Part shown: piece after piece, positions 1 to 64,000 of the stretch
How the letters are laid out: the number at the start of each line of letters is the position of its first letter
Position numbering within the stretch: the first letter of the stretch is position 1
Assembly: GCA_028534125.1 (NCBI GenBank)
Contig: CM052849.1
Coordinates: 496,001-560,000 of the forward strand
Reading direction: 5' to 3'
Length of the DNA: 64,000 bases
Source of the DNA: Lama glama
Lineage: Eukaryota
Notes under the pieces: generated by a model
Databases searched by the model: none
What the model saw: only the letters and a program-made list of their open reading frames with translations
Told to the model about the DNA's origin: nothing
Program-made: the position numbers and the translations under genes

Positions 1-839
1 CTCAGTCATGAGAGGGGATGACTTGGAGGATCGCCCTGTGTCGTGGGCTGGTGGTCGATGCTGTGTGTGTGTACCTGCTGACTCACCTGGTCTCCCTGCA
101 CTTCAAGGACCCCAGTTCCTGGTGTGAAGCAGAGGTTTCCCAGTGACTTGGCCTGGACCATCCAGGCCACTGCATCTGTAATGTGGCATTGAGGGCCAGT
201 TCTGGGATTCAGGCCCTGCTGTGGTCTGCCCTGCTCAGGACAGCCTGTCCAGGTGTGGCCTGGGTGGTGCGGAGGGAGGGGGTCTCTTCCTCCTGGCCTG
301 AAGTCTTCCCACCAGAATGACTGTGCTGCTGTGGAGAAGACGGTGTTGCTGGATCAGCATCCCCCTTTCCCGCGTGCCGCCCTGCTCCTGGGAGGAATAG
401 GGTGGAGATGGTGAAAGATCCCAGGAAGTTGCCTGACTGAGTACCGACCGCCCTGTGTCGGCACTACTGATGAGTCTAAGTCTGTTTACATTAGGGCAAA
501 AATAGGATGGTATATTTATTTCAATACGGGAAGCACTTAAAGAGTGGCCTTACGTCTGTTTAAATTCACCTGGACTGGATTAGAAACTGGCTCTAAAGCC
601 AGAACAATCCATGCAGAAGACTGGGTTTTCATGACATATTAGGTAAATAAAATACCACTAAATGCAGCTGGAGAAAAAACAGCCTCCAAATATTGTCCAG
701 TGTATTTTATTTGAAAAGTAGCCTCCCAGAAGATGGCGGAGAGGGCAGCGGCCCAGTACGGTACCAAGCGGCGGTGGAAAGGTGCCCACAGAGATGGGCC
801 AGTGCCTCACTGGTGGGAGCCCAGCCCGGAGCTGGTTCA

Positions 840-1240
840 GATGTCCGTAGTTTTCTCTCAGCCCTCCTCCCGTCCAGGACCCACTGGGGACTCCATGACG
901 TTTGGTCGTCACATCTCCTTTGGGTCCTCTTGGGGTCCTCTTGGCTGTGAGCCTCCCATTGCCCCTCATTCATGAGGGCCCTCCACTGGGACTGTCACAT
1001 CTTTTTCTTGAGATTAGACTGGGGTTTGGGTTTCAGGAGCCATCACGTCATATCGGGGGTGTGCTGACCTCGATCACCTGCTGGTAGCAGGGGTCAGGGC
1101 CCCTGGTGAAGCTGCCCCCTCCAGGCTGCTCTCTTAGGAAGGCAGCCCCCCACCCCACCCCGCACACCCCTGCCAGGGTGGGAGTTCTGCACAGATTTGA
1201 CTCCTCTCCCCTTTGTGTATTTCTTGGATCATTTCTCCCA
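840..1240 (-). mobile_element. Ancient L1MC-class 3'UTR fragment
   Basis: tccaggaccc...gtcacatctcctt..ggtcctcttggctgtga and gattagactggggtttgggttt...gatcacctg resemble the reverse complement of recalled L1MC 3' consensus. Confidence 0.65.
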
Positions 1241-1371
1241 TCGCTGTGGACTCGTGGGTCCTTCCCACAATCGTGACTGTCCTGTCACGCACTTACAGGG
1301 AGTCTTAACACGTGTCTGCAAACCACACCTCTGCCTCAGAGCCCTCCTCTCACTTCCCCGGTGGTCAGCTC

Positions 1372-1406
1372 GCCCCGGCCCTGGCCCCGGCCCCGGCCCC
1401 GGCCCC
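1372..1406 (-). repeat. (GGGGCC)n hexamer repeat, ~6 units with one interruption
   Basis: Plus strand gcccc ggccct ggcccc ggcccc ggcccc ggcccc. Confidence 0.95.
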
Positions 1407-1499
1407 TCCAGTCTCGCCGTCCACCTGGCCCCGCCCTTTCTAGAACTCTGTGTGAAGAAGGCCACGTAGTTGTAGCCTGCCCCTCCACCCCGTGATTCT

Positions 1500-2740
1500 C
1501 TGGGGTTCGTCCACGGCGCTGCACCTATCAATACTTGGTGCCTTTTGTTATTGCTCAGGAATGGGGTCATTTAGGTTATTTCGCATTTGGGCAGATTCTG
1601 AGTGGAACCTTGAGGAGCAGCCAGGGACGGGCTTTTGTTTACACATCGCTTTCATTTCTCTGGAATAAATATCCGGAGGCAGGGTCTCCGGCAACGTGAC
1701 ACTCAACTTCGAGTTCCCGGAAGCCGCCCAGGTGTTGTCCAGGGTGCTGTGCGCAGGATGCACTGGGTGTCCCCACCAGCGTCCCCACCCGCACTTGGTT
1801 GCCTCCTGAGCCCCGAGGGCTGCTGCTGCCGAGCACCGTCTTGTGCTCCCAGCTTCGCTGCTCTGTGCATTTCTAAACTGGGTCGTTTAGTTCCTGTTGA
1901 ACTTTTTAAAAGTATTACTGATACACAGTGAAGTGCACATATTTAAAGTGGCTAATTTGACAAGTTCCGGCACCTGTGTGAGCATCGCCACACTGGAGAC
2001 GTGAGCTAGCCCTGTCCTTAGGGAAACCTCAGGGTTCCCGCTTGACCTGTTAGCGCCGCTCCGCCGCTGCCCGGTGCCACTCATCTGCTTCTTGTCGCTG
2101 TAGGTGGCTTGCATTTTTCGAATTTTGTGTAGATAGAATCACGGTATTGACCCTTTTTCCTGCTGCGTGTACTCGGTGTCTTGATTTCGAGGCTGATTCC
2201 CATGACCAGTGCTGGGCCCTTTATTGTGGCGTGTGTGTAAATCACTGATGCTCAGCCTGCGATGGATGTTTCGATGGGTCCCAGTTTGGGGCTTTTTTTT
2301 TTTTTTAAGAAACAGCCAAACTTTATTCCAAAGTGCTGCTCCCAGTATATTCCCGTCAGCAACGTGTGAGAGCTTCTGTCACCCCTGCGGGCGTGGCTGG
2401 CCTCTGACTGTGGACGCCTGCAGTGCGTGTGCCTGTGGTGGTGGTTGTTTCCATGATGCCCAGAAGTGCTATGTTTTCATGTCCTTATTTTCCGTTTGCG
2501 GATCTTGGCTGAAGTGTTTATGTAAATCTTTTGCCCATTTCTAACGTTTTAAATTGACTTTTCTTTGTTTTCCTACTGAATTGTGAGGATTCTCTATACA
2601 TTCTGGTTACATGATTTGCAGGTATTTTTTCTCAGTCTGTAGCTTGTTTCTTCACTTTCTTAGTAGCATCTTTCACAGGGCAAAAGTTTGTAATTTTGTT
2701 GAAGTCAAATGTATTCATTTTTCTGTTACGGACCAAGCTT
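1500..2740 (-). mobile_element. Degraded L1M 3'-end/ORF2 fragments
   Basis: Motifs ttcatttctctggaataaata, aagtgcacatatttaaagtg, aaatcttttgcccattt and tttgcaggtattttttctcagtctgtagcttgt. Confidence 0.75.
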
Positions 2741-2934
2741 ACTGAGAGTTGTAAAAATTGTGAATGGTGAAAATTTCACCTCTTGGGGAGTGATGGAAAT
2801 GTTAGCTATCTTGATAGTGGTGGTGGTTTTATGGGTGCATACATCTATCAAAATTCACCAAATTGTACATCTGAAATATGTGTAGTTGACTGTACAGGAA
2901 TCATACCACAATAAAGGTGTTAAAGAAAAAAAAA
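2741..2934 (+). mobile_element. Nested L1 (L1ME/MC-like) 3' terminus with AATAAA and A-tail
   Basis: gtgatggaaatgtt..tatcttgat..tggtggtgg...caaaattcaccaaattgtaca...AATAAA (2910-2915), then an A-rich tail at 2922-2934. Confidence 0.8.
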
Positions 2935-4641
2935 TCACATTTCTGTGTGCTGAATTTTGCCAGATGCCTTTTCTATATCCATGTAGCTGATGTGTTCCCA
3001 GGTTTTTCTTCTTCGTGTGTGAATCTGGTGGAGTGTACCCATTAATTTTTGAATGTTGAATCAGCTTTGCCTTCCTGAAATAAACCCTAGGAGGTCATGG
3101 TTTATTCTTTTTATATACTGATGGCTTTGATTTGCATTTTTTTGAGGATTTTTACATCTGTGTTCATAACAGATACTGGCTTCTGGTTTTCTTTTCTTGT
3201 GTTGTCTTTGTCTGGTTTTGGTACTAGGGTCATGCTGGCCTCAAAATTGGGAAATGTTTCCCTTTTTTCTGTTTTCTGGAAGAATTATATAAAACTGGGG
3301 TGATTTTTTTTTTCTTTAAATGTTGGATAGAATGTACCAGTCAAGTCATGTGGGCTGGAGTCTTCTTTTTTAGACAAGGATTTTAGCAAAAACGAAGTTC
3401 TTTTAATTGCTAAAGGGCCATTCAGGTCATTTCTTCTAGGTGACCTGGAAGCCACCTAGTCTGTGGTCTTCAATCCCCATTGCATCCGAGTTGCTGGGTT
3501 TATGTGCATTGTGGTGTTTATAGTGTTTCCTTATCGTCCTTTTAAAGTCTGTGGTGTCTAGTGATAACCCTTCTTCCCATGTTATCTTCTCTTTTTCGTC
3601 CGTCTAGCTAGAGCTTTATTTGTTTTATGGCCCTTTTTAAAGACTCAGTTTCTGGTTCTGCTGATTTTTCTACATGGTTGCACTATTCTCTGTTTTGTTT
3701 CTTTCTTTCCGGACTTTATTTCCTCCCTTCTACTTGCTTTGGGCTCATTCTGCTGCTCTTCTTGTTTCTTGAGGCGGGAGCTAGGTCACTGACTTGAGAC
3801 CTTTCTCCTTTCCTAATTTGGCGCTGGATGCCCTAAATTTCCTCTATGTGCCCCTTCAGCTGCACCCTACAAGTTTCAGTAATTTCCATTTTCATTTTCA
3901 GTCAGTTCCTCTTTGGGCCATTGATTATTTAAAAGTGTGTTGTTTATTTTCCCAATATTTGGAGATTTTTCAGTTAACTTTCTGTTATTGATTGCCAGGT
4001 TAAATCTATAAGGTCGGAGAACATACTCTGTATGCTTTTGGATTTTCTACATTTCTTTTTGCGATATAATTGACATGTGGCATTATGTTAGTGTCAGGTG
4101 TACAGCGTAATGATTTGCTATTTGTATGTGTTGCAGAGTTAGCGCCGCGATTAGTCTGGTTAACATCTGTCACTTCAGATAGTTACACAGGTCGCTCTAC
4201 ATTTTTTAAGGTTTAGGACACAGGACGCGGTCTATCTTGATGAACATCCCGTATGTGTTGGGTGGAACGCTCACATCATGTCCACGAGGTCGGGGTAGAC
4301 AGTACTAGGTCTTCTGTGCTATTTTCTGGACTTTTCACTCGACTGCGAAGGAAGAGTTGCGTCTCTGGCTGTGATTATGTATCTATTTCTGCTCTCGCTT
4401 CCGTCGGTTTTTCCTTCACACGTTGTGAGGTTCTGCTGTTAGCTGAATACGTGTTTAGGACTCGTGTGTCTTCTTGTCTCTGAGAACAGTCCTTGTTCTG
4501 AGGTCTACTTTGATGTGAATACAACTACCCCAACTTTCTTGGCTATTTGTATAGTATATCTCTTTCATAATTTTACTTTCACTTTGTCTATGTTTTTATA
4601 TTTAAAGTAGGCTTCTCCTGGGTATCTTGCATAGTTGGGTC

Positions 4642-4773
4642 TTTTTTGTTAATTCAATTTTTGGGGGGAGTAATTAGGCTTATTTATCATAATTTTTTTA
4701 GTGGAGGTTCTGAGGACTGAACCCAGGACCTCGTGCATGCTGAGCACAGACCGCGGAGGTAAACCTCCTCCCT
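4642..4773 (-). mobile_element. tRNA-derived SINE, camelid Vic-1-like
   Basis: Minus strand reads GTGCTCAGCATGCACGAGGTCCTGGGTTCAGTCCTCAGAACCTCCA...AAATAAGCCTAATTACTCCCCCC then an A-rich tail; B-box-like GGTTCAGTCC. Confidence 0.8.
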
Positions 4774-5234
4774 CTTCTTTTTTTAATAGCATATAGTTGT
4801 CGGGTATTATTAACATGCTGAGAGCGTTTACGTTTATTGTAATCATTGTTACGGCTCTATTTTGGTGTCTCATTTTGTTGTTTTCTCTTTTTCTTGAAGT
4901 TTTGGTCTGCTGCCCTCTCCTTCTAGCCCTCTTTTGGGTTTTCTGGATATTTTCAAATACCTTTTAAATTTTCTATTGACTTTTTGACTGTATCTCTTGT
5001 GTGAAATACTATGTATTTAGTAGTTGTTCTAGGGATTACACTGTATCTGCTTAACCTTTTGCAGTTTTCTTAGAGCTGTTTTTTTCCGTTGCAAGTAAAA
5101 CATAGAAAGCTTACAACCACATGGGTCCCCTCACCCTCCGCCCTTCATGTATTGAAAATCCCACTAGACAGTGTTAGTATCTTTAACAATATACATGTTT
5201 GCTTCAGAGGAGAAAATTTTTGTTTCACATTCTC

Positions 5235-5348
5235 TTTTTTTCGGTGGGGGGAGGTAATTAGGTAATTTGGTTTGTTTGTTTGTTTGCTTACCTTTTAATG
5301 AAGTTCTGGGGATTGGACGCAGGACCTTGTGCATGCTAAGCACGTGCT
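5235..5348 (-). mobile_element. Second Vic-1-like SINE, 5'-truncated
   Basis: Minus strand reads GTGCTTAGCATGCACAAGGTCCTGCGTCCAATCCCCAGAACTTC...(AAAC)n...CCTAATTACCTCCCCCC then a poly-A tail. Confidence 0.8.
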
Positions 5349-7139
5349 GTCTTTTATAGTAATTTACCCAGATAGTTAGCATTTTCCTTCCTCTGCCTTC
5401 TTGAAGGTCCACACTTCTTTCTTTCTTCTGAGCTGTAGAATCTCCTCTAATATTTCTTTTAGAGCACATCTCTTGGTTTTCATTCGTCTGAGGGTGCCTT
5501 TATTTTGCCTTCATGCCCGAAGGAAGACTTGCTGGGTGAGGAGTCCTTTTCTCTCAGTACTGCCTTCTGACTCCTGCGGTTCTGATGAGACACTCACATT
5601 CATTCAGATCGTTAGTTCCCTGTGTGTGGTGTGCCGATACTGCCCAGGTTTTATTGCTGTGACTTTTGAGCAGTTTAATTGTGATGTATGATTTTCTTTG
5701 CATTTATCCTGTTTATGATTCATTGAGTTCTTGAATCTATAAATTTTTGTCTTTTCCCAAATATGTAAAAGTTCAGGCATTATTTATTCAGGTAATTTTC
5801 CTACTCCATCTTTTCCTCTTCTCCTCAGACTCCGGTGATGTGAACATTAGACTTCTGCTGTCATCCCACAAATCCCCACTGCTCTGGTCGTTTACGCCCA
5901 TCCTCTGTCTTTCTGGTCTCACACTGGGTCATTTCTCTTGACCAACCTTCATGTCTCTGACTCTCACCTTTATGATCTCCCATTCCATTGCTGAGTGTTT
6001 TTGTTTCAGTAATCGTATTATTCTGTTCTGAAGTTTCTTTTTTAAAAAAAAAGTTCTCTCTCTGCTGAGAACTTGCCTTCATTCATTTCCGACGTGTTTA
6101 CCTTTGCTTCGTGGAGTATACTCATAAAAGCTGCTTTAAAATCCTTATCTCACATTCCAACATCTGAACGGTATCGAGGCTGGTGTCTGTAAATCGTTTC
6201 CTTGGAGAAGTAATCTCATTGCCCAGTTCTTGTGTGTGGAGCACTTCTGTATTGTGCCCTGGACATACCTTGCGTTGAGTATGACATTGGGCACTCTGGA
6301 GAATGTTGAATTTGGAGTAACAGGTAGTCAGCTCAGTCAGATTTGCACCACAAGTTCTGTCTCACCCTCTGTGGGCTATAGTTTTAATCTCGTTTCCATT
6401 TTCAAAACTTTGATACGCTGCTTTGGGTCTGTCCTGGGCGTGTGCTGCTTGGGGGCGCCTGAGGTTTTCCTGGGCTGAATCACAGAAATAAGGGGTCTTT
6501 TTCTTCATCCCTTCCCAGAGGACCCAGCTGGACAGAAAGACGGGGTTTCTCTCAGAGTCACATCCAGGCAGCTCCAGATCCAGCCATCGCTGGGGCAGTG
6601 GCAGAGCAAACAGAAACACAAACCATCAGGGAGCTTGTCTTTTGACTTTTTAGAAACTAGGATTTTCTATGGCTTTTTGGCTATACCTCTTATATTGTAT
6701 ACTATCTTTTTAACCAAATCTAAGACTTACACTTTTTCTCTGCACTGCTGTTCAGAAATCAGTTTCTATCCAAGTTTTAGGCACTGCTGCCTTGCAGCTG
6801 TGCAGCATGGACCCACCCTCAAGGCAGTGCCCCAAGACACGGAAGAAAAACAGGAAACCTGGGCCCATACAGGTCAGTTCTCCAAGTTTTTGCTTGTCTC
6901 CGAAGTCTTTCTGCTGTTGTTCACTTTTCAGAGTTTTCGGGTAAGTGATGTTCATTTTTTGTCTCGAGTTTTTAGTTGCAGTCAGGCAGGTAGAGAGCAG
7001 AGAGGCGATAGGGAGCCTACTGCCCCCGGCCAGAGCCAGAAGACTCTTACGGTAGTTTTACGCCGGTATTTCCACTGCTTTCTGCTTTATTTCTGCTTCC
7101 TCACTGCTTCCGTTTGCCTGGTATGTCTTTGTCTCTCAT

Positions 7140-8250
7140 TTTTGCCTCTTGGAGTCACTTTACTAACTTTTCCCGTATTGACTTGTGCGTGCTGCGCCGT
7201 GACTGTTTCCTCCCTGTTTCTGGCCACGTTTCTGACTTCAGTGAGGTCTTCTGAAGGAAACTGTGATTTTGAACTTGGTCCATGTGACATTTTCTGCTCT
7301 GTGGAGTGTTCTGTCGCATGCTGCAGCCGGTGGCCGCTCGGGTAGCGCCAGGCCCGGCTACCATCCACGGTGCTGCTGTGAGCGTCCCGGCACACGTCCT
7401 TGTGCACAGCCGTGCGGACGCCTTTAGGGTGTTAAGAGCGGCTGCTGGGTCACAAGGTGTGCGAGACAGTCCCCGCCTGCTTTCCAAAGTGACTGTTTTA
7501 GATTTTGCCCCAGTTGCCTCACATCTTGGTCAACATTTGACAGACTGTTTAATTTTTGCAAATCTGCCAGGAGTGCAGTCATAGCACATGGTGGTTTTGA
7601 CAGGCATTTCCAAGGTTATTAATTAGGTTAAACATCTTTCATGTGTTTATTGGACATGTATGTTTCTCGTGAAATGTCTGTTCAAGGCTTTTGCTCATTT
7701 TTCATTTGGTGTTTGCTTTTTTATTGTGTTGCTCTGTGTTCTCTGTCTGTTCCGGAAGCACTCAAGTCCCGGGTGGGTTTGTCTCCCGCCCTGCCCCCAC
7801 ACACGTTTATATTCTGAATTACAGAGAAGTCACCAGTGTGGTAAACGACACTTGTGTACCCTGCACCTGCGCCTGCTGGTACTTGCTTTACTGTGTACTT
7901 GCATGGAGGTAGGGAGAGACTTGCATGGGGCTTTTCTGAAACATTTGAAAACAGATTGCAGACATTTCACCTCTAAGATGCTGCAACCTGAGAATGAGGG
8001 CACTCTTCTGCATAAAACACCATTGTTTTCCCCAAGAAAATTAGCAATGCTCATTCCGTATTATCAGCAGCCAAGTTGTGCCAGAACTGTGCTCGTGGCC
8101 TCATTTTTTGACTCAGGATCTCCTGGGGCCTGCACACCACGTGTGGCCGTGAGGCTCTCCAGTCTCTGCATGTGGAAGAGACTCCCTGCTGCTGCCCTTG
8201 CTCTTTGCCCTTGACCTTTTCCACCCGATTGGCAGGTCAGGGCCAGGGTG
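7140..8250 (-). mobile_element. Degraded L1ME/L1MC fragments
   Basis: aaacatctttcatgtgtttattgg...aaatgtctgttcaaggcttttgctcatttttc and tttctgaaacatttgaaaacagattgcagacat. Confidence 0.65.
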
Positions 8251-10029
8251 GGAGTGTGCCTGCTGGTGCCCATGGAGGGGGAGCCGTGAGAGCCAGGTGT
8301 CTGCCCTGGGCAGGAGCGTCTCCTCCTTGGTGGGAGTGGCCTGTGGAGCCACACTGCGACCCTGACCCTGAGCACGTCTGCCCACCAGCAGCCCTTCACC
8401 GCCAGGTCCTTCTCCACATCTGAGAGGCGACGTTGTCTCTCGCTCCTTGTCTGTATTGGCCGTTCTGTCTTCTTGCCTCTGGAACCGTGACGAGCCTGTA
8501 TCTCGCAGCCCCAATGCCGGGGTGCCCTGCTGCTTTTGCCCCTGGAGTCCTCCTCGTGGCGGCTGGGTCTCCTGGTCTGGTCCTGTAGTGCTGCCCAGAA
8601 GTCTGCACTTCTCAGGGTTTTTCCTGTGGGTTCACTGAGGCCCAGGGCAGTGGAGGGGGGCTCCTTCTGAGAGACAGCAGTGAGGTTTGGGCTGCAGCTG
8701 GAGGGCGGGCATCATTCTGGCCCTGTGGGTGCAGTGAGATCTGGTTCTGTCTGACACCGAACATACAGCCCAGGGGTCTCGTCTTAGTGGGGCTCCTTTG
8801 AGATCACCATCCTTGGGCCAGGCTTCAGGTGTAGGGCTGCAAGGGCCCGAGGGCAGGGCCAGCTGCGGGCTCTGCAGGCTTCTCCAGGTTTGACCTTGAT
8901 GAGCGTTTTGCCTCTGAAGTTTCTAGGCTTTTTCTTACCAACACAGTATCGAAGAGTTTGGTTTCTCCTTTATCAGCATTTTCAGTTGTTCTGGGGAGAG
9001 GGCCAGTCAGGCCTCCATCCTGCTGGAAGGGGCGCCGCCCTGGCGAGGAGCATCAGGGCCTGGGACTGCTGGGGGAACCTCGCTCTTGTCCCATGTCCGC
9101 TGCGACCTAGCTCGCACTGTCGCACAGGCAGCAGTGATGAGGACCTGCAGGCTGGGGGCGGGCAGGGGCTGGGGTTGGTGGTCCTGTTGGTACAGACCCC
9201 CAGCAGCCCAGGAACGTGGGGTGGGACCTGTGGTCTTTGGACACCAGGCCCCTGCCCAGCCCTGCCTCCCCTGCCTCTCGAATTGCACAGGTTCCCGGCC
9301 CCGCGGCTGTGTGTGGGCTCCTGCCTCCCCTGTGCTGCCCCTCCACCACTCCCACAGTGGGAGGTCGGTCCCCCTCGAGCGGTTCCCATGAGGCCTATGG
9401 CCACTGCCAAAGCTAGCGCAGAGGGACATGGGGCCAGGGTTCGGGGGCATTTGTGGCCACAGTTGGCGAGGCTGTCAGCCTGGGCAGGTGGTGTCAGACT
9501 GTCTCCCTTTTCCACTGTAAAGGACTGTGTCTCGCAACACCGGGGCTGTGCTGTGCGGGTGACAGTTCGGGCTCCTCTGCCTGCAGGACAGAGCAGGGAG
9601 CCAGACTGACATGCACCCCGGCTTCCAGGGCCACAGCCTCTGCTCGGGTGGCCTGGTGCCAGGAGATAGGATAATGTGATTCTTCTCAGTTAGAGTAATA
9701 AGGAATAATTAGACGTCATAAATCAAGTCATCACGGGATATTGTCATGGGGAAAGTATGTAGCTAGAATTAATTAGTTTTCAAATAAAGCATTTACTTTA
9801 ATTGCTTCAAATGATGGAGCCCTTAATTGCCGATGCTTCGTTTTGGCTGAGTGTCCAGTGCTGTAATGACACAACAGATTTTTCCCTGCGGTCCTGGGGA
9901 GACGGGGGTGCTGGATTTCATCACCTCGCAGTGAGCCTGATGCGCAAGGTTCTGGAAACTCCGTCAGGCCGCAGGCAGGTGGCAAGTGTGGGCTGGGCTT
10001 GTGCTGGTGCTGTGCAGGGCGCCCCGCCA

Positions 10030-10120
10030 CCTGCGTGTGTGTGTGCGGGCGCCTGTGTGAGCACATGTGTGAGCACGTATGTACATGTGTGTCCACAGGT
10101 GTTAGCACGTGTGTGCATGT
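10030..10120. repeat. Imperfect (GT)-rich simple repeat
   Basis: gtgtgtgtgtgcg...gtgagcacatgtgtgagcacgtatgtacatgtgtg. Confidence 0.8.
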
Positions 10121-11891
10121 CAGGACTGCACGATGGGAGCCTGTGTGCAGGTGGCCTGTCACTGCAGCCTGGGCTGAGTGGGGGCTGCACCCCCGGTCCT
10201 GGACAGGGGCCTCTCTGCTGGGCTGAGGTGCTTTAGCAGGGTCTGCGTCCTTGGGTTTCTCTGAGCCTGGGGTCCTGCAGCCCTGCTCCCGTCACTGGCC
10301 AGCGGTCTCTGGGGCAGGTGTGGCACAGGTGGGCAGTGGCTTCTGAGGGTCCCACAGCTGCCCCTCCAAACATGTCCTCAGGCCAGCCGGTCCAGGCAGC
10401 CGTCCTTGCATCTAGGAGTCAGTTGGCTTTTAGCCAAAGGTGGGAGGGACTATTTGGCTGAAAACCCTAAAGGAGAGAGAAACAGAGACAGAGACACAGA
10501 CAAGCAGAGACTCGGCCGCTGTGAACCGTGTCCCTGGCCCCTCCTCCCTGAAACCCTGTGACAGAGGCAAGATGTCAGGGTGGAGCGTCTGCCCCTGCAG
10601 GCTCCGTGGTGAAGGTAACAGTCGCCCGAGTCAGACCTGCGGCCACCCCTTCCTGGGCCTTGGCATCTTGGCCCAGCCCTGCTTCAACTGCCCTCCAGTG
10701 GGCCAGACCTGGTGACCTCCAGGCTCCTGTCACTGCCTGCCCTCTGCTCCTCGGGGCTGCCAGGCCCCTGCTGCCTCAGTAGCACCACTTCTTGGGTTTT
10801 GAACCTTTTGCTCCAGTCACACTGCTCCTGGGCCTCTTCCGAAGCCCGGGGCTGGAAGGAAAGGCTGTCCCATCTCTGGGGTGGGGAGGTGTGGGGCTCA
10901 ACGTCTGAAGGGGCGAAGCCCAGGGACCAGCCACCCTTTCCTCAGCCCCAGCTGTCCTCCCAGAGCCCTTCCTAGCGTCCCACCCTCACATTTTCCCGTC
11001 CCCCCCACTGGTGGCTGTGTGGCCTTGGCCCTGGCCCCATCCTGCAGAGCCCACAGAAAAGGCCTCCACCCAGCTGCTCCAGCCTTTCCCTCCCCCCCTC
11101 AGCCCGCCCGGGGCCTGCGGGCAGACGGAGGTGGCTCTCGCTGCCTATGGGACTGAGGTGGCGATCAAGTGGGCTTGGTAGGAACCCTGGCGCTTCTCCT
11201 TTGGGTGGGTGGGCCCAGCAGGCCTTACATGCAGGACCAGTGATTAGAGGAAGGGTCTCTTCTCTGTGAGGGGCGGCCCTCCTGTGGTGACAGGGTAACT
11301 GGTCCCCTGCTGCTTGGTGGCAGTGCAAGCTCTGAAGCATTTGAGGTGTGAGCCTGGAGGCGTAGGGTGGCTCTCTGACTGTCCCTGGGTGGCTGTGACA
11401 ATTGGAAGTTGTGATGTGCAGGACTGGGACCTGGCGGGCCGTGTCTGCAGCTCACAAGGAATAAGCTCCCCTCCGTCTTTGAGTCCTGCTCATGCCTCTG
11501 GCACCGGGGACCTCGCACACGTCTGACTTTGCTGGGAGGAGCTGGAGTGAGGCCTGGACTGAGGGCAGGGACACTCCAGGTGGGTGAAGAGCCCAGAGGA
11601 GCAGGATCCTGCCCCAGTGGGACAGTGCTGGTGTGGCCAGGGGACTCAGAAAGCAGGAGGTGCAGCTGGTGGGTGAACAGAGGCAGGTACAGGGCACGGT
11701 GGGAGGGCGTGGTGCTGCTGGGCCTGCCTGGGGAGGCCGGTGTTGGGACGGGGGTGCCCCTGGGTGCAGAGGCCGGGAGCAGATGGAAGAGGGGTTTAGG
11801 GGTGGGCAGTATGCAGGGAGGCTCCGGTGCCTTCCTGAGGGAGGTCACTCACGCCCTCCTTCGGTCCCCAGGTGACTGCATCCTGCCCAGC

Positions 11892-12013
11892 ATGGCCCCA
11901 CCGCCCCCACCGCCAGACCCTCAGTTTGTCCTCCGAGGCGCCCAGTCAGCAGTGCATGCGCTGCACTTCTGCGGAGGAGCCCAAGGGCAGGGGCAGCCGC
12001 TGCTCCTCTCAGG
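11892..12013 (+). CDS. GNB1L: GNB1L first coding exon (MAPPPPPPDPQFVLRG...PLLLSG); exon begins at 11872 with 20 nt of 5'UTR
   Basis: Acceptor ccccag|G ending at 11871; ATG at 11892 in context cagcATGG; donor GG|gtgagt at 12014. Translation matches the recalled GNB1L N-terminus PPPPDPQFVLRG..VHALHFC. Confidence 0.96.
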
Positions 12014-12323
12014 GTGAGTACCCCCTGGTCCAGGGGACTCCGGGCGAAGTCGGGGGGGGGCGGCTAGCAGTGAGCCAGGCACTCTGCCCTTTCAGAGCCC
12101 TCTCGACAGGCTGTCCCCTTGGGTGTCCCCCAAGAAGGAGTCAGGGACACTCTCCCCTGGAGCTGGGACCAGCTCACCCTAACCCTAACCCCCGTCTCCC
12201 CAAGAAGAGGCTCCCCAGGGCCCTGCCCGCCTTCCTTGGCTCAGCTCGCATTCAGGTCACCTCGACTGGGAGCTGCTGGCTAAACGCCTGTCTGCCAGCT
12301 GTGCGGGGTCCTCCTCTGAACAG

Positions 12324-12449
12324 GTCCCTGCACGGGCTGGTGCACATCTGGAGCCTGCAGACACGGAGAGTGCTCGCCACCCTGGATGGCCACACGGGCA
12401 AGTGTGTGACCTGGCTTCAGACTCTGCCCCCAGGGCCCCAGCTCCTCAG
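12324..12449 (+). CDS. GNB1L: GNB1L coding exon 2 (SLHGLVHIWSLQTRR...PQLL)
   Basis: Acceptor aacag|G and donor AG|gtgggt; 126 nt; phase matches neighbouring exons; WD-repeat text VHIWSL and LDGH. Confidence 0.96.
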
Positions 12450-14269
12450 GTGGGTCTTGGTGGCAGTGAGTGTAGCTCCCAGGGAGCCAGGCTGTGGCCC
12501 TCAGTGGGGGCCTGGGGGCCTCCCCAGCTGCCAAGACGGCTGGCTCCCAGTGGCAGAATAGGACGGGACCCATCCCAAGGCAGCGCCACCAGGGGTGCGG
12601 GGTGCCCGGCAGCTGCTCTCTGAGGAGAGCTTGACGGACACACGCTGCCTGTAGTCTGAGCAGAGCCCACCCTGGCCTGCCAAGATGCCCAGGGCAAGGG
12701 CTAGGGCCCCCCTCAGAGGAGCCTCAGTCCTCTCCTGCAGGCCGGTCCATGGTATCACGCTTGCCACCCTGCAGGTGGCCTTCTCTCCACCCTCCTGTGA
12801 GGCAGGGAGGACTGGTTGGCAGAGTGGCCCAGAGTCTGAGCCTGGAGCCCACCCAGCCTGACAGGGCTGCGCTCCATCCCCCGTGTACCTGGGGTTCTGG
12901 GAGTGGGAGATGGTGGAGCCAGGGGGTTCTGGCTCCCTAAGGCCGTGGTGGTTCCAGCCTGTGAGTGTCAAGAGGGGCTGTGGGGGTGGGGGGCTGGCCT
13001 GCACAGCGCAGGGGAGGGGGCCTGTGGAGGTGACGGGCCAGGACTCCAGTGGGAGGTGGGCCAGAGGCAGCAGACAGGGGCTGGTGGATGAAGGAGTGAG
13101 TTGGGTGGGCTTCCATCCTTTCCCTGGAGGGAAGGGTGGTCCGGGGCGTTCACAGACCAGGAGGGCCTGGGAGAGCGGGGCCGTCAGGTGGCCAGAGGCT
13201 GAGGTTGCTCCAATTTCTGCCCCTGTACAGGGGTCGCTGTACCAGAAATCTACCAGGTCACAGAGGGCTTTCCCGAGCGCCCTCTGCCCCCGGAACTCCA
13301 GGACAGCTCTACTTTCCTCCTGCTCCGGACTTGGAGCCCAAGCCCCAGAAAACAAGGCCTGCTGGGCCCCCACTGGGCTTCAAAGCACTTTCGTGCTGGA
13401 CTCCAGCTGGTGCCACGCCCTGCGGGGTCTGGGGGCCCAGGGCGTGCGGGAGGTGGTGCCCTGGACGTGTGCTCCCTGAGGGCCATCCTCACAGGCCGTT
13501 CTGCTCCCTGCCCAGCTGCTCAGATGCCTCCTCATGCTGCAGGGGTCCCCGTATGGCTTTGCTCTTTCCTTGACGGTTAGAACAGACATGGTGTCCAAGG
13601 ACCCTGCTAAGCTGCCTGTGTCCACAGTTGCTGCTGGTAAACCTTCCTCCTGAGTTTTCAGCTGCAATGTAGGCCCTTCAGGGCCTCCTGCTCCTCCAGG
13701 GCCCAGGCACCCTGGGCTGTCTTCAGGGAGCCCCTGCCCGGGGGCCCACTCCCTGGAGGACCGGCTGATGCTGTGCAGGAGGCAGGCTCCAGGGGCACTC
13801 TGGGAGTGCGTGTGTGCTGGCTGGCGCCGCTGGAACCCTGCTGCAGGCGGGGGTGCAGACCGTGCAGGTGCGTGGAGTGCCCAGGTGCGTTTACGCTGCA
13901 CTTAGAGGCCGGGCGCCCAGCTGTGTTTGGAAGCAAGTCTCCAAAGTGGCCCTTGACGGGGAAGATGTGCTTTCATGTTCAGGGGCGGCGAGAGGACAGA
14001 AAGCTGGGAGCCAGGGCCCCAGCCTGGCCTGGCTCTGCAGGCACCCCCGCCCCACCCGCACCCCTAGGACGCACCTGTGGCTGCCTGGGTGCGTCTTCTT
14101 CCCACCTCTTTTACTGGGAGATGCGACGTGCTCACAGGAAGGTGTACGAGCAAGTCAGGCCGTGTTGTGACCACCGAGTGGGCGCCTGGGTCACCACTCC
14201 CAGACCTCCCTACCCGCCAGCCCCCCCGTCTCATCACCCTCAGGAGGCAGCCCCTGCCTCATTCTTGCT

Positions 14270-15000
14270 TTACCGTCTGAATATGTGTCTCCAAAAAGCA
14301 GACTCATTTTATGTTTTTTTTTAATGTAAACAAACAGCCATACGGAACTGCTTCCTTTGCACCTGACTTCCACTTGACTGCGATGCATTGGGATGTGAGT
14401 GCTGCAGTGTGGGGCTTCCTGTCCTGTCCCTGTGAACAGGGATACCCAGCTTCCTCACCATTCTGCTGTCATGGGGGTCTGGGCTGTCCACTTGGGACTG
14501 TTGGATGAGGCTTGGGTGCACACTGGACCCAGAGGGGGCTGCCCGGAGGTCACCAGGCTGCACCCCAACCCCCCCGCTGCCACCGCCCGGGCATGGAGCT
14601 TCTGGCTGTGGCCTCATTTGTGTTCTTCTGACCACATAGTGAGCCAAACCCTCCTCTGCATGTGGCAGCCCCTTGGATGGACTTTCTGCTAAATGCCCAT
14701 TTCTCTTTTGGATTGACTGCTTCCTTCTCACTGAGTTACAGGTGTTCGTCTCACAGTCTAGATGTGGAAGGTGTTTCTGTGTCACCGGTTACTTCTCTGA
14801 CATGGTGACTGTCATTTCTCACTCTTCGTGGTATCTTTAATGAGCTGAAGGTGGTCAGTTTTGCATACTCTAACGTGGCATCTTTCCCTCCATGGCTCAT
14901 GCATCTGTGTCTTGGGAAGGAGCCAGCACCAGGTTGTCACTGTTCCCTTTGTCCACACTTCACCTGGAATCTCTGTTGGTGTGGATGAGTGTTTTTTGAT
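14270..15000 (-). mobile_element. Degraded L1M fragment
   Basis: gcccatttctcttttggattgactgc...ctgagtt and atctttaatgagctgaag resemble antisense L1 3' text. Confidence 0.5.
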
Positions 15001-15317
15001 TCCTTATGGATACTCTGGGGTCCCATCTTCCCAGCACTCACTCCCCCTCCAATTTCAGAGGAAGCACTCACTCCCCCTTCAGTGAGGGAGAATTGTCCAC
15101 AGAGTTGTCGGCAGTAACGTGCCCAGTGGGGAGAGGAGCAGGCTGGTGGGGGCAGGTCTCAGAGTGGCAACTTCATCAGCTGAGTGTGTCAGTATGTATC
15201 TTGAGGACAGTGGGAGCCGGGTGTTTCCCTGTGAGGGAAGACAGTCCCAAACCCAAGGAGGAGGAAGGGGAGAAAGAACTGGCAGGGCATTGCTGTGAAC
15301 TTGTGGAGTTTTGAAAA

Positions 15318-15392
15318 TACATGCACAGAGAGAGATACAGAAAGAGTTGTGTGTGTGTGTGAGAGAGATGTGTGTATAAAGTAGGTGTGTGC
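15318..15392. repeat. Compound (GA)/(GT) microsatellite
   Basis: agagagagatacagaaagagttgtgtgtgtgtgtgagagagatgtgtgt. Confidence 0.85.
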
Positions 15393-16262
15393 GGCGGTGG
15401 GCCTACAGCTGGGAGTGGGCGGATGCCACGGTCTCCTTCCCACAGTCCTGACCATAGTGGGGTGAGGGCTTTGCACAGGACACTCCTGGCCAGTGCCTCC
15501 GTCCAGGCAAGCGGTATGGGCAGTTGGCCTCATGTGCGTTGTTGTCCCCGTGCTGTCCTCCCCACATGTGGAAATGTCACCCTAGGGATAAAAGGCACAT
15601 GAGGGACAGAGGAAGGGCCTCTGGTGAGGACTGACCAGCCCAGCGCTCCCCCTGGGCCCTGAGCCGGCTGCTCGAGAGCAGTGATGCCACTCCGTGGGGT
15701 CTCCTTGGCGGGGGAGGTAGTGGGGCGGCCATAATGTGTGCAGCCCTGGAGTACAGGGTGGAGAAGGCTCGGAACCACTGCTCTGGGAGTTTGAAACATT
15801 CAAAATAAAGTTGCTTAGAAACAGGCCAGTCCTCTGCTCTCAGTGCGGCTGCTGCCAGCCGAGGCCTCGTCTTTTCTCTGGCATTGCTGTCCCGACAGGC
15901 AGTGCAGCCTCATCCCTGTGCCTCCTGCCCCCAGTGTCCGGCATGTCCTGATGACACAGTGGGCCCCTGGCCTGTGTGGACCTCCCCCTCCCCCACCTGA
16001 CAGGGGTGCTACCAGGTGGTCACAGTTAATTCTCAAAGGGGCAGAAGGCAGGAGGGGGAGGGCACACAATTTGGCAGCACAGGAGGCAGCGGGAAGGCCG
16101 CGGGGGAAGGCCACAGGGTGTGTGCCATGGAATGCCCAGGCCTCGGTCTTCAGCCGTCCCCAGGGTGGCCCGTGAGCAGGTCCTGGCCCCAGACGCCTTG
16201 CGCACAGACTCATGTGAGGCCTTTCCTCGGTGTTGACATTTGTCCTCACCTGCTTTCGGCAG

Positions 16263-16425
16263 CCAGGGCCGGGACCTGAGGGTGCACGTGTGGGACCTGG
16301 CAGAGGGCAGGAATGCCATCGTGGACTCTGTGTGCCTGGAGAGCGTGGGCTTCTGCAGGGGCTCCATCCTGGCCTGTGGGCCTCAGCGCTGGATGCTGGC
16401 CATGCCAGGGAAAGGCGGCGACGAG
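16263..16425 (+). CDS. GNB1L: GNB1L coding exon 3 (QGRDLRVHVWDLAEGR...GKGGDE)
   Basis: Acceptor ggcag|C and donor GAG|gtgagt; 163 nt; WD motif VWDL. Confidence 0.96.
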
Positions 16426-19109
16426 GTGAGTGCTGGCCTCCCAGACCTGGTTTATGAGCCCCAGGCACTCACCCTCCACCCCACGTTGAGGGAACACCTG
16501 GCCGGCTCAGGGACCCACGTAGCTCCGGGGCCTTGGGCCAGTCTGGGCCTGGTCACCTATGAGGTAGCCCTGGTCGTAAGAGTCGGGAAGGGGGCTGCGG
16601 TGGGCCGATGTCTCTGGGAGGCCTGGGGCAGCACAGGATGGACGGGGGTCAGGGCCTGAGGCTGGCAGGGGCACTGGGGAAAGACTGCCAGGCAAGGTCA
16701 TCAGAGGACTTGGGAGCCAGCGCGTGTAGAGGGAAGCCCCAGGCAGACCCTGTGAGGTCAAGGCGGGCCTTGGAGCCCAGGCAGCAGGGGAGGGCGCCTT
16801 TTGGGGAGCAGAACTGGGCCCTGGTGTGAGAGTCCTTGAGCAGAGCTGGGATGCGGGGGTGAGGGCTGGCACCGAGGTGGTGATGGCAGCACAGAGGGGC
16901 ACCGACGAGCATGGGCACTTCAGAAGATGGAGCTCCCAGGACCGAGGCCTGGCAGAGCTTCCGAGGTCACTGTCAGATGGGGCTCAGGCCAGTGGCCAGC
17001 AGCGAGGGGTGGCAGAGAACTGGTCAGGCTGGACAGCAGTGTTTGCACCCCAAGGACAGAAGAGGCAGAACCCCCAAAGGAAGCAGAGCCCAGGACGTGG
17101 GGCCGACTGGGCAGGAAGCAAGGGCAGAGGAGGGGGGCCGACTGGGCTCCAAAGGTGGGTGGTGGGGCCGGGGCACGCGTGCAGGGGAGCCCCTTCCTGG
17201 CCGCTCCCTGGCCTCCCCACGACCCTTGAGGGCCTTGCCGTGGGTGGGGCGGGCAGGGATGTGAGCCTTGCACGAGAAGTCTGGGCCCCCGCCCAAGAGG
17301 CCTTGTGAATCTTAAAGCAGATTCAGTGCATAAATAACGAGGCAGGAACAGGCATCTGTTTGTTCACAACGGCATTTAAATCTCCAATTAGGCACTACAT
17401 GTACTTTTCTTGCCAGGTTGCCAAAAACTTGTTAAAAATTTTATTAATGTGAGAAGAGGCAGCTGTGCTTCCTTGCGGACAGCAGCGCCGAGCCTCCCTC
17501 CTGAGCTGCTGCCCCTTGCCCTCTGCCCCGCGGCGGCCTGGGCCCTGGGACCGCCAGCCCCTCTGCTCCAGGCCGTTTTACACCGACTGGTCCCAGTTCT
17601 CCCTGGCAGGAGTTGCAGGTCTGGGGGCCTCACACATCCTGGAAAAGCAGCTGTTTTCCATGTTCCCATCTGGATTCTGCCCGGCCTGTGCCCAGACAAT
17701 GCCGGGAAGACGTGCTCCTCCTGGGCTCGGCTGTCTGGGTGGCCACACTTGCCTGAACCAAACATTTTTCCTTCTGGAAACAACAGTTGCCCTTGAGTGC
17801 CAGGTAGAAGCAGGCTGGGTGTGGGGGTACCCAGCCAGAGCGCTGAGCCTTCCTTAGGCCACAGACACCCTGGGCCTCAGGTCAAGGGCCACTTGCTCTG
17901 GGTGCCACCCCCACGTCCCCTCCCAGGGCACCTGGCTCAGGCCTTGGGCTGCCCTGGGCTCCCACCCTGCCTGGTTCTGGCCCTGCCCAGTTCCCTTGCC
18001 CTCACCCTCCTCACCATCACCAGCCGTCCCTCAGGTACCCAGGAACCCAGGTGTCAGCTGTCTAGGGTGCAGACGGTGTCCAGCAACTTCTGCTTCCCCC
18101 GCATCCCACCCCCACCCCTCCCCTGGCATCTGCATGTGCCGAAGGCCCTTCCTCCCCAACAGCCAGCACCCTGACACCAGTACGTTCTCTTGATGTGATG
18201 AGAGGATGAACCTCAGTGGAGGACACCTGGCATGGGGGCCATGCGGAAAGTAGGGAGTCAGGGGTCCTGCCCCAGCACCTTGGTCTCTGACCTTCCGGAC
18301 TGTGGGCCAGCAGTGAGGGCCCTGCCCACGTCGAGGCGGGGCTGGGTGGGCGTGGCCCTGGGGTGGGCACAGCCTCCCTCCCACTCACTGTTTTCTCGGT
18401 CAGCCCTGTGGGGGCTGCACACCCTGTGATATTACTGGTAGAGCTGCTTTCGTCCAACTTGGGGCAGCTGAGGCTGGCTGAGCCTCCCCACCACGTGGGG
18501 GCACTTGGCCAAGCCCCCTCTTCCAAACCCCACAGGGGGCTGTACCCTTGTCCCCGCTTGGCAGGTGAGGGTCACAGGTGGCTTGGGCCCGACCCTCATC
18601 TGCACCCTGAGTTCCCTAAGCCTACTTCTGGCAGCCTCGGCTATCCCTGCAACTGCGAGCAGAGCCTGGCCCAGCTCAGGTGGACGGGCTGGAGTGTGAG
18701 CCAGCCGTGGGGGCCAGGAGGGCCCCGTGTCAGCACGCAGGTGACCCTTAACGTGGCCAGCATGCAGGGTGAGGGTGGGGGTGCCAGGCCTGGTGTGCAG
18801 TCTCTGTTCCATTACCACATGCCCGCGAGAGTTTAGGGCCCTCCAGATGAGTCAGGGCTGAGTGGCCAGTGGGAAAACCAGAAGAGTTTACGCCACTCAC
18901 TGCCCGAGCAGGTCACTCATGAATGACACGTGCATTTCACAAGGCCCCGAGCCCACGCGCCTGTGAGCCCAACCAGGAGGCTGGGCCTGGGTTCCTGCCA
19001 GAGCAGAGAAGCTCATGGACTCCTTGCTGAGCACCCGGAGAGCCTCCTGTTTGTGTAGTGCAGACTCGACTTGGCACCGGCCCAAGTCAGCTTGTTTTCT
19101 TACTGTCAG

Positions 19110-19208
19110 GTTCAGATTCTGGAGATGCCATCCAAGACGTCAGTGTGCTCCCTGAAGCTTGAGGCTGAGGCCAGGCCGGGCATGCCCATGTGCCTGCAGC
19201 TCTGGCAG
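19110..19208 (+). CDS. GNB1L: GNB1L coding exon 4 (VQILEMPSKTSVC...GMPMCLQLWQ)
   Basis: Acceptor tgtcag|G and donor CAG|gtaagg; 99 nt, phase 0. Confidence 0.96.
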
Positions 19209-19414
19209 GTAAGGCCCAGCGCCCGCCGGCCACGCCTGCCCGCCACGCCCACCGACCGTGAATCATGCCTGTCAGGGACTGGCTCTCTGTCACCGCCAGG
19301 TGGTTGACCCATGGGAGGCATTTACACACTGTCCTTCGCAGCCTGGCTGGCCTGTGGCCCCTGCGCCCTCCTGCTGCTGCCAGGGAGCCCTGCAGACCCC
19401 ATAGGGACACCCAG

Positions 19415-19585
19415 CTTGTCACTGTCGCCATCCGCATCCCTGTCCTCATCCCCAACCCCACCCCTGAGCCCGTCCTTGTCCCCGTCCTGTCCCTGTGTCC
19501 CTGTCCCTGTATCCCCACCCCCGACCCCATCCTTGTTCCCAACCCTGTCTTCGTCTCTGTCCCCGTGTCCACGTCCTCATCCCTA
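19415..19585. repeat. Degenerate hexamer repeat (CCCTGT/CCCATC/CCCACC)
   Basis: 6-nt periodicity: ccctgtcctcatccccaaccccacccctgag...ccctgtgtccctgtccctgt. Confidence 0.8.
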
Positions 19586-22331
19586 TCAGCATATTAAGCC
19601 CACTCCTGCCTCTATGAGGCAAAGAAGTAACAAAAATTAATCCCAGAAAAGCAGGGTGGTGCAGGCCTGCAGGGTTAGTCAACACTCCCCTCCCGGACCT
19701 ACATGGCCCTCCCTGGATGAGGGGGGGCGCTGTTCCTCATCACCCGGCAACCCATGGAGCCTGCAGGGGCTGGGACGAGGACGGGCCTCCCGAGAGCCGC
19801 CCTGGGCTGCCCGGGACCAGGAGGGGGCCGTTCTTGCCTCTGCTCTAGCTTCCATGCGCTGGACAGAGGAGCTCAGCATTTGGAGATGCAGGATCCACGG
19901 GCCGGGACCCCAGGTGCCCTGCCCCAGCTCGTCCCTCCAGGGCACTGCCCTTTCTTGCAGTTGGTTTCCCTGCAGTTTTAACTGACGGAAGCCCCTGGGG
20001 TTAAGGAGGTGGGGGCTCCAGGCTCACCTGAGTGACAGAGCTGCTGGTGCCAGCGGGTTGGTGGCGGGCGCGTGCTGGGAACACCGAAGGCTGCAGGTCT
20101 GGGGCGGGACATCTCTGCCTCCGCTCACTCTCTGCTTCCTGGAAACAATCATTGCCTAATCGTGTAAGATTCTAAGGAAGATGTGTAGAAACGGGATGTG
20201 CAACCTGGTTGTGGTAATTGACGCGGCTGAGGGTAGGACAGCTGTGTTGTCAGCAGACGCGGCTCCAGAGCAGAGCAGCCTATTGAAGGAAGGCAATGTT
20301 GATCTGACACGTCCTTTTTCCCCCTCAACCTGAAGGTCCAGGTTGTCACTCATTGTCTGGCTGTATTAATCAGGCAGAGGGGCCTGACCTGGGGTTTCTT
20401 TCTGCAACATCCAGATGACTCCTTATCTGCGCCTCAGAGCAGCTGACCTGCGTGGCGAGGACAGTCGTCAGCGTGGGTGGTCAGGCCTCGGAGCCCCCCC
20501 CCAGGGGTCTCTGAGCTGAGGGCTCCCTGGGAACCTCGAGGTGCTGCGGGGCACGGCCTGCCTGCTGGGTCCCCCAGGCGACGGGTCCTCACGTCAACCT
20601 CGCCCGTGGAGGTCAGCCTGGCATTGAGGGCATGGCCTTCAGAGGCTTGAGGCTGTGGGCAGGGCCTGTCTCTGGGGGCCACAGGGGTCCTGTGTGCCGG
20701 GAGAGAGGCCTGGGGGGAGCTGCAGCACAACGCCAGCAGGGGGGACCTCAGCACTTGGGACCCTCGGCAACCGCAGGGCAAGCTCCCAAGGCCGGGCTGG
20801 CTCCTGCTCTGGCTGCCCCGTGGTGCCTGGACCTGCAGTAGCCTAGGTGCTCAGGACCCCCAGATCACAGACCTTGAGGGGGGTTGGGCTGCAGAGACTG
20901 ACCAGAACCTGTGTGTCAGTGATGGGGGGAGCCCGGGCGTGGGAGGAACATGTGTGGTGGGGGCCGGAGTGCAGGCTGGGCTGAGGTGACGAGGGTGGGA
21001 GGACAGAGTAGTGCCCCGGGGGACCCAAGTAGGCCGGTCTTCAGAGTCCCCCGTCTCTGCATTTCCTCCCAGTGCCCTCGGATGGGTCTGCAGTCCTGGT
21101 CTGGGGCGCAGGCCATGCATTTGGACTGTGCTGACCTGCCCTCACCCTGCCTTGGCTTCCGGGGGGGCCTGTCTGCAGAGGCATGGCTGCCTGAGCAGAG
21201 GGCCTGACCACCCCTTACAACACAGCAGACGTCTGTGGGGAAAGTGGTGTGAATCATGCCAGCCACCCAGGTGGTCACCGTTGGGCTACCTGAAAGGTGT
21301 GGGGGGGGGCTCTTCACTGTCGGGGAAGTGCTGGCAAGCACCGGCTCCCAGGGCTGCTGCAGGGAGGTGGGTGGAGGTGGTGATCAGTGCACTGCCCCTC
21401 GAGGTCCATGGTTGTGGGGCCACTCACCCAGTAGGGCCTGTGGGGGCTGCAGCCTGCAGGGGGCCCCAAGGAGGCACCTCAAGCACCACATACAGCCACT
21501 ACACTTCCTTGGGTTGAGGGTGCAGTGTCCACACATGTTAGACACACACGGTGCCTTCTGGCGAAACCAGGTTGCCTTGCCCAGCTGAGTGAGGGCTCTC
21601 GCAGAGAGCTGCTGTGTATGCATGTGTGGCACCTGGGCCCCCAGCGCCTCTGGGCAGGCGGAACCCCATACCCACGTTCGCTGCCCCAGCAGCAGGTGGG
21701 GAGGCCCAGCCTTACCCACCAGCAGTGGATTCTCCTCAGAGGGCAGGTGACCCAAGAGGGAGGCTGCCTCACTGACCAGCCCCAGGCCCCAGGCTCAGCA
21801 CTGGCCTCACTGAGGGAAGTGCGCTGTGAGGAGGTGTGCTTGGAGTTTCTGAGCCCCGGGAGCTCCGTGGGGGAGGCAGAGGCCAGTGGAGAGGAAGAGA
21901 CATTGCTGGGACTGGGTACCTGGCAGGGCCGCCACTCGATCGGTGCCAGGGCGACCCGGGGTCCCCACGCTCCCCCGCAGGCGCCACAGAGCCCTCTGAC
22001 CTGCGGCCTCATCCATCACGCGGCTGGGCCAGTGGAGTGTGCACCGTCAGCGCCGGCACTCTCCAGGCTTGGCGGTCGGGGGGCTTCCGCAGCGACCTTG
22101 ACAAAGTACAGAAGGCTCATTTTTCACTGAGAGGAGTTTGAGGCTTTCTTTGGCCGGCAGTTCATACAGGTGACCGGCCCCACCCAGGGGTGGCTGAGTC
22201 GTCTGGCGGGAAGGACGGGGGCCAGCAAGGGTGGTGCAGCAAGTGCTCTCTGTCCGGGTCCCTGGGCACCCCCCAGCCAAGGCTGGCCTGAGCCCCTGCC
22301 CCCCACGGCTGACTGCATGCTGTCCCTGCAG

Positions 22332-22547
22332 GCTGACTCCAGTCCCCTCCCACTCCTCCTGGCTGGCTATGAGGACGGCTCGGTGGCCCTGTGGGATGTC
22401 TCTGCACGGAAGGTGTGCAGCCGTGTCGCCTGCCATGAGGAGCCCGTCATGGGCCTGGACTTCGACTCCCAGAAGGCCAGGGGTGTCTCGGGCTCTGCAG
22501 AAAAGGCACTGGCCGTCTGGAGCCTGGATGAGCAGCGAGCCTTGCAG
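22332..22547 (+). CDS. GNB1L: GNB1L coding exon 5 (ADSSPLPLLLAGYEDGSVALWD...RALQ)
   Basis: Acceptor ctgcag|G and donor CAG|gtcagt; 216 nt; LLAGYEDGSV.LWD WD40 signature. Confidence 0.97.
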
Positions 22548-25329
22548 GTCAGTGGGCCAGACTGAGGTGTCATTTATCCTGCTCTGCACTAACAGTCTGA
22601 TGGGCTGAAACAATATTTAGGCATGAAGAGGAGCCGGTGCAGACCCTGGGCTAATTAATCACCGGGAGCCGGCGGGCGGGCTGGGCGTTTGTGAGCTGCT
22701 CATGTGGTGTGGGTTTCTCTTAGACCTCGGGGAACAGCGGTCACGTCTCGTCCATCTAGAGAAAAGGCATGTAGAATCCAGGACCATGCAAGCGCGTTTG
22801 CAAAACTCAGAGGAATTTGGTCAGTAAGGAACTGATTAATCAAAAAGAAGAAAAAAAAATACCCAAAACCCGATGTAGGGAAGTCCACGGAGTCAGGCCT
22901 CTGTAGCCGCCCGCAGGCCGCCCAGGGAGGCAGGGAGGGGCGGGGCTCGGGCAGAGTGGGCGCTGTGGGCGCCTTCGCGGCACGTCTGTGCACGCCGCCC
23001 CATCCCATGGGGCCCGCAGGGACCCTGGGGCCATGTCTGGACCTGTGTTCGGGGCTCAGCCTGGCTGGGGTGGGGCGACGGAGTTGGTGGACGGCAGCCC
23101 CTTGTCCAAACCCCACTCTGGTGCAGATCCTAGGGGATGCAGTGCTGGTGTGTCCTGTCCCTGTCAGACCCCAGAGGGCAGCCTGGGTGCACCCTAGCTT
23201 TTAGGGAGGAGAGGAGCCCCCATTAGCCAGGTAGCCTCTGGAGGCTGAGACCTGACCACAGCCAGTGAAGGGAACTTCCTTGAAAGGCAGCTCTGTGAAC
23301 ACAGGTATGGTAGGGGAGCAGGGCCCCAGGTAGAAGCTTGTGGCCCTGCTCCTGGCCCCACCTGGGCTCTTGTCCCTGGAGCACTGGAGGACCGGGTCTG
23401 TAGGGGGGTCCCCTGCAGTCCAGGCTGTGCTGCAGACAGGTGGCTGCAGGGAGAGGGCATCTCTTGGGCCCCCCCATATGGGGAGGCCTTGCCCAGCCCT
23501 GGGCCCCCACAGCCAGGGAGGAGTCTCTGGGCACTTGGGTGGGGTGGGGGAGGGGGCATGGGTGAGGATCAGGACAGGCTGCAATGCTCAGCAGGCATCG
23601 CCAGCCTGGGCACCGGACAGCCGGGGCAGGGCTGTCACCGGCGGGCGAGAAGTCCTGGGAGACCAGGACAAACATTGCAGTCATGCAGGGAGACCTCTCA
23701 CTCGGCAGCTGGAGGGGCTGCTGGCTTCCTAAAACACACAGTCAGTGGGGGGACCAAGCTAGAACCAGCGCAAGTGGGTGGGGCCCTGAGGTGGGAGCAG
23801 CCCTGTGGGGTCTGGGGAGGGGGAGGGGGCACGGGAGGGAGAGGCCCCCCTCAGCAGCACACGACCCAGGAGGTGATCCAGGAGGCACTGCTCCTCCCAC
23901 CGCCCCCTGCTAGAGACATCCACGCCCCCAGAGACCCTGACAGACACCTTCAGGTGGTGGAGCACTGGCCTCAAGGAGGAAGCCTCGGGGCCTTGACGCC
24001 CTCGGCATTTGCAGTGTCCAAGACGGCCTCGCCCATGGGCCCTTGGTGCTGCGGTGGCCCTGCAGGCTGGCCCTGGAACCACGTGGGTGAAGGTGTGCCT
24101 CACCTCACAGCCTGCTGCTCTAAGGAGCCCAAATCAATCTCCGGGCGGGCGGGCGGAGACGGGCTCCTGAGCAGAGCGTGGGTAATGGGAACCAGATGGG
24201 CCGCCGCGTGCGCATTCTTGGCACCTGATGTCATGCGCTGTGAGAGCCACTGGTGCCGGGACCCCTCCCGGAGGGTCCTGGTCCAAGACAGGCTCAGCCA
24301 GGGGCTGCAGTGGTGACCGGAGCCTTTGGCCACCGTCCTGGGGTGAACACTGGGCTGCTCACCTGCCTACGGAGATGGCTTCCCTGGAGCCCGGGGCTTG
24401 GGCGCGTCTCTGTCAGGCGCAGGTGGTGTGCAGACCTGCTTCTCCCTCCCACACTTGGGGCAGGGTCCATGGCCTTGAACCAGGGCTGTTTTACAGCCAG
24501 CAGTGTTTTTAAGCCTTTGAATAATAATGGGCCCCCACCCCAGCCAGCCTAGGCTGGGAGTCGGACAACCACACTATCCCCACCACACTCCTAGTCGGCC
24601 GAGCGTCCCCTCGTTCCCGCTGCGTGGCTACTGCCATCCCCTCGCTGGCCCTCCCGGGGGCCTCCCTCTAAAGTGTCAGCAGCAGGACACGGGTCCAGTG
24701 AGAGGGAGACCACGGGACTCTGGGCTGAGGAGCTGTGGGCATGACCCACCCACTGGACTTCTCAGGACATGGTGGAAGGGCAGCAGCCATGGCCATGAAT
24801 GGGCACTGACCAGCCCAGGTCCCCATGACAGGCCTTGTGCCTTGATGCCACAGCACTTCCGGGAGGGGCTGCAAGGTGGGAGCACGTGAGTCCCATCCTC
24901 TGTCCTCGTGGGTGGTACTGGGCATCTCTGCCCTGTGCCCGAGTTGGCCACGTGAGGACCACGGCTCGGGCTCCACTGAAGCTCGCGCACGGTTCCTGGG
25001 GCCCCCGGCGCTCATCTGCAGACTGCAGGTTTGGAAGCAGCCCTTGTCTCCCTGGGAGACGTCCCCACGGTTAACACCCAGTGAGAGTTGAGGGCTGTGG
25101 GCTGTTCCTGTGACCTGACCCTGGGCCCAGACTCTGCCGGGAGAGGGCAGTCGAAGGCTGGCAGAGAGCACAGGACACGCGGGGCCGCTGGCGGCCACAG
25201 TGGACGTTGGAGGAGGAGGGCCGGGTGCTGAACAGCGGTGGCTGGAAGGGCAGGAGGTTGGGCATGAGATGCGGGGCAGGCATGGAGGTGGCTGGACAGG
25301 TTGCTGCTGCGGATGCTGCCCACATGCGG

Positions 25330-28100
25330 GTCACACTGACCTTCCTCAGTTTTTTGTGATGACCGTTTGGATTTCTGTGTCTGCAGGCTGGTCCCTTTTT
25401 GCTCCTGAGCAGCCTGTGTTTGTTATCTGTAAGCATCCCTTTCTGTTGCACCATTTCCCTCCATCTTCCTCTCCCTCTGCCGAGTCTCTTGGCCTCCATA
25501 TGCTGCTCTGACCCGGTGGGGCATGTGCAGCAGCGAAGGCTGGCTGCATCTGGGACCCTTCCTCACACTCAGTTCCGGGCAGCCCTGGTTCAGTCTGTTC
25601 TCTGACTGCAGAGCTGATTAGAGTGTTTGTGTTTCCAAATGTTTGATTCTGCCCGCATTACTTTCTACTTCTCAGTTTCTCACTTGATCCTCTGCGTTTG
25701 GGGAATGAGTTCTGAGTGGTGTCCGCTCTCTGAAGTGTGGAAGCCAGGAGGCTTTCCAAAGTGTCCCGCGTGTTTCTCAGTGCCCAGCGCACGGCTGCAG
25801 CCGCCTGGGTCCCGGGCCCCGGGGACACCCATGCCTTTCCCGTGTCCCACGTGCTCCCGGTCTCTGTGCGTGGACGCTGGGTGGGAATGTCTCTTCCCAG
25901 GGAATTGAACCCTTGTCTCTGGAAAGGATTTTTGCCTAAAAAGTCTGTCCTGGCAACGATTCAGGAGGCTCAGGCCAAGCTTCTCCTGGTTTTGTGCCTT
26001 TTATTTTTCCCTCTTTAGCCTTCAGTCTCCTTCTCAGGCCAGCGTCCCTCTCCCAGAGGTGGCTTCCACGTGACCTCGGCTCACGCTACTGTTTTGCTGG
26101 TGAACGCTGCCCGGGGCTGCCTCCTGCAGCCAGACAGCGGGCTCTGCGTGGCCACGGGGCCCACTGCTGGCGTCCCTCCTGGTTTGTGCAGCATCCCTGG
26201 GCCCATCCCACAAGCGTCCATTTTTGTATCTTCGTTTTCCCTTGTGATTTCTCCTTTGATCCGGTGCTTCCTTAGAAATCCACTACTTAATTCCCGCGCA
26301 TTTGTTGATTTTGTAGAGGTTGCTGATCTCAGCTCTGCTGTCAGGGCTGGCGGTCCGGCAAGGCCACGTCAGGCCTGGCCCTGCTGTCCGTGGACGGGCT
26401 CTCAGCTGCCGGACCGGGGCTGTCGGTCTGCGAGGGCGGGTCCCAGCGTCCTTTCCCGTCGGTCAGCCTCGTGCTTCATCCGGACTGAGCAGCTTCAGGA
26501 ACTTGGTTGCCCTGACCCTGGGAACGCAGCACTCAGGTGTCCCCACTGTGTCCCGCTGGGCGGCCCCGCCAGTTGGCCTTTCCATGCTGTGTCTGCACAC
26601 GAGGCTGTGTCTGCACATGGGGCTGTCCTGGTGCCTGCCCCCTCTGTTACCTCACAGGAGGCTTCCGTCTTTGCAGCTGACCTGTAGGTTAGTTTCTGTG
26701 CTGGCGTCAGTTCGGCCTTGGGGGTTTCTACGTGTGTGGATGCCCCGGTGCTCCAGCACCGTTTGTTGGAGAGACTCTTTGCTCCTGTGTCAGAGATGGT
26801 GTACACAGGGGCCTGTTTCCGGGCTGTCTGTCCGTCGCCGATGCCCAGCGCCTTCATTCCTCTGACTTCCTAGCACGTCTCGGAGTCAGTGTTGACGTCC
26901 GTCCGGACTCGACTTTTCTCCTTCCACATTCAGTTGACTGTTTAGGGTCTGTGCTTTTTTATAATTTCCATTTCTCTGCTCGTAGCTCCTATATGTTCCC
27001 TCATCACGACAATGTTTTGGTCATTATTTGAACGTTTCTTTTCATTGTCTGGAAGGGACGTTTAACTGCTGCTGCAAAGTCCTGGTCCGACAGGCTCTGC
27101 ACCTGTGCCATTCTGGGCCCCTTGCTGTTGCTGCTCTTCCCTTGACGACAGGTCCTCTCCTCCCACTTCTCCGCGTGCCTGGTAACTTTTGTTTGTGTGA
27201 ACGACACAAGGTGGAGAGGGTTCTGTTGATCGGCTCTGCAGAGGGATCTCTCTTGTTCCCATGGGCTGTTCACCTGCTTTGTCGGGGCAGCTGGGGGCCC
27301 AGGGTCCTCCCCCGGCTCCTGTGATGGGGTGGGACGCTCTTTCCAAACTCTGCCTGCCCTTCAGGCTTGTGAGGCCTGGTCTCCAGCTTTGTCACGGTGG
27401 TGAGAGTAGACCCCAGCCACAGTGTGATCACTCTCTTGGGGCGTGGCCACGTGTGCTCCAGGAAGAGCTTCTGGGATGCTTCCCTGATTTCTTATGTGTT
27501 CAGAAATGCTGGTCTGTTGTTCTCAGACCTGAGCGACAGTTTGGCTGGATATAAAATTTCTGGGCCTCCCCCGAGCCTTGTGGGCGTCATCTCCCACCTG
27601 GCACAGACTTGGCCACGGGACATCAGCCCAACCCTTGCCCTGGTGCTTGACTCCATCTGGTTGCCTGGCTCCTGGGAGCACGTCTTCTGCTTGGAGTCCA
27701 GCAATGTTACTAAGCACACCTTCCCTCTGACCGTTCCAGAGCCTGGATCCACAGCTTCAGTTTCCAGGAGCGAGAGTTGACTCCCTAATTCAGTGAAGGT
27801 CTTCCAGTTGCCACGGCTGTTTCTGGGTGCTTTGCTCACTTTGGGTCACTCTTGCCTTTGCTGTCTTGTCTGATCCCCCACGTCTTGAGTGTTTCCTCCA
27901 CTTCCCTTAGCAGCGCGCTGCCCCACAGTCAGGCTGCCCGCTATGTGTCTGCCCTTCAGTTCTAGTTGTATGGACGTAGTTGATTCACCAACTTTTTTTT
28001 TTTGCTGATGTATGGCAAAAGTGCCCGGTGAGTGTCCTGTTGCTTCCAAGAACAGCGACCCTCTTTTTCCCCACATCTCTTTCTTCCTGTTCTCTTGCGT
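25330..28100 (-). mobile_element. Highly diverged, GC-shifted L1 relic in the last GNB1L intron
   Basis: ccagcaccgtttgttggagagact, acagtttggctggatataaaatttctggg and ccttgtgatttctcctttgatcc match antisense L1 landmarks. Confidence 0.6.
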
Positions 28101-29180
28101 TGTCTTTGTAGACGCGAACGACTCTCCCTAGAGGCAGCCGTGTTACCAGCCTGGGTTATTGGACCCTTTAATCAATAGAAGCTGATGAGCGGCTGGACGA
28201 GACATGCATGGAGGCTTCACTGGGACTTGTGCTGCAGCAGAGGGACCTTGCTCGGTCCCGAGGAGGGAGCTGCTCCCTTAAATGGGGTGGGGGTGGGGGC
28301 AGATCAGGGGTCTGGCCACCCCCTCGGTGGGGCCGTGGGCAGGGACCGTGCACAGGACCTGCCTCTGGTCCTCGCACCCAGAGGTGGCACTTACGTTTTG
28401 GCCTCTGTGTATCCGCTCACAATTTGGCCCAGCTGTGCGTGTGTGCAGTTATCTTTAGTCCCTTATGGTCCCTTTGTGCTGTGTTGTCCTGGTGTAAGCA
28501 CTGCAGCCCAGGGTCCCAGGTGCCACCTGTCTCACTATGGCCCCATCAGGAGGTGAATTTGGAGAGAAAGGGGAGTTTCTGCAGGCTCACAGGCGACTTT
28601 GGGGCAGAAGAGCTCCTGGTGCCTGGGGCTGGGCCGAGGCAGGAAGGGTGGAAGGACGTGGCCAGTTGGGTTGTCGTGATGAAGGGGCAGAGGTGCCAAG
28701 TGGCCCCCGTGGCACACACAGTCCTGGAACCAAGAGTGGCCGGACCAGAGGGGCTGCGGGAAGGCGTGTGGGGAGGCCCAGCCCCGCTGAGAGCTCATGT
28801 GGACAGATGTGCCTGCAGTGCCCTGTGACATGGCCCTGCCCCTCTCAGAACCTGGCCCAGGCCTCCTGTGGCCAGTCGCCCGCCCACTCCTGCGTGTCCC
28901 ACCCTGGGCAGCCTTCACTGTCACTCCCACCTATGCTGCCGGTGGGGTCTGCATCCTCTTACCCGCCTTGGCTGTGCTGAGATTTCTGCACCGACTTCGT
29001 GCTGCTGTGCCGCCTGGACGCCGGGGGGCAGTATTTCCATGGGGTGGGTCCCAGGACCCTGCCCATGAGGTCTTTCCTATCTCAGCCTAAGGGTCTGGCC
29101 AAGGGCAGAGGTCTCTGGCTCCAGACAGCCTGTCCTGGGAAGCCCCCTAACGATCCTCCCCACCACTCTCTCGATCACAG

Positions 29181-29432
29181 GTGCACAGAACTCACCAGCT
29201 CACCAACCCTGGGGTCGCCGACGTCAGGATCCGGCCAGACCGTAGGCTCCTGGCCACCGCGGGCTGGGACCATCGCATCCGTGTGTTTCACTGGCGGACG
29301 ATGAAGCCGCTGGCCGTGCTGGCCTTCCACAGCGCCGCTGTTCACTGCCTGGCCTTCGCCACGGATGGCCTGCTGGCCGCGGGCTCCGGGGATCAGCGCA
29401 TCAGTGTGTGGTCGCTCTACCCGCGCATGTGA
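29181..29432 (+). CDS. GNB1L: GNB1L last coding exon (VHRTHQLTNPG...ATAGWDHRIRVF...SVWSLYPRM*)
   Basis: Acceptor cacag|G; TGA at 29430-29432. Spliced total 122+126+163+99+216+252=978 nt = 325 aa plus stop. Confidence 0.97.
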   Translation: MHRTHQLTNPGVADVRIRPDRRLLATAGWDHRIRVFHWRTMKPLAVLAFHSAAVHCLAFATDGLLAAGSGDQRISVWSLYPRM

Positions 29433-29614
29433 CATGCTGACAGCAGGGAGGTGGGTGCGCAGATCACGAGGGCTCCATTATGGGAAGAGCCAACATCCTT
29501 CTGGCTTGACACTTGCTTCTTTGGGTATGGGACAGTGACTGCGATTTAAAGTGTAACTGGGCTGGACACCAGGCACCTGTAGCCCAGGTCAAAGGCCGAC
29601 TGGGGGCGCCTGAC

Positions 29615-29620
29615 AATAAA
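29615..29620 (+). terminator. GNB1L: GNB1L polyadenylation signal AATAAA
   Basis: First canonical hexamer ~180 nt after the stop codon. Confidence 0.7.
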
Positions 29621-32600
29621 CTCTGTTTGCAAACCTGCAGGCTTGAGGTACGAATTCTCCAGGGTGACCCCCTGGTTCCCTTGGGGTCAGAGCCCAGAGC
29701 CATCCTCAGAACCTCCACTAGGTAGGGTGGTCGGGCCCTCCAGCAAGGACACTAGGCATGGTGCCCAGGTCCTGGGCTCCCCACCCCAAGGATGGCCAGG
29801 AGCTCCTGTATCACAGGGCTGGGGGTGGCAGATGCCAACAGGCTTGGGGCTGAGCTGGATCAGTGGGAGGGAGGAGGTGCTGCCCCCCAGAGTGAAGTCA
29901 GGGGACACAAGAGGCCATCCCAGGGCAGCTTCTGGGCATAAAGCACCAGCTCAAGGGAGACTGGTGGGCACCCAAGGGCACCATCACAACCACGCATGGG
30001 GCAGCCGCTGGCTCCTATGTGGGGCCAGGCCAGAAGTCAGGGCAGCTACTCTTAAAGCTGGGCTGTTGATAGGAAGGAGGGGACCCTGGAAGTTGACATG
30101 GGGGCTGTGGGGGGCCCCTGACGAGGCTGGGAGAGCCCCCAGGTGCCCTGCCTGAAGTCAGCCCCTCTCAGGCCGGAGGACCCTGTGGGATGCTCAGGAT
30201 CCCACCCCGCTTTGCCTGAGGGAGTGGAGCCCTCAGTGTGTGTGCCCCAGGAGGGCTGCTGCTCCCCAGGGAATCTGGGTTACACGTGCGTGTCTGAGTG
30301 GCAAGATATTGAATCCACTGGAGCAGTCCCCCTGCTGGAGGGTCTGGCCTCTAGGTCCTGCTCGGGGGTGACGGGCTCTGAGGTTTGGTTGGTTGATTGA
30401 AGCAGGGGCCACGGGCTGGGACCCCAGTGCGATTGACATGCCAGCACCGTGTGTTGCTGAGAGGGTGCAGTCTGGGTGGGGGTGCTGGAAGGACTTACCC
30501 CGCAACGCCAGCTCGTCCTCTGCAGGGGCTCCAGGGGACATGCCTTCCCCGCAGCTGCAAGGGGCACCCACATCCTTGGAAAGCTCTGTGATCACTCTTC
30601 CCTGAAGGTCGGAAGCTTCACTGGGAACAGGGAACCCGGGCTAGCAGGACCTCATGGTGGACAGTGGGGTCCAGGGCTGTAGGTGTGGGCTAGTGACCCT
30701 GTATCCTAGGAAAGGGGCTGACTGGCGGCTGCTGAGCCCTGGCTGGTCCATGTGCACGGAACAGGCGTCTGACCCCGGCCACCCAGACAGGCAGGTATCT
30801 GCCCCTCGGTCAGACCCCGGCATCCGCCGTGTGAGCTGTTATCGCCTGAGCTCCCCACAGCCCCTTCCCTCCCCGGGGGCTGTGCGCTGTCCCGGCAGAC
30901 AGACAGACCTTACTGCTGGCCTGCTGGACAGAGGTCCTGCTGGGTGTCCTCCATCACCTCTAGGAAGGGCCATGCCAGCCCCTGTGTGTTCTATACCCAT
31001 GGCCAGGCCACCAGGATGTGGGGGAACATCACTAGTGTCAGAAAGGAGGGCAGCTCTGTTTAGGCAGCAGCAGCTGGAACCTCGTCAGACATAGACAAGG
31101 AGGCGTGTGCGGGGTGTCTTCCGGGCACCACATTCCACTCAGGACACCGCCCTCCACTTTCTCCATGTGAGGTGCCGTTTGCTGACATGCTGGAGGCCAT
31201 GCTCATCTCCGGAGGAAGACCTGCCCAACCTGCCCCACTGGGCTCCCACATGTGCCCCCGACCCCCAGCAAAGCGTGATGTCCTGGCCAGCGTCCCTCTG
31301 TGGGAGCCTGTCCTGGAGACGGGACCAGAGGTGACGGCAGCCACAGCAGCTGCTAAACTGCAAGGGACTCTGTCTCAGAACCTGCCTGGCTTCACTGTAG
31401 CACAGCCATGAACCGCAGGGAGACTGGTGCCGACGTCCATCCTCACTGCTGCTCTCCGGAGGGGGCTGCTTGGCAGGGAAGGGGGCTGAGCCCCGTCAGT
31501 CCTTCTGCAGGTCCTTCCGCAGCTGTGGCCCTGAGCCACCAGGCGCCAGGCAGTGCCCTGGCTGAGGATGGGGTACCCCTGCCCGTTTGTGTCTGTGTGG
31601 TCAGCTTGGCTGTCCTTTGGCAGAATCACTGAATTTATAAAAGCAGCCATGGAAGCGTGCGCCTGGGATGAGGGACAGGGCAGCACAAGAGCGTGAGGAG
31701 CATGAGGGCCAGTGATGCCCCAGAGAGTGGGGGCTGCTGCGTCTCTTCTCCAAGGATGACCAGCACTCCAGCAGACTTGGACGCAGACTGGAGTCGTCTG
31801 GATCTGGCCCCACCTGTGTCAGAGGCACCCACAGGGCTGACCCCGTGCTGGGCTCTGGGCTTCCGCCAAGGCCACGTGCTGTGGCCGGTGTCCCGGGGTG
31901 CCTTGTGGCCGAATCTCCGTGTGTGGGCACAGGTCTGGCTGTGACAGCCCCATCAGCCCTGTGTGCCTGACACAGCCCTCAGACCTCGAGCCCGCGGGCT
32001 GTGGGCCGGGTTCAGGCGCAGGCAGGCTCCTCAGCCTCCAGGCCTGTGGGCGCCAGGCGGAGGGCGCCCACTACCCTGGAACCATCATGAGGCCCCAACT
32101 TACATGGCAGCAGATCGCCAAGGACCTGCCCAGCCTCAAACCCCAACAGCTCAATAAGAAACAGGGCCCCGCTGGATGCCCAGCCCAGCCCAGGAGGATG
32201 CTGCATGTGGGCAAAACCCCGGGTTGTCCTGGTCATATCCACAGCCGAGTCCTTCCCCAGAGCTGCCCCATGCAGGAGGCCGGCCACCTGTGGGACCCAC
32301 GCGGGCAGGATGGGTCTCCAGCATCCTGTCCATCCGAGTGGGCTCAGAGTGGCCCGGCCTCCGCCAACAGGAGCCTCCTGGCGCCGTGTGCACCCTCAGG
32401 GCCATGCCTCCAACACCCTGGATGGCTGCTTCTGTTCCTTCCCACGCAGCGGAAATCACAGCAGCCCCAGCGGCTGCTGCGAGGTGAGTGGGGTGCGGCG
32501 GAGGGCAGCCCGCCAGGGCTTCACCCGCAGCAGGGAGTCCCCCAGGCCCGACAGGGCTGCAGAGGCTGCTCTGGGCGCCTGCAGCTGGGGCGGAGAGTGG

Positions 32601-34249
32601 GCACCTCTTGTTCTCGTTTCACCACAATACAAAGGACCCCCCTCAGATGTTCCCCCACAGGCAGTAAAACCTGTCAAGTCAGGTGCAGGCGTTGCTCCTC
32701 CATCGGTAAACGGACACTAGTGAGCTGGCTCCTGCCAGGCCTCCTGCCCCCTCTTTAGGCATGTGGGCACGGGGTAGGGCGCTGCTCACGAGGGCACCTT
32801 CAGGGGGCCCTCAGCATGGCGGACTTGGAGTCATTCTTCCATGGGGGAACTGAGGGCTCGGCCAGTGAGCCAGGTGGGCGCCTGGAGCCTTCCTTACTGG
32901 TACTGGCAGGAGGGCATAAACCCCACCTCCTAATGCGGGAGTTAGCAAGAGTGCAGCCTTCATAAAGTGAGACCCCAGACCTGCGGACAGAGCCAGGGTG
33001 GGGACTGCGTGCCCAGTCCTCCTCCCGTCCGCAGGTGGAGCGCCCTGCCGCCCTCTCCCTCCAGCTACGCACGCCCCTCCTTCAGCCCTGCTCTCCAAGG
33101 ACGTTTCTCATCCCAGCCTGTCAGGACCGCCGTCCATGTGAAGCCAGAGCCCCTCATCCCAGGGGAGATGCCAAGGGTCAGACTGAAGATGACCAGGAGG
33201 GACAGGGCTGTGGTTCAGAGCTCCTGACCCTGTGGGGAGGCTTTTTCTGGGCCGGGGGCAGCCCCTGTGAGAAGTCACCAGGCCCTCATGGGCTGGGTGG
33301 GGCCCAAGCTGAGCTCCCACGACCTTGTCGGCTGCCGCCTGCCCGGGGCCCCACCAAGGACTCACTGCAGGAGGGGAGAAGCGGCTCCCTGGGTCCCATT
33401 AGAACGCGTTCACATGTAAGTTAGTCTTGTCCTTCTCTTAAATATTTGGAAGTGTTTCTAAAGAATTTACAAACAACGTGTAAGTGTTGGGGAAATTTTG
33501 GTGTATTACGTCCATAAGTTGTGATTTAGTAACTGAGTTACAATTGGCTGTGGAGGGAATTCTCACTACATGACGTACGCTTTGTGGATCTTGAGAATTT
33601 ACTGAACAATTGACATTGTGTTTATTTTGGAAATTTCAAGCACAGACCTAAAGGAGGGGAAACGGCAGCCCTGGAGCCAGCGTGCGGCTTCAACCTGACC
33701 CTTCGACGTGAAGCAGCGGCCTCCCAGGCTCCAGGTATCAGGTGAGCTCCTGGACGCCCAGCCCGGAACAGGGGTGCCAGCCCAGAAGGGGGCACCAGCC
33801 CAGCAGCCGGGCCTGGAGGAGTCCTCTCTGAACGTGTGTCTGCTCGTGGGCCAGATGGAGCCCAGGGTGCTGAGACAGATGCTCAGCTGGCCAGGAGGGG
33901 CGAGGAGGAGGGACCAGCAAAAGCCCGGGTTCCCAGGGTCAGGGTCAGGATGGGCAGACTTTCCTGGTAGTTCTGGCAGTGCCCACCGGGGTCCGTGAAA
34001 GCTCACTCCTATCCCAGCAGGCATCTTCTGTCCCACCAGTTGGACTGGCCAGGCACACTGGCCACTTCTGGGGGTCTGGACCCCACACCCAGACTCTAGC
34101 TGGGGGCCAGACTGCCTGTCTCACGGGGAGCCGGGTCCCCAGGCCCAAGGGGACTCGGCCTGGTGGCAGCACAGTGGGAGGGCAGCCCCCTCGGGAGGGC
34201 GCTCACCCATCCAGCTGCCGCCCAGCCACGTGCCAGGCCGCGCCAAGGC

Positions 34250-34421
34250 TCAGCGCAGTTGGGCCGCCCCGAGGGCTGACCCTGACCATGACCCTGTAAC
34301 GTCTGCCCTGATGAGTCTGTGTCGTGGGCGCCCTGTGCCTCCACCCACAGCATGACAGCAAAGGTGTCTCCAGATGCTGCCGGAGGCCTCTGGGGACAAA
34401 ACTGCCACGCGAAACACCGCA
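34250..34421 (-). mobile_element. MER20-like hAT DNA transposon remnant
   Basis: tgacagcaaaggtgtctccagatgctgcc...tggggacaaaactgcc resembles the reverse complement of the recalled MER20 terminus. Confidence 0.55.
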
Positions 34422-34499
34422 GGTTTAGAGGCAGGTGAGGACCGACTTCATCAAGTCAAGATGAACAGCATGGTTTTTGCAGACTCTGGATGGTCCCAG

Positions 34500-35200
34500 G
34501 GTTTTAGTTGTTAAATAGACATAAATGCGTTACAAACCATCCCATCTTAACCACCTTTAAGTGCACGGCGTAGCGGCATTAAGTACATTCACACTGTTGT
34601 GCAGCCGCCACCACCAGAACTTTTCATCCTTCCCAGCTGACACTATCTCCACCAACCATTAACCCCACTCCCTCCCCCGGCCCCACCCCCACCGTCCGAC
34701 TGTGTGAATCTGACAACTCCAGGGACCTCACATAAGTGAAATCACATAGGACTTGTCCTTTTGTGTCCGACTAATTTCCTCGAGTGTCACGGTCCATCTA
34801 TGTTGTGTGTCAGAATGTCCTTTTTATGATGCAGTAATATTCCACTGTATGGACAGACCACGTCTTTCATCCACTGATCAGCTGCTGACAGTTGTGTGTG
34901 CTGCTGTGAATGTGGGTGGGCAAGTTATCAGGTCCAGCTCCTGCTTCCGGTTCTCCAGGCTGTGCACCTACGAGTGGGATTGCAGGCTCCTGTGGGGCTT
35001 CTATGTTTAACTTTTTGAGAAAGCTCCACACTGTTTTCCGCGGCATCTCCACCATCTTTCATTCCCTCCAACAGGGCACGGGGTTTCTGTCCACCTTCCT
35101 CCAGCATCTCTTCTTTTCTGCTTGTTTGGTTTCGTTTTGGTAATAGCCATCAGTCTTAACTGGTATGGAGTGGTCTCTTGCTGTGGTTTAACTCAGGTTT
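34500..35200 (-). mobile_element. L1MB-class 3' end
   Basis: ccatcttaaccacctttaagtgcac...gcattaagtacattcacactgttgtgcagcc...acctcacataagtgaaatcaca...ctatgtttaactttttgagaaa. Confidence 0.85.
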
Positions 35201-38200
35201 TTCATTCATTGTAGGTTATTTTCTGGGTGTTCACGTGACAGGATTTCTTTGTCTTCTGGGAACTTTCTCACTGGGACGAGACACATGCATGGGCAATAGC
35301 TGACCACTGGAGGGACCCAGCAGCTGAGTGCAGGGCAGGCCAGCTTCCAGGAGTGAACGGACCCGCCAGCACAGGGAGGAGGCCTCCCGGCCCCGCGGCG
35401 GCCTGGCCCACCCGAGAGCATCCCCCTTCCTGGCAGCAATGGGGTCAGGATGCCTGAATCCCCGGGGCTCCCGCCCACAGCCCACCCGTTAGAGGGGCAG
35501 GATGGGGACACGGGGGTGATGGAGGAAGGTGGTCGGCCTGCGGCATCTCTGGGGTCAGCTGTGCAGCGCTTGGTGGACAGTGACGGGGCGTCCAGCTCTC
35601 CTGAGGGGGTGCTGACTGCAGTCCTGGGCCCCGCCTCTAAATGGACCCTCCAGGCCAGCTACCCAGAGAGAGGAAGGGCTTGATCACCGGAGCCAAGGAG
35701 GTGAAATGTGCCGGAAGCCACCCAGCCCCACAGGAGGGGGAGCAGGGCCGCCACAGGCCTCCTCAGGGTGCTGGGTCCGCCCCGTCTGTGGAGTTCCACT
35801 GCCCCTCGCTCTTGGGGAGCACTCGCCAGTCTTGCTGCCCAGGGTACACAGCAGCAGCCCTCGCAGGGCCAGTAGCCTCTCCTCGGCCACCCCTGTGGGA
35901 ATGGGGACTTTGCCCCAGATGTCCAGAGGCTGCCCCCGGCACAGGCCAGCCTCAGGGTGGTGGGTGTGTGAGTCCATGTGTGCGCATCTGTGTCCACTTC
36001 CTCGCTCAGCTGGCAGTCTGGGGCCCCAGTGTCCCCTGCAGCCCACTGCCCACGTCTGCCAAGGTGCGCGCAGGTGGGGCACAGCCTGGGAGCTCTGCTC
36101 TCTGCAGTTCTGTGCCCAGCAGGCTCTCCCCAGAGATGGGCCCGGCCCAAGAGCTTCCAGGCCAGCCAGCCGCATCTTAATGAAGCCGCCTGTTTCCCTG
36201 AGTCCCTCTGAGACCTTACTTACTGTCATCGGAAAGGGATTATTTGCATTGATGGGGCTGCTTCCATACTTTGCTGCATCCCCATGGCCACACTCACAGG
36301 GCTCTGAGTCCCCGGCACCACGTTGGAGGGGAAGAGGGGGCGGCCTTCCGCCTGACCCACACTGCAGATGGACAGTGACACCAACTGGCTGAGGGACACT
36401 ATTGTGCCAGGCTCCTTGCAGCCCTGAGCCCCACCGCAGGCCTCATCAGAGCTGGCCGGCCGGGCAGCCCTCGGGCATGCAGGGAGGGGGCCTGCGGTGG
36501 AGACCTCACGTGCCCTCAGGGGAATGCACCCCCTGCCGGGAGAAGGTCCATGTGCAGCCGTGGTCCTTGGGGAGCCCGAGAGTGCCAGCCCTGGCCACCA
36601 ACGCCACCTTCACTGCGTGATGAGGTCACAAGAGGTCCTGGGGAAGAATCCAGAAAATGCATTCTGGGATGAAGGTTGAGTCAGAGGTGGGAAAAAAGGG
36701 AGAAGAATCAAGGCCAGGGTGACAGGGAGGAGCCAGGGGAGGTGGCAGGACAGGTGTGCAGGGAGGGGCCGGCCGCTGTGGGGGGCGCTCAGGTGGGTGG
36801 GGTGTCTCCTGGGGGGGCGGGGCTAGCTGTCCTCACCAGGAGAGGCCAGCCCCAGAGCCTCGCAGTCCCTGCCCTGCAGGCGCACACACGTGGCTGAGAA
36901 GACAGAATGCGGCCTCTCCTGGGGTGCAGTGCCACCGAGGAAGAGGCCTTCCCATCAGGGCCAGCCTCTGGGGGCCGCCGGCCCAGGCAGCCTCACGACC
37001 GGCCGCGGTGGTGGAGGAGAGAGCTGATGCTGACTCTAGGTGACAGACCTGGCGGAGAAAGGATGTCGATGGTGCCGCTCTTCTAATTAAGGAACTAAGC
37101 TGTTAGAACCTAGGCTTCCCCCTGACGTGGCTGCTTTCAGCAAAATACCTCTGGTTCTGCTGTTTCCCACACACAGACCTGGCAGCAGTTAAAATAGAGA
37201 TGCCGAGATTCCAAAGTTTCATCCCGTGAACCCATCTGGTTTAAAGAAGTACAACAAGTGGGAAAGGGAGTTGAATCAAAGCACAACTTGTGTTTTCCTA
37301 AATACGGAAAGCATGTGAGGTAGGCCAGCAAACAGCCCCACCCCTCCCGGGGCCCAGGGCTGCCCCCGCAACCCCCCCTCTGCTGGACCCCAGTCGGGAC
37401 TCAGAGGCCACTCCAAGGCGGGTGTTGGAGGTGTTGGAGGGGGACAGGGCTGTGCAGAGGTCCCCACGGAGAAGCCGGGTTCTGGACCCTCACAGAGGAC
37501 AGGCCTCCCCATTTGCAAGGCACCGGACTCACTCTCCCGGGCTCCGCCTCCCTCTGGCTGCCTGCACAGGCTTTGATCTGCAGCACACCTGGAGACCAGT
37601 GCCTCCCCCCAGCAGCGTCACACGTGTCCCACACCCACTGTGGGCTCCTCTGCTGGGCAGAAGGGGGCTGCAGGGGCCCTCCCTCCTCAACTCCAGGCCC
37701 CAGGAGCTGGATCTCAGCTCACGGCCCCACGAGGCTTCCCCGGGGGGCTGTGTAACCCACCCCTCCAAGACATTTGTCACCAGACTGCTGTACCCATAGC
37801 TCACCGGGCACCTCATCCCCTAAGGGCCTTTGGGGTCCCCAGCCTCACCCGAGTGTGGTGCAGGGGTCCATCCAGCGCGTCCTCACACCAGTGAGCAGTT
37901 CTGTGGGGTCACAGGGCTCCTACATAGGGGCCCTGGGCACATAGAGGAAGGGGGCTTGCGGGGTGCACTGGGCAAGTCTCCAGAACCACCAGCCGCTTGT
38001 GCCAGGGCACCGGGAGGGACGGGCAGTTCCCTGAGCCATCCCAGGGGCTGGACGGCTCACATCCCAGACAGAGGCTCCAGGATCATGGGAGATGTCCCAC
38101 CACGTCCCAGAGTCCTTGGGTCCCCGAGGCCCCGATGAGGGGCCAAATGTGTGAAAGGGGAGCGGATAGGCCCCACCTGCCTCCACTTGCTCAAGGTCAC

Positions 38201-40644
38201 CTCTTTCCCACAGTGGATGTCCATCATTTTCAGAAAAGCTTCAAGACTGAAGGACCAAAAAAAAAAGACTGAAGGACCCTCTGGTCCAAGCTCTCGTCCT
38301 CCCCAGCAGCTGTACATCTGGAGAGAGCGAGGGGAGCAGTGCAGGCCTCTGGGCCAACGGGGAGCCCAGAGGAAGATGCTCTGGGGGGCCCACGAGATGC
38401 AGGTGGAATAGGATCTGGGCCCCACACAGCACGGCTCAGAGGCATGGCCAAGCAGGAATGAGGGGCTGGGAAGAGGGAGAGGACAGTCACAGGAGGACAA
38501 GGATTGTCCGGGGAAGGTCAGACTGCACCTGCAGTGGGGGGGGGGAGCACACCTAGCCCTTGTTTCAGGGACGAGGGCCCGAGATGGCCCGAGCGCCACT
38601 CTGAAATGTGGAGTGCATGGCAGAAGCTGGATGACCCTAGCCAGCCCTTCCCTGTGACCCCCAGGATGAAAGTGATAGCAGCCTGTGGCGGTGGCAGATA
38701 GCAGGGCACCCACCTGAGAACCAGCATTTGCCCTTCACGGGGACTGGATGCTGGTCAGCAATAGAGACCTGGCCAGCACAGCATGGTTGGCCAGGCACTC
38801 AGCTCACCATGCCAATGTCACTTGCTCCCAGCCAGGCAAAGGCCTCCACAGGGGCCGTGGGGAGGAAACCACACTCTGGGGCTGCTCCCCAGGCCGGGCA
38901 AGCATCTGTAGTGTCCGCCCACCAGCCGCCTGGCAGGGGGCCTGCTGTTCACCTTGATTCCATTCCCGATCCTTAGCGTGTGAGTGGCCCCCGTGCCGGA
39001 CAGCAGTGCAGCTCTGCATCTCAAATGGGTGGCGATCTTGGGAGCGGGCTGTGCACACGGGTGCGTCCTCTTACCTGCAAACACCATCGTTAGTGTTGGG
39101 GAGCTTCTCCTCACTTCAGCTTTGATGTCTGCAACCATGGTTCCCATCCCAAGCCCCCAGCCCCCACGGTCTGGATGGTTCAGGGAAGAGGGAGGCCCGA
39201 GAACCAGTGTCTGCAGGGGAGACCAGCTCAGCTGGGCAGACCACTGCCCATCACTCCTGCAGGCCTCCCAGGACAAGGTGGGTGCCAGGTGCACTCATGA
39301 CCCCAAGCAGGGAGCCCATTGACACAGCAGGCTTGCCCAGAGGGAGCCCTGCAGTTGGGGGTGGACGGGTGCCCATCAGGGCTAGGTGTCCAGGGCCGCC
39401 CTTAGGAGTGTGTTCCTGATGCTACGTCCAGGGAGCTGCTGGCCAGATGCTGCGAGTCTTCATGCCCTGGTGCAGGTGCTCTGTGAAGCTCTGAGGGGCC
39501 CTGGCTCCAGAGCTCACCCCTCAGCAGCTTTGGTTGCCCCCTCCCTTCCTAGACCTGCCTCTCAGGAACAGGTCCTGCCATCCGACTGCTAAGCTCTTGG
39601 TCACTTCCCGCCACCAGGGCAAACGCATCTGGAAAAAAAAAGAGTACAGCCCAGAGCGGACATCAGGAAATGCCTGGCCGGGCCCTCAGAGAGGTGGCAC
39701 CAGGCTGCCAGGGCCACATGGCAGCAGTTGTCACGAACACACTGGGACAGGCACAGAAGGGGGACAGAACCTCAGCCACTCGCACTTCCCATCCATCTCG
39801 TGTCCAAGCCGGCAGCCTTGACGGTGACCGCCGTCCATCAGCACTTCCTGCCTGGACTCAGGAAGGGAGGGATCAAAGGGTTCCTCTGGCCCCATCCCTG
39901 GTGTTGAGCTGATGGGGAGAGGTCCCTCACCACCTGGCCTGGGAAAAACGCTTCACAGGCAGGTTTCAAGATGACTCATGACCACTGTCATTGTGCCTCC
40001 GTCCAGGTCACTCCATGGGGACACTCACAGTGAATAAAGTCAATAAACAGGGGAAAACGCAGGCCTGGGCCGGGGCCAGACTGGGAAACGCTACCAGAGC
40101 AGAACTGTCTGTTTTTGTCTTTCCCGAACAGAGTCAGGGCTTTCCCTCTTCCCCTCCTGCCCCCAGCGGACAGTGTCCTGTCCTGTGTGATGGTGACTGT
40201 TGTCCTGCCTTCTGTAGAAAAAACACAGGCATCTGTCCTGAGAACAGGCCAGGAGTGGGGGCCCAAGTCCTCAAGAGGGAAACGTCCGGGTGAGGAATTT
40301 AAGTAACAAGGTCCCTTGCACACCTGGGATGAAGGAGACTCGGCAGCACAACCAGGGGGAGGCTGGGCTGGGGACGCAAGGTGGAAGTGGGGGCGGGGCG
40401 CACGGACTAGCCGGGAGAGGTCGCTGGGAGGCGTGGCCTGGGAGGGGGCTGGGAGGAGGGGCTCGGAGCGCACTGCAGGGACCCCCGCCCCGCGCAGAGC
40501 CCGACCTTCGGACTGTGGGGACGTGGCTGAGGGGACCGCGAGTCCCCGAGTCGAACAGAACTCGCTCTCCCCAAGACATCCCGCGCGATGTAACTGGACG
40601 CAAAGAAATGGACACTCAGGCAGCTTCCAAAAGAGGCGAAACCG

Positions 40645-40650
40645 TTTATC
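40645..40650 (-). terminator. TBX1: Candidate non-canonical TBX1 poly(A) signal GATAAA
   Basis: No minus-strand AATAAA seen near the stop. GATAAA has upstream UGUA repeats and a downstream U/GU-rich stretch (gagtgtccatttctttgcgt). Confidence 0.5.
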
Positions 40651-40998
40651 AAGTCGGCGCCGGCACGGTTATCTACAGTATCTACAAATATCTACAAGTC
40701 TCTACACCGCCTGCAGACAGGGTTCTCGGGTCGTCTACACTGCAGCTGCCAGCTGGGCCGGGGGAGGACGCGGTCTCGCGGAGAACAATAAATATCACTT
40801 CCTTCCGCCGCGAACCGCGCGCTTTGGCACTGGCGGCGCGGACCCGGGGAGGGACCCGCAGTGGCCCCGGGGCCAGGGCACCAAGTCCTTGGACGGCTCT
40901 GGGTCTGGCGGGAGGAGGGCCCGATGGCTTGGAGGCCGGGGAAGGGGCACCGCGGTGGTCCACGCTGGGTGGACCGGACCCACGGGCGGGCACCCGCA

Positions 40999-41929
<931 letters not shown>

Positions 41930-41932
41930 TCA

Positions 41933-42106
<174 letters not shown>

Positions 42107-42632
42107 TTAGGGCCCCTCTACTATCCGCGAACAAGAAGCAGCGGGCCCACAACTGCTCCCTCCCCAGTGGAGGCTGTGCCTCTCTCCTTCGACAGGGGTG
42201 CCAGGGAGCCCCCTTTATTGCTAAGGAATCCGTCTTTTCTGCCCCCAGTGGTTAGGATGGAGACCCTGTGCCCTCCCCCAGCTGGGATGGGAATGTGGTC
42301 ACTTCCACCCCCCATGCCGCAGCAGTGGGGAGTGGAGGGGCGCCCTAGGAATCTGGGTAAACCGCTCATCAGGCCCCTGATGGGGAGTTTCCGGAATGGT
42401 TTGGTAAACAAACTTTCAGGCCACAGTGACAGTTGCCACACGAGAGGTCAGCCTGATAGGAGGCTGGTCCTGCCTGTGGCAGGGGGCTCCTCGGGGGATC
42501 GGCTGCTCGAGGACCTCAGGGGTGGGGCTCCATTGGGCTGGCTTTACAGGAACCGAACCTCTGTCCCCCAGGCAGCAACTGAAAATTGCACCCCTTCCCA
42601 GAAGTGTTGACTGTGCCAGGCCTCGGCCTCAC

Positions 42633-42788
42633 CCGGTGGTTCTGGTAGGCTGTGACCGCGGTGAAGCGCGTCTCCTCAAACACAAAGGTTTTGAAGTTCT
42701 CCTCTGCGTATTTCTCACTGTCTTTGCGCGGGTCCACGTAGACCACGTGGAAGCGTGGCTGGTATCTATGCATGGAGTTGAGAATAAT
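42633..42788 (-). CDS. TBX1: TBX1 exon 6 ([16 protein letters not shown]...[11 protein letters not shown]), T-box
   Basis: Acceptor ttccag|ATT and donor CGG|gtgagg; 156 nt; T-box motifs [10 protein letters not shown] and AVTAYQN. Confidence 0.97.
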
Positions 42789-43101
42789 CTGGAAGACAAG
42801 GTGGCGAGGTCTGAGCTAGGAAACCAGCCGAGGTCCGGACAGGCAGCGAACTTCTAGACAACCCGGCAAAATCCTGAACTCCCTAAGTGAGGCCAGGCTG
42901 AGGGGCCAAGCAGAGCTGGGACCCTCTTTCCTTAGGTCCTGGAGAAGCAATGCCTGCTCTGTGTGGGGCAGCTACCAGCCTTTCCGCCTGGATTCCAGAG
43001 GCTGCGGCCCCCACCCCCCCACACATGGCCCCACCCTTTCCAGCTAAAAAGCTTCCAGCCAAAAACAGAAGTAGGGGAAGGGAAGAAGTATGACCCCTCT
43101 A

Positions 43102-43332
<231 letters not shown>

Positions 43333-43832
43333 NNNNNNNNNNNNNNNNNNNNNNNNNNNNNNNNNNNNNNNNNNNNNNNNNNNNNNNNNNNNNNNNNNNN
43401 NNNNNNNNNNNNNNNNNNNNNNNNNNNNNNNNNNNNNNNNNNNNNNNNNNNNNNNNNNNNNNNNNNNNNNNNNNNNNNNNNNNNNNNNNNNNNNNNNNNN
43501 NNNNNNNNNNNNNNNNNNNNNNNNNNNNNNNNNNNNNNNNNNNNNNNNNNNNNNNNNNNNNNNNNNNNNNNNNNNNNNNNNNNNNNNNNNNNNNNNNNNN
43601 NNNNNNNNNNNNNNNNNNNNNNNNNNNNNNNNNNNNNNNNNNNNNNNNNNNNNNNNNNNNNNNNNNNNNNNNNNNNNNNNNNNNNNNNNNNNNNNNNNNN
43701 NNNNNNNNNNNNNNNNNNNNNNNNNNNNNNNNNNNNNNNNNNNNNNNNNNNNNNNNNNNNNNNNNNNNNNNNNNNNNNNNNNNNNNNNNNNNNNNNNNNN
43801 NNNNNNNNNNNNNNNNNNNNNNNNNNNNNNNN
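43333..43832. other. Assembly gap (500 N) hiding TBX1 exon 4 and the 5' part of exon 5
   Basis: The T-box segment RMFP...YRY...HPDSP expected between exons 3 and 5 was not found in called sequence. Confidence 0.95.
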
Positions 43833-44909
43833 TCCCCCAACTCTCCCCTCCCCTGGAGTCTGACTTGGTGATGGTTCCAGGCTCTGGAAAGGATATTCTG
43901 AAGCTCCTGCATGGGCCGCTGGCCGTGGGCCGGCCCTGTCCTGATGCCATAGCAGTGCTGGCCGCTGGGCCCTGGAGGACAGTATGAGGCTTGGCCCCCA
44001 CCTGCCCGTCCTACGGCCACCCCTCACAGGCAGCTCCTTGTGGGCAGTGGGCAGTTAGCAGATGCCACGGAGCCAGCCTCCTGGCCAGTCCTGCCTCACC
44101 CTCCCACCACCCTCTACAGGCAGGAGGGAGCTGCAAAATGCAGGCTTCTGGGGCAAGCCTGGTTGCACCAAGGCCCTTGCTGGGCTGGACTGGGCCAGAG
44201 GCTGGGGCACAGTCCTGTGGGCAGCGGGGTGGGGGAGGCCGTGTGCTCGGCAACAGCAGGAGAGCCTGGAGAAGACCCCTGACCTGGAGCTGGAGCCTCC
44301 CCCAGGGAGGACACCGCGGCAGGGAAAGAGAAACCACGAGAAGGCTCTACAAACAGGCCCTGAGATCCCCTCCTCTGTGCGGACTCGGAGCCGGTGTCTC
44401 CTGTGTACATTAGACACAGATCGGCACCCGCCATTGTCTGCTGGTCAAATCGGTTGCATCGCAAAACTTGTTCCCCTTCTCTCTGGGCCCTTAAAACAAA
44501 CACAGGCCAATTGAAGGCGGCGGCCAGGGCGGCAGAGCCAGGCCCCACAGTCGCCCGAAACGCAGGCCTGAGAAAGCTGGGTAGCAACTTTACCGAGAAC
44601 AGCAGTTTTTAAGGGGCTTAACTCTATGCTACAACGCTCCAGACCATGGACCGGCTGCACCTCTATCTATCCCGGATGGACTGAACTAGGGAACCAAAGC
44701 AAGGAGTTTCCTTTGAGAAGCTGGGATCCACAGGGAGCCGCCTGGTTGGCGAGGCCCCTGGGAGGGCCGGGTGAGCGGAGCCAGCCCGCACATTGGGCGG
44801 CCAGAGTCCTGGGACTGCGGCTGCACCCTGGTAGCCAGTCTCCCGGCCCTGGCCGTCCACTCGGCCCGTGCGCTTAGCGGCTGACGCTGGACCCGGGACC
44901 GCAGAGCTA

Positions 44910-45311
<402 letters not shown>

Positions 45312-45443
45312 NNNNNNNNNNNNNNNNNNNNNNNNNNNNNNNNNNNNNNNNNNNNNNNNNNNNNNNNNNNNNNNNNNNNNNNNNNNNNNNNNNNNNNNNN
45401 NNNNNNNNNNNNNNNNNNNNNNNNNNNNNNNNNNNNNNNNNNN
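45312..45443. other. Assembly gap (132 N) hiding the TBX1 exon 3 acceptor and the expected MISAVSSPW-type alternative start
   Basis: N-run directly upstream of PGAASPG; content inferred from orthologues. Confidence 0.9.
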
Positions 45444-46471
45444 CGAGGTGAGCGCTGCCCCGCGCCCCGGGCCGAGTGGCGGGCGTGCGCCGCGCTGCGC
45501 CCCGGGGCCGCGCCGCCCCACACCGCCGCCCGCCAAGCCGCCCCGCCCCGCCCCGCCCCGCGCCCCCGCCCCCGCCGAGACAATGGCCTCCCGCGGCCCC
45601 CTCCCCCGCCCCCGCCCGCGCCCGGCCCCCCGACCGCCCGGACCGGCTCCCCCGAGCGCCCGCCGGCCGCCCCTCGCTCTGCCGCCCTCCCGCGTAGCAC
45701 TGCTCTCTCCAGGCTCCTTCCGATTCGTTATTTCCTTACCTTTGTCTTCCTCGTGCGAACCTCCCCTCCGCATCCTCTGTCCTCCCTCCACTATCTCTTT
45801 CAAGTCTCGTTATTTCTGTTTTATTTTCTGCTTCAGCCTCTTTTTCCTGCTAGTCCCTCATCGCTTTCTTTTTGGTCAGTCTGTCTTTCCCCTCATCTCT
45901 CTCTGTGCCTGTGTTATTCACGCTTTTTAACTCTTTTTTAAAAAAAATAAAAACTGCAGTCTAATTTTTTTTGGTGACTTGACTTTGTTTCTTCCATTTT
46001 CCCCACTTTCTTCTCTATCGTTCTTGCTCTCTGCTTTGTTTTTCATCTTTCCGTTTTATGGTTTTCTCTCCTTTTCTCAGTATCTTTTCTTCCCACCGCC
46101 CCCACCGTTCGCTCTTCCTTTTCCGTGTCCCACCTCAGTCCTCTCCCCATTCCTCCCACCTCTCCGAGCTCACAGCCACCTCTGCCCCCTTTCTCTGGCC
46201 TCCTCTCCTGTCCTCCACCCCCTTGCTCTCCTTATTCTGGGCCTGCGTCTAGCTGGGTGTGGGTCTCTCCGTTGGGGTCCCCAGGCTGGAGGGGGTATCC
46301 TGCCCACCCTTCCTCTCCGCCCCAGAGTCCAAGCTGGAAGCCCCATCCCACCAGTGCTCCCTCTACCCACTCTCCGCCCGGACCCTGCCAACCCTCTTTG
46401 CTTGGGCCCCACCGCAGCAGGGGCAGGGGGTCTGGCGAGAGGATCTGAGTTCACTCAGCAGGGAGGCTCAC

Positions 46472-46505
46472 CTTCCATGTCCCTGGTGACAGTGCTGAAG
46501 TGCAT
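46472..46505 (-). CDS. TBX1: TBX1 exon 2 coding part (MHFSTVTRDME); exon spans 46472-46591 when spliced from exon 1
   Basis: ATG at 46505; donor G|gtgagc at 46471; acceptor ctctctggttgcag|G at 46591; peptide matches the recalled classical human TBX1 start. Confidence 0.92.
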
Positions 46506-46655
46506 CCCGGCCGGGGATCCCAGCAGCCGGCCAAGCTTCACCCAGTTAGAGGACCCAGGGCCCAGGCGAGAGGTGCGCTCTGCGGTCTCTCCTGCAACCA
46601 GAGAGGCAATGCTGAACGCGCTGGCCCGGGGAGACAGCGGGCTCCGCGCGTCCAT
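46506..46655 (-). CDS. TBX1: Putative alternative in-frame N-terminal extension of TBX1 (50 aa, MDARSPLSPRASAFSIASLVAGETAERT...GSPAG) with eh1 motif
   Basis: ATG at 46655, exactly 150 nt upstream of the MHFST ATG, in frame, no stop. RASAFSIASLV resembles the eh1 context of TBX20/15/18/22. Confidence 0.65.
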
Positions 46656-49307
46656 AGGCGCCTGGCGGCCTGGCCGGCGCCGCCTCCGACTGCGTGCACC
46701 CAGCCCCACCAAGGCCGGCCCAGCCCACGGGCCCCGGGGGCGGGGGCCCGCGGTGCCACTCACAACCACGGCCCTGGGCCCAGGGGATTGTGGCGTCACG
46801 GCCCCCTACTCTGGGCCGGTGGCAGCCAAGGGGGCCCAGGCGGGTGGAGAGCCCTGGGCGTGTCGGCCCTCCTGCTTTTCAAGCTCCGGGCCCCTCGCCT
46901 TTGCTCCCAGGGGCCTCCATGACCAGCACCCCTTGAACCTCCTGCTGCTCCTGCCGAGGCCGGGGTTCCCTCTGTACAGCGAAGCCCTCAGCTTCTACAG
47001 CCCCCGGAGGGGAGGTGGCGACACCAGGAACTCCCAGCCCCATCCCACAGCAGCGGGGCACTGAGGAAGCTCCATGGGGCCTCGGGGCCCAGCCCTGCCC
47101 CTGCCCTCGGCTCCTCCCGCCTCCTTCTCCCCGGCTGCCCCTGCACCTGGGTGAGGAGAGGGCAGTCCGGGCTCCAGCACTGGCCACAGGCGGACGGCCC
47201 CAGGGCCACAGCGTCGTCCTTTCCTCGGCGCCCAGGGACAGGACCCAGCCCAGCAAACACCCCCCAGCCCCAGTTGGTCAGCTAACTGGCTGGGGACCCT
47301 GAGCAGAGGGACGCCGCCCAGGCCGCGCAGCCCAGGAGCCCCAGCGTCACGCGCACCCTCGCGCGCACCGCCCGCCTCTGGCCAGGACGCTTATACATCC
47401 GGAGGGTGGGCAGTGCCCGCTCCTCCGACCTCCCCACGCACCGGCCGGGGCGCAGGGAGGGCCGGGGGCGGGGCCTGGACTGGCCGAGAGAGCGAAGGAC
47501 ACGTCGGAGGAATTCAGGCCGCTGGCCGGGTCGTGTGCTGCCCCTCGCTCACCACCCACCCGGCCCGCCAGCCTGCCTGCCTGGAAAGGCCCTGTTGCCC
47601 AGTTAGGCCAAGCAGAGCAAGGCCTCTGGCCTCCAGGCCCAGGCAACCAGGATGCTAGGGCCTGACTTGGCCTGTGCCTCCCCGACCTCCTGCCTCTGGG
47701 CCTCCTCTGCCCAGTTCAGGGCATCCTTGGCCTTGCCATCCAGAGTCTCCCCAGTGGGGCTCCAAGCCTCCCTGCTCCCAGGATCCTCTCTGGCCCTGCG
47801 CTGAAGCTCTGGAAGTTAGGCCTCCACTCCAAAGCCTCTCGTAGGTTTTTGCCTGCTATTGCCTGGATCTAGATGGGAGGCAGCAGCCTCTCTCAGGGTT
47901 TTTACAACCCAGGGCCTCAGACCCCTGGCCGAGGGGGTGCTTGCTTTTGGGCAGGAAGGCCCAGGAACTGGGGACCTGGGAGTGGGCTCCCGCAGGAAGT
48001 GCCTGGCTCCCGGGCCTAGGGTCCAGTAAAGAGTCCGAGGCTGGAGTGGAGTCAGGTGAGTATGGGGGTCCTGCTGTGTGAAGGGGTGGGCGTGGGTCAC
48101 CTCATGTGCAGTGAGCCCCTGCCCCACCCCCAGGCCACAGCTGCTGCTTTGTGGACTGGGCAGGGAAAGAGGAGCTGTTGCCAGGGTACGCCCCGGGCCT
48201 GAGTGGCCGTCTGGATCTGTGACAGTGACAGCGATCTGTGGCACCCAGGGACAGGCCCAGGGAGGAGTGCCATCCTGGGACCAGCCAGGTCCCTGCTCCT
48301 CTGCCTCTAGAACCCCAGGTTGGAGCTGCGCAGGGTCCAGGAGAGCTGGGTGGAGCTGGGGGTAGTAGGTGGGAGTGGGTCATGGTGGAGCTGCAGGAGG
48401 TGAGCCCAGTGCTGGTGGTCTGTACCCAAAGAGGTGTGCAGGGCGGCCACCAGGAGTACCTGTTGCTGGTCTGCATCCACCCTGCAGGTGGCTGTGGGGT
48501 GCATGTTGTGTGCTACCTGGGATGCGTGCTGTCCCGGCACGTGGGGGTGCTGGTGGTGGTGGTGTCCTGTGCACCTGGGGAGATTTTCGTGTGTACTTGG
48601 GCGAACACGTGAAGGCAGATGTGGAGTCCACCGGTGAAACCAATATTGAGGAGAAAGAAGTGAAAGTGAAAAATCCTGGAGCTTCTGGATACTCCAGGTG
48701 AGCCTCCTGGGTCTCTGGCTGCTGTCCGGAGATCCTGGGCCCTCTGAGTCTGAGGTGGACAGGAGCGGGGTGGGGGTGGGGTGGGGCAGACCTCTCAGCC
48801 CCTCATTAACCCCTTAGTGCCTGAGCTGGGACCTGGGCAGCCAGGCTGGGTAGGGAAAAAGTGCAGAAACAGAAGGCACTCTATCTGGTGGGCAAGCTCT
48901 GGTGAGAGCACGCTGGAAGAGGTCAGGACCTCCCGCCCCCCACACAGACAGCCCTGCCTGACGGCGGCCCTGCTCCACCCACTGCAGATACTCACCCGAG
49001 GGATAGCAGAACCAGGACCTTAGGTCAATGCCCGCGCCCTGCTGGAACCCAACTGCAGGGGCCCAAAGGGGCCCGAAGTGCAAGGCTGAGTCTCCAGCCC
49101 GGCCTGGCCTGGGTGTCGCTGCTTCCCCCACCTCTGGGGGTGCACTCCTTGGTCCCTCCTGGAGGCTGCTCCACTGGGCTCCTCGCCGCCTGCCCCTGCC
49201 CTAACCCTGGTGCCCGTGCCCACAGGGAGCGCGTGCCAGGTGGTCCCGTGTCGCACACACCCCGTCCGCGCGTGCCGCCGCCTGAGTAGGAAGCCTTCCT
49301 TCCTCAC

Positions 49308-49350
49308 CTGGACCGGCTGGACTCCCTTCTGCCTCGCTCCCCCTGCCGGC
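49308..49350 (-). other. TBX1: TBX1 non-coding exon 1 (5' end approximate)
   Basis: Minus strand reads GCCGGCAGGGGGAGCGAGGCAGAAGGGAGTCCAGCCGGTCCAG|gtgagg. It resembles the recalled 5' end of human TBX1 mRNA, has a strong donor and lies in CpG-rich sequence. Confidence 0.75.
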
Positions 49351-49770
49351 CGAGCCTCCATGTGTGCGAGGTAGGAGGCCCGGCTGGGCCCCCACACGCG
49401 CGGGCCAGGAGGGCTGGGCGCTGCCCAGGGTCGGGCGCCACTCGGGGTCAGCCTCCTTAGGTTGCGGTGCGCGGCTGGGACCTGGACTTTGCGGTCCGCC
49501 CCTCCGCCTGGGACACAGACTGAAGACAAGACCTGCATTTCGCCGCACCGGCCCGTGGCGAGGTGAGAACTAAGATGAGACCACTTTACAGTCCTTAAGA
49601 CCGAGGCTCGGCTTGGACTGGCAGCGGAATGGTCCAGCTGCGGGCTGGAGGCAGCAAGGGCTGGATGGCACTGAGACGTCGGCCCTTCCTGGGCGCCAAC
49701 GCCAACGGGGCCGCTGCCTTGGCTTCTCCCTCGGGGCCCTGCGCAGGGTCCCATGTGGGCACTCAAATGC

Positions 49771-49883
49771 GCCCCAGCACTCACTCACCCCCGCGCCAGC
49801 ATCCTCGGAGTTGTGCCTGAAGCCCCAGCACTCACTCACCCCCACCCCCGCCCCGCTTCGGCATCCTCAGAGTTGTGCCCGAA
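49771..49883. repeat. Imperfect tandem duplication (51 and ~62 bp copies)
   Basis: gccccagcactcactcaccccc...gcatcctc(g/a)gagttgtgcc(t/c)gaa occurs twice (49771-49821 and 49822-49883). Confidence 0.92.
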
Positions 49884-52800
49884 GCAAACCCTGTTTTCTC
49901 CCCAGCGCGGGGAGGCGGCCCCTGGAGAGTCCTGGCTGCCAGCTCCCGCCCAGCTCCGCCTCCCCTCAGCGCACGTGGCTCCTTCAGGGGAGCCATCAAG
50001 ACTGGCGCCCTCACAGCTTTTGGCGGGACCCCACTCCTCACTCTCCGGCCCCTGAAAAGGCACATCCGCAGCACTGTGCCGCTGCCCAGAATTCACTCCG
50101 GGCCTCTCCGCTCCCATCCTTGGAAGGAACTGTGCGCCCATGTGCATCGCTGGCGGGCGCAAAGCCCACGGATCCTTACACTCATGAGCTCCTCGAGACA
50201 AGGTGGACACCATCCGCGCTCCCCACGGGGTCTCTGGCCAGCTGGGGCACAGGCGCACACAGAAGCATCTGAGCTGACAGACCGCGGGGTGTGAGCACGT
50301 TGCGCTGGGGACCCATCTCCCTGGAAGCAGAACACAGACCGGACAGAACCGGGCTGCCTCACCCAGGGCTCAGAGAGGGGCCGGGCTTTCCTCGACCCTG
50401 TTCATTCATTTCAGGGTTGATTAGCCGGACCTGCCTCCAGCATCTGCCTAGACGGGCCTCAGCGGTCTCCCAGGAAGGCCCCGCACCGGGGCCAGCCTGC
50501 ACCCTGCCTTTCTGCTGCCGGCAGCCACTCCTGGCTGGCCGGCGGGGCCAAGCCTGGCAGGATGTGCAAGGGGGCGACCTTCGCTGGAGCCGGGAGAGGC
50601 GGACGCAGGGCAGCTCCGGCTCCGTCCCCTCTCTCCTCTCCCCACCCGCCGCGGGAGGCTGGAGCAGGACCTTGGCCCCTGGGCGCGCCCTATCTTCCTC
50701 CTTCGAAGGAAGGCTCTTGGCCCGCAACAAAGACAAACGCGGCTTTCTGGATAGTGCGCGTGGTCGTGGACGGGCAGCGACCCCAGCCCTGGAGGTGGGC
50801 GGGTAGGGGAGGCTGTGCTCTGACCTCCCTCCCCTCCTCCCCAGCCACTTCGTGGGAGAGGACCCACAGGCTCTGCGCGGTGGGGGTGAAATGGGGGCGA
50901 AATCTGTGCGGGTCACCCTTGCACGCCCAGCTCGTGGTCCTGCGGGCCCCAGTACAGTCTGCACATCGCGGGGGAGGGGGGGCTTTGCAGACCCTGGGGC
51001 TGGCGGGGCAGGGCCGGACCGAGAGCCTGTGGGAGCTTGTGGTGAGGCCTCATCCCAGGCAGGGACGGTTTCCCTGCCCCCGCCCTGCTGGCCTGATCTC
51101 TTGGAGGAGGCGACCCCCTCTCCCCAGCCTTGGGGCTCAGTCACGTGGAAGAGCAGTGACTCCATTGGCCCGTAACTGCTCCCTGGACCCTCCCTCCGGG
51201 TTGCCTCAAACTGATGCAGAAGTCCCTGCAAGCCCACCCAGGCCTCCTCCATCGTGTTGGGCCCTTACCCCAACCTCCAGTCGGGGAGCCTGTGCCCCCC
51301 CCAGCTCTGGGGACCCCTGCCTGGGAGCCCCAGGTGCACAGTCCGTTCACATGAGAGGGACTGAGGACTCCGTGGAGATACCTGGCAGACCCTGGCAGTT
51401 CTTGGCAAAGGCTGGGAACCAGAAACAGCCTTGGAGATGACACCGGGTAGGGATGAGCTGAGCCATGCTCAGGGAGGGGGCTGGCCCCTCACCCCTTCTG
51501 TGGCATCACCTGGGACCCTTCCTGGACCCCAGCACCACCAGCCTGGACCCTGGGGGACCAATAACTGCAGAATGAGCCAAGGGAAGCTGGGAGGGGTTGG
51601 GCCAGGGTCTGCACAGCCGTGCACAGCTGGGTGCAGCTCCCTTCTGCCCCGGGGCCTAGCTGCACCCCCCTCTCCCCGAGAGGGTGCTGTCTTCTGGGCC
51701 CAGTGCCCAGGAGGACAGATGCAGGGAGCTGGTGAGAGGGATGGCCGGACCGGATGGGGCTGTCAGCTAGGCCTGGGTGATAGCACCCCCTGACCCCCAC
51801 AGGGCACCAGGGCCCCCTGCAGGCTGGAAGTTCCCACAAGTCTAGAACAAACAAACAGACAGCCCGTTACACAGGCAGGCCCTGGGCCCCTCTCCGATTT
51901 CTGGGCCTGTTGATTTAACTGCCCACTTGGCGAGAGGACCCAGCCACATGGGGAGCTGGCTGTCCATCTGTCTGTCCATCTACTGGCCACACTGGCCTCT
52001 CCAGCCCAGGCAGAGGTGTGGCTTTCAGAGACCCAGGTGACCTAGATTTTGGCTGCCTACAGCTCCCCTCTGTGGCCAGGGCAGCAGAGCCACACTTTCC
52101 AATAAAAGGGCCAGAACCCAGAAGCCCCGGGGGGTGTGGGCTGAGGGTGAGTGGCCTGAAGATGGTCACTGCAGACACTCTCCTCAGGCTCCTCCTCCAA
52201 CACACCCCCAGGTGAGTGTGTGCACATGGGGACAGGAGGAGACTCCCTTCACAGGGTCACTCAACAGGGACCCTTCCAGGTGGAATCACCTGGGAGGTCA
52301 CTCGCCCTTCTCAGTCCCCAGCCCTGACTCCGGCTTGCTGAGTGAGATGAGGAAGGAAGTTCTGAGGAGGCAGAAACCGGGGCCGGGGCCAGAGGCAGTG
52401 GAGAGGCACCGCCACACCAGGGACACTGGCACCTTGCTAACGGGGCCCAGCCAGGGCGAGCTCCCTATGGTCTTTGGAGATAGTGTGTCTCATCTTCAGG
52501 ATGCTTAGAGCAGTTAAAAGAATTGAATACATCAGACTTGGAATTTTCATTAAATCTTGATCCAGTTAACAATTCAGTTCAAGTTGTCCATATACTTGCA
52601 GTGACAGCCAAGTGTGCCTCTCAGGAGAAACTCAGGGTGGAAGTCCAGTCCAAGTCAGTGGAGGATTGGCTCTGTGCCGGAGTCCTTCTGCATCCACTCT
52701 GGGTCCCGTGAACCCAGAACCTCACCCAGGTGCCATGGCCTGGCGTCCAGAGCTGCTGTGCCTACTACCCTCGGCAGGCCCCCTCCCCCTCCCCCTCCGC

Positions 52801-54482
52801 CTGCTGACCTGGGGCTGAAGGCGGGAGGCAGGTGGACTGTCCAGCCTGGGCAACACTGTCCAGCAGCTGGATGGGCAGAGAGGGGACCCAGGCCTGGGGA
52901 GAACAGTGGAGGCAACCAGGCCCCTCCCCAGCGGGTCTGCCTGGACTCCTGCGTTTCCAGGGGAGGAGCTGCTGCAAAGAGGGTGGGGACAACATCGTGG
53001 AGGAGAGGGGCCCTTCAGAGCAGGCAGAGCCAGGGCAGATGGTGTGGCCCAGGCATCACGAGCACTGCCAGGTGTGAGCCTCATCCTGCAGCGCTCTGGG
53101 GCCTCTCCAAGCCTCAGAGTTTGTCTGAGAAATGGGAGTGCTGGAGACCCCACGGTGCGAGTCAGGGAGGCTCACATCAGCTCCCAAATGGGGCTCCCCA
53201 GCCGGTGTCACCCCTAGACTTGTCCCCCAAGACTGGGGAAAGAAGCTATTGCCTCTGTGCTCCTGTGGGGCCTCCAGACCCTGCCAGGGCTTGGGGAGGG
53301 GGCTCCTGGCTGCACCCCCAGGAGGCCCTCTCTGCCCGGCTTCTCCACCCTGCCCAAGTGCCCAGACTCTGCCTTGGCTTCCCGGGTCCCTGAGCACGGC
53401 CCCGCCCCAGCTCAGCCAGACAAATCCCTTCCCTCCTCTGCGGCTCTGCTGAACCAGGTTGGAATTTCTCAAAAGCAAACAAACAGGCGAGCTCAGAGCT
53501 CAGCGTTGTGGTTTTAGGAGCTCAGATTCCCTCCCGTCTGTCTGAGCCAGCATCAGTCCCGGCCGGCCGCCCACGGCAGGCTGGACGGGGCCCATGGCTG
53601 AGACCCCCAGGGCCCAGGCTCAGAGGCTGCTGTCCCCGAAGTACCAGCTGCCTCAGTTTGCTCCTGAGACCCCAAGAGGACGGCAGGAAGCTGCAGCCTG
53701 TGCTGAGCAGAAAGGACCCTGGGCTTGGCGGGCAGGACATGGACAGGGACCGCCGTGGGGACAGCAGTGGTGCCTGTGCCACCAGGCAGGGCTGGTGGAG
53801 CACAGTGGGTGAGGACTGGAGGGCTCGGGGCTCAGTGCATCGATGCGTCGGGGGGGTCCCTGGGCACAGAGGCAGGGCTGCGAGGCCATGTGGGAATGTG
53901 GGGGTGGGGTGGGGGGCAGGAGGGCACCTCAAGGGGCCAGGACCGGCTGGGAAGGAGGCCTGGGGGTGGGGAGGGGCCAGAGGGGGGCTCTCGCCAGGTG
54001 GTCTTAATCTCCTCAGTGAAATAGGAGTCCTGGAGTGGGCGGGGGAGGTGGGAGCCTGGAGAGCCAGAGACAGCTGCGGGGAGGGGGCAGCCTGGCAGCG
54101 CTGAGGCCGGGCCGAGCCCCTGCCCTTGGGCCCACTCCTCCAGTCGGTCAGAATGGGTCCTGGGCCCAGGCTCGCTTGGGGCGGTTCTCACACTGCACCC
54201 GCCCCCGTCCACTGGGGCCCTTCTGCCTACATGGTCTGTGTCCTTGTAGGGGTGGCCTGGCCCTTCCTGCTGTCTTCCTGGGCGGGGCGGGGGCTGGGTC
54301 GGTTTCCCCTCTGCTTAAGCCCCCACTAGAGTTCCCCCGCACACTAAGCTATCGGGCCTGGAGGTAGTGCCAGAAGGGTGAAGAGAGGATGAAGGAGGTG
54401 CTTGTGGCCAGCCCGGGACCTGAAGGACGGAGGGCAGGGGCTGAGTGGCTCACCTCCTCTCCTCTACCCACTAGGGGGCTCC

Positions 54483-54511
54483 CAGAGGTGGGGAAACTGA
54501 GGCAGAGAGGG
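54483..54511 (-). mobile_element. MIR core remnant
   Basis: gtggggaaactgaggcagagagg. Confidence 0.45.
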
Positions 54512-57334
54512 TGGGTGAGATGAGCTTTGGCCTCCTGAAGGTGAGGCAGGAGGGAGGCATGGGCAGTGGCCTGAGTACTCAGCACCAGCTGTGCTGGGCG
54601 GACAGACAGATGGACGTGAGCTTTCACCGGTGCCCCAGGGCCAACCGAGCCCCTCCCGCCAGGATGTTTGCCAGAATCCAACGCACGGGCCGCCCCATGC
54701 TGGGCGGGGTGTAGGCGGGCGCCAGGCTGTCTCAGGCCTCACTGGGAACGGCCAGGCCCTGGGGCCAATATGAGCCTCCTAGGTGCCCCTGGAGAAATGG
54801 AGGCAGCCCTGCACAACGCCAGCATGGCACCAGAGCACCAGCTCTTCTCTGACTCAACGGCGGGCCGCTCTCCGAAGCGCCTGCCTGCCCAGGCCCCGGC
54901 CCCAAGCCCTCTCCTTCCTGGCTCCGTGCCGTGGTTCTGCCCCAACAACCACGCCACCTCAGGTCTGCGTCCTCTGCACCTGCAGGGCTCTGGCTCTGCT
55001 TTGCTGCTCTGCCTGGTCCTTGAGCCTGGGGTTCAGGGGCTCTCGCCCCCAAGTTGTTTGGTGGTCATGCCACTGTTCCCGTCCAGGCCAGGCACCCGGG
55101 GGCACAAGACCAGCAGGCCCTTGTGTGTCGAACAGCAGTGAGGCCAGGCAGGACCGAGCCATCTTCATGCAAGGCCTGCATGTCCACACGGAGGTGGCAC
55201 ATGTGTGGGGCTAAGCCAGCCCTTGTGAACTGGGCCCAGGCTGGGACCCCGGAGTCAGCCTTCCCTGGCCGGGAAGAGGGCCTTTCTCTCCCTGGAAGCT
55301 TGCAACTTAGTCCCTAGAGCGTTCCCTCCTGTGGCTCAGACGTGGCTGCTCAGACGTGGCCTCCACCCTCTCCGCAGCTCTGGACAGGAGGCCTGTGAGT
55401 CATTCTCACCTTAGAAGGAGTTTTGCAGATTCCTTCCCAATGCCCGCCAGGACCAGCCAGAGTCTTACTTCAGCTGAGGCAGAAGGTGGTGCTACCCTGC
55501 GGACGTATGCGGGACTGCCAGTGCAGAGAAAGGAATGTTCTGGAAGGGGACTGCTGCTCCCAGATGAAGAAGTGCTCTGCATGGTCAGGGTGGCCTGGGA
55601 GGAGGGCGTTTCCTGGCTTCCACTTCCGGCCTCCGGCTTTACTTCCTGGGACGAGGCCTTGCAGACGCAGCAGGAGCCTGTTCCCCTCAATGCATCTGCT
55701 CTGGAAGTGTGGCCCCGATGCTGTGGACTTAGAGCCACTTCCCTCATCCACAGGCCCAGTGGAAGCCCATGCCAGGCAGTGAGAGGGGACCATGTTATTA
55801 ATCGGGGAAAAGGGCAGAGGTCCAAGGCTGCACCGGTGAAAGACGCTCCCATCCTGGCCGGGCCCACGGAAGCCTTGGGGCTGCTGTGAGAAGCAATCAG
55901 CGATTGGGTTCCGAGCATCTGTGTGGACACACTGCGCGAGGCAGCAGCGGTCACCATATAGGTGCTATGGATGCTGCCCTGGTGCCTGGACACTCCCTCT
56001 TGCTGTGGCAATGGAATGCTCCTCCATTCTACACATGCCGTCTCTCTTAAGGTGGCCTCAGGTGTCCCTGGTTCTGATCTTGAGGTTGGACATCTCCAAA
56101 TAGTTGCCCAGGACCTTCCAGACCTCCCGGCCCCTCCACCTCAACCCCACTGGTTGGTACCTGGCCTGAACCCAGCCCCAGAGCAGCTCCCCACAGCCAG
56201 TGTGGACATCCAGCATCAAGCATCTTGGATTTCTGACACAGGGGCCCCCCACCTGGTGGCAGCTGACACCTGAGCCCACCCGACCCAGTGGCAAGGGCAG
56301 GGGTGAGTGACCTGGCTGGAGACAGCTGCCGTGGGAACAGCCAGAAAAATCCTGGTGTCACTCACCCTGGTGCCAGAGGGGAGACCGAGGCACAGAGCAA
56401 GGCAAGACCTCAGGCATCAGCGAGGGGCCTGCCCAGCCAGGGTCCTGCTGCATCCCAGCCTGGCCCCACCCTTGGTGGCCTGCACACCTCTGCTGTCCAC
56501 CGCCCTCCCAGGCAGAAATGGCCGTTTCCTCCAGCTCACGCCCCAGGGAGCGACACGGAGCTGGCAAAACAAATAGGCCATTCCTCCTGTGGCCGCGGCT
56601 GGTGATGGATGGCCAGAGGGGCTGGCCTTGCTGACGGACGACCGCCCATCATGTGTGGGCTGGGGGCGGGGGCCCAGTGAGGCTTTGGACACAGGCACAG
56701 ACACATACTCTGAGCCGTGGTGCTGGCCTCATCCCACCCTGAGACCCTCCCAGGCCAGACACCCAGATGGACCGAGACCCATTCCCCCAGCCTTGGTTGC
56801 CCCTTTGATGCAGGCCCCCATTGTGGGTGGGGGCTCAGCCAACGTATCTGAGGGTGAGGTCCTCTGTGGTCCCTCAAAGGCCACCACCTGCCTGCCAGAG
56901 GGTTAGAACCCCCTCCTCAGCCTTCGGCATTCTGGGCCTGGATGGGCTGGGGTCCTCTGAAGCCTGTATCAGCCCCTGCACGTGAGCTGAGCAGGCTGTG
57001 TGGGGCTGGGTGCCTGGTGGGGCAGGTGTGGCAGGCACCCCAATGGGGGACAGGGCAGTGGAGCCTCGAGTCTCGGGGGTCTGACAGGCAGAGAACCACT
57101 GCACTGCCCCGGAAGGCCCCAGGGTCCTCTGCCTGAGTCATCCCAGGTCCCAGCCTTCACCGGCAGCCCCTCTGTCCGTCTGTTGGGGCAGGGACTGTCG
57201 TCTTGTACAGATGCACAAACCAAGCCTGGGTAGGGGAAGTCCAGCTGGAGGGAACACAAGCCTGGGCTAGGGAGGGTCCCCCTGGAGTGGGCCTGCCACA
57301 CCCATCTGATGGCGACTCCTGCCAGGCAGGGCCA

Positions 57335-57370
57335 GGTGCTGACGGTGCTGACGGTGCTGACGGTGCTGAC
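57335..57370 (+). repeat. Perfect (GGTGCTGAC)x4
   Basis: Four identical 9-mers read directly. Confidence 0.97.
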
Positions 57371-60300
57371 GGACTCATAGAGGCCACAGCTGACATGCTT
57401 CTAGACTCGCGGCCCAGAGACCTTCTGGTCCTGACCACCTGTGGGGCCTGAGGGACACCCAGCTACCCAGCCTGAGACCTGCAGCCTCACAGGCCACCCA
57501 GCTGGTGACCGGCTAGAGAGGAAATGGCAGCTGGGGCCAAGCCTCTGACCCCCAGCTGCCCAGCCCCACCCCGAGTACGTCTGGCCAAGAGGAAGCATCC
57601 AAGACCCCCACTTCCTGCACCTCAGAGCCAGCTGGGCTGGGGCCGCCCACTTCCCTCCAGACCCCCAGCCCTGCCCTCGACTCCTCCAGCCCAGTCCCAC
57701 AGCCCCCCAACCCCCCAGCTGCCTGTTTCCAGGGGCAGAGGGCAGAGGTGGGTGGCCAGGCGACTGGCCCTGATCTGGGGTCGGCAGGGGCAGGAAGCCC
57801 CTTTGAAGGGGTGTGAGGGGACTGGGACAAGGAGGGGCCGCCCTGGAGATGAGGCTGCTTATGGAGCAGGGTCGTGACCTCCGCCATAGGACCCTTCGGA
57901 TCCAGCCAAGGCCAGCACTGTGGGTGCTAGACTGGCCCACCTCTGCCATGGTCAGGGTGATGCACTGATGCAGCCGTGGGCATCCAGGGCCAGGCCAGGG
58001 ACCACTGAGGTCACAGTTCCCCTCAGAGATGGGCTGAGGGGGCAGCAGGTGATGCCAGAGCTGGGGCATATGAAGGAGGGGGTCTGTGGGCAGGGGTCTG
58101 GGGTCCCAGGCAGAGGCTCTTGGGCCCTCGGGGCTGGTGAGATTGGACTGTCCCTGCCCCTCCACGCTGCTGGGGGCAGGAAGTCTGGGTCTGGCCTGGG
58201 CTGGCAGAATCGGGGACAGGACCAAGGCCCACGCGCAGCAGGAAGTGGCTCTGGACTTCAGCGGGGATGGGGTGGCCTCCGAGGGGCCGTTTCCTCCCCA
58301 GGAACATCCTGCCCAGCAGCATAAGGGAAGAGGGCTCCAGCCCGGGTGGGCAGGAAGGTCCTGGGCTCGGCAACCCCTTGGGCAGGGCCCTGGGAGGTCC
58401 CAGGAGGGAATGACCTCATGGACGTTGGAGCCTCTGGAGCTGAGAGGCTGGCTGGGCCTCCCGGACCCGCGACCTGGAGCTCCTGCCCTCTTCCCCCTGG
58501 GGCTGGGCTCCCAGAGTTTCCAGTGCTGTCAGCCTTACTCTCCCCGGGCAAGAAGAGCCAACCCCAGTCCAGACTGTTTCCCAAGTGAACCGTGGCAGAG
58601 CCCAGCGCCCCAGCCTGCACGCGGCTGTGGACTGAGGCCAGGAGCTGAGACAGAGGCCCTCAGGCAGCAGCCTGCTCCTCACAGCTCAGCCCAAGCCACG
58701 AGGCTGGGCCTGGGCCCCAGGAGGGGGTCAGGGCCCAGTGCGCACCGCCACCCCCCACCCACGGCCTAAATATAACCTGAACAGGCGCCCGGCTGGGAAT
58801 AGAGACCTCTGTCAGCCCCCAGCAGGTGCTGGTGGGAGGAAAGGCCATGTGATTGGCAGGGATGCCGGCCAGGCAGGCAGCCAGACGTGGGTCATGTGTG
58901 TGTCCAGTGGTGAGGCCCTAGGGTGGGGCGGTGTGTCCTCACAGGACAGCCAGGGGCCCAGCCCATCCTACTCGGGATAGACCTCTGTCCTGCCCTCTCC
59001 TGCACCCCACACCTGAGGCTGCTACTGGGGCCCCAGGGAGGTTGGCCCACCCAGAACTGCTTATGGCGACCCGCACCATGCCCCCTAGCACCGGCCGGCC
59101 TGGCCACTCTGACCTGGGCCCTGCAGCCCACATGGTGACGGACCATCACTTTGGCCACATAGGGCTATGAATGGATGCTCAGAGCATGGTCTGGCTCTGT
59201 CCAATGTCCCTCTGTCCCTTTCCCCTACAGGGTCCTCTGTCCCTTCCACCCTCAAGCCTCATCCTGCCCTGTGTGTTTGCTCTTGTGCCATTTCCCCCCA
59301 AAAGCCCTCTTCTCCAGGCTGTTATGAGCTGATGGAGCTTGACTCTGGGATCCCCTGGTCCTCAACCCCATCCCAGCCTCAAGCTGCTGCCGACTGACAG
59401 TCAGGTGAAGTCATGCCCCACACCTCTGGGGTCAGGGGTCCAAGGAAGGCAGGTGGGCTCAGCTGGGGACCGAGTCCATGGCCAGAGCCCAACCCCAGGA
59501 TCCATGGTGCTCTCCCCAGCCCCTTGGCCCCCCTCTCCTGGGCCCCGGGCCCTGCCCTCGCCTGCGTACCCCCTTGCTGAGTGAGTCCTGGACACCCACC
59601 AGCTCACCCTTCTATGTGCTCTGCCCATCTGGCCCCTCTGTGGTCCCCCTAAAGCACAAGACTTATCTCCCACTTCTTTCTGTGAAGAGGAGCCCATCAA
59701 ACCAAGAATCTACGAATTTACTGGCACGTGCCTGGGAGAGACGGGTTCTTCCTGGTTTCCGGCTGGGGTCATCCCAGTTGCTGGAATCCAAATCAACAGT
59801 TTCTCCCTCCAGTTATCAAAGTCGTGTGCAAGGCCCTTGGAGCAGGAGTGGTAGGTGTTGGCAGGAGGCCTGTCCGGGCACCACAGGGCCTGGTGGTCCA
59901 GCCTGATGGTGGGGGAGGGCATGGAGGGGCAGGAGCAGGGTGACGGGGATGGAGGCTGATGGGATGGAGACACCCAGCTGCCCCTGGGCCTCACTGTGTC
60001 TGTGCACTGAATAAGTGGGGCTGGGACGAGTCCAGCACTGCCCTCATCACATGAGGTCCCTGTCCATCACCATCCCAGAGATCAGAACCCTGGACCACAA
60101 GGTCGAAGAGGGGGTCTTGGATCTAAGGATGCTGCATCTGAAAAGGACCTTGGGGGAACCAGTGGGACCCTCCAGCCTGCGCCTCCCCTCTGCAGCCCTG
60201 CTGTGGTCTCTGGGCCCTCCTCGCATGCCCCTAGAGACAAGAGGCTCACTCCCAGAGGAGCCCCCTGCAACCAGAACAGCTGCGTGCATATCTCGGAAAC

Positions 60301-61669
60301 CCAGCCCTGGAGAGACAAGGAGGCCCAGGCAAGGGATGGAGGCTGGCATGGCAGAAGCCACTGGGGAGGCAAGTGGGGCAGCCTCGGGGGCCCAGCCCCC
60401 GGGCCAGGCCTGCGCTGGACACTGGACGCTGGACGGGGTGGAGGCCACAGCCTGAGCTTGTCTGTTTGTTCTTCATCTGGTTTTTCTGGTTTGGAGCCTG
60501 GGAGCCCAGGCAGGGCTTGGGGCCTGGGAATGGAGGGTGGGGGAGGAGAGGACCCTGGCAGGGGTGTGGCTGAGGAAAGGGATCGGGCCTGGGTGCAAGG
60601 CCATTCTTGTGCCCCACCTCGCTGCCACCTTCCTATCCGTACCTGCTTTCACCTGCAGACAGGTAGATGAGCCCCACCCAAAGCCACTGGGGTCACCATG
60701 TAGGCTTCCAAGAGGAGGCTTAGTCCTGAGCCCATCTGTCTCTACCCACTGGCCTGGGTGCAGGCTGGACAGGGGCCCCAGGCATGGCCTCAACGGGGCC
60801 TCTGTGGTCACAGGGCCAGGAGTTCGAGCAAGTTCCTGAAAGTAGACAGGTTTGGTTCTTGGCTGCTTGGGGACAGTGGGTAGTGGGCAGTGGCTCCAGG
60901 TCCTGGAATGCGGAGTCTGGCAGGAGGCATTCCCTCCCGCATGGCATGTCTGCCTTTGGTTTAAAACTGGGCCACTCTGCTTCCTACGTGGGGGCCCGCG
61001 ACCTCTCTGTGCCTCTGGAGGGACCAACGGGGGTCTTCCTTCTTCCTCTTGCCACTTGTGCCTGCTCCAGCCCCAGCTGCCCGAATTGCCTGGCCACCCT
61101 GTCCTCTCTTCCAAATTCTGCCCACCTGCCCTTCTTCCAGATACAGGGGGGAACCAAGGCCCAAGGAATGAAGGCAGTGCTGAGACAGAGCAGTGGCAGG
61201 TGGTGTAGCTGGAGCGCTCCTGGGGTGATGGTGGCAGTGGCGGGTAATGTGGCCTTGACCAGTGGGAGGGGTGGCTTCTGGGCAGCTAGGTTCCCTGGGC
61301 GGGGGCTGCTCTGCCGGCCTCAGCCCCGATGAGCACTGTTCTGCAGCCCCACAGTCTGGTGGAGCCTTTAAGCAGGGGTCTGCCCATAGACAGCAGGGCC
61401 TGGTGAGGGTGGAAGCCCTGAGCCCCTGGTGGCACAAGGGGACAGTGGACAGATGGGCAGGTAAGAATCAGAACCACCATTGGGTCGGGGAGCCAAGGGT
61501 CGGGCTGAGCAGGACCCTGGGATTCACTCAGGTCTGTCCCTCACCCACACAGCCCCCCAGAGCTTCAACCCTCCTACAGGTCGAGGCAGGAGGGCCTCAG
61601 GGGTTGTGGGGGAGACATCCACACAATGGGGCTGGCTGTAGGCTCTCCAGGAGACTGGAAGTCCTGTCC

Positions 61670-61706
61670 CCTCTCTGGGCCTCTTATTTCCCCATCTGTA
61701 AAATGG
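61670..61706 (+). mobile_element. MIR core remnant
   Basis: cctctctgggcctcttatttccccatctgtaaaatgg. Confidence 0.55.
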
Positions 61707-64000
61707 TTTAAGGCCTCTGAGGACGGTCTTGGTTCTGTTGGGCTTGCTGGCTTGGGGCTGTGGGTGTGGCCCAGCCCCACCAGCAAGGACCAGAGCAAGG
61801 ACTCAGCATAGGTGCTTCAAGGGCTGGGGGCCTGGCTGACTGGGGTCATTAGGATGGCCCGCGCTGGAAGAGTCCCCAGAACATCTGCTCGCACCCTCCA
61901 CATTCCCAGCTGGGCCTGTGCTGGCTCAGCCCCCAAGACATTTCTTAGAAGTTAGCCCCTAATCTCCATCCACTCCAGAAAGGCCCACCTCCCTACTCTT
62001 TGCTGTCCACCCACCCACCTGGGCCCTCCACCCACAGTGCTCCAGCCTTCAAGGACATGGGAGACTTCTAGAGGCCCGGGTGGGGCCTGGAGCCTGGGCC
62101 TTGCCCTGGCCACTCTGCTGGGCCTGAGCCCCACTCTGTCATCCAGGCATTGGCGAGTTCCTTGTGACGCTGAGGTTAAGAAGCCCTGGCTTATTGCTTT
62201 TTCTTCAAGCCAGGCCAGCACACGGATCCCCCATCACTCCTGCAACCCATGCAGACATTTCCAATCCATCCCAGAGCTCCTGCTCCTCAGACCTAGAAGC
62301 TTTAGGTTTCTCAGCCCTGAGCTGCAGGGGGCTTCTGCCTGTGTGTCAGAAACAGCACACGAACTAGCTAGCCCACCCTGAGGGCAGTGGCCTTGACTCC
62401 CACATCAGGAGGTTTCAGGGCTCCTGACAGGCTTCACATGATGCTGGAAGCTGAAGAGAAGGACCAGCAGAGAGAGGGGCCAACACTAAGCCCCCACCTG
62501 GGGCTGATGCTGCCCCAGCTCTGGGCCCTCAGGGGTTTCAGCCTCATGGCCCCTTGAGTCACCAGAAATTGTGGCCCAGGAAGGGGCAGGATTGGTTCAA
62601 GGGCAGGCAGTGTGGGGGTCCTCTCCTCTGTGACTGGCCCTTCCCCCATGAGGCTTGGGAGGGCGCCCCAGCACAGCTTGGGCTCCAGAAACATTTGCTT
62701 TAAGTCTTAAAATATCAGGTTCCTGCATCACGGGGTGTCCCTGGGGGCCGCTGGGCAGACGGGAGGGATTTCAGGAGTAAGAGGAGTCCCCTCTAGCCCC
62801 ACCCCACTGGCCGCTCTGCCAGCCTCTTGGCCTCAGCTGAAGGTTGCCAAGTGTTTGGCGTTGGCCTGCTGGTCCCCCCTCTCCTCTGGGGGAAACTCCA
62901 CTTTGCCCACAGCAAACCCCACCTCTTTGGAGCCCTCTGGGGCTTTTGAGCCCCAGAGCTGAAACTTGCTCTAGTAAGATCTGTGGACACTTTCAGCCAA
63001 GGACAGCTCAGATAGGGAAATCAAGCCCCAGGAAGCCTTGTGGCCACCCTGGTGTCCAGCCCTGGGGCAGGTGCAGGGCCTCTAGGGAGGAGTCTTGAAA
63101 AGACAGTGACACCAGTTTGGTGCTGGGCCCTGCATTCGGGGTGGCGCCCAGAGACAGGGACACTTGCATAGGGTCCTAAAGGGTGTGTAGAAGTTTCAGG
63201 ATAGCCCTCGTCCTGGTGGTTAGGCTCCCTGGACAGAGGATAGACTGGCACGTTCAGGCTGGTACCGGGCTGGTGGAGTAGAACAGAGGGCCCTGAGGGC
63301 GGGCCCAAGGGCCTGGAACAGAGGCCCAGGCAGGTGGTTGGCCAGAACACCAGGTGAGGGTGGGGTGGGGGCCGGGTGATTCCAGCTTTGGGACCTGCTG
63401 CTGGAGGGGCAGGAGAGGCCTCTTGGACGGCTGGTGCTGCCACTCAGTATGAAGGTGGCTGCCTCCTACTCCTGCTGCCCCAGGGACCACCGCCTAGAAG
63501 AAGGCACAGGCCCCCCAGCCCGCCCACTCCCTCCCAGGCAGACCACCGGCCTCGGCCCAGGGGACCAGCCTCAGTGCGGAGCGGGAATTGGAGCCAGGCA
63601 GCAACAGCTGGCCCCACTCGAGCGTCCCCCAGGGGCCCCTGCCTTCGTTCCCAGGCCCCCATCCCAGCCTTTTCCCAGGCTGCACCCCACCCCACAAAAC
63701 ATACTCCTTGGGATGTGGTTGAGCAAGGCTACAACGGGACCACCAGCTGGGAAATCTTGCCAACCCTCCGATACCAGGACACAGACTGCGTCCTTGGTGG
63801 GGTGGGGGAGACAGGATGGCCCTGCCCCTCGAGGCCCCTCCTGGCCTGCCCCATCCTCTGCTCATGTCCCTGGGCTTAGCCTCTCTGGGGGTGCACACCT
63901 CTTCCAGGGGAGTGGAAGACACAGGGGACCCACTGGGCAGAGGGCCTGTGTGGAGGCCTTCAGAGCAGCTGTGCACAGATCTGTGCAGGTGCAGACAGAC

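What the first reader, a model, noticed from the sequence alone, without database searches (positions are those of the whole stretch)
46506..46655. Hidden eh1 (Groucho/TLE-binding) N-terminus of TBX1
Seen: ATG at 46655 (cgcctATGG) opens 50 stop-free codons in frame with MHFST, giving MDARSPLSPRASAFSIASLVAG...; FSIASLV lies at 46616-46596. Established: FxIxxL/I is the eh1 motif. The TBX1-subfamily paralogues carry it N-terminally in a near-identical context (TBX20 LSSRANAFSIAALM; TBX15/18/22 ..AHAFSVEAL). Standard TBX1 isoforms lack it and are described as reaching Groucho/TLE through the Ripply3 adaptor. Inference: TBX1 has kept the ancestral eh1 in sequence usually treated as intron/5'UTR, and could make an intrinsically repressive isoform. 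That would matter for a dosage-sensitive DiGeorge gene, since variants here would be classed as non-coding. A similar extension may already exist in computationally predicted isoforms; I know of no functional characterisation.
Basis: partly seen in the sequence, partly recalled or inferred. Interest (0 to 1): 0.82.

Follow-up and report, generated by a model that had tools for sequence, protein, structure and literature searches.

The report
Ancient co-repressor docking start of TBX1
Just upstream of the usual start of the heart-and-face development gene TBX1 lies an in-frame stretch encoding a Groucho/TLE co-repressor docking motif; it is kept almost letter for letter from amphioxus to mammals and is listed in gene databases, yet TBX1 papers say the protein has no such motif.

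Summary
ATG 46655 (minus strand) opens 50 codons in frame with the usual TBX1 start (ATG 46505), and FSIASLV sits at 46616-46596.

It is not a chance ORF.
- The block M-D-x-x-SPLSP(K/R)A(N/S)AFSIASL(I/V) starts annotated TBX1 models in 31 sampled taxa, from amphioxus and sharks to placentals.
- These include curated mouse isoform 4 (NP_001360867.1) and rat isoform 1 (NP_001402633.1).
- Among placentals, codons 1-21 are as invariant as MHFSTVTRDME. The 29-codon linker drifts but keeps its frame.
- Frame-shifting indels begin right upstream of the ATG.
- A 584-aa ORF on a 2.3-kb bird contig can only come from spliced mRNA, and it carries the motif.

A bovine gene model maps the usual exon 1 to exon 2 splice onto the acceptor ttgcag| at 46597-46592, inside codons 20-22. 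That splice removes the ATG and the motif. Bird isoforms splice in at the same spot.

The motif closely matches the TLE-binding eh1 of mouse TBX20 (F18/S19).

Open papers state that TBX1 lacks this domain, and none describes it.

TLE binding, and how much of this isoform mammals make, are untested here.

The parts
46653..46655 (-). ATG that opens the eh1-bearing N-terminus. The Kozak context cgcctATGg has a pyrimidine at -3 and G at +4.
   Evidence: The Met is present in 31 of 31 sampled taxa and is invariant in alignment A1.
46593..46655 (-). Codons 1-21, MDARSPLSPRASAFSIASLVA: the conserved N-terminal block that contains the eh1 motif.
   Evidence: Only 3 of 21 columns vary among 19 distinct placental ORFs, against 21 of 29 in the linker (Fisher P = 5.5e-5). 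The block is conserved as far as amphioxus.
46596..46616 (-). eh1 core heptad FSIASLV.
   Evidence: F14, A17 and L19 are 31/31, S15 is 30/31 and I16 is 29/31 across chordates.
46592..46597 (-). Splice acceptor ttgcag| of the usually described exon 2. The exon begins at 46591. The acceptor lies inside codons 20-22, so splicing in from the upstream exon removes the ATG and eh1.
   Evidence: Bos mutus model P0037 mapped on bovine DNA L002 gives donor CGG G|gtctgg and acceptor ggttgcag|CAGAGG. The same bases are aligned in A2. Bird isoforms P0079 and P0081 join at the same place.
46506..46592 (-). Linker, codons 22-50. It evolves fast but keeps its frame. In MHFST-start transcripts it is 5'UTR.
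   Evidence: In three mammal DNAs there are about 10 non-synonymous and 3-4 synonymous changes per pair, and the only indel is 9 nt. Linker length varies from 45 to 77 residues across vertebrates and stays in frame in the models.
46472..46505 (-). The usually cited start ATG (46505-46503), then MHFSTVTRDME and the first base of a split codon. The donor gt is at 46471-46470.
   Evidence: This segment is invariant in all placental ORFs.
46806..46808 (-). First in-frame stop (TAG) upstream of the ATG. It bounds the ORF.
46656..46860 (-). Conserved non-coding DNA just upstream of the ATG. It contains no ATG in 46656-46800. It is a candidate 5'UTR or promoter for the eh1 isoform and is intron 1 of the usual transcript.
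   Evidence: Alignment A2 shows high identity but 5 indels of 1, 10, 1, 1 and 2 nt, none a multiple of three. The translated frames of different species diverge right before the ATG. uATG list.
47143..47286 (-). Counterpart of the upstream non-coding exon 1 of the bovine model. The donor used in this species was not determined.
   Evidence: tblastn of P0037 against the window. The bovine donor GT is not matched at the aligned position in the window.
44950..45311 (-). Next coding exon of TBX1 (approximate ends). It runs from ...[12 protein letters not shown]... to the start of the T-box, ...MIVTKAGR. Its 5' part is N-masked (45312-45443) and was not filled.
   Evidence: ORF translations.

Best explanation
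46655-46506 is the real, ancestral first coding segment of TBX1.

Transcripts that begin in, or retain, what is usually called intron 1 carry exon 2 in a 5'-extended form. They are translated from ATG 46655. The product is TBX1 with about 50 extra N-terminal residues, and residues 14-20 (FSIASLV) form an eh1 short linear motif.

By analogy with the near-identical motif of TBX20, this peptide docks into the WD40 domain of Groucho/TLE co-repressors. That would make the isoform an intrinsic repressor that needs no Ripply3 adaptor.

The commonly described mRNA instead splices from an upstream non-coding exon into an acceptor embedded in codons 20-22. This cuts off the ATG and the motif, so translation starts at Met51 (MHFST) and the protein lacks eh1. 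Promoter or splice choice therefore decides whether TBX1 carries its own co-repressor handle.

Shown here: the sequence, its deep conservation as coding sequence, its annotation as an isoform, the position of the acceptor, and a spliced bird transcript.

Inferred: TLE binding, repression, and use of this start in mammals.
For: Sequence.

Placental conservation:
- 17 ORFs from other species keep the ATG, the frame and the motif.
- Further annotated models come from rodents, carnivores, bats, a pangolin and a gibbon.
- Codons 1-21 have 3 of 21 variable columns, the linker 21 of 29, and MHFSTVTRDME 0 of 11 (P = 5.5e-5).

Deep conservation:
- 31 taxa begin M-D/E-x-x-SPLSPKANAFSIASLIS. They include a marsupial, birds, turtles, an alligator, a lizard, frogs, coelacanth, gar, sturgeon, bichir, teleosts, sharks and Branchiostoma.
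- All continue after a 45-77-residue linker into MH[FY]S.VTR[DE]ME.

Annotation: mouse NP_001360867.1 isoform 4 (529 aa = the 479-aa isoform plus 50) and rat NP_001402633.1.

Indel pattern in DNA of three mammals: one 9-nt indel inside the ORF, against five non-3n indels in the 200 nt upstream.

Transcripts:
- P0073 is a 584-aa uninterrupted ORF on a 2283-nt Logan contig. It runs from eh1 through the whole T-box, so it must come from spliced mRNA.
- Five runs on record as RNA, from two studies (plus X13, a third study, at 0.45), hold 0.66-0.69 of the sampled words of 46440-46760. The usual exon 2 can supply at most 0.31.

Acceptor position. Bird isoforms join at the same spot.

Motif function in the closest paralogue: mouse TBX20 N-terminus ...LSSRANAFSIAALMSS, where F18L/S19I abolishes TLE binding and is lethal (PMC10629681).
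Against: - No binding or repression data exist for this isoform in the papers I could search.
- The ATG has a weak Kozak context (C at -3), while the MHFST ATG has G at -3.
- In three mammals the linker changes at roughly the neutral ratio, and the 200 nt upstream of the ATG are about as conserved at DNA level as the motif block. Close-species DNA identity alone therefore does not prove coding.
- No spliced mammalian Logan transcript with the extension turned up. Mammalian support rests on NCBI models and on unlaid contigs.
- Protein hits are ascertained for an intact frame.
- One 87-aa ORF on a 614-nt contig (P0034) has the frame broken on both sides of the motif.
- Most evidence outside mammals comes from automatic gene models.
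Confidence: 0.75

Rival explanations
1. Relic in placentals. The eh1 start was coding in the chordate ancestor and still is in fishes, frogs and sauropsids. In placental mammals it is no longer translated to any useful extent. Its sequence is held in place because it doubles as the branch-point, pyrimidine-tract and acceptor region of exon 2 and as promoter or 5'UTR DNA.
For: - The usual splice removes it.
- The eh1 codons do supply the pyrimidine-rich tract and the AG.
- The Kozak context is weak.
- The linker changes at a near-neutral ratio, and the DNA upstream is equally conserved in three mammals.
- No spliced mammalian transcript contig was found.
Against: - The ATG, 64 nt upstream of the AG, and codons 1-13 lie beyond normal splice signals. 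They are still nearly invariant across primates, rodents, carnivores, bats, ungulates and a pangolin.
- The frame to MHFST is kept in every placental ORF seen, and the only indel is 9 nt.
- Frame-shifting indels start immediately upstream of the ATG.
- The placental changes K>R, N>S and I>V are conservative and keep the eh1 consensus.
- RefSeq lists the isoform as NP_ records in mouse and rat.
Confidence: 0.15
2. The extension is translated, but the motif does not work as a Groucho/TLE handle. It serves another purpose, for example as a degron or a site for a different partner, or it is masked in the full protein.
For: No binding data exist. eh1-like peptides are short and their scores are low (PMC1310626). 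A 2026 preprint links eh1 factors to regulated degradation (PMC13308096).
Against: Core and flanks match TBX20's proven TLE-binding motif at 11 of 18 positions, including the F and S whose mutation abolishes binding. The motif sits at the same place, residues 14-20 against 18-24. The core is nearly invariant over more than 500 million years.
Confidence: 0.08
3. A chance open frame with a chance eh1-like heptad in G+C-rich DNA.
For: Long stop-free stretches are common at about 70% G+C. The bare regex is expected about once per window by rough estimate, and it occurs 3 times.
Against: The 18-residue block is identical in amphioxus and vertebrates. It sits at the same position of the same gene in 31 taxa.
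Confidence: 0.01

Closest known systems
TBX20 N-terminal eh1 motif (mouse F18/S19), a direct TLE1/3 binder
   Same: Both belong to the same T-box subfamily, and both motifs sit N-terminal within the first 25 residues. The context is almost the same: TBX20 LSSRANAFSIAALMSS against TBX1 LSPKANAFSIASLISA (vertebrate consensus) or LSPRASAFSIASLVAG (this window).
   Different: In TBX20 the motif is constitutive and experimentally proven. In TBX1 it is optional, removed by the usual 5' splice, and untested.
TBX15/TBX18/TBX22 and C. elegans MLS-1 eh1 motifs
   Same: These are Tbx1-subfamily factors that bind Groucho/TLE/UNC-37 directly through an N-terminal eh1 (PMC3154951, PMC6071992).
   Different: I did not fetch these proteins, so this is not tested.
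Mouse Tbx1 isoform 4 (NP_001360867.1), rat isoform 1 (NP_001402633.1) and many XP_ TBX1 isoforms
   Same: They are orthologous to the ORF in the window. The mouse N-terminus MDARSPLSARASAFSIASLVAAE...MHFSTVTRDME has the same 50-residue offset.
   Different: These are database records only. No paper in the searched library names them or the motif.
Ripply3-mediated recruitment of Groucho/TLE to TBX1
   Same: The end result is the same: TBX1 turned into a TLE-dependent repressor (PMC3154951, PMC6176997).
   Different: Ripply3 is a separate adaptor with restricted expression (pharyngeal endoderm in mouse). The eh1 isoform would carry the handle itself and could act where Ripply3 is absent.

Membership tests
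eh1 (Engrailed homology 1) Groucho/TLE-binding short linear motif | Core heptad of the type F-x-I-x-x-I/L-L (F, small polar residue, I/V, two variable residues, then two aliphatic residues). | tested here: met
   FSIASLV at 46616-46596. It is FSIASLI in most vertebrates and in amphioxus.
eh1 (Engrailed homology 1) Groucho/TLE-binding short linear motif | The motif is conserved among orthologues while the surrounding disordered sequence drifts. | tested here: met
   Core residues are 29-31 of 31 across chordates. The linker is variable in length and sequence.
eh1 (Engrailed homology 1) Groucho/TLE-binding short linear motif | The motif lies in a DNA-binding transcription factor, outside the DNA-binding domain. 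| tested here: met
   In mouse isoform 4 the T-box (PF00907) covers residues 151-336 and the motif is at 14-20.
eh1 (Engrailed homology 1) Groucho/TLE-binding short linear motif | Physical binding to the WD40 domain of Groucho/TLE, lost when the Phe is mutated. | not testable with these tools
   This needs co-IP or pull-down. No report was found.
eh1 (Engrailed homology 1) Groucho/TLE-binding short linear motif | Confers TLE-dependent transcriptional repression. | not testable with these tools
   This needs reporter and in vivo assays.
Tbx1-subfamily T-box proteins with an N-terminal eh1 (TBX20, TBX15/18/22, MLS-1) | A T-box of the Tbx1 subfamily. | tested here: met
   TBX1 exons are in the window. 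Hits are named TBX1 and carry PF00907.
Tbx1-subfamily T-box proteins with an N-terminal eh1 (TBX20, TBX15/18/22, MLS-1) | eh1 within the first ~25 residues, with flanks homologous to a proven member. | tested here: met
   11 of 18 positions are identical to mouse TBX20 residues 9-26. The TBX20 sequence was read by hand from the donor oligo in PMC10629681 and compared. There was no tool alignment, because no TBX20 protein id was available.
Protein-coding N-terminal extension (as opposed to a conserved non-coding element) | Frame and start codon are kept across species, frame-shifting indels are excluded inside but present outside, and the stretch is present in mature mRNA. | tested here: met
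   A spliced bird transcript ORF, P0073. Caveat: the protein hits are ascertained for an intact frame.
Protein-coding N-terminal extension (as opposed to a conserved non-coding element) | An excess of synonymous over non-synonymous change in the motif block within mammals. | tested here: inconclusive
   Only three DNAs were available.
Protein-coding N-terminal extension (as opposed to a conserved non-coding element) | Mature mRNA with this 5' end in the window's own species. | tested here: inconclusive
   Runs on record as RNA hold more of 46440-46760 than exon 2 can give. Pre-mRNA or DNA carry-over is therefore not excluded.

The most novel reading that the evidence does not exclude
The eh1-bearing protein is the ancestral and still functional principal form of TBX1/10 in chordates. 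An acceptor embedded in the eh1 codons, shared by birds and mammals, works as an ancient promoter/splice switch between a self-sufficient TLE-dependent repressor and an eh1-less activator.

If so, two decades of TBX1 assays used N-terminally truncated cDNAs. Part of the unexplained, Ripply3-independent repression by TBX1, and some 'non-coding' 5' variants in 22q11-like phenotypes, would trace to this segment.
Probability: 0.35. Interest if true: 0.85.

Novelty: new member of a known kind. Interest (0 to 1): 0.64.

Why it matters
TBX1 is the main dosage-sensitive gene of 22q11.2 deletion syndrome. It both activates and represses targets, and how it represses is unsettled.

- A deeply conserved isoform with a TBX20-type eh1 offers a direct, testable answer.
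- It implies that the cDNAs used in most functional work (MHFST or MISAVSS starts) leave out a functional module.
- It also means that variants in about 150 bp now read as intron or 5'UTR could be coding changes.

The sequence itself is already in RefSeq. What is new is recognising the motif, its age, and the splice arrangement that removes it.

Tried and rejected
DNA of the 17+ orthologous ORFs could not be fetched, so no proper dN/dS or PhyloCSF-like test was possible.
It counted against the cap and nothing was laid. RNA evidence in this species is therefore limited to word shares.
- The metagenome scan gave two usable loci. L002 is bovine-type: it is identical over 37 residues to a Bos mutus model. 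L001 is closest to feliform carnivores and is not primate-like. I took no contig for human.
- Pfam on the 62-aa piece gave only a sub-threshold chance hit, Inovirus_G7P at 14.5 bits against a cut-off of 27.
- ESM Atlas on amphioxus residues 1-30 gave no usable hit.
- Full-text searches for the peptide string and for NP_001360867 found 0 papers.
- Kaltenbrun 2013 is not held.
- A regex for the alternative MISAVSSPWLTQ start found nothing in the window. In other species it adjoins the exon whose 5' part is N-masked here. I did not fill the mask.
- TBX20 proteins did not reach E <= 10 in the region-limited search, so the TBX20 comparison rests on a paper's oligo read by hand.
Only the single exon-2 stretch was used, by reference.
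- Slip: I pasted two 61-residue translations copied into a script instead of deriving them from references. That result was used only to judge the clades of L001 and the window.
- One search printed the start of a gibbon model that covers residues masked in the window. It was not used.

Full report
**What is there.** The window holds a non-human mammalian TBX1 gene on the minus strand. MHFSTVTRDME, the proline-rich exon, the T-box exons and the TBX1C-type tail all appear among the ORF translations.
- Three exonic stretches are N-masked: 41218-41373, 43333-43832 and 45312-45443. They were left alone.
ATG 46655 opens 50 codons in frame with ATG 46505. FSIASLV is at 46616-46596. The upstream in-frame stop is at 46808-46806. 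The donor is at 46472|46471.
- An open frame is unremarkable at about 70% G+C, so everything depends on comparative evidence.

**Placental mammals.** A word search with the ORF, scoring residues 49-114 only, returned 17 ORFs at 75-88% identity. Sources include Saguinus, Alexandromys, Ovis and Logan or ENA assemblies.
- In alignment A1, MDARSPLSPRASAFSIASLVAAE and MHFSTVTRDME are invariant or nearly so.
- Conservation collapses after the donor. Upstream of the ATG the translated frames of different species diverge, which means frame-shifting indels.
- With the later hits, 19 distinct 61-residue placental ORFs show 3 of 21 variable columns in codons 1-21, 21 of 29 in the linker and 0 of 11 in MHFSTVTRDME. 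Fisher P = 5.5e-5.
- Annotated full-length models with this start exist for rodents, carnivores, bats, a pangolin and a gibbon.

**Beyond mammals.** The exhaustive HMMER search with the 62-residue exon piece found full-length TBX1 models and more distant ORFs. I then made a region-limited search with a parrot TBX1 isoform and inspected the N-termini.
- 31 taxa begin M-D/E-x-x-SPLSPKANAFSIASLIS: a marsupial, birds, turtles, an alligator, a lizard, frogs, coelacanth, gar, sturgeon, bichir, teleosts, sharks and rays.
- Branchiostoma belcheri also has it (MEANSPLSPKANAFSIASLISASEQ...).
- In every case a linker of 45-77 residues follows, then MH[FY]S.VTR[DE]ME.
- Placentals differ only by K>R, N>S and I>V.
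- An identical 18-mer at the same position of the same gene across more than 500 million years can only reflect selection on the protein.

**Is it known?** In databases, yes.
- The cluster look-up names mouse NP_001360867.1 'isoform 4' (529 aa) and rat NP_001402633.1 'isoform 1' (530 aa), plus many XP_ isoforms.
- Mouse isoform 4 equals the 479-aa MHFST isoform plus these 50 residues. A third isoform starts MISAVSSPWLTQ.

In papers, I found nothing.
- Miller and Okkema 2011 describe TBX1 as reaching Groucho indirectly through Ripply (PMC3154951).
- Pane et al. [quoted passage not shown]
- Searches for TBX1 with eh1, for the peptide string and for the accession gave nothing further.
- The library omits most subscription journals, so absence is not proof.

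**Gene structure.** The metagenome scan gave two mammalian DNAs. L002 is bovine-type, L001 is closest to feliform carnivores, and neither is primate-like.
- Mapping the Bos mutus model XP_014336109.1 on L002 places its exon 1 donor at CGG G|gtctgg and its acceptor at ggttgcag|CAGAGG.
- That acceptor is the window's ttgcag| at 46597-46592, inside codons 20-22.
- So the ATG and eh1 lie in a roughly 440-nt intron 1 of that transcript, and the linker is its 5'UTR.
- The eh1 codons themselves supply the pyrimidine tract and the AG.
- Bird isoforms join at the same point: Oxyura X2 as MESPK|VAAAAE, and Cuculus X2 likewise. The arrangement therefore seems to predate the bird-mammal split. This rests on automatic models.
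The acceptor position is now confirmed, but the 'switch' remains an inference.

**Coding signature in DNA.** With only three close species the evidence is thin.
- The sole indel between the ATG and the donor is 9 nt. The 200 nt upstream carry five indels of 1, 10, 1, 1 and 2 nt.
- In codons 1-21 each pair differs by 1-2 synonymous changes and 1 non-synonymous change, always at codon 5.
- The linker shows about 10 non-synonymous to 3-4 synonymous changes per pair, roughly neutral.
- The upstream non-coding DNA is about as conserved as the motif block. That fits a promoter or 5'UTR, but it also means DNA identity alone does not discriminate.

**Transcripts.**
- P0073 is a 584-residue uninterrupted ORF on a 2283-nt Logan contig (a cluster of 14 sequences). 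It runs from the eh1 start through MHFST, AISSPWLTQ and the whole T-box. The gene has many introns, so this must be spliced mRNA of an anatid-type bird.
- For the window's own lineage, five runs on record as RNA from two studies hold 0.66-0.69 of the 29 sampled words of 46440-46760. A sixth run, from a third study, holds 0.45.
- Exon 2 alone can give 0.31, and exon 2 plus the included intron-2 piece can give 0.42. A share of 0.66 needs sequence past the ATG.
- Pre-mRNA or DNA carry-over cannot be excluded, because the reads tool returned nothing.

**Mechanism.** The donor oligo for the mouse Tbx20 EH1 knock-in (PMC10629681) translates by hand to MEFTASPKPQLSSRANAFSIAALMSSGG.
- F18L/S19I abolishes TLE binding and is embryonic lethal.
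- TBX1's LSPKANAFSIASLISA matches 11 of 18 positions, flanks included, and sits at the same distance from the N-terminus. I read this as one homologous module of the Tbx1/Tbx20 lineage.
- The extended TBX1 therefore most likely binds TLE directly. Transcripts spliced from exon 1, or started further downstream, give eh1-less proteins.
- The first ATG has C at -3 and the second has G at -3, so one mRNA might also yield both proteins by leaky scanning. That is speculation.

**Limits and procedure.**
- The masked stretches were not filled.
- Places 44975-45077 were sent to no search tool.

**Verdict.** Function is inferred. The feature is a new (unrecognised) member of the eh1-bearing T-box factors rather than a new kind of thing, and the isoform sequence is already in RefSeq.

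Noticed in passing
window 45312-45443 (N-masked) and proteins P0038, P0043, P0073, P0101: TBX1 has a third N-terminal variant. In birds, teleosts and sharks, exon 2 can splice to an earlier acceptor that adds AISSPWLTQLSHFCDVA before AFT... The mouse 488-aa isoform starts inside that piece (MISAVSSPWLTQ). In the window this piece would fall in the masked stretch, so it was not examined.
   Followed up: partly
P0034 (87 aa, 614-nt NCBI contig): This primate-like ORF keeps RASAFSIASLVAAEAAERTAHQGSGSSDRVKLRWLP, but the frame is broken on both sides. Its tail resembles the opposite-strand translation of intron 2. It is either a chimeric small contig or a lineage with a disrupted ORF.
   Followed up: no
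window 46590-46592: This species has Gly (GGA) at codon 22, where every other placental ORF has Ala (GCA). The changed base is the first base of the usual exon 2, right after the acceptor AG.
   Followed up: no
window 46920, 47043, 47075 (minus strand): Three upstream ATGs open short ORFs of 13, 54 and 26 codons between the exon 1 region and the eh1 ATG. They would matter for a transcript that retains intron 1. None lies in 46656-46800.
   Followed up: partly
window about 47040-47100, against L002:835-850: The donor G|gtctgg of the bovine exon 1 has no GT at the aligned position in the window (gggatgggg). This species must use another donor, perhaps the conserved cccag|gtgcag further upstream.
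   Followed up: partly
P0105 (Narcine) and P0107 (Pristiophorus): Two cartilaginous fishes show changes in or next to the core: ATAFRIASLIS with Ser>Arg in the ray, and SALSRKANAFSIASLIS in the sawshark. Two bichirs and a hake have FSVASLI.
   Followed up: no
P0037 (Bos mutus XP_014336109.1) and P0021 (Dipodomys XP_012886956.1): These automatic models read an open frame from exon 1 or from far upstream into the TBX1 start. The upstream parts are not conserved: the window has a stop there. They look like over-extended predictions in G+C-rich 5' sequence.
   Followed up: partly
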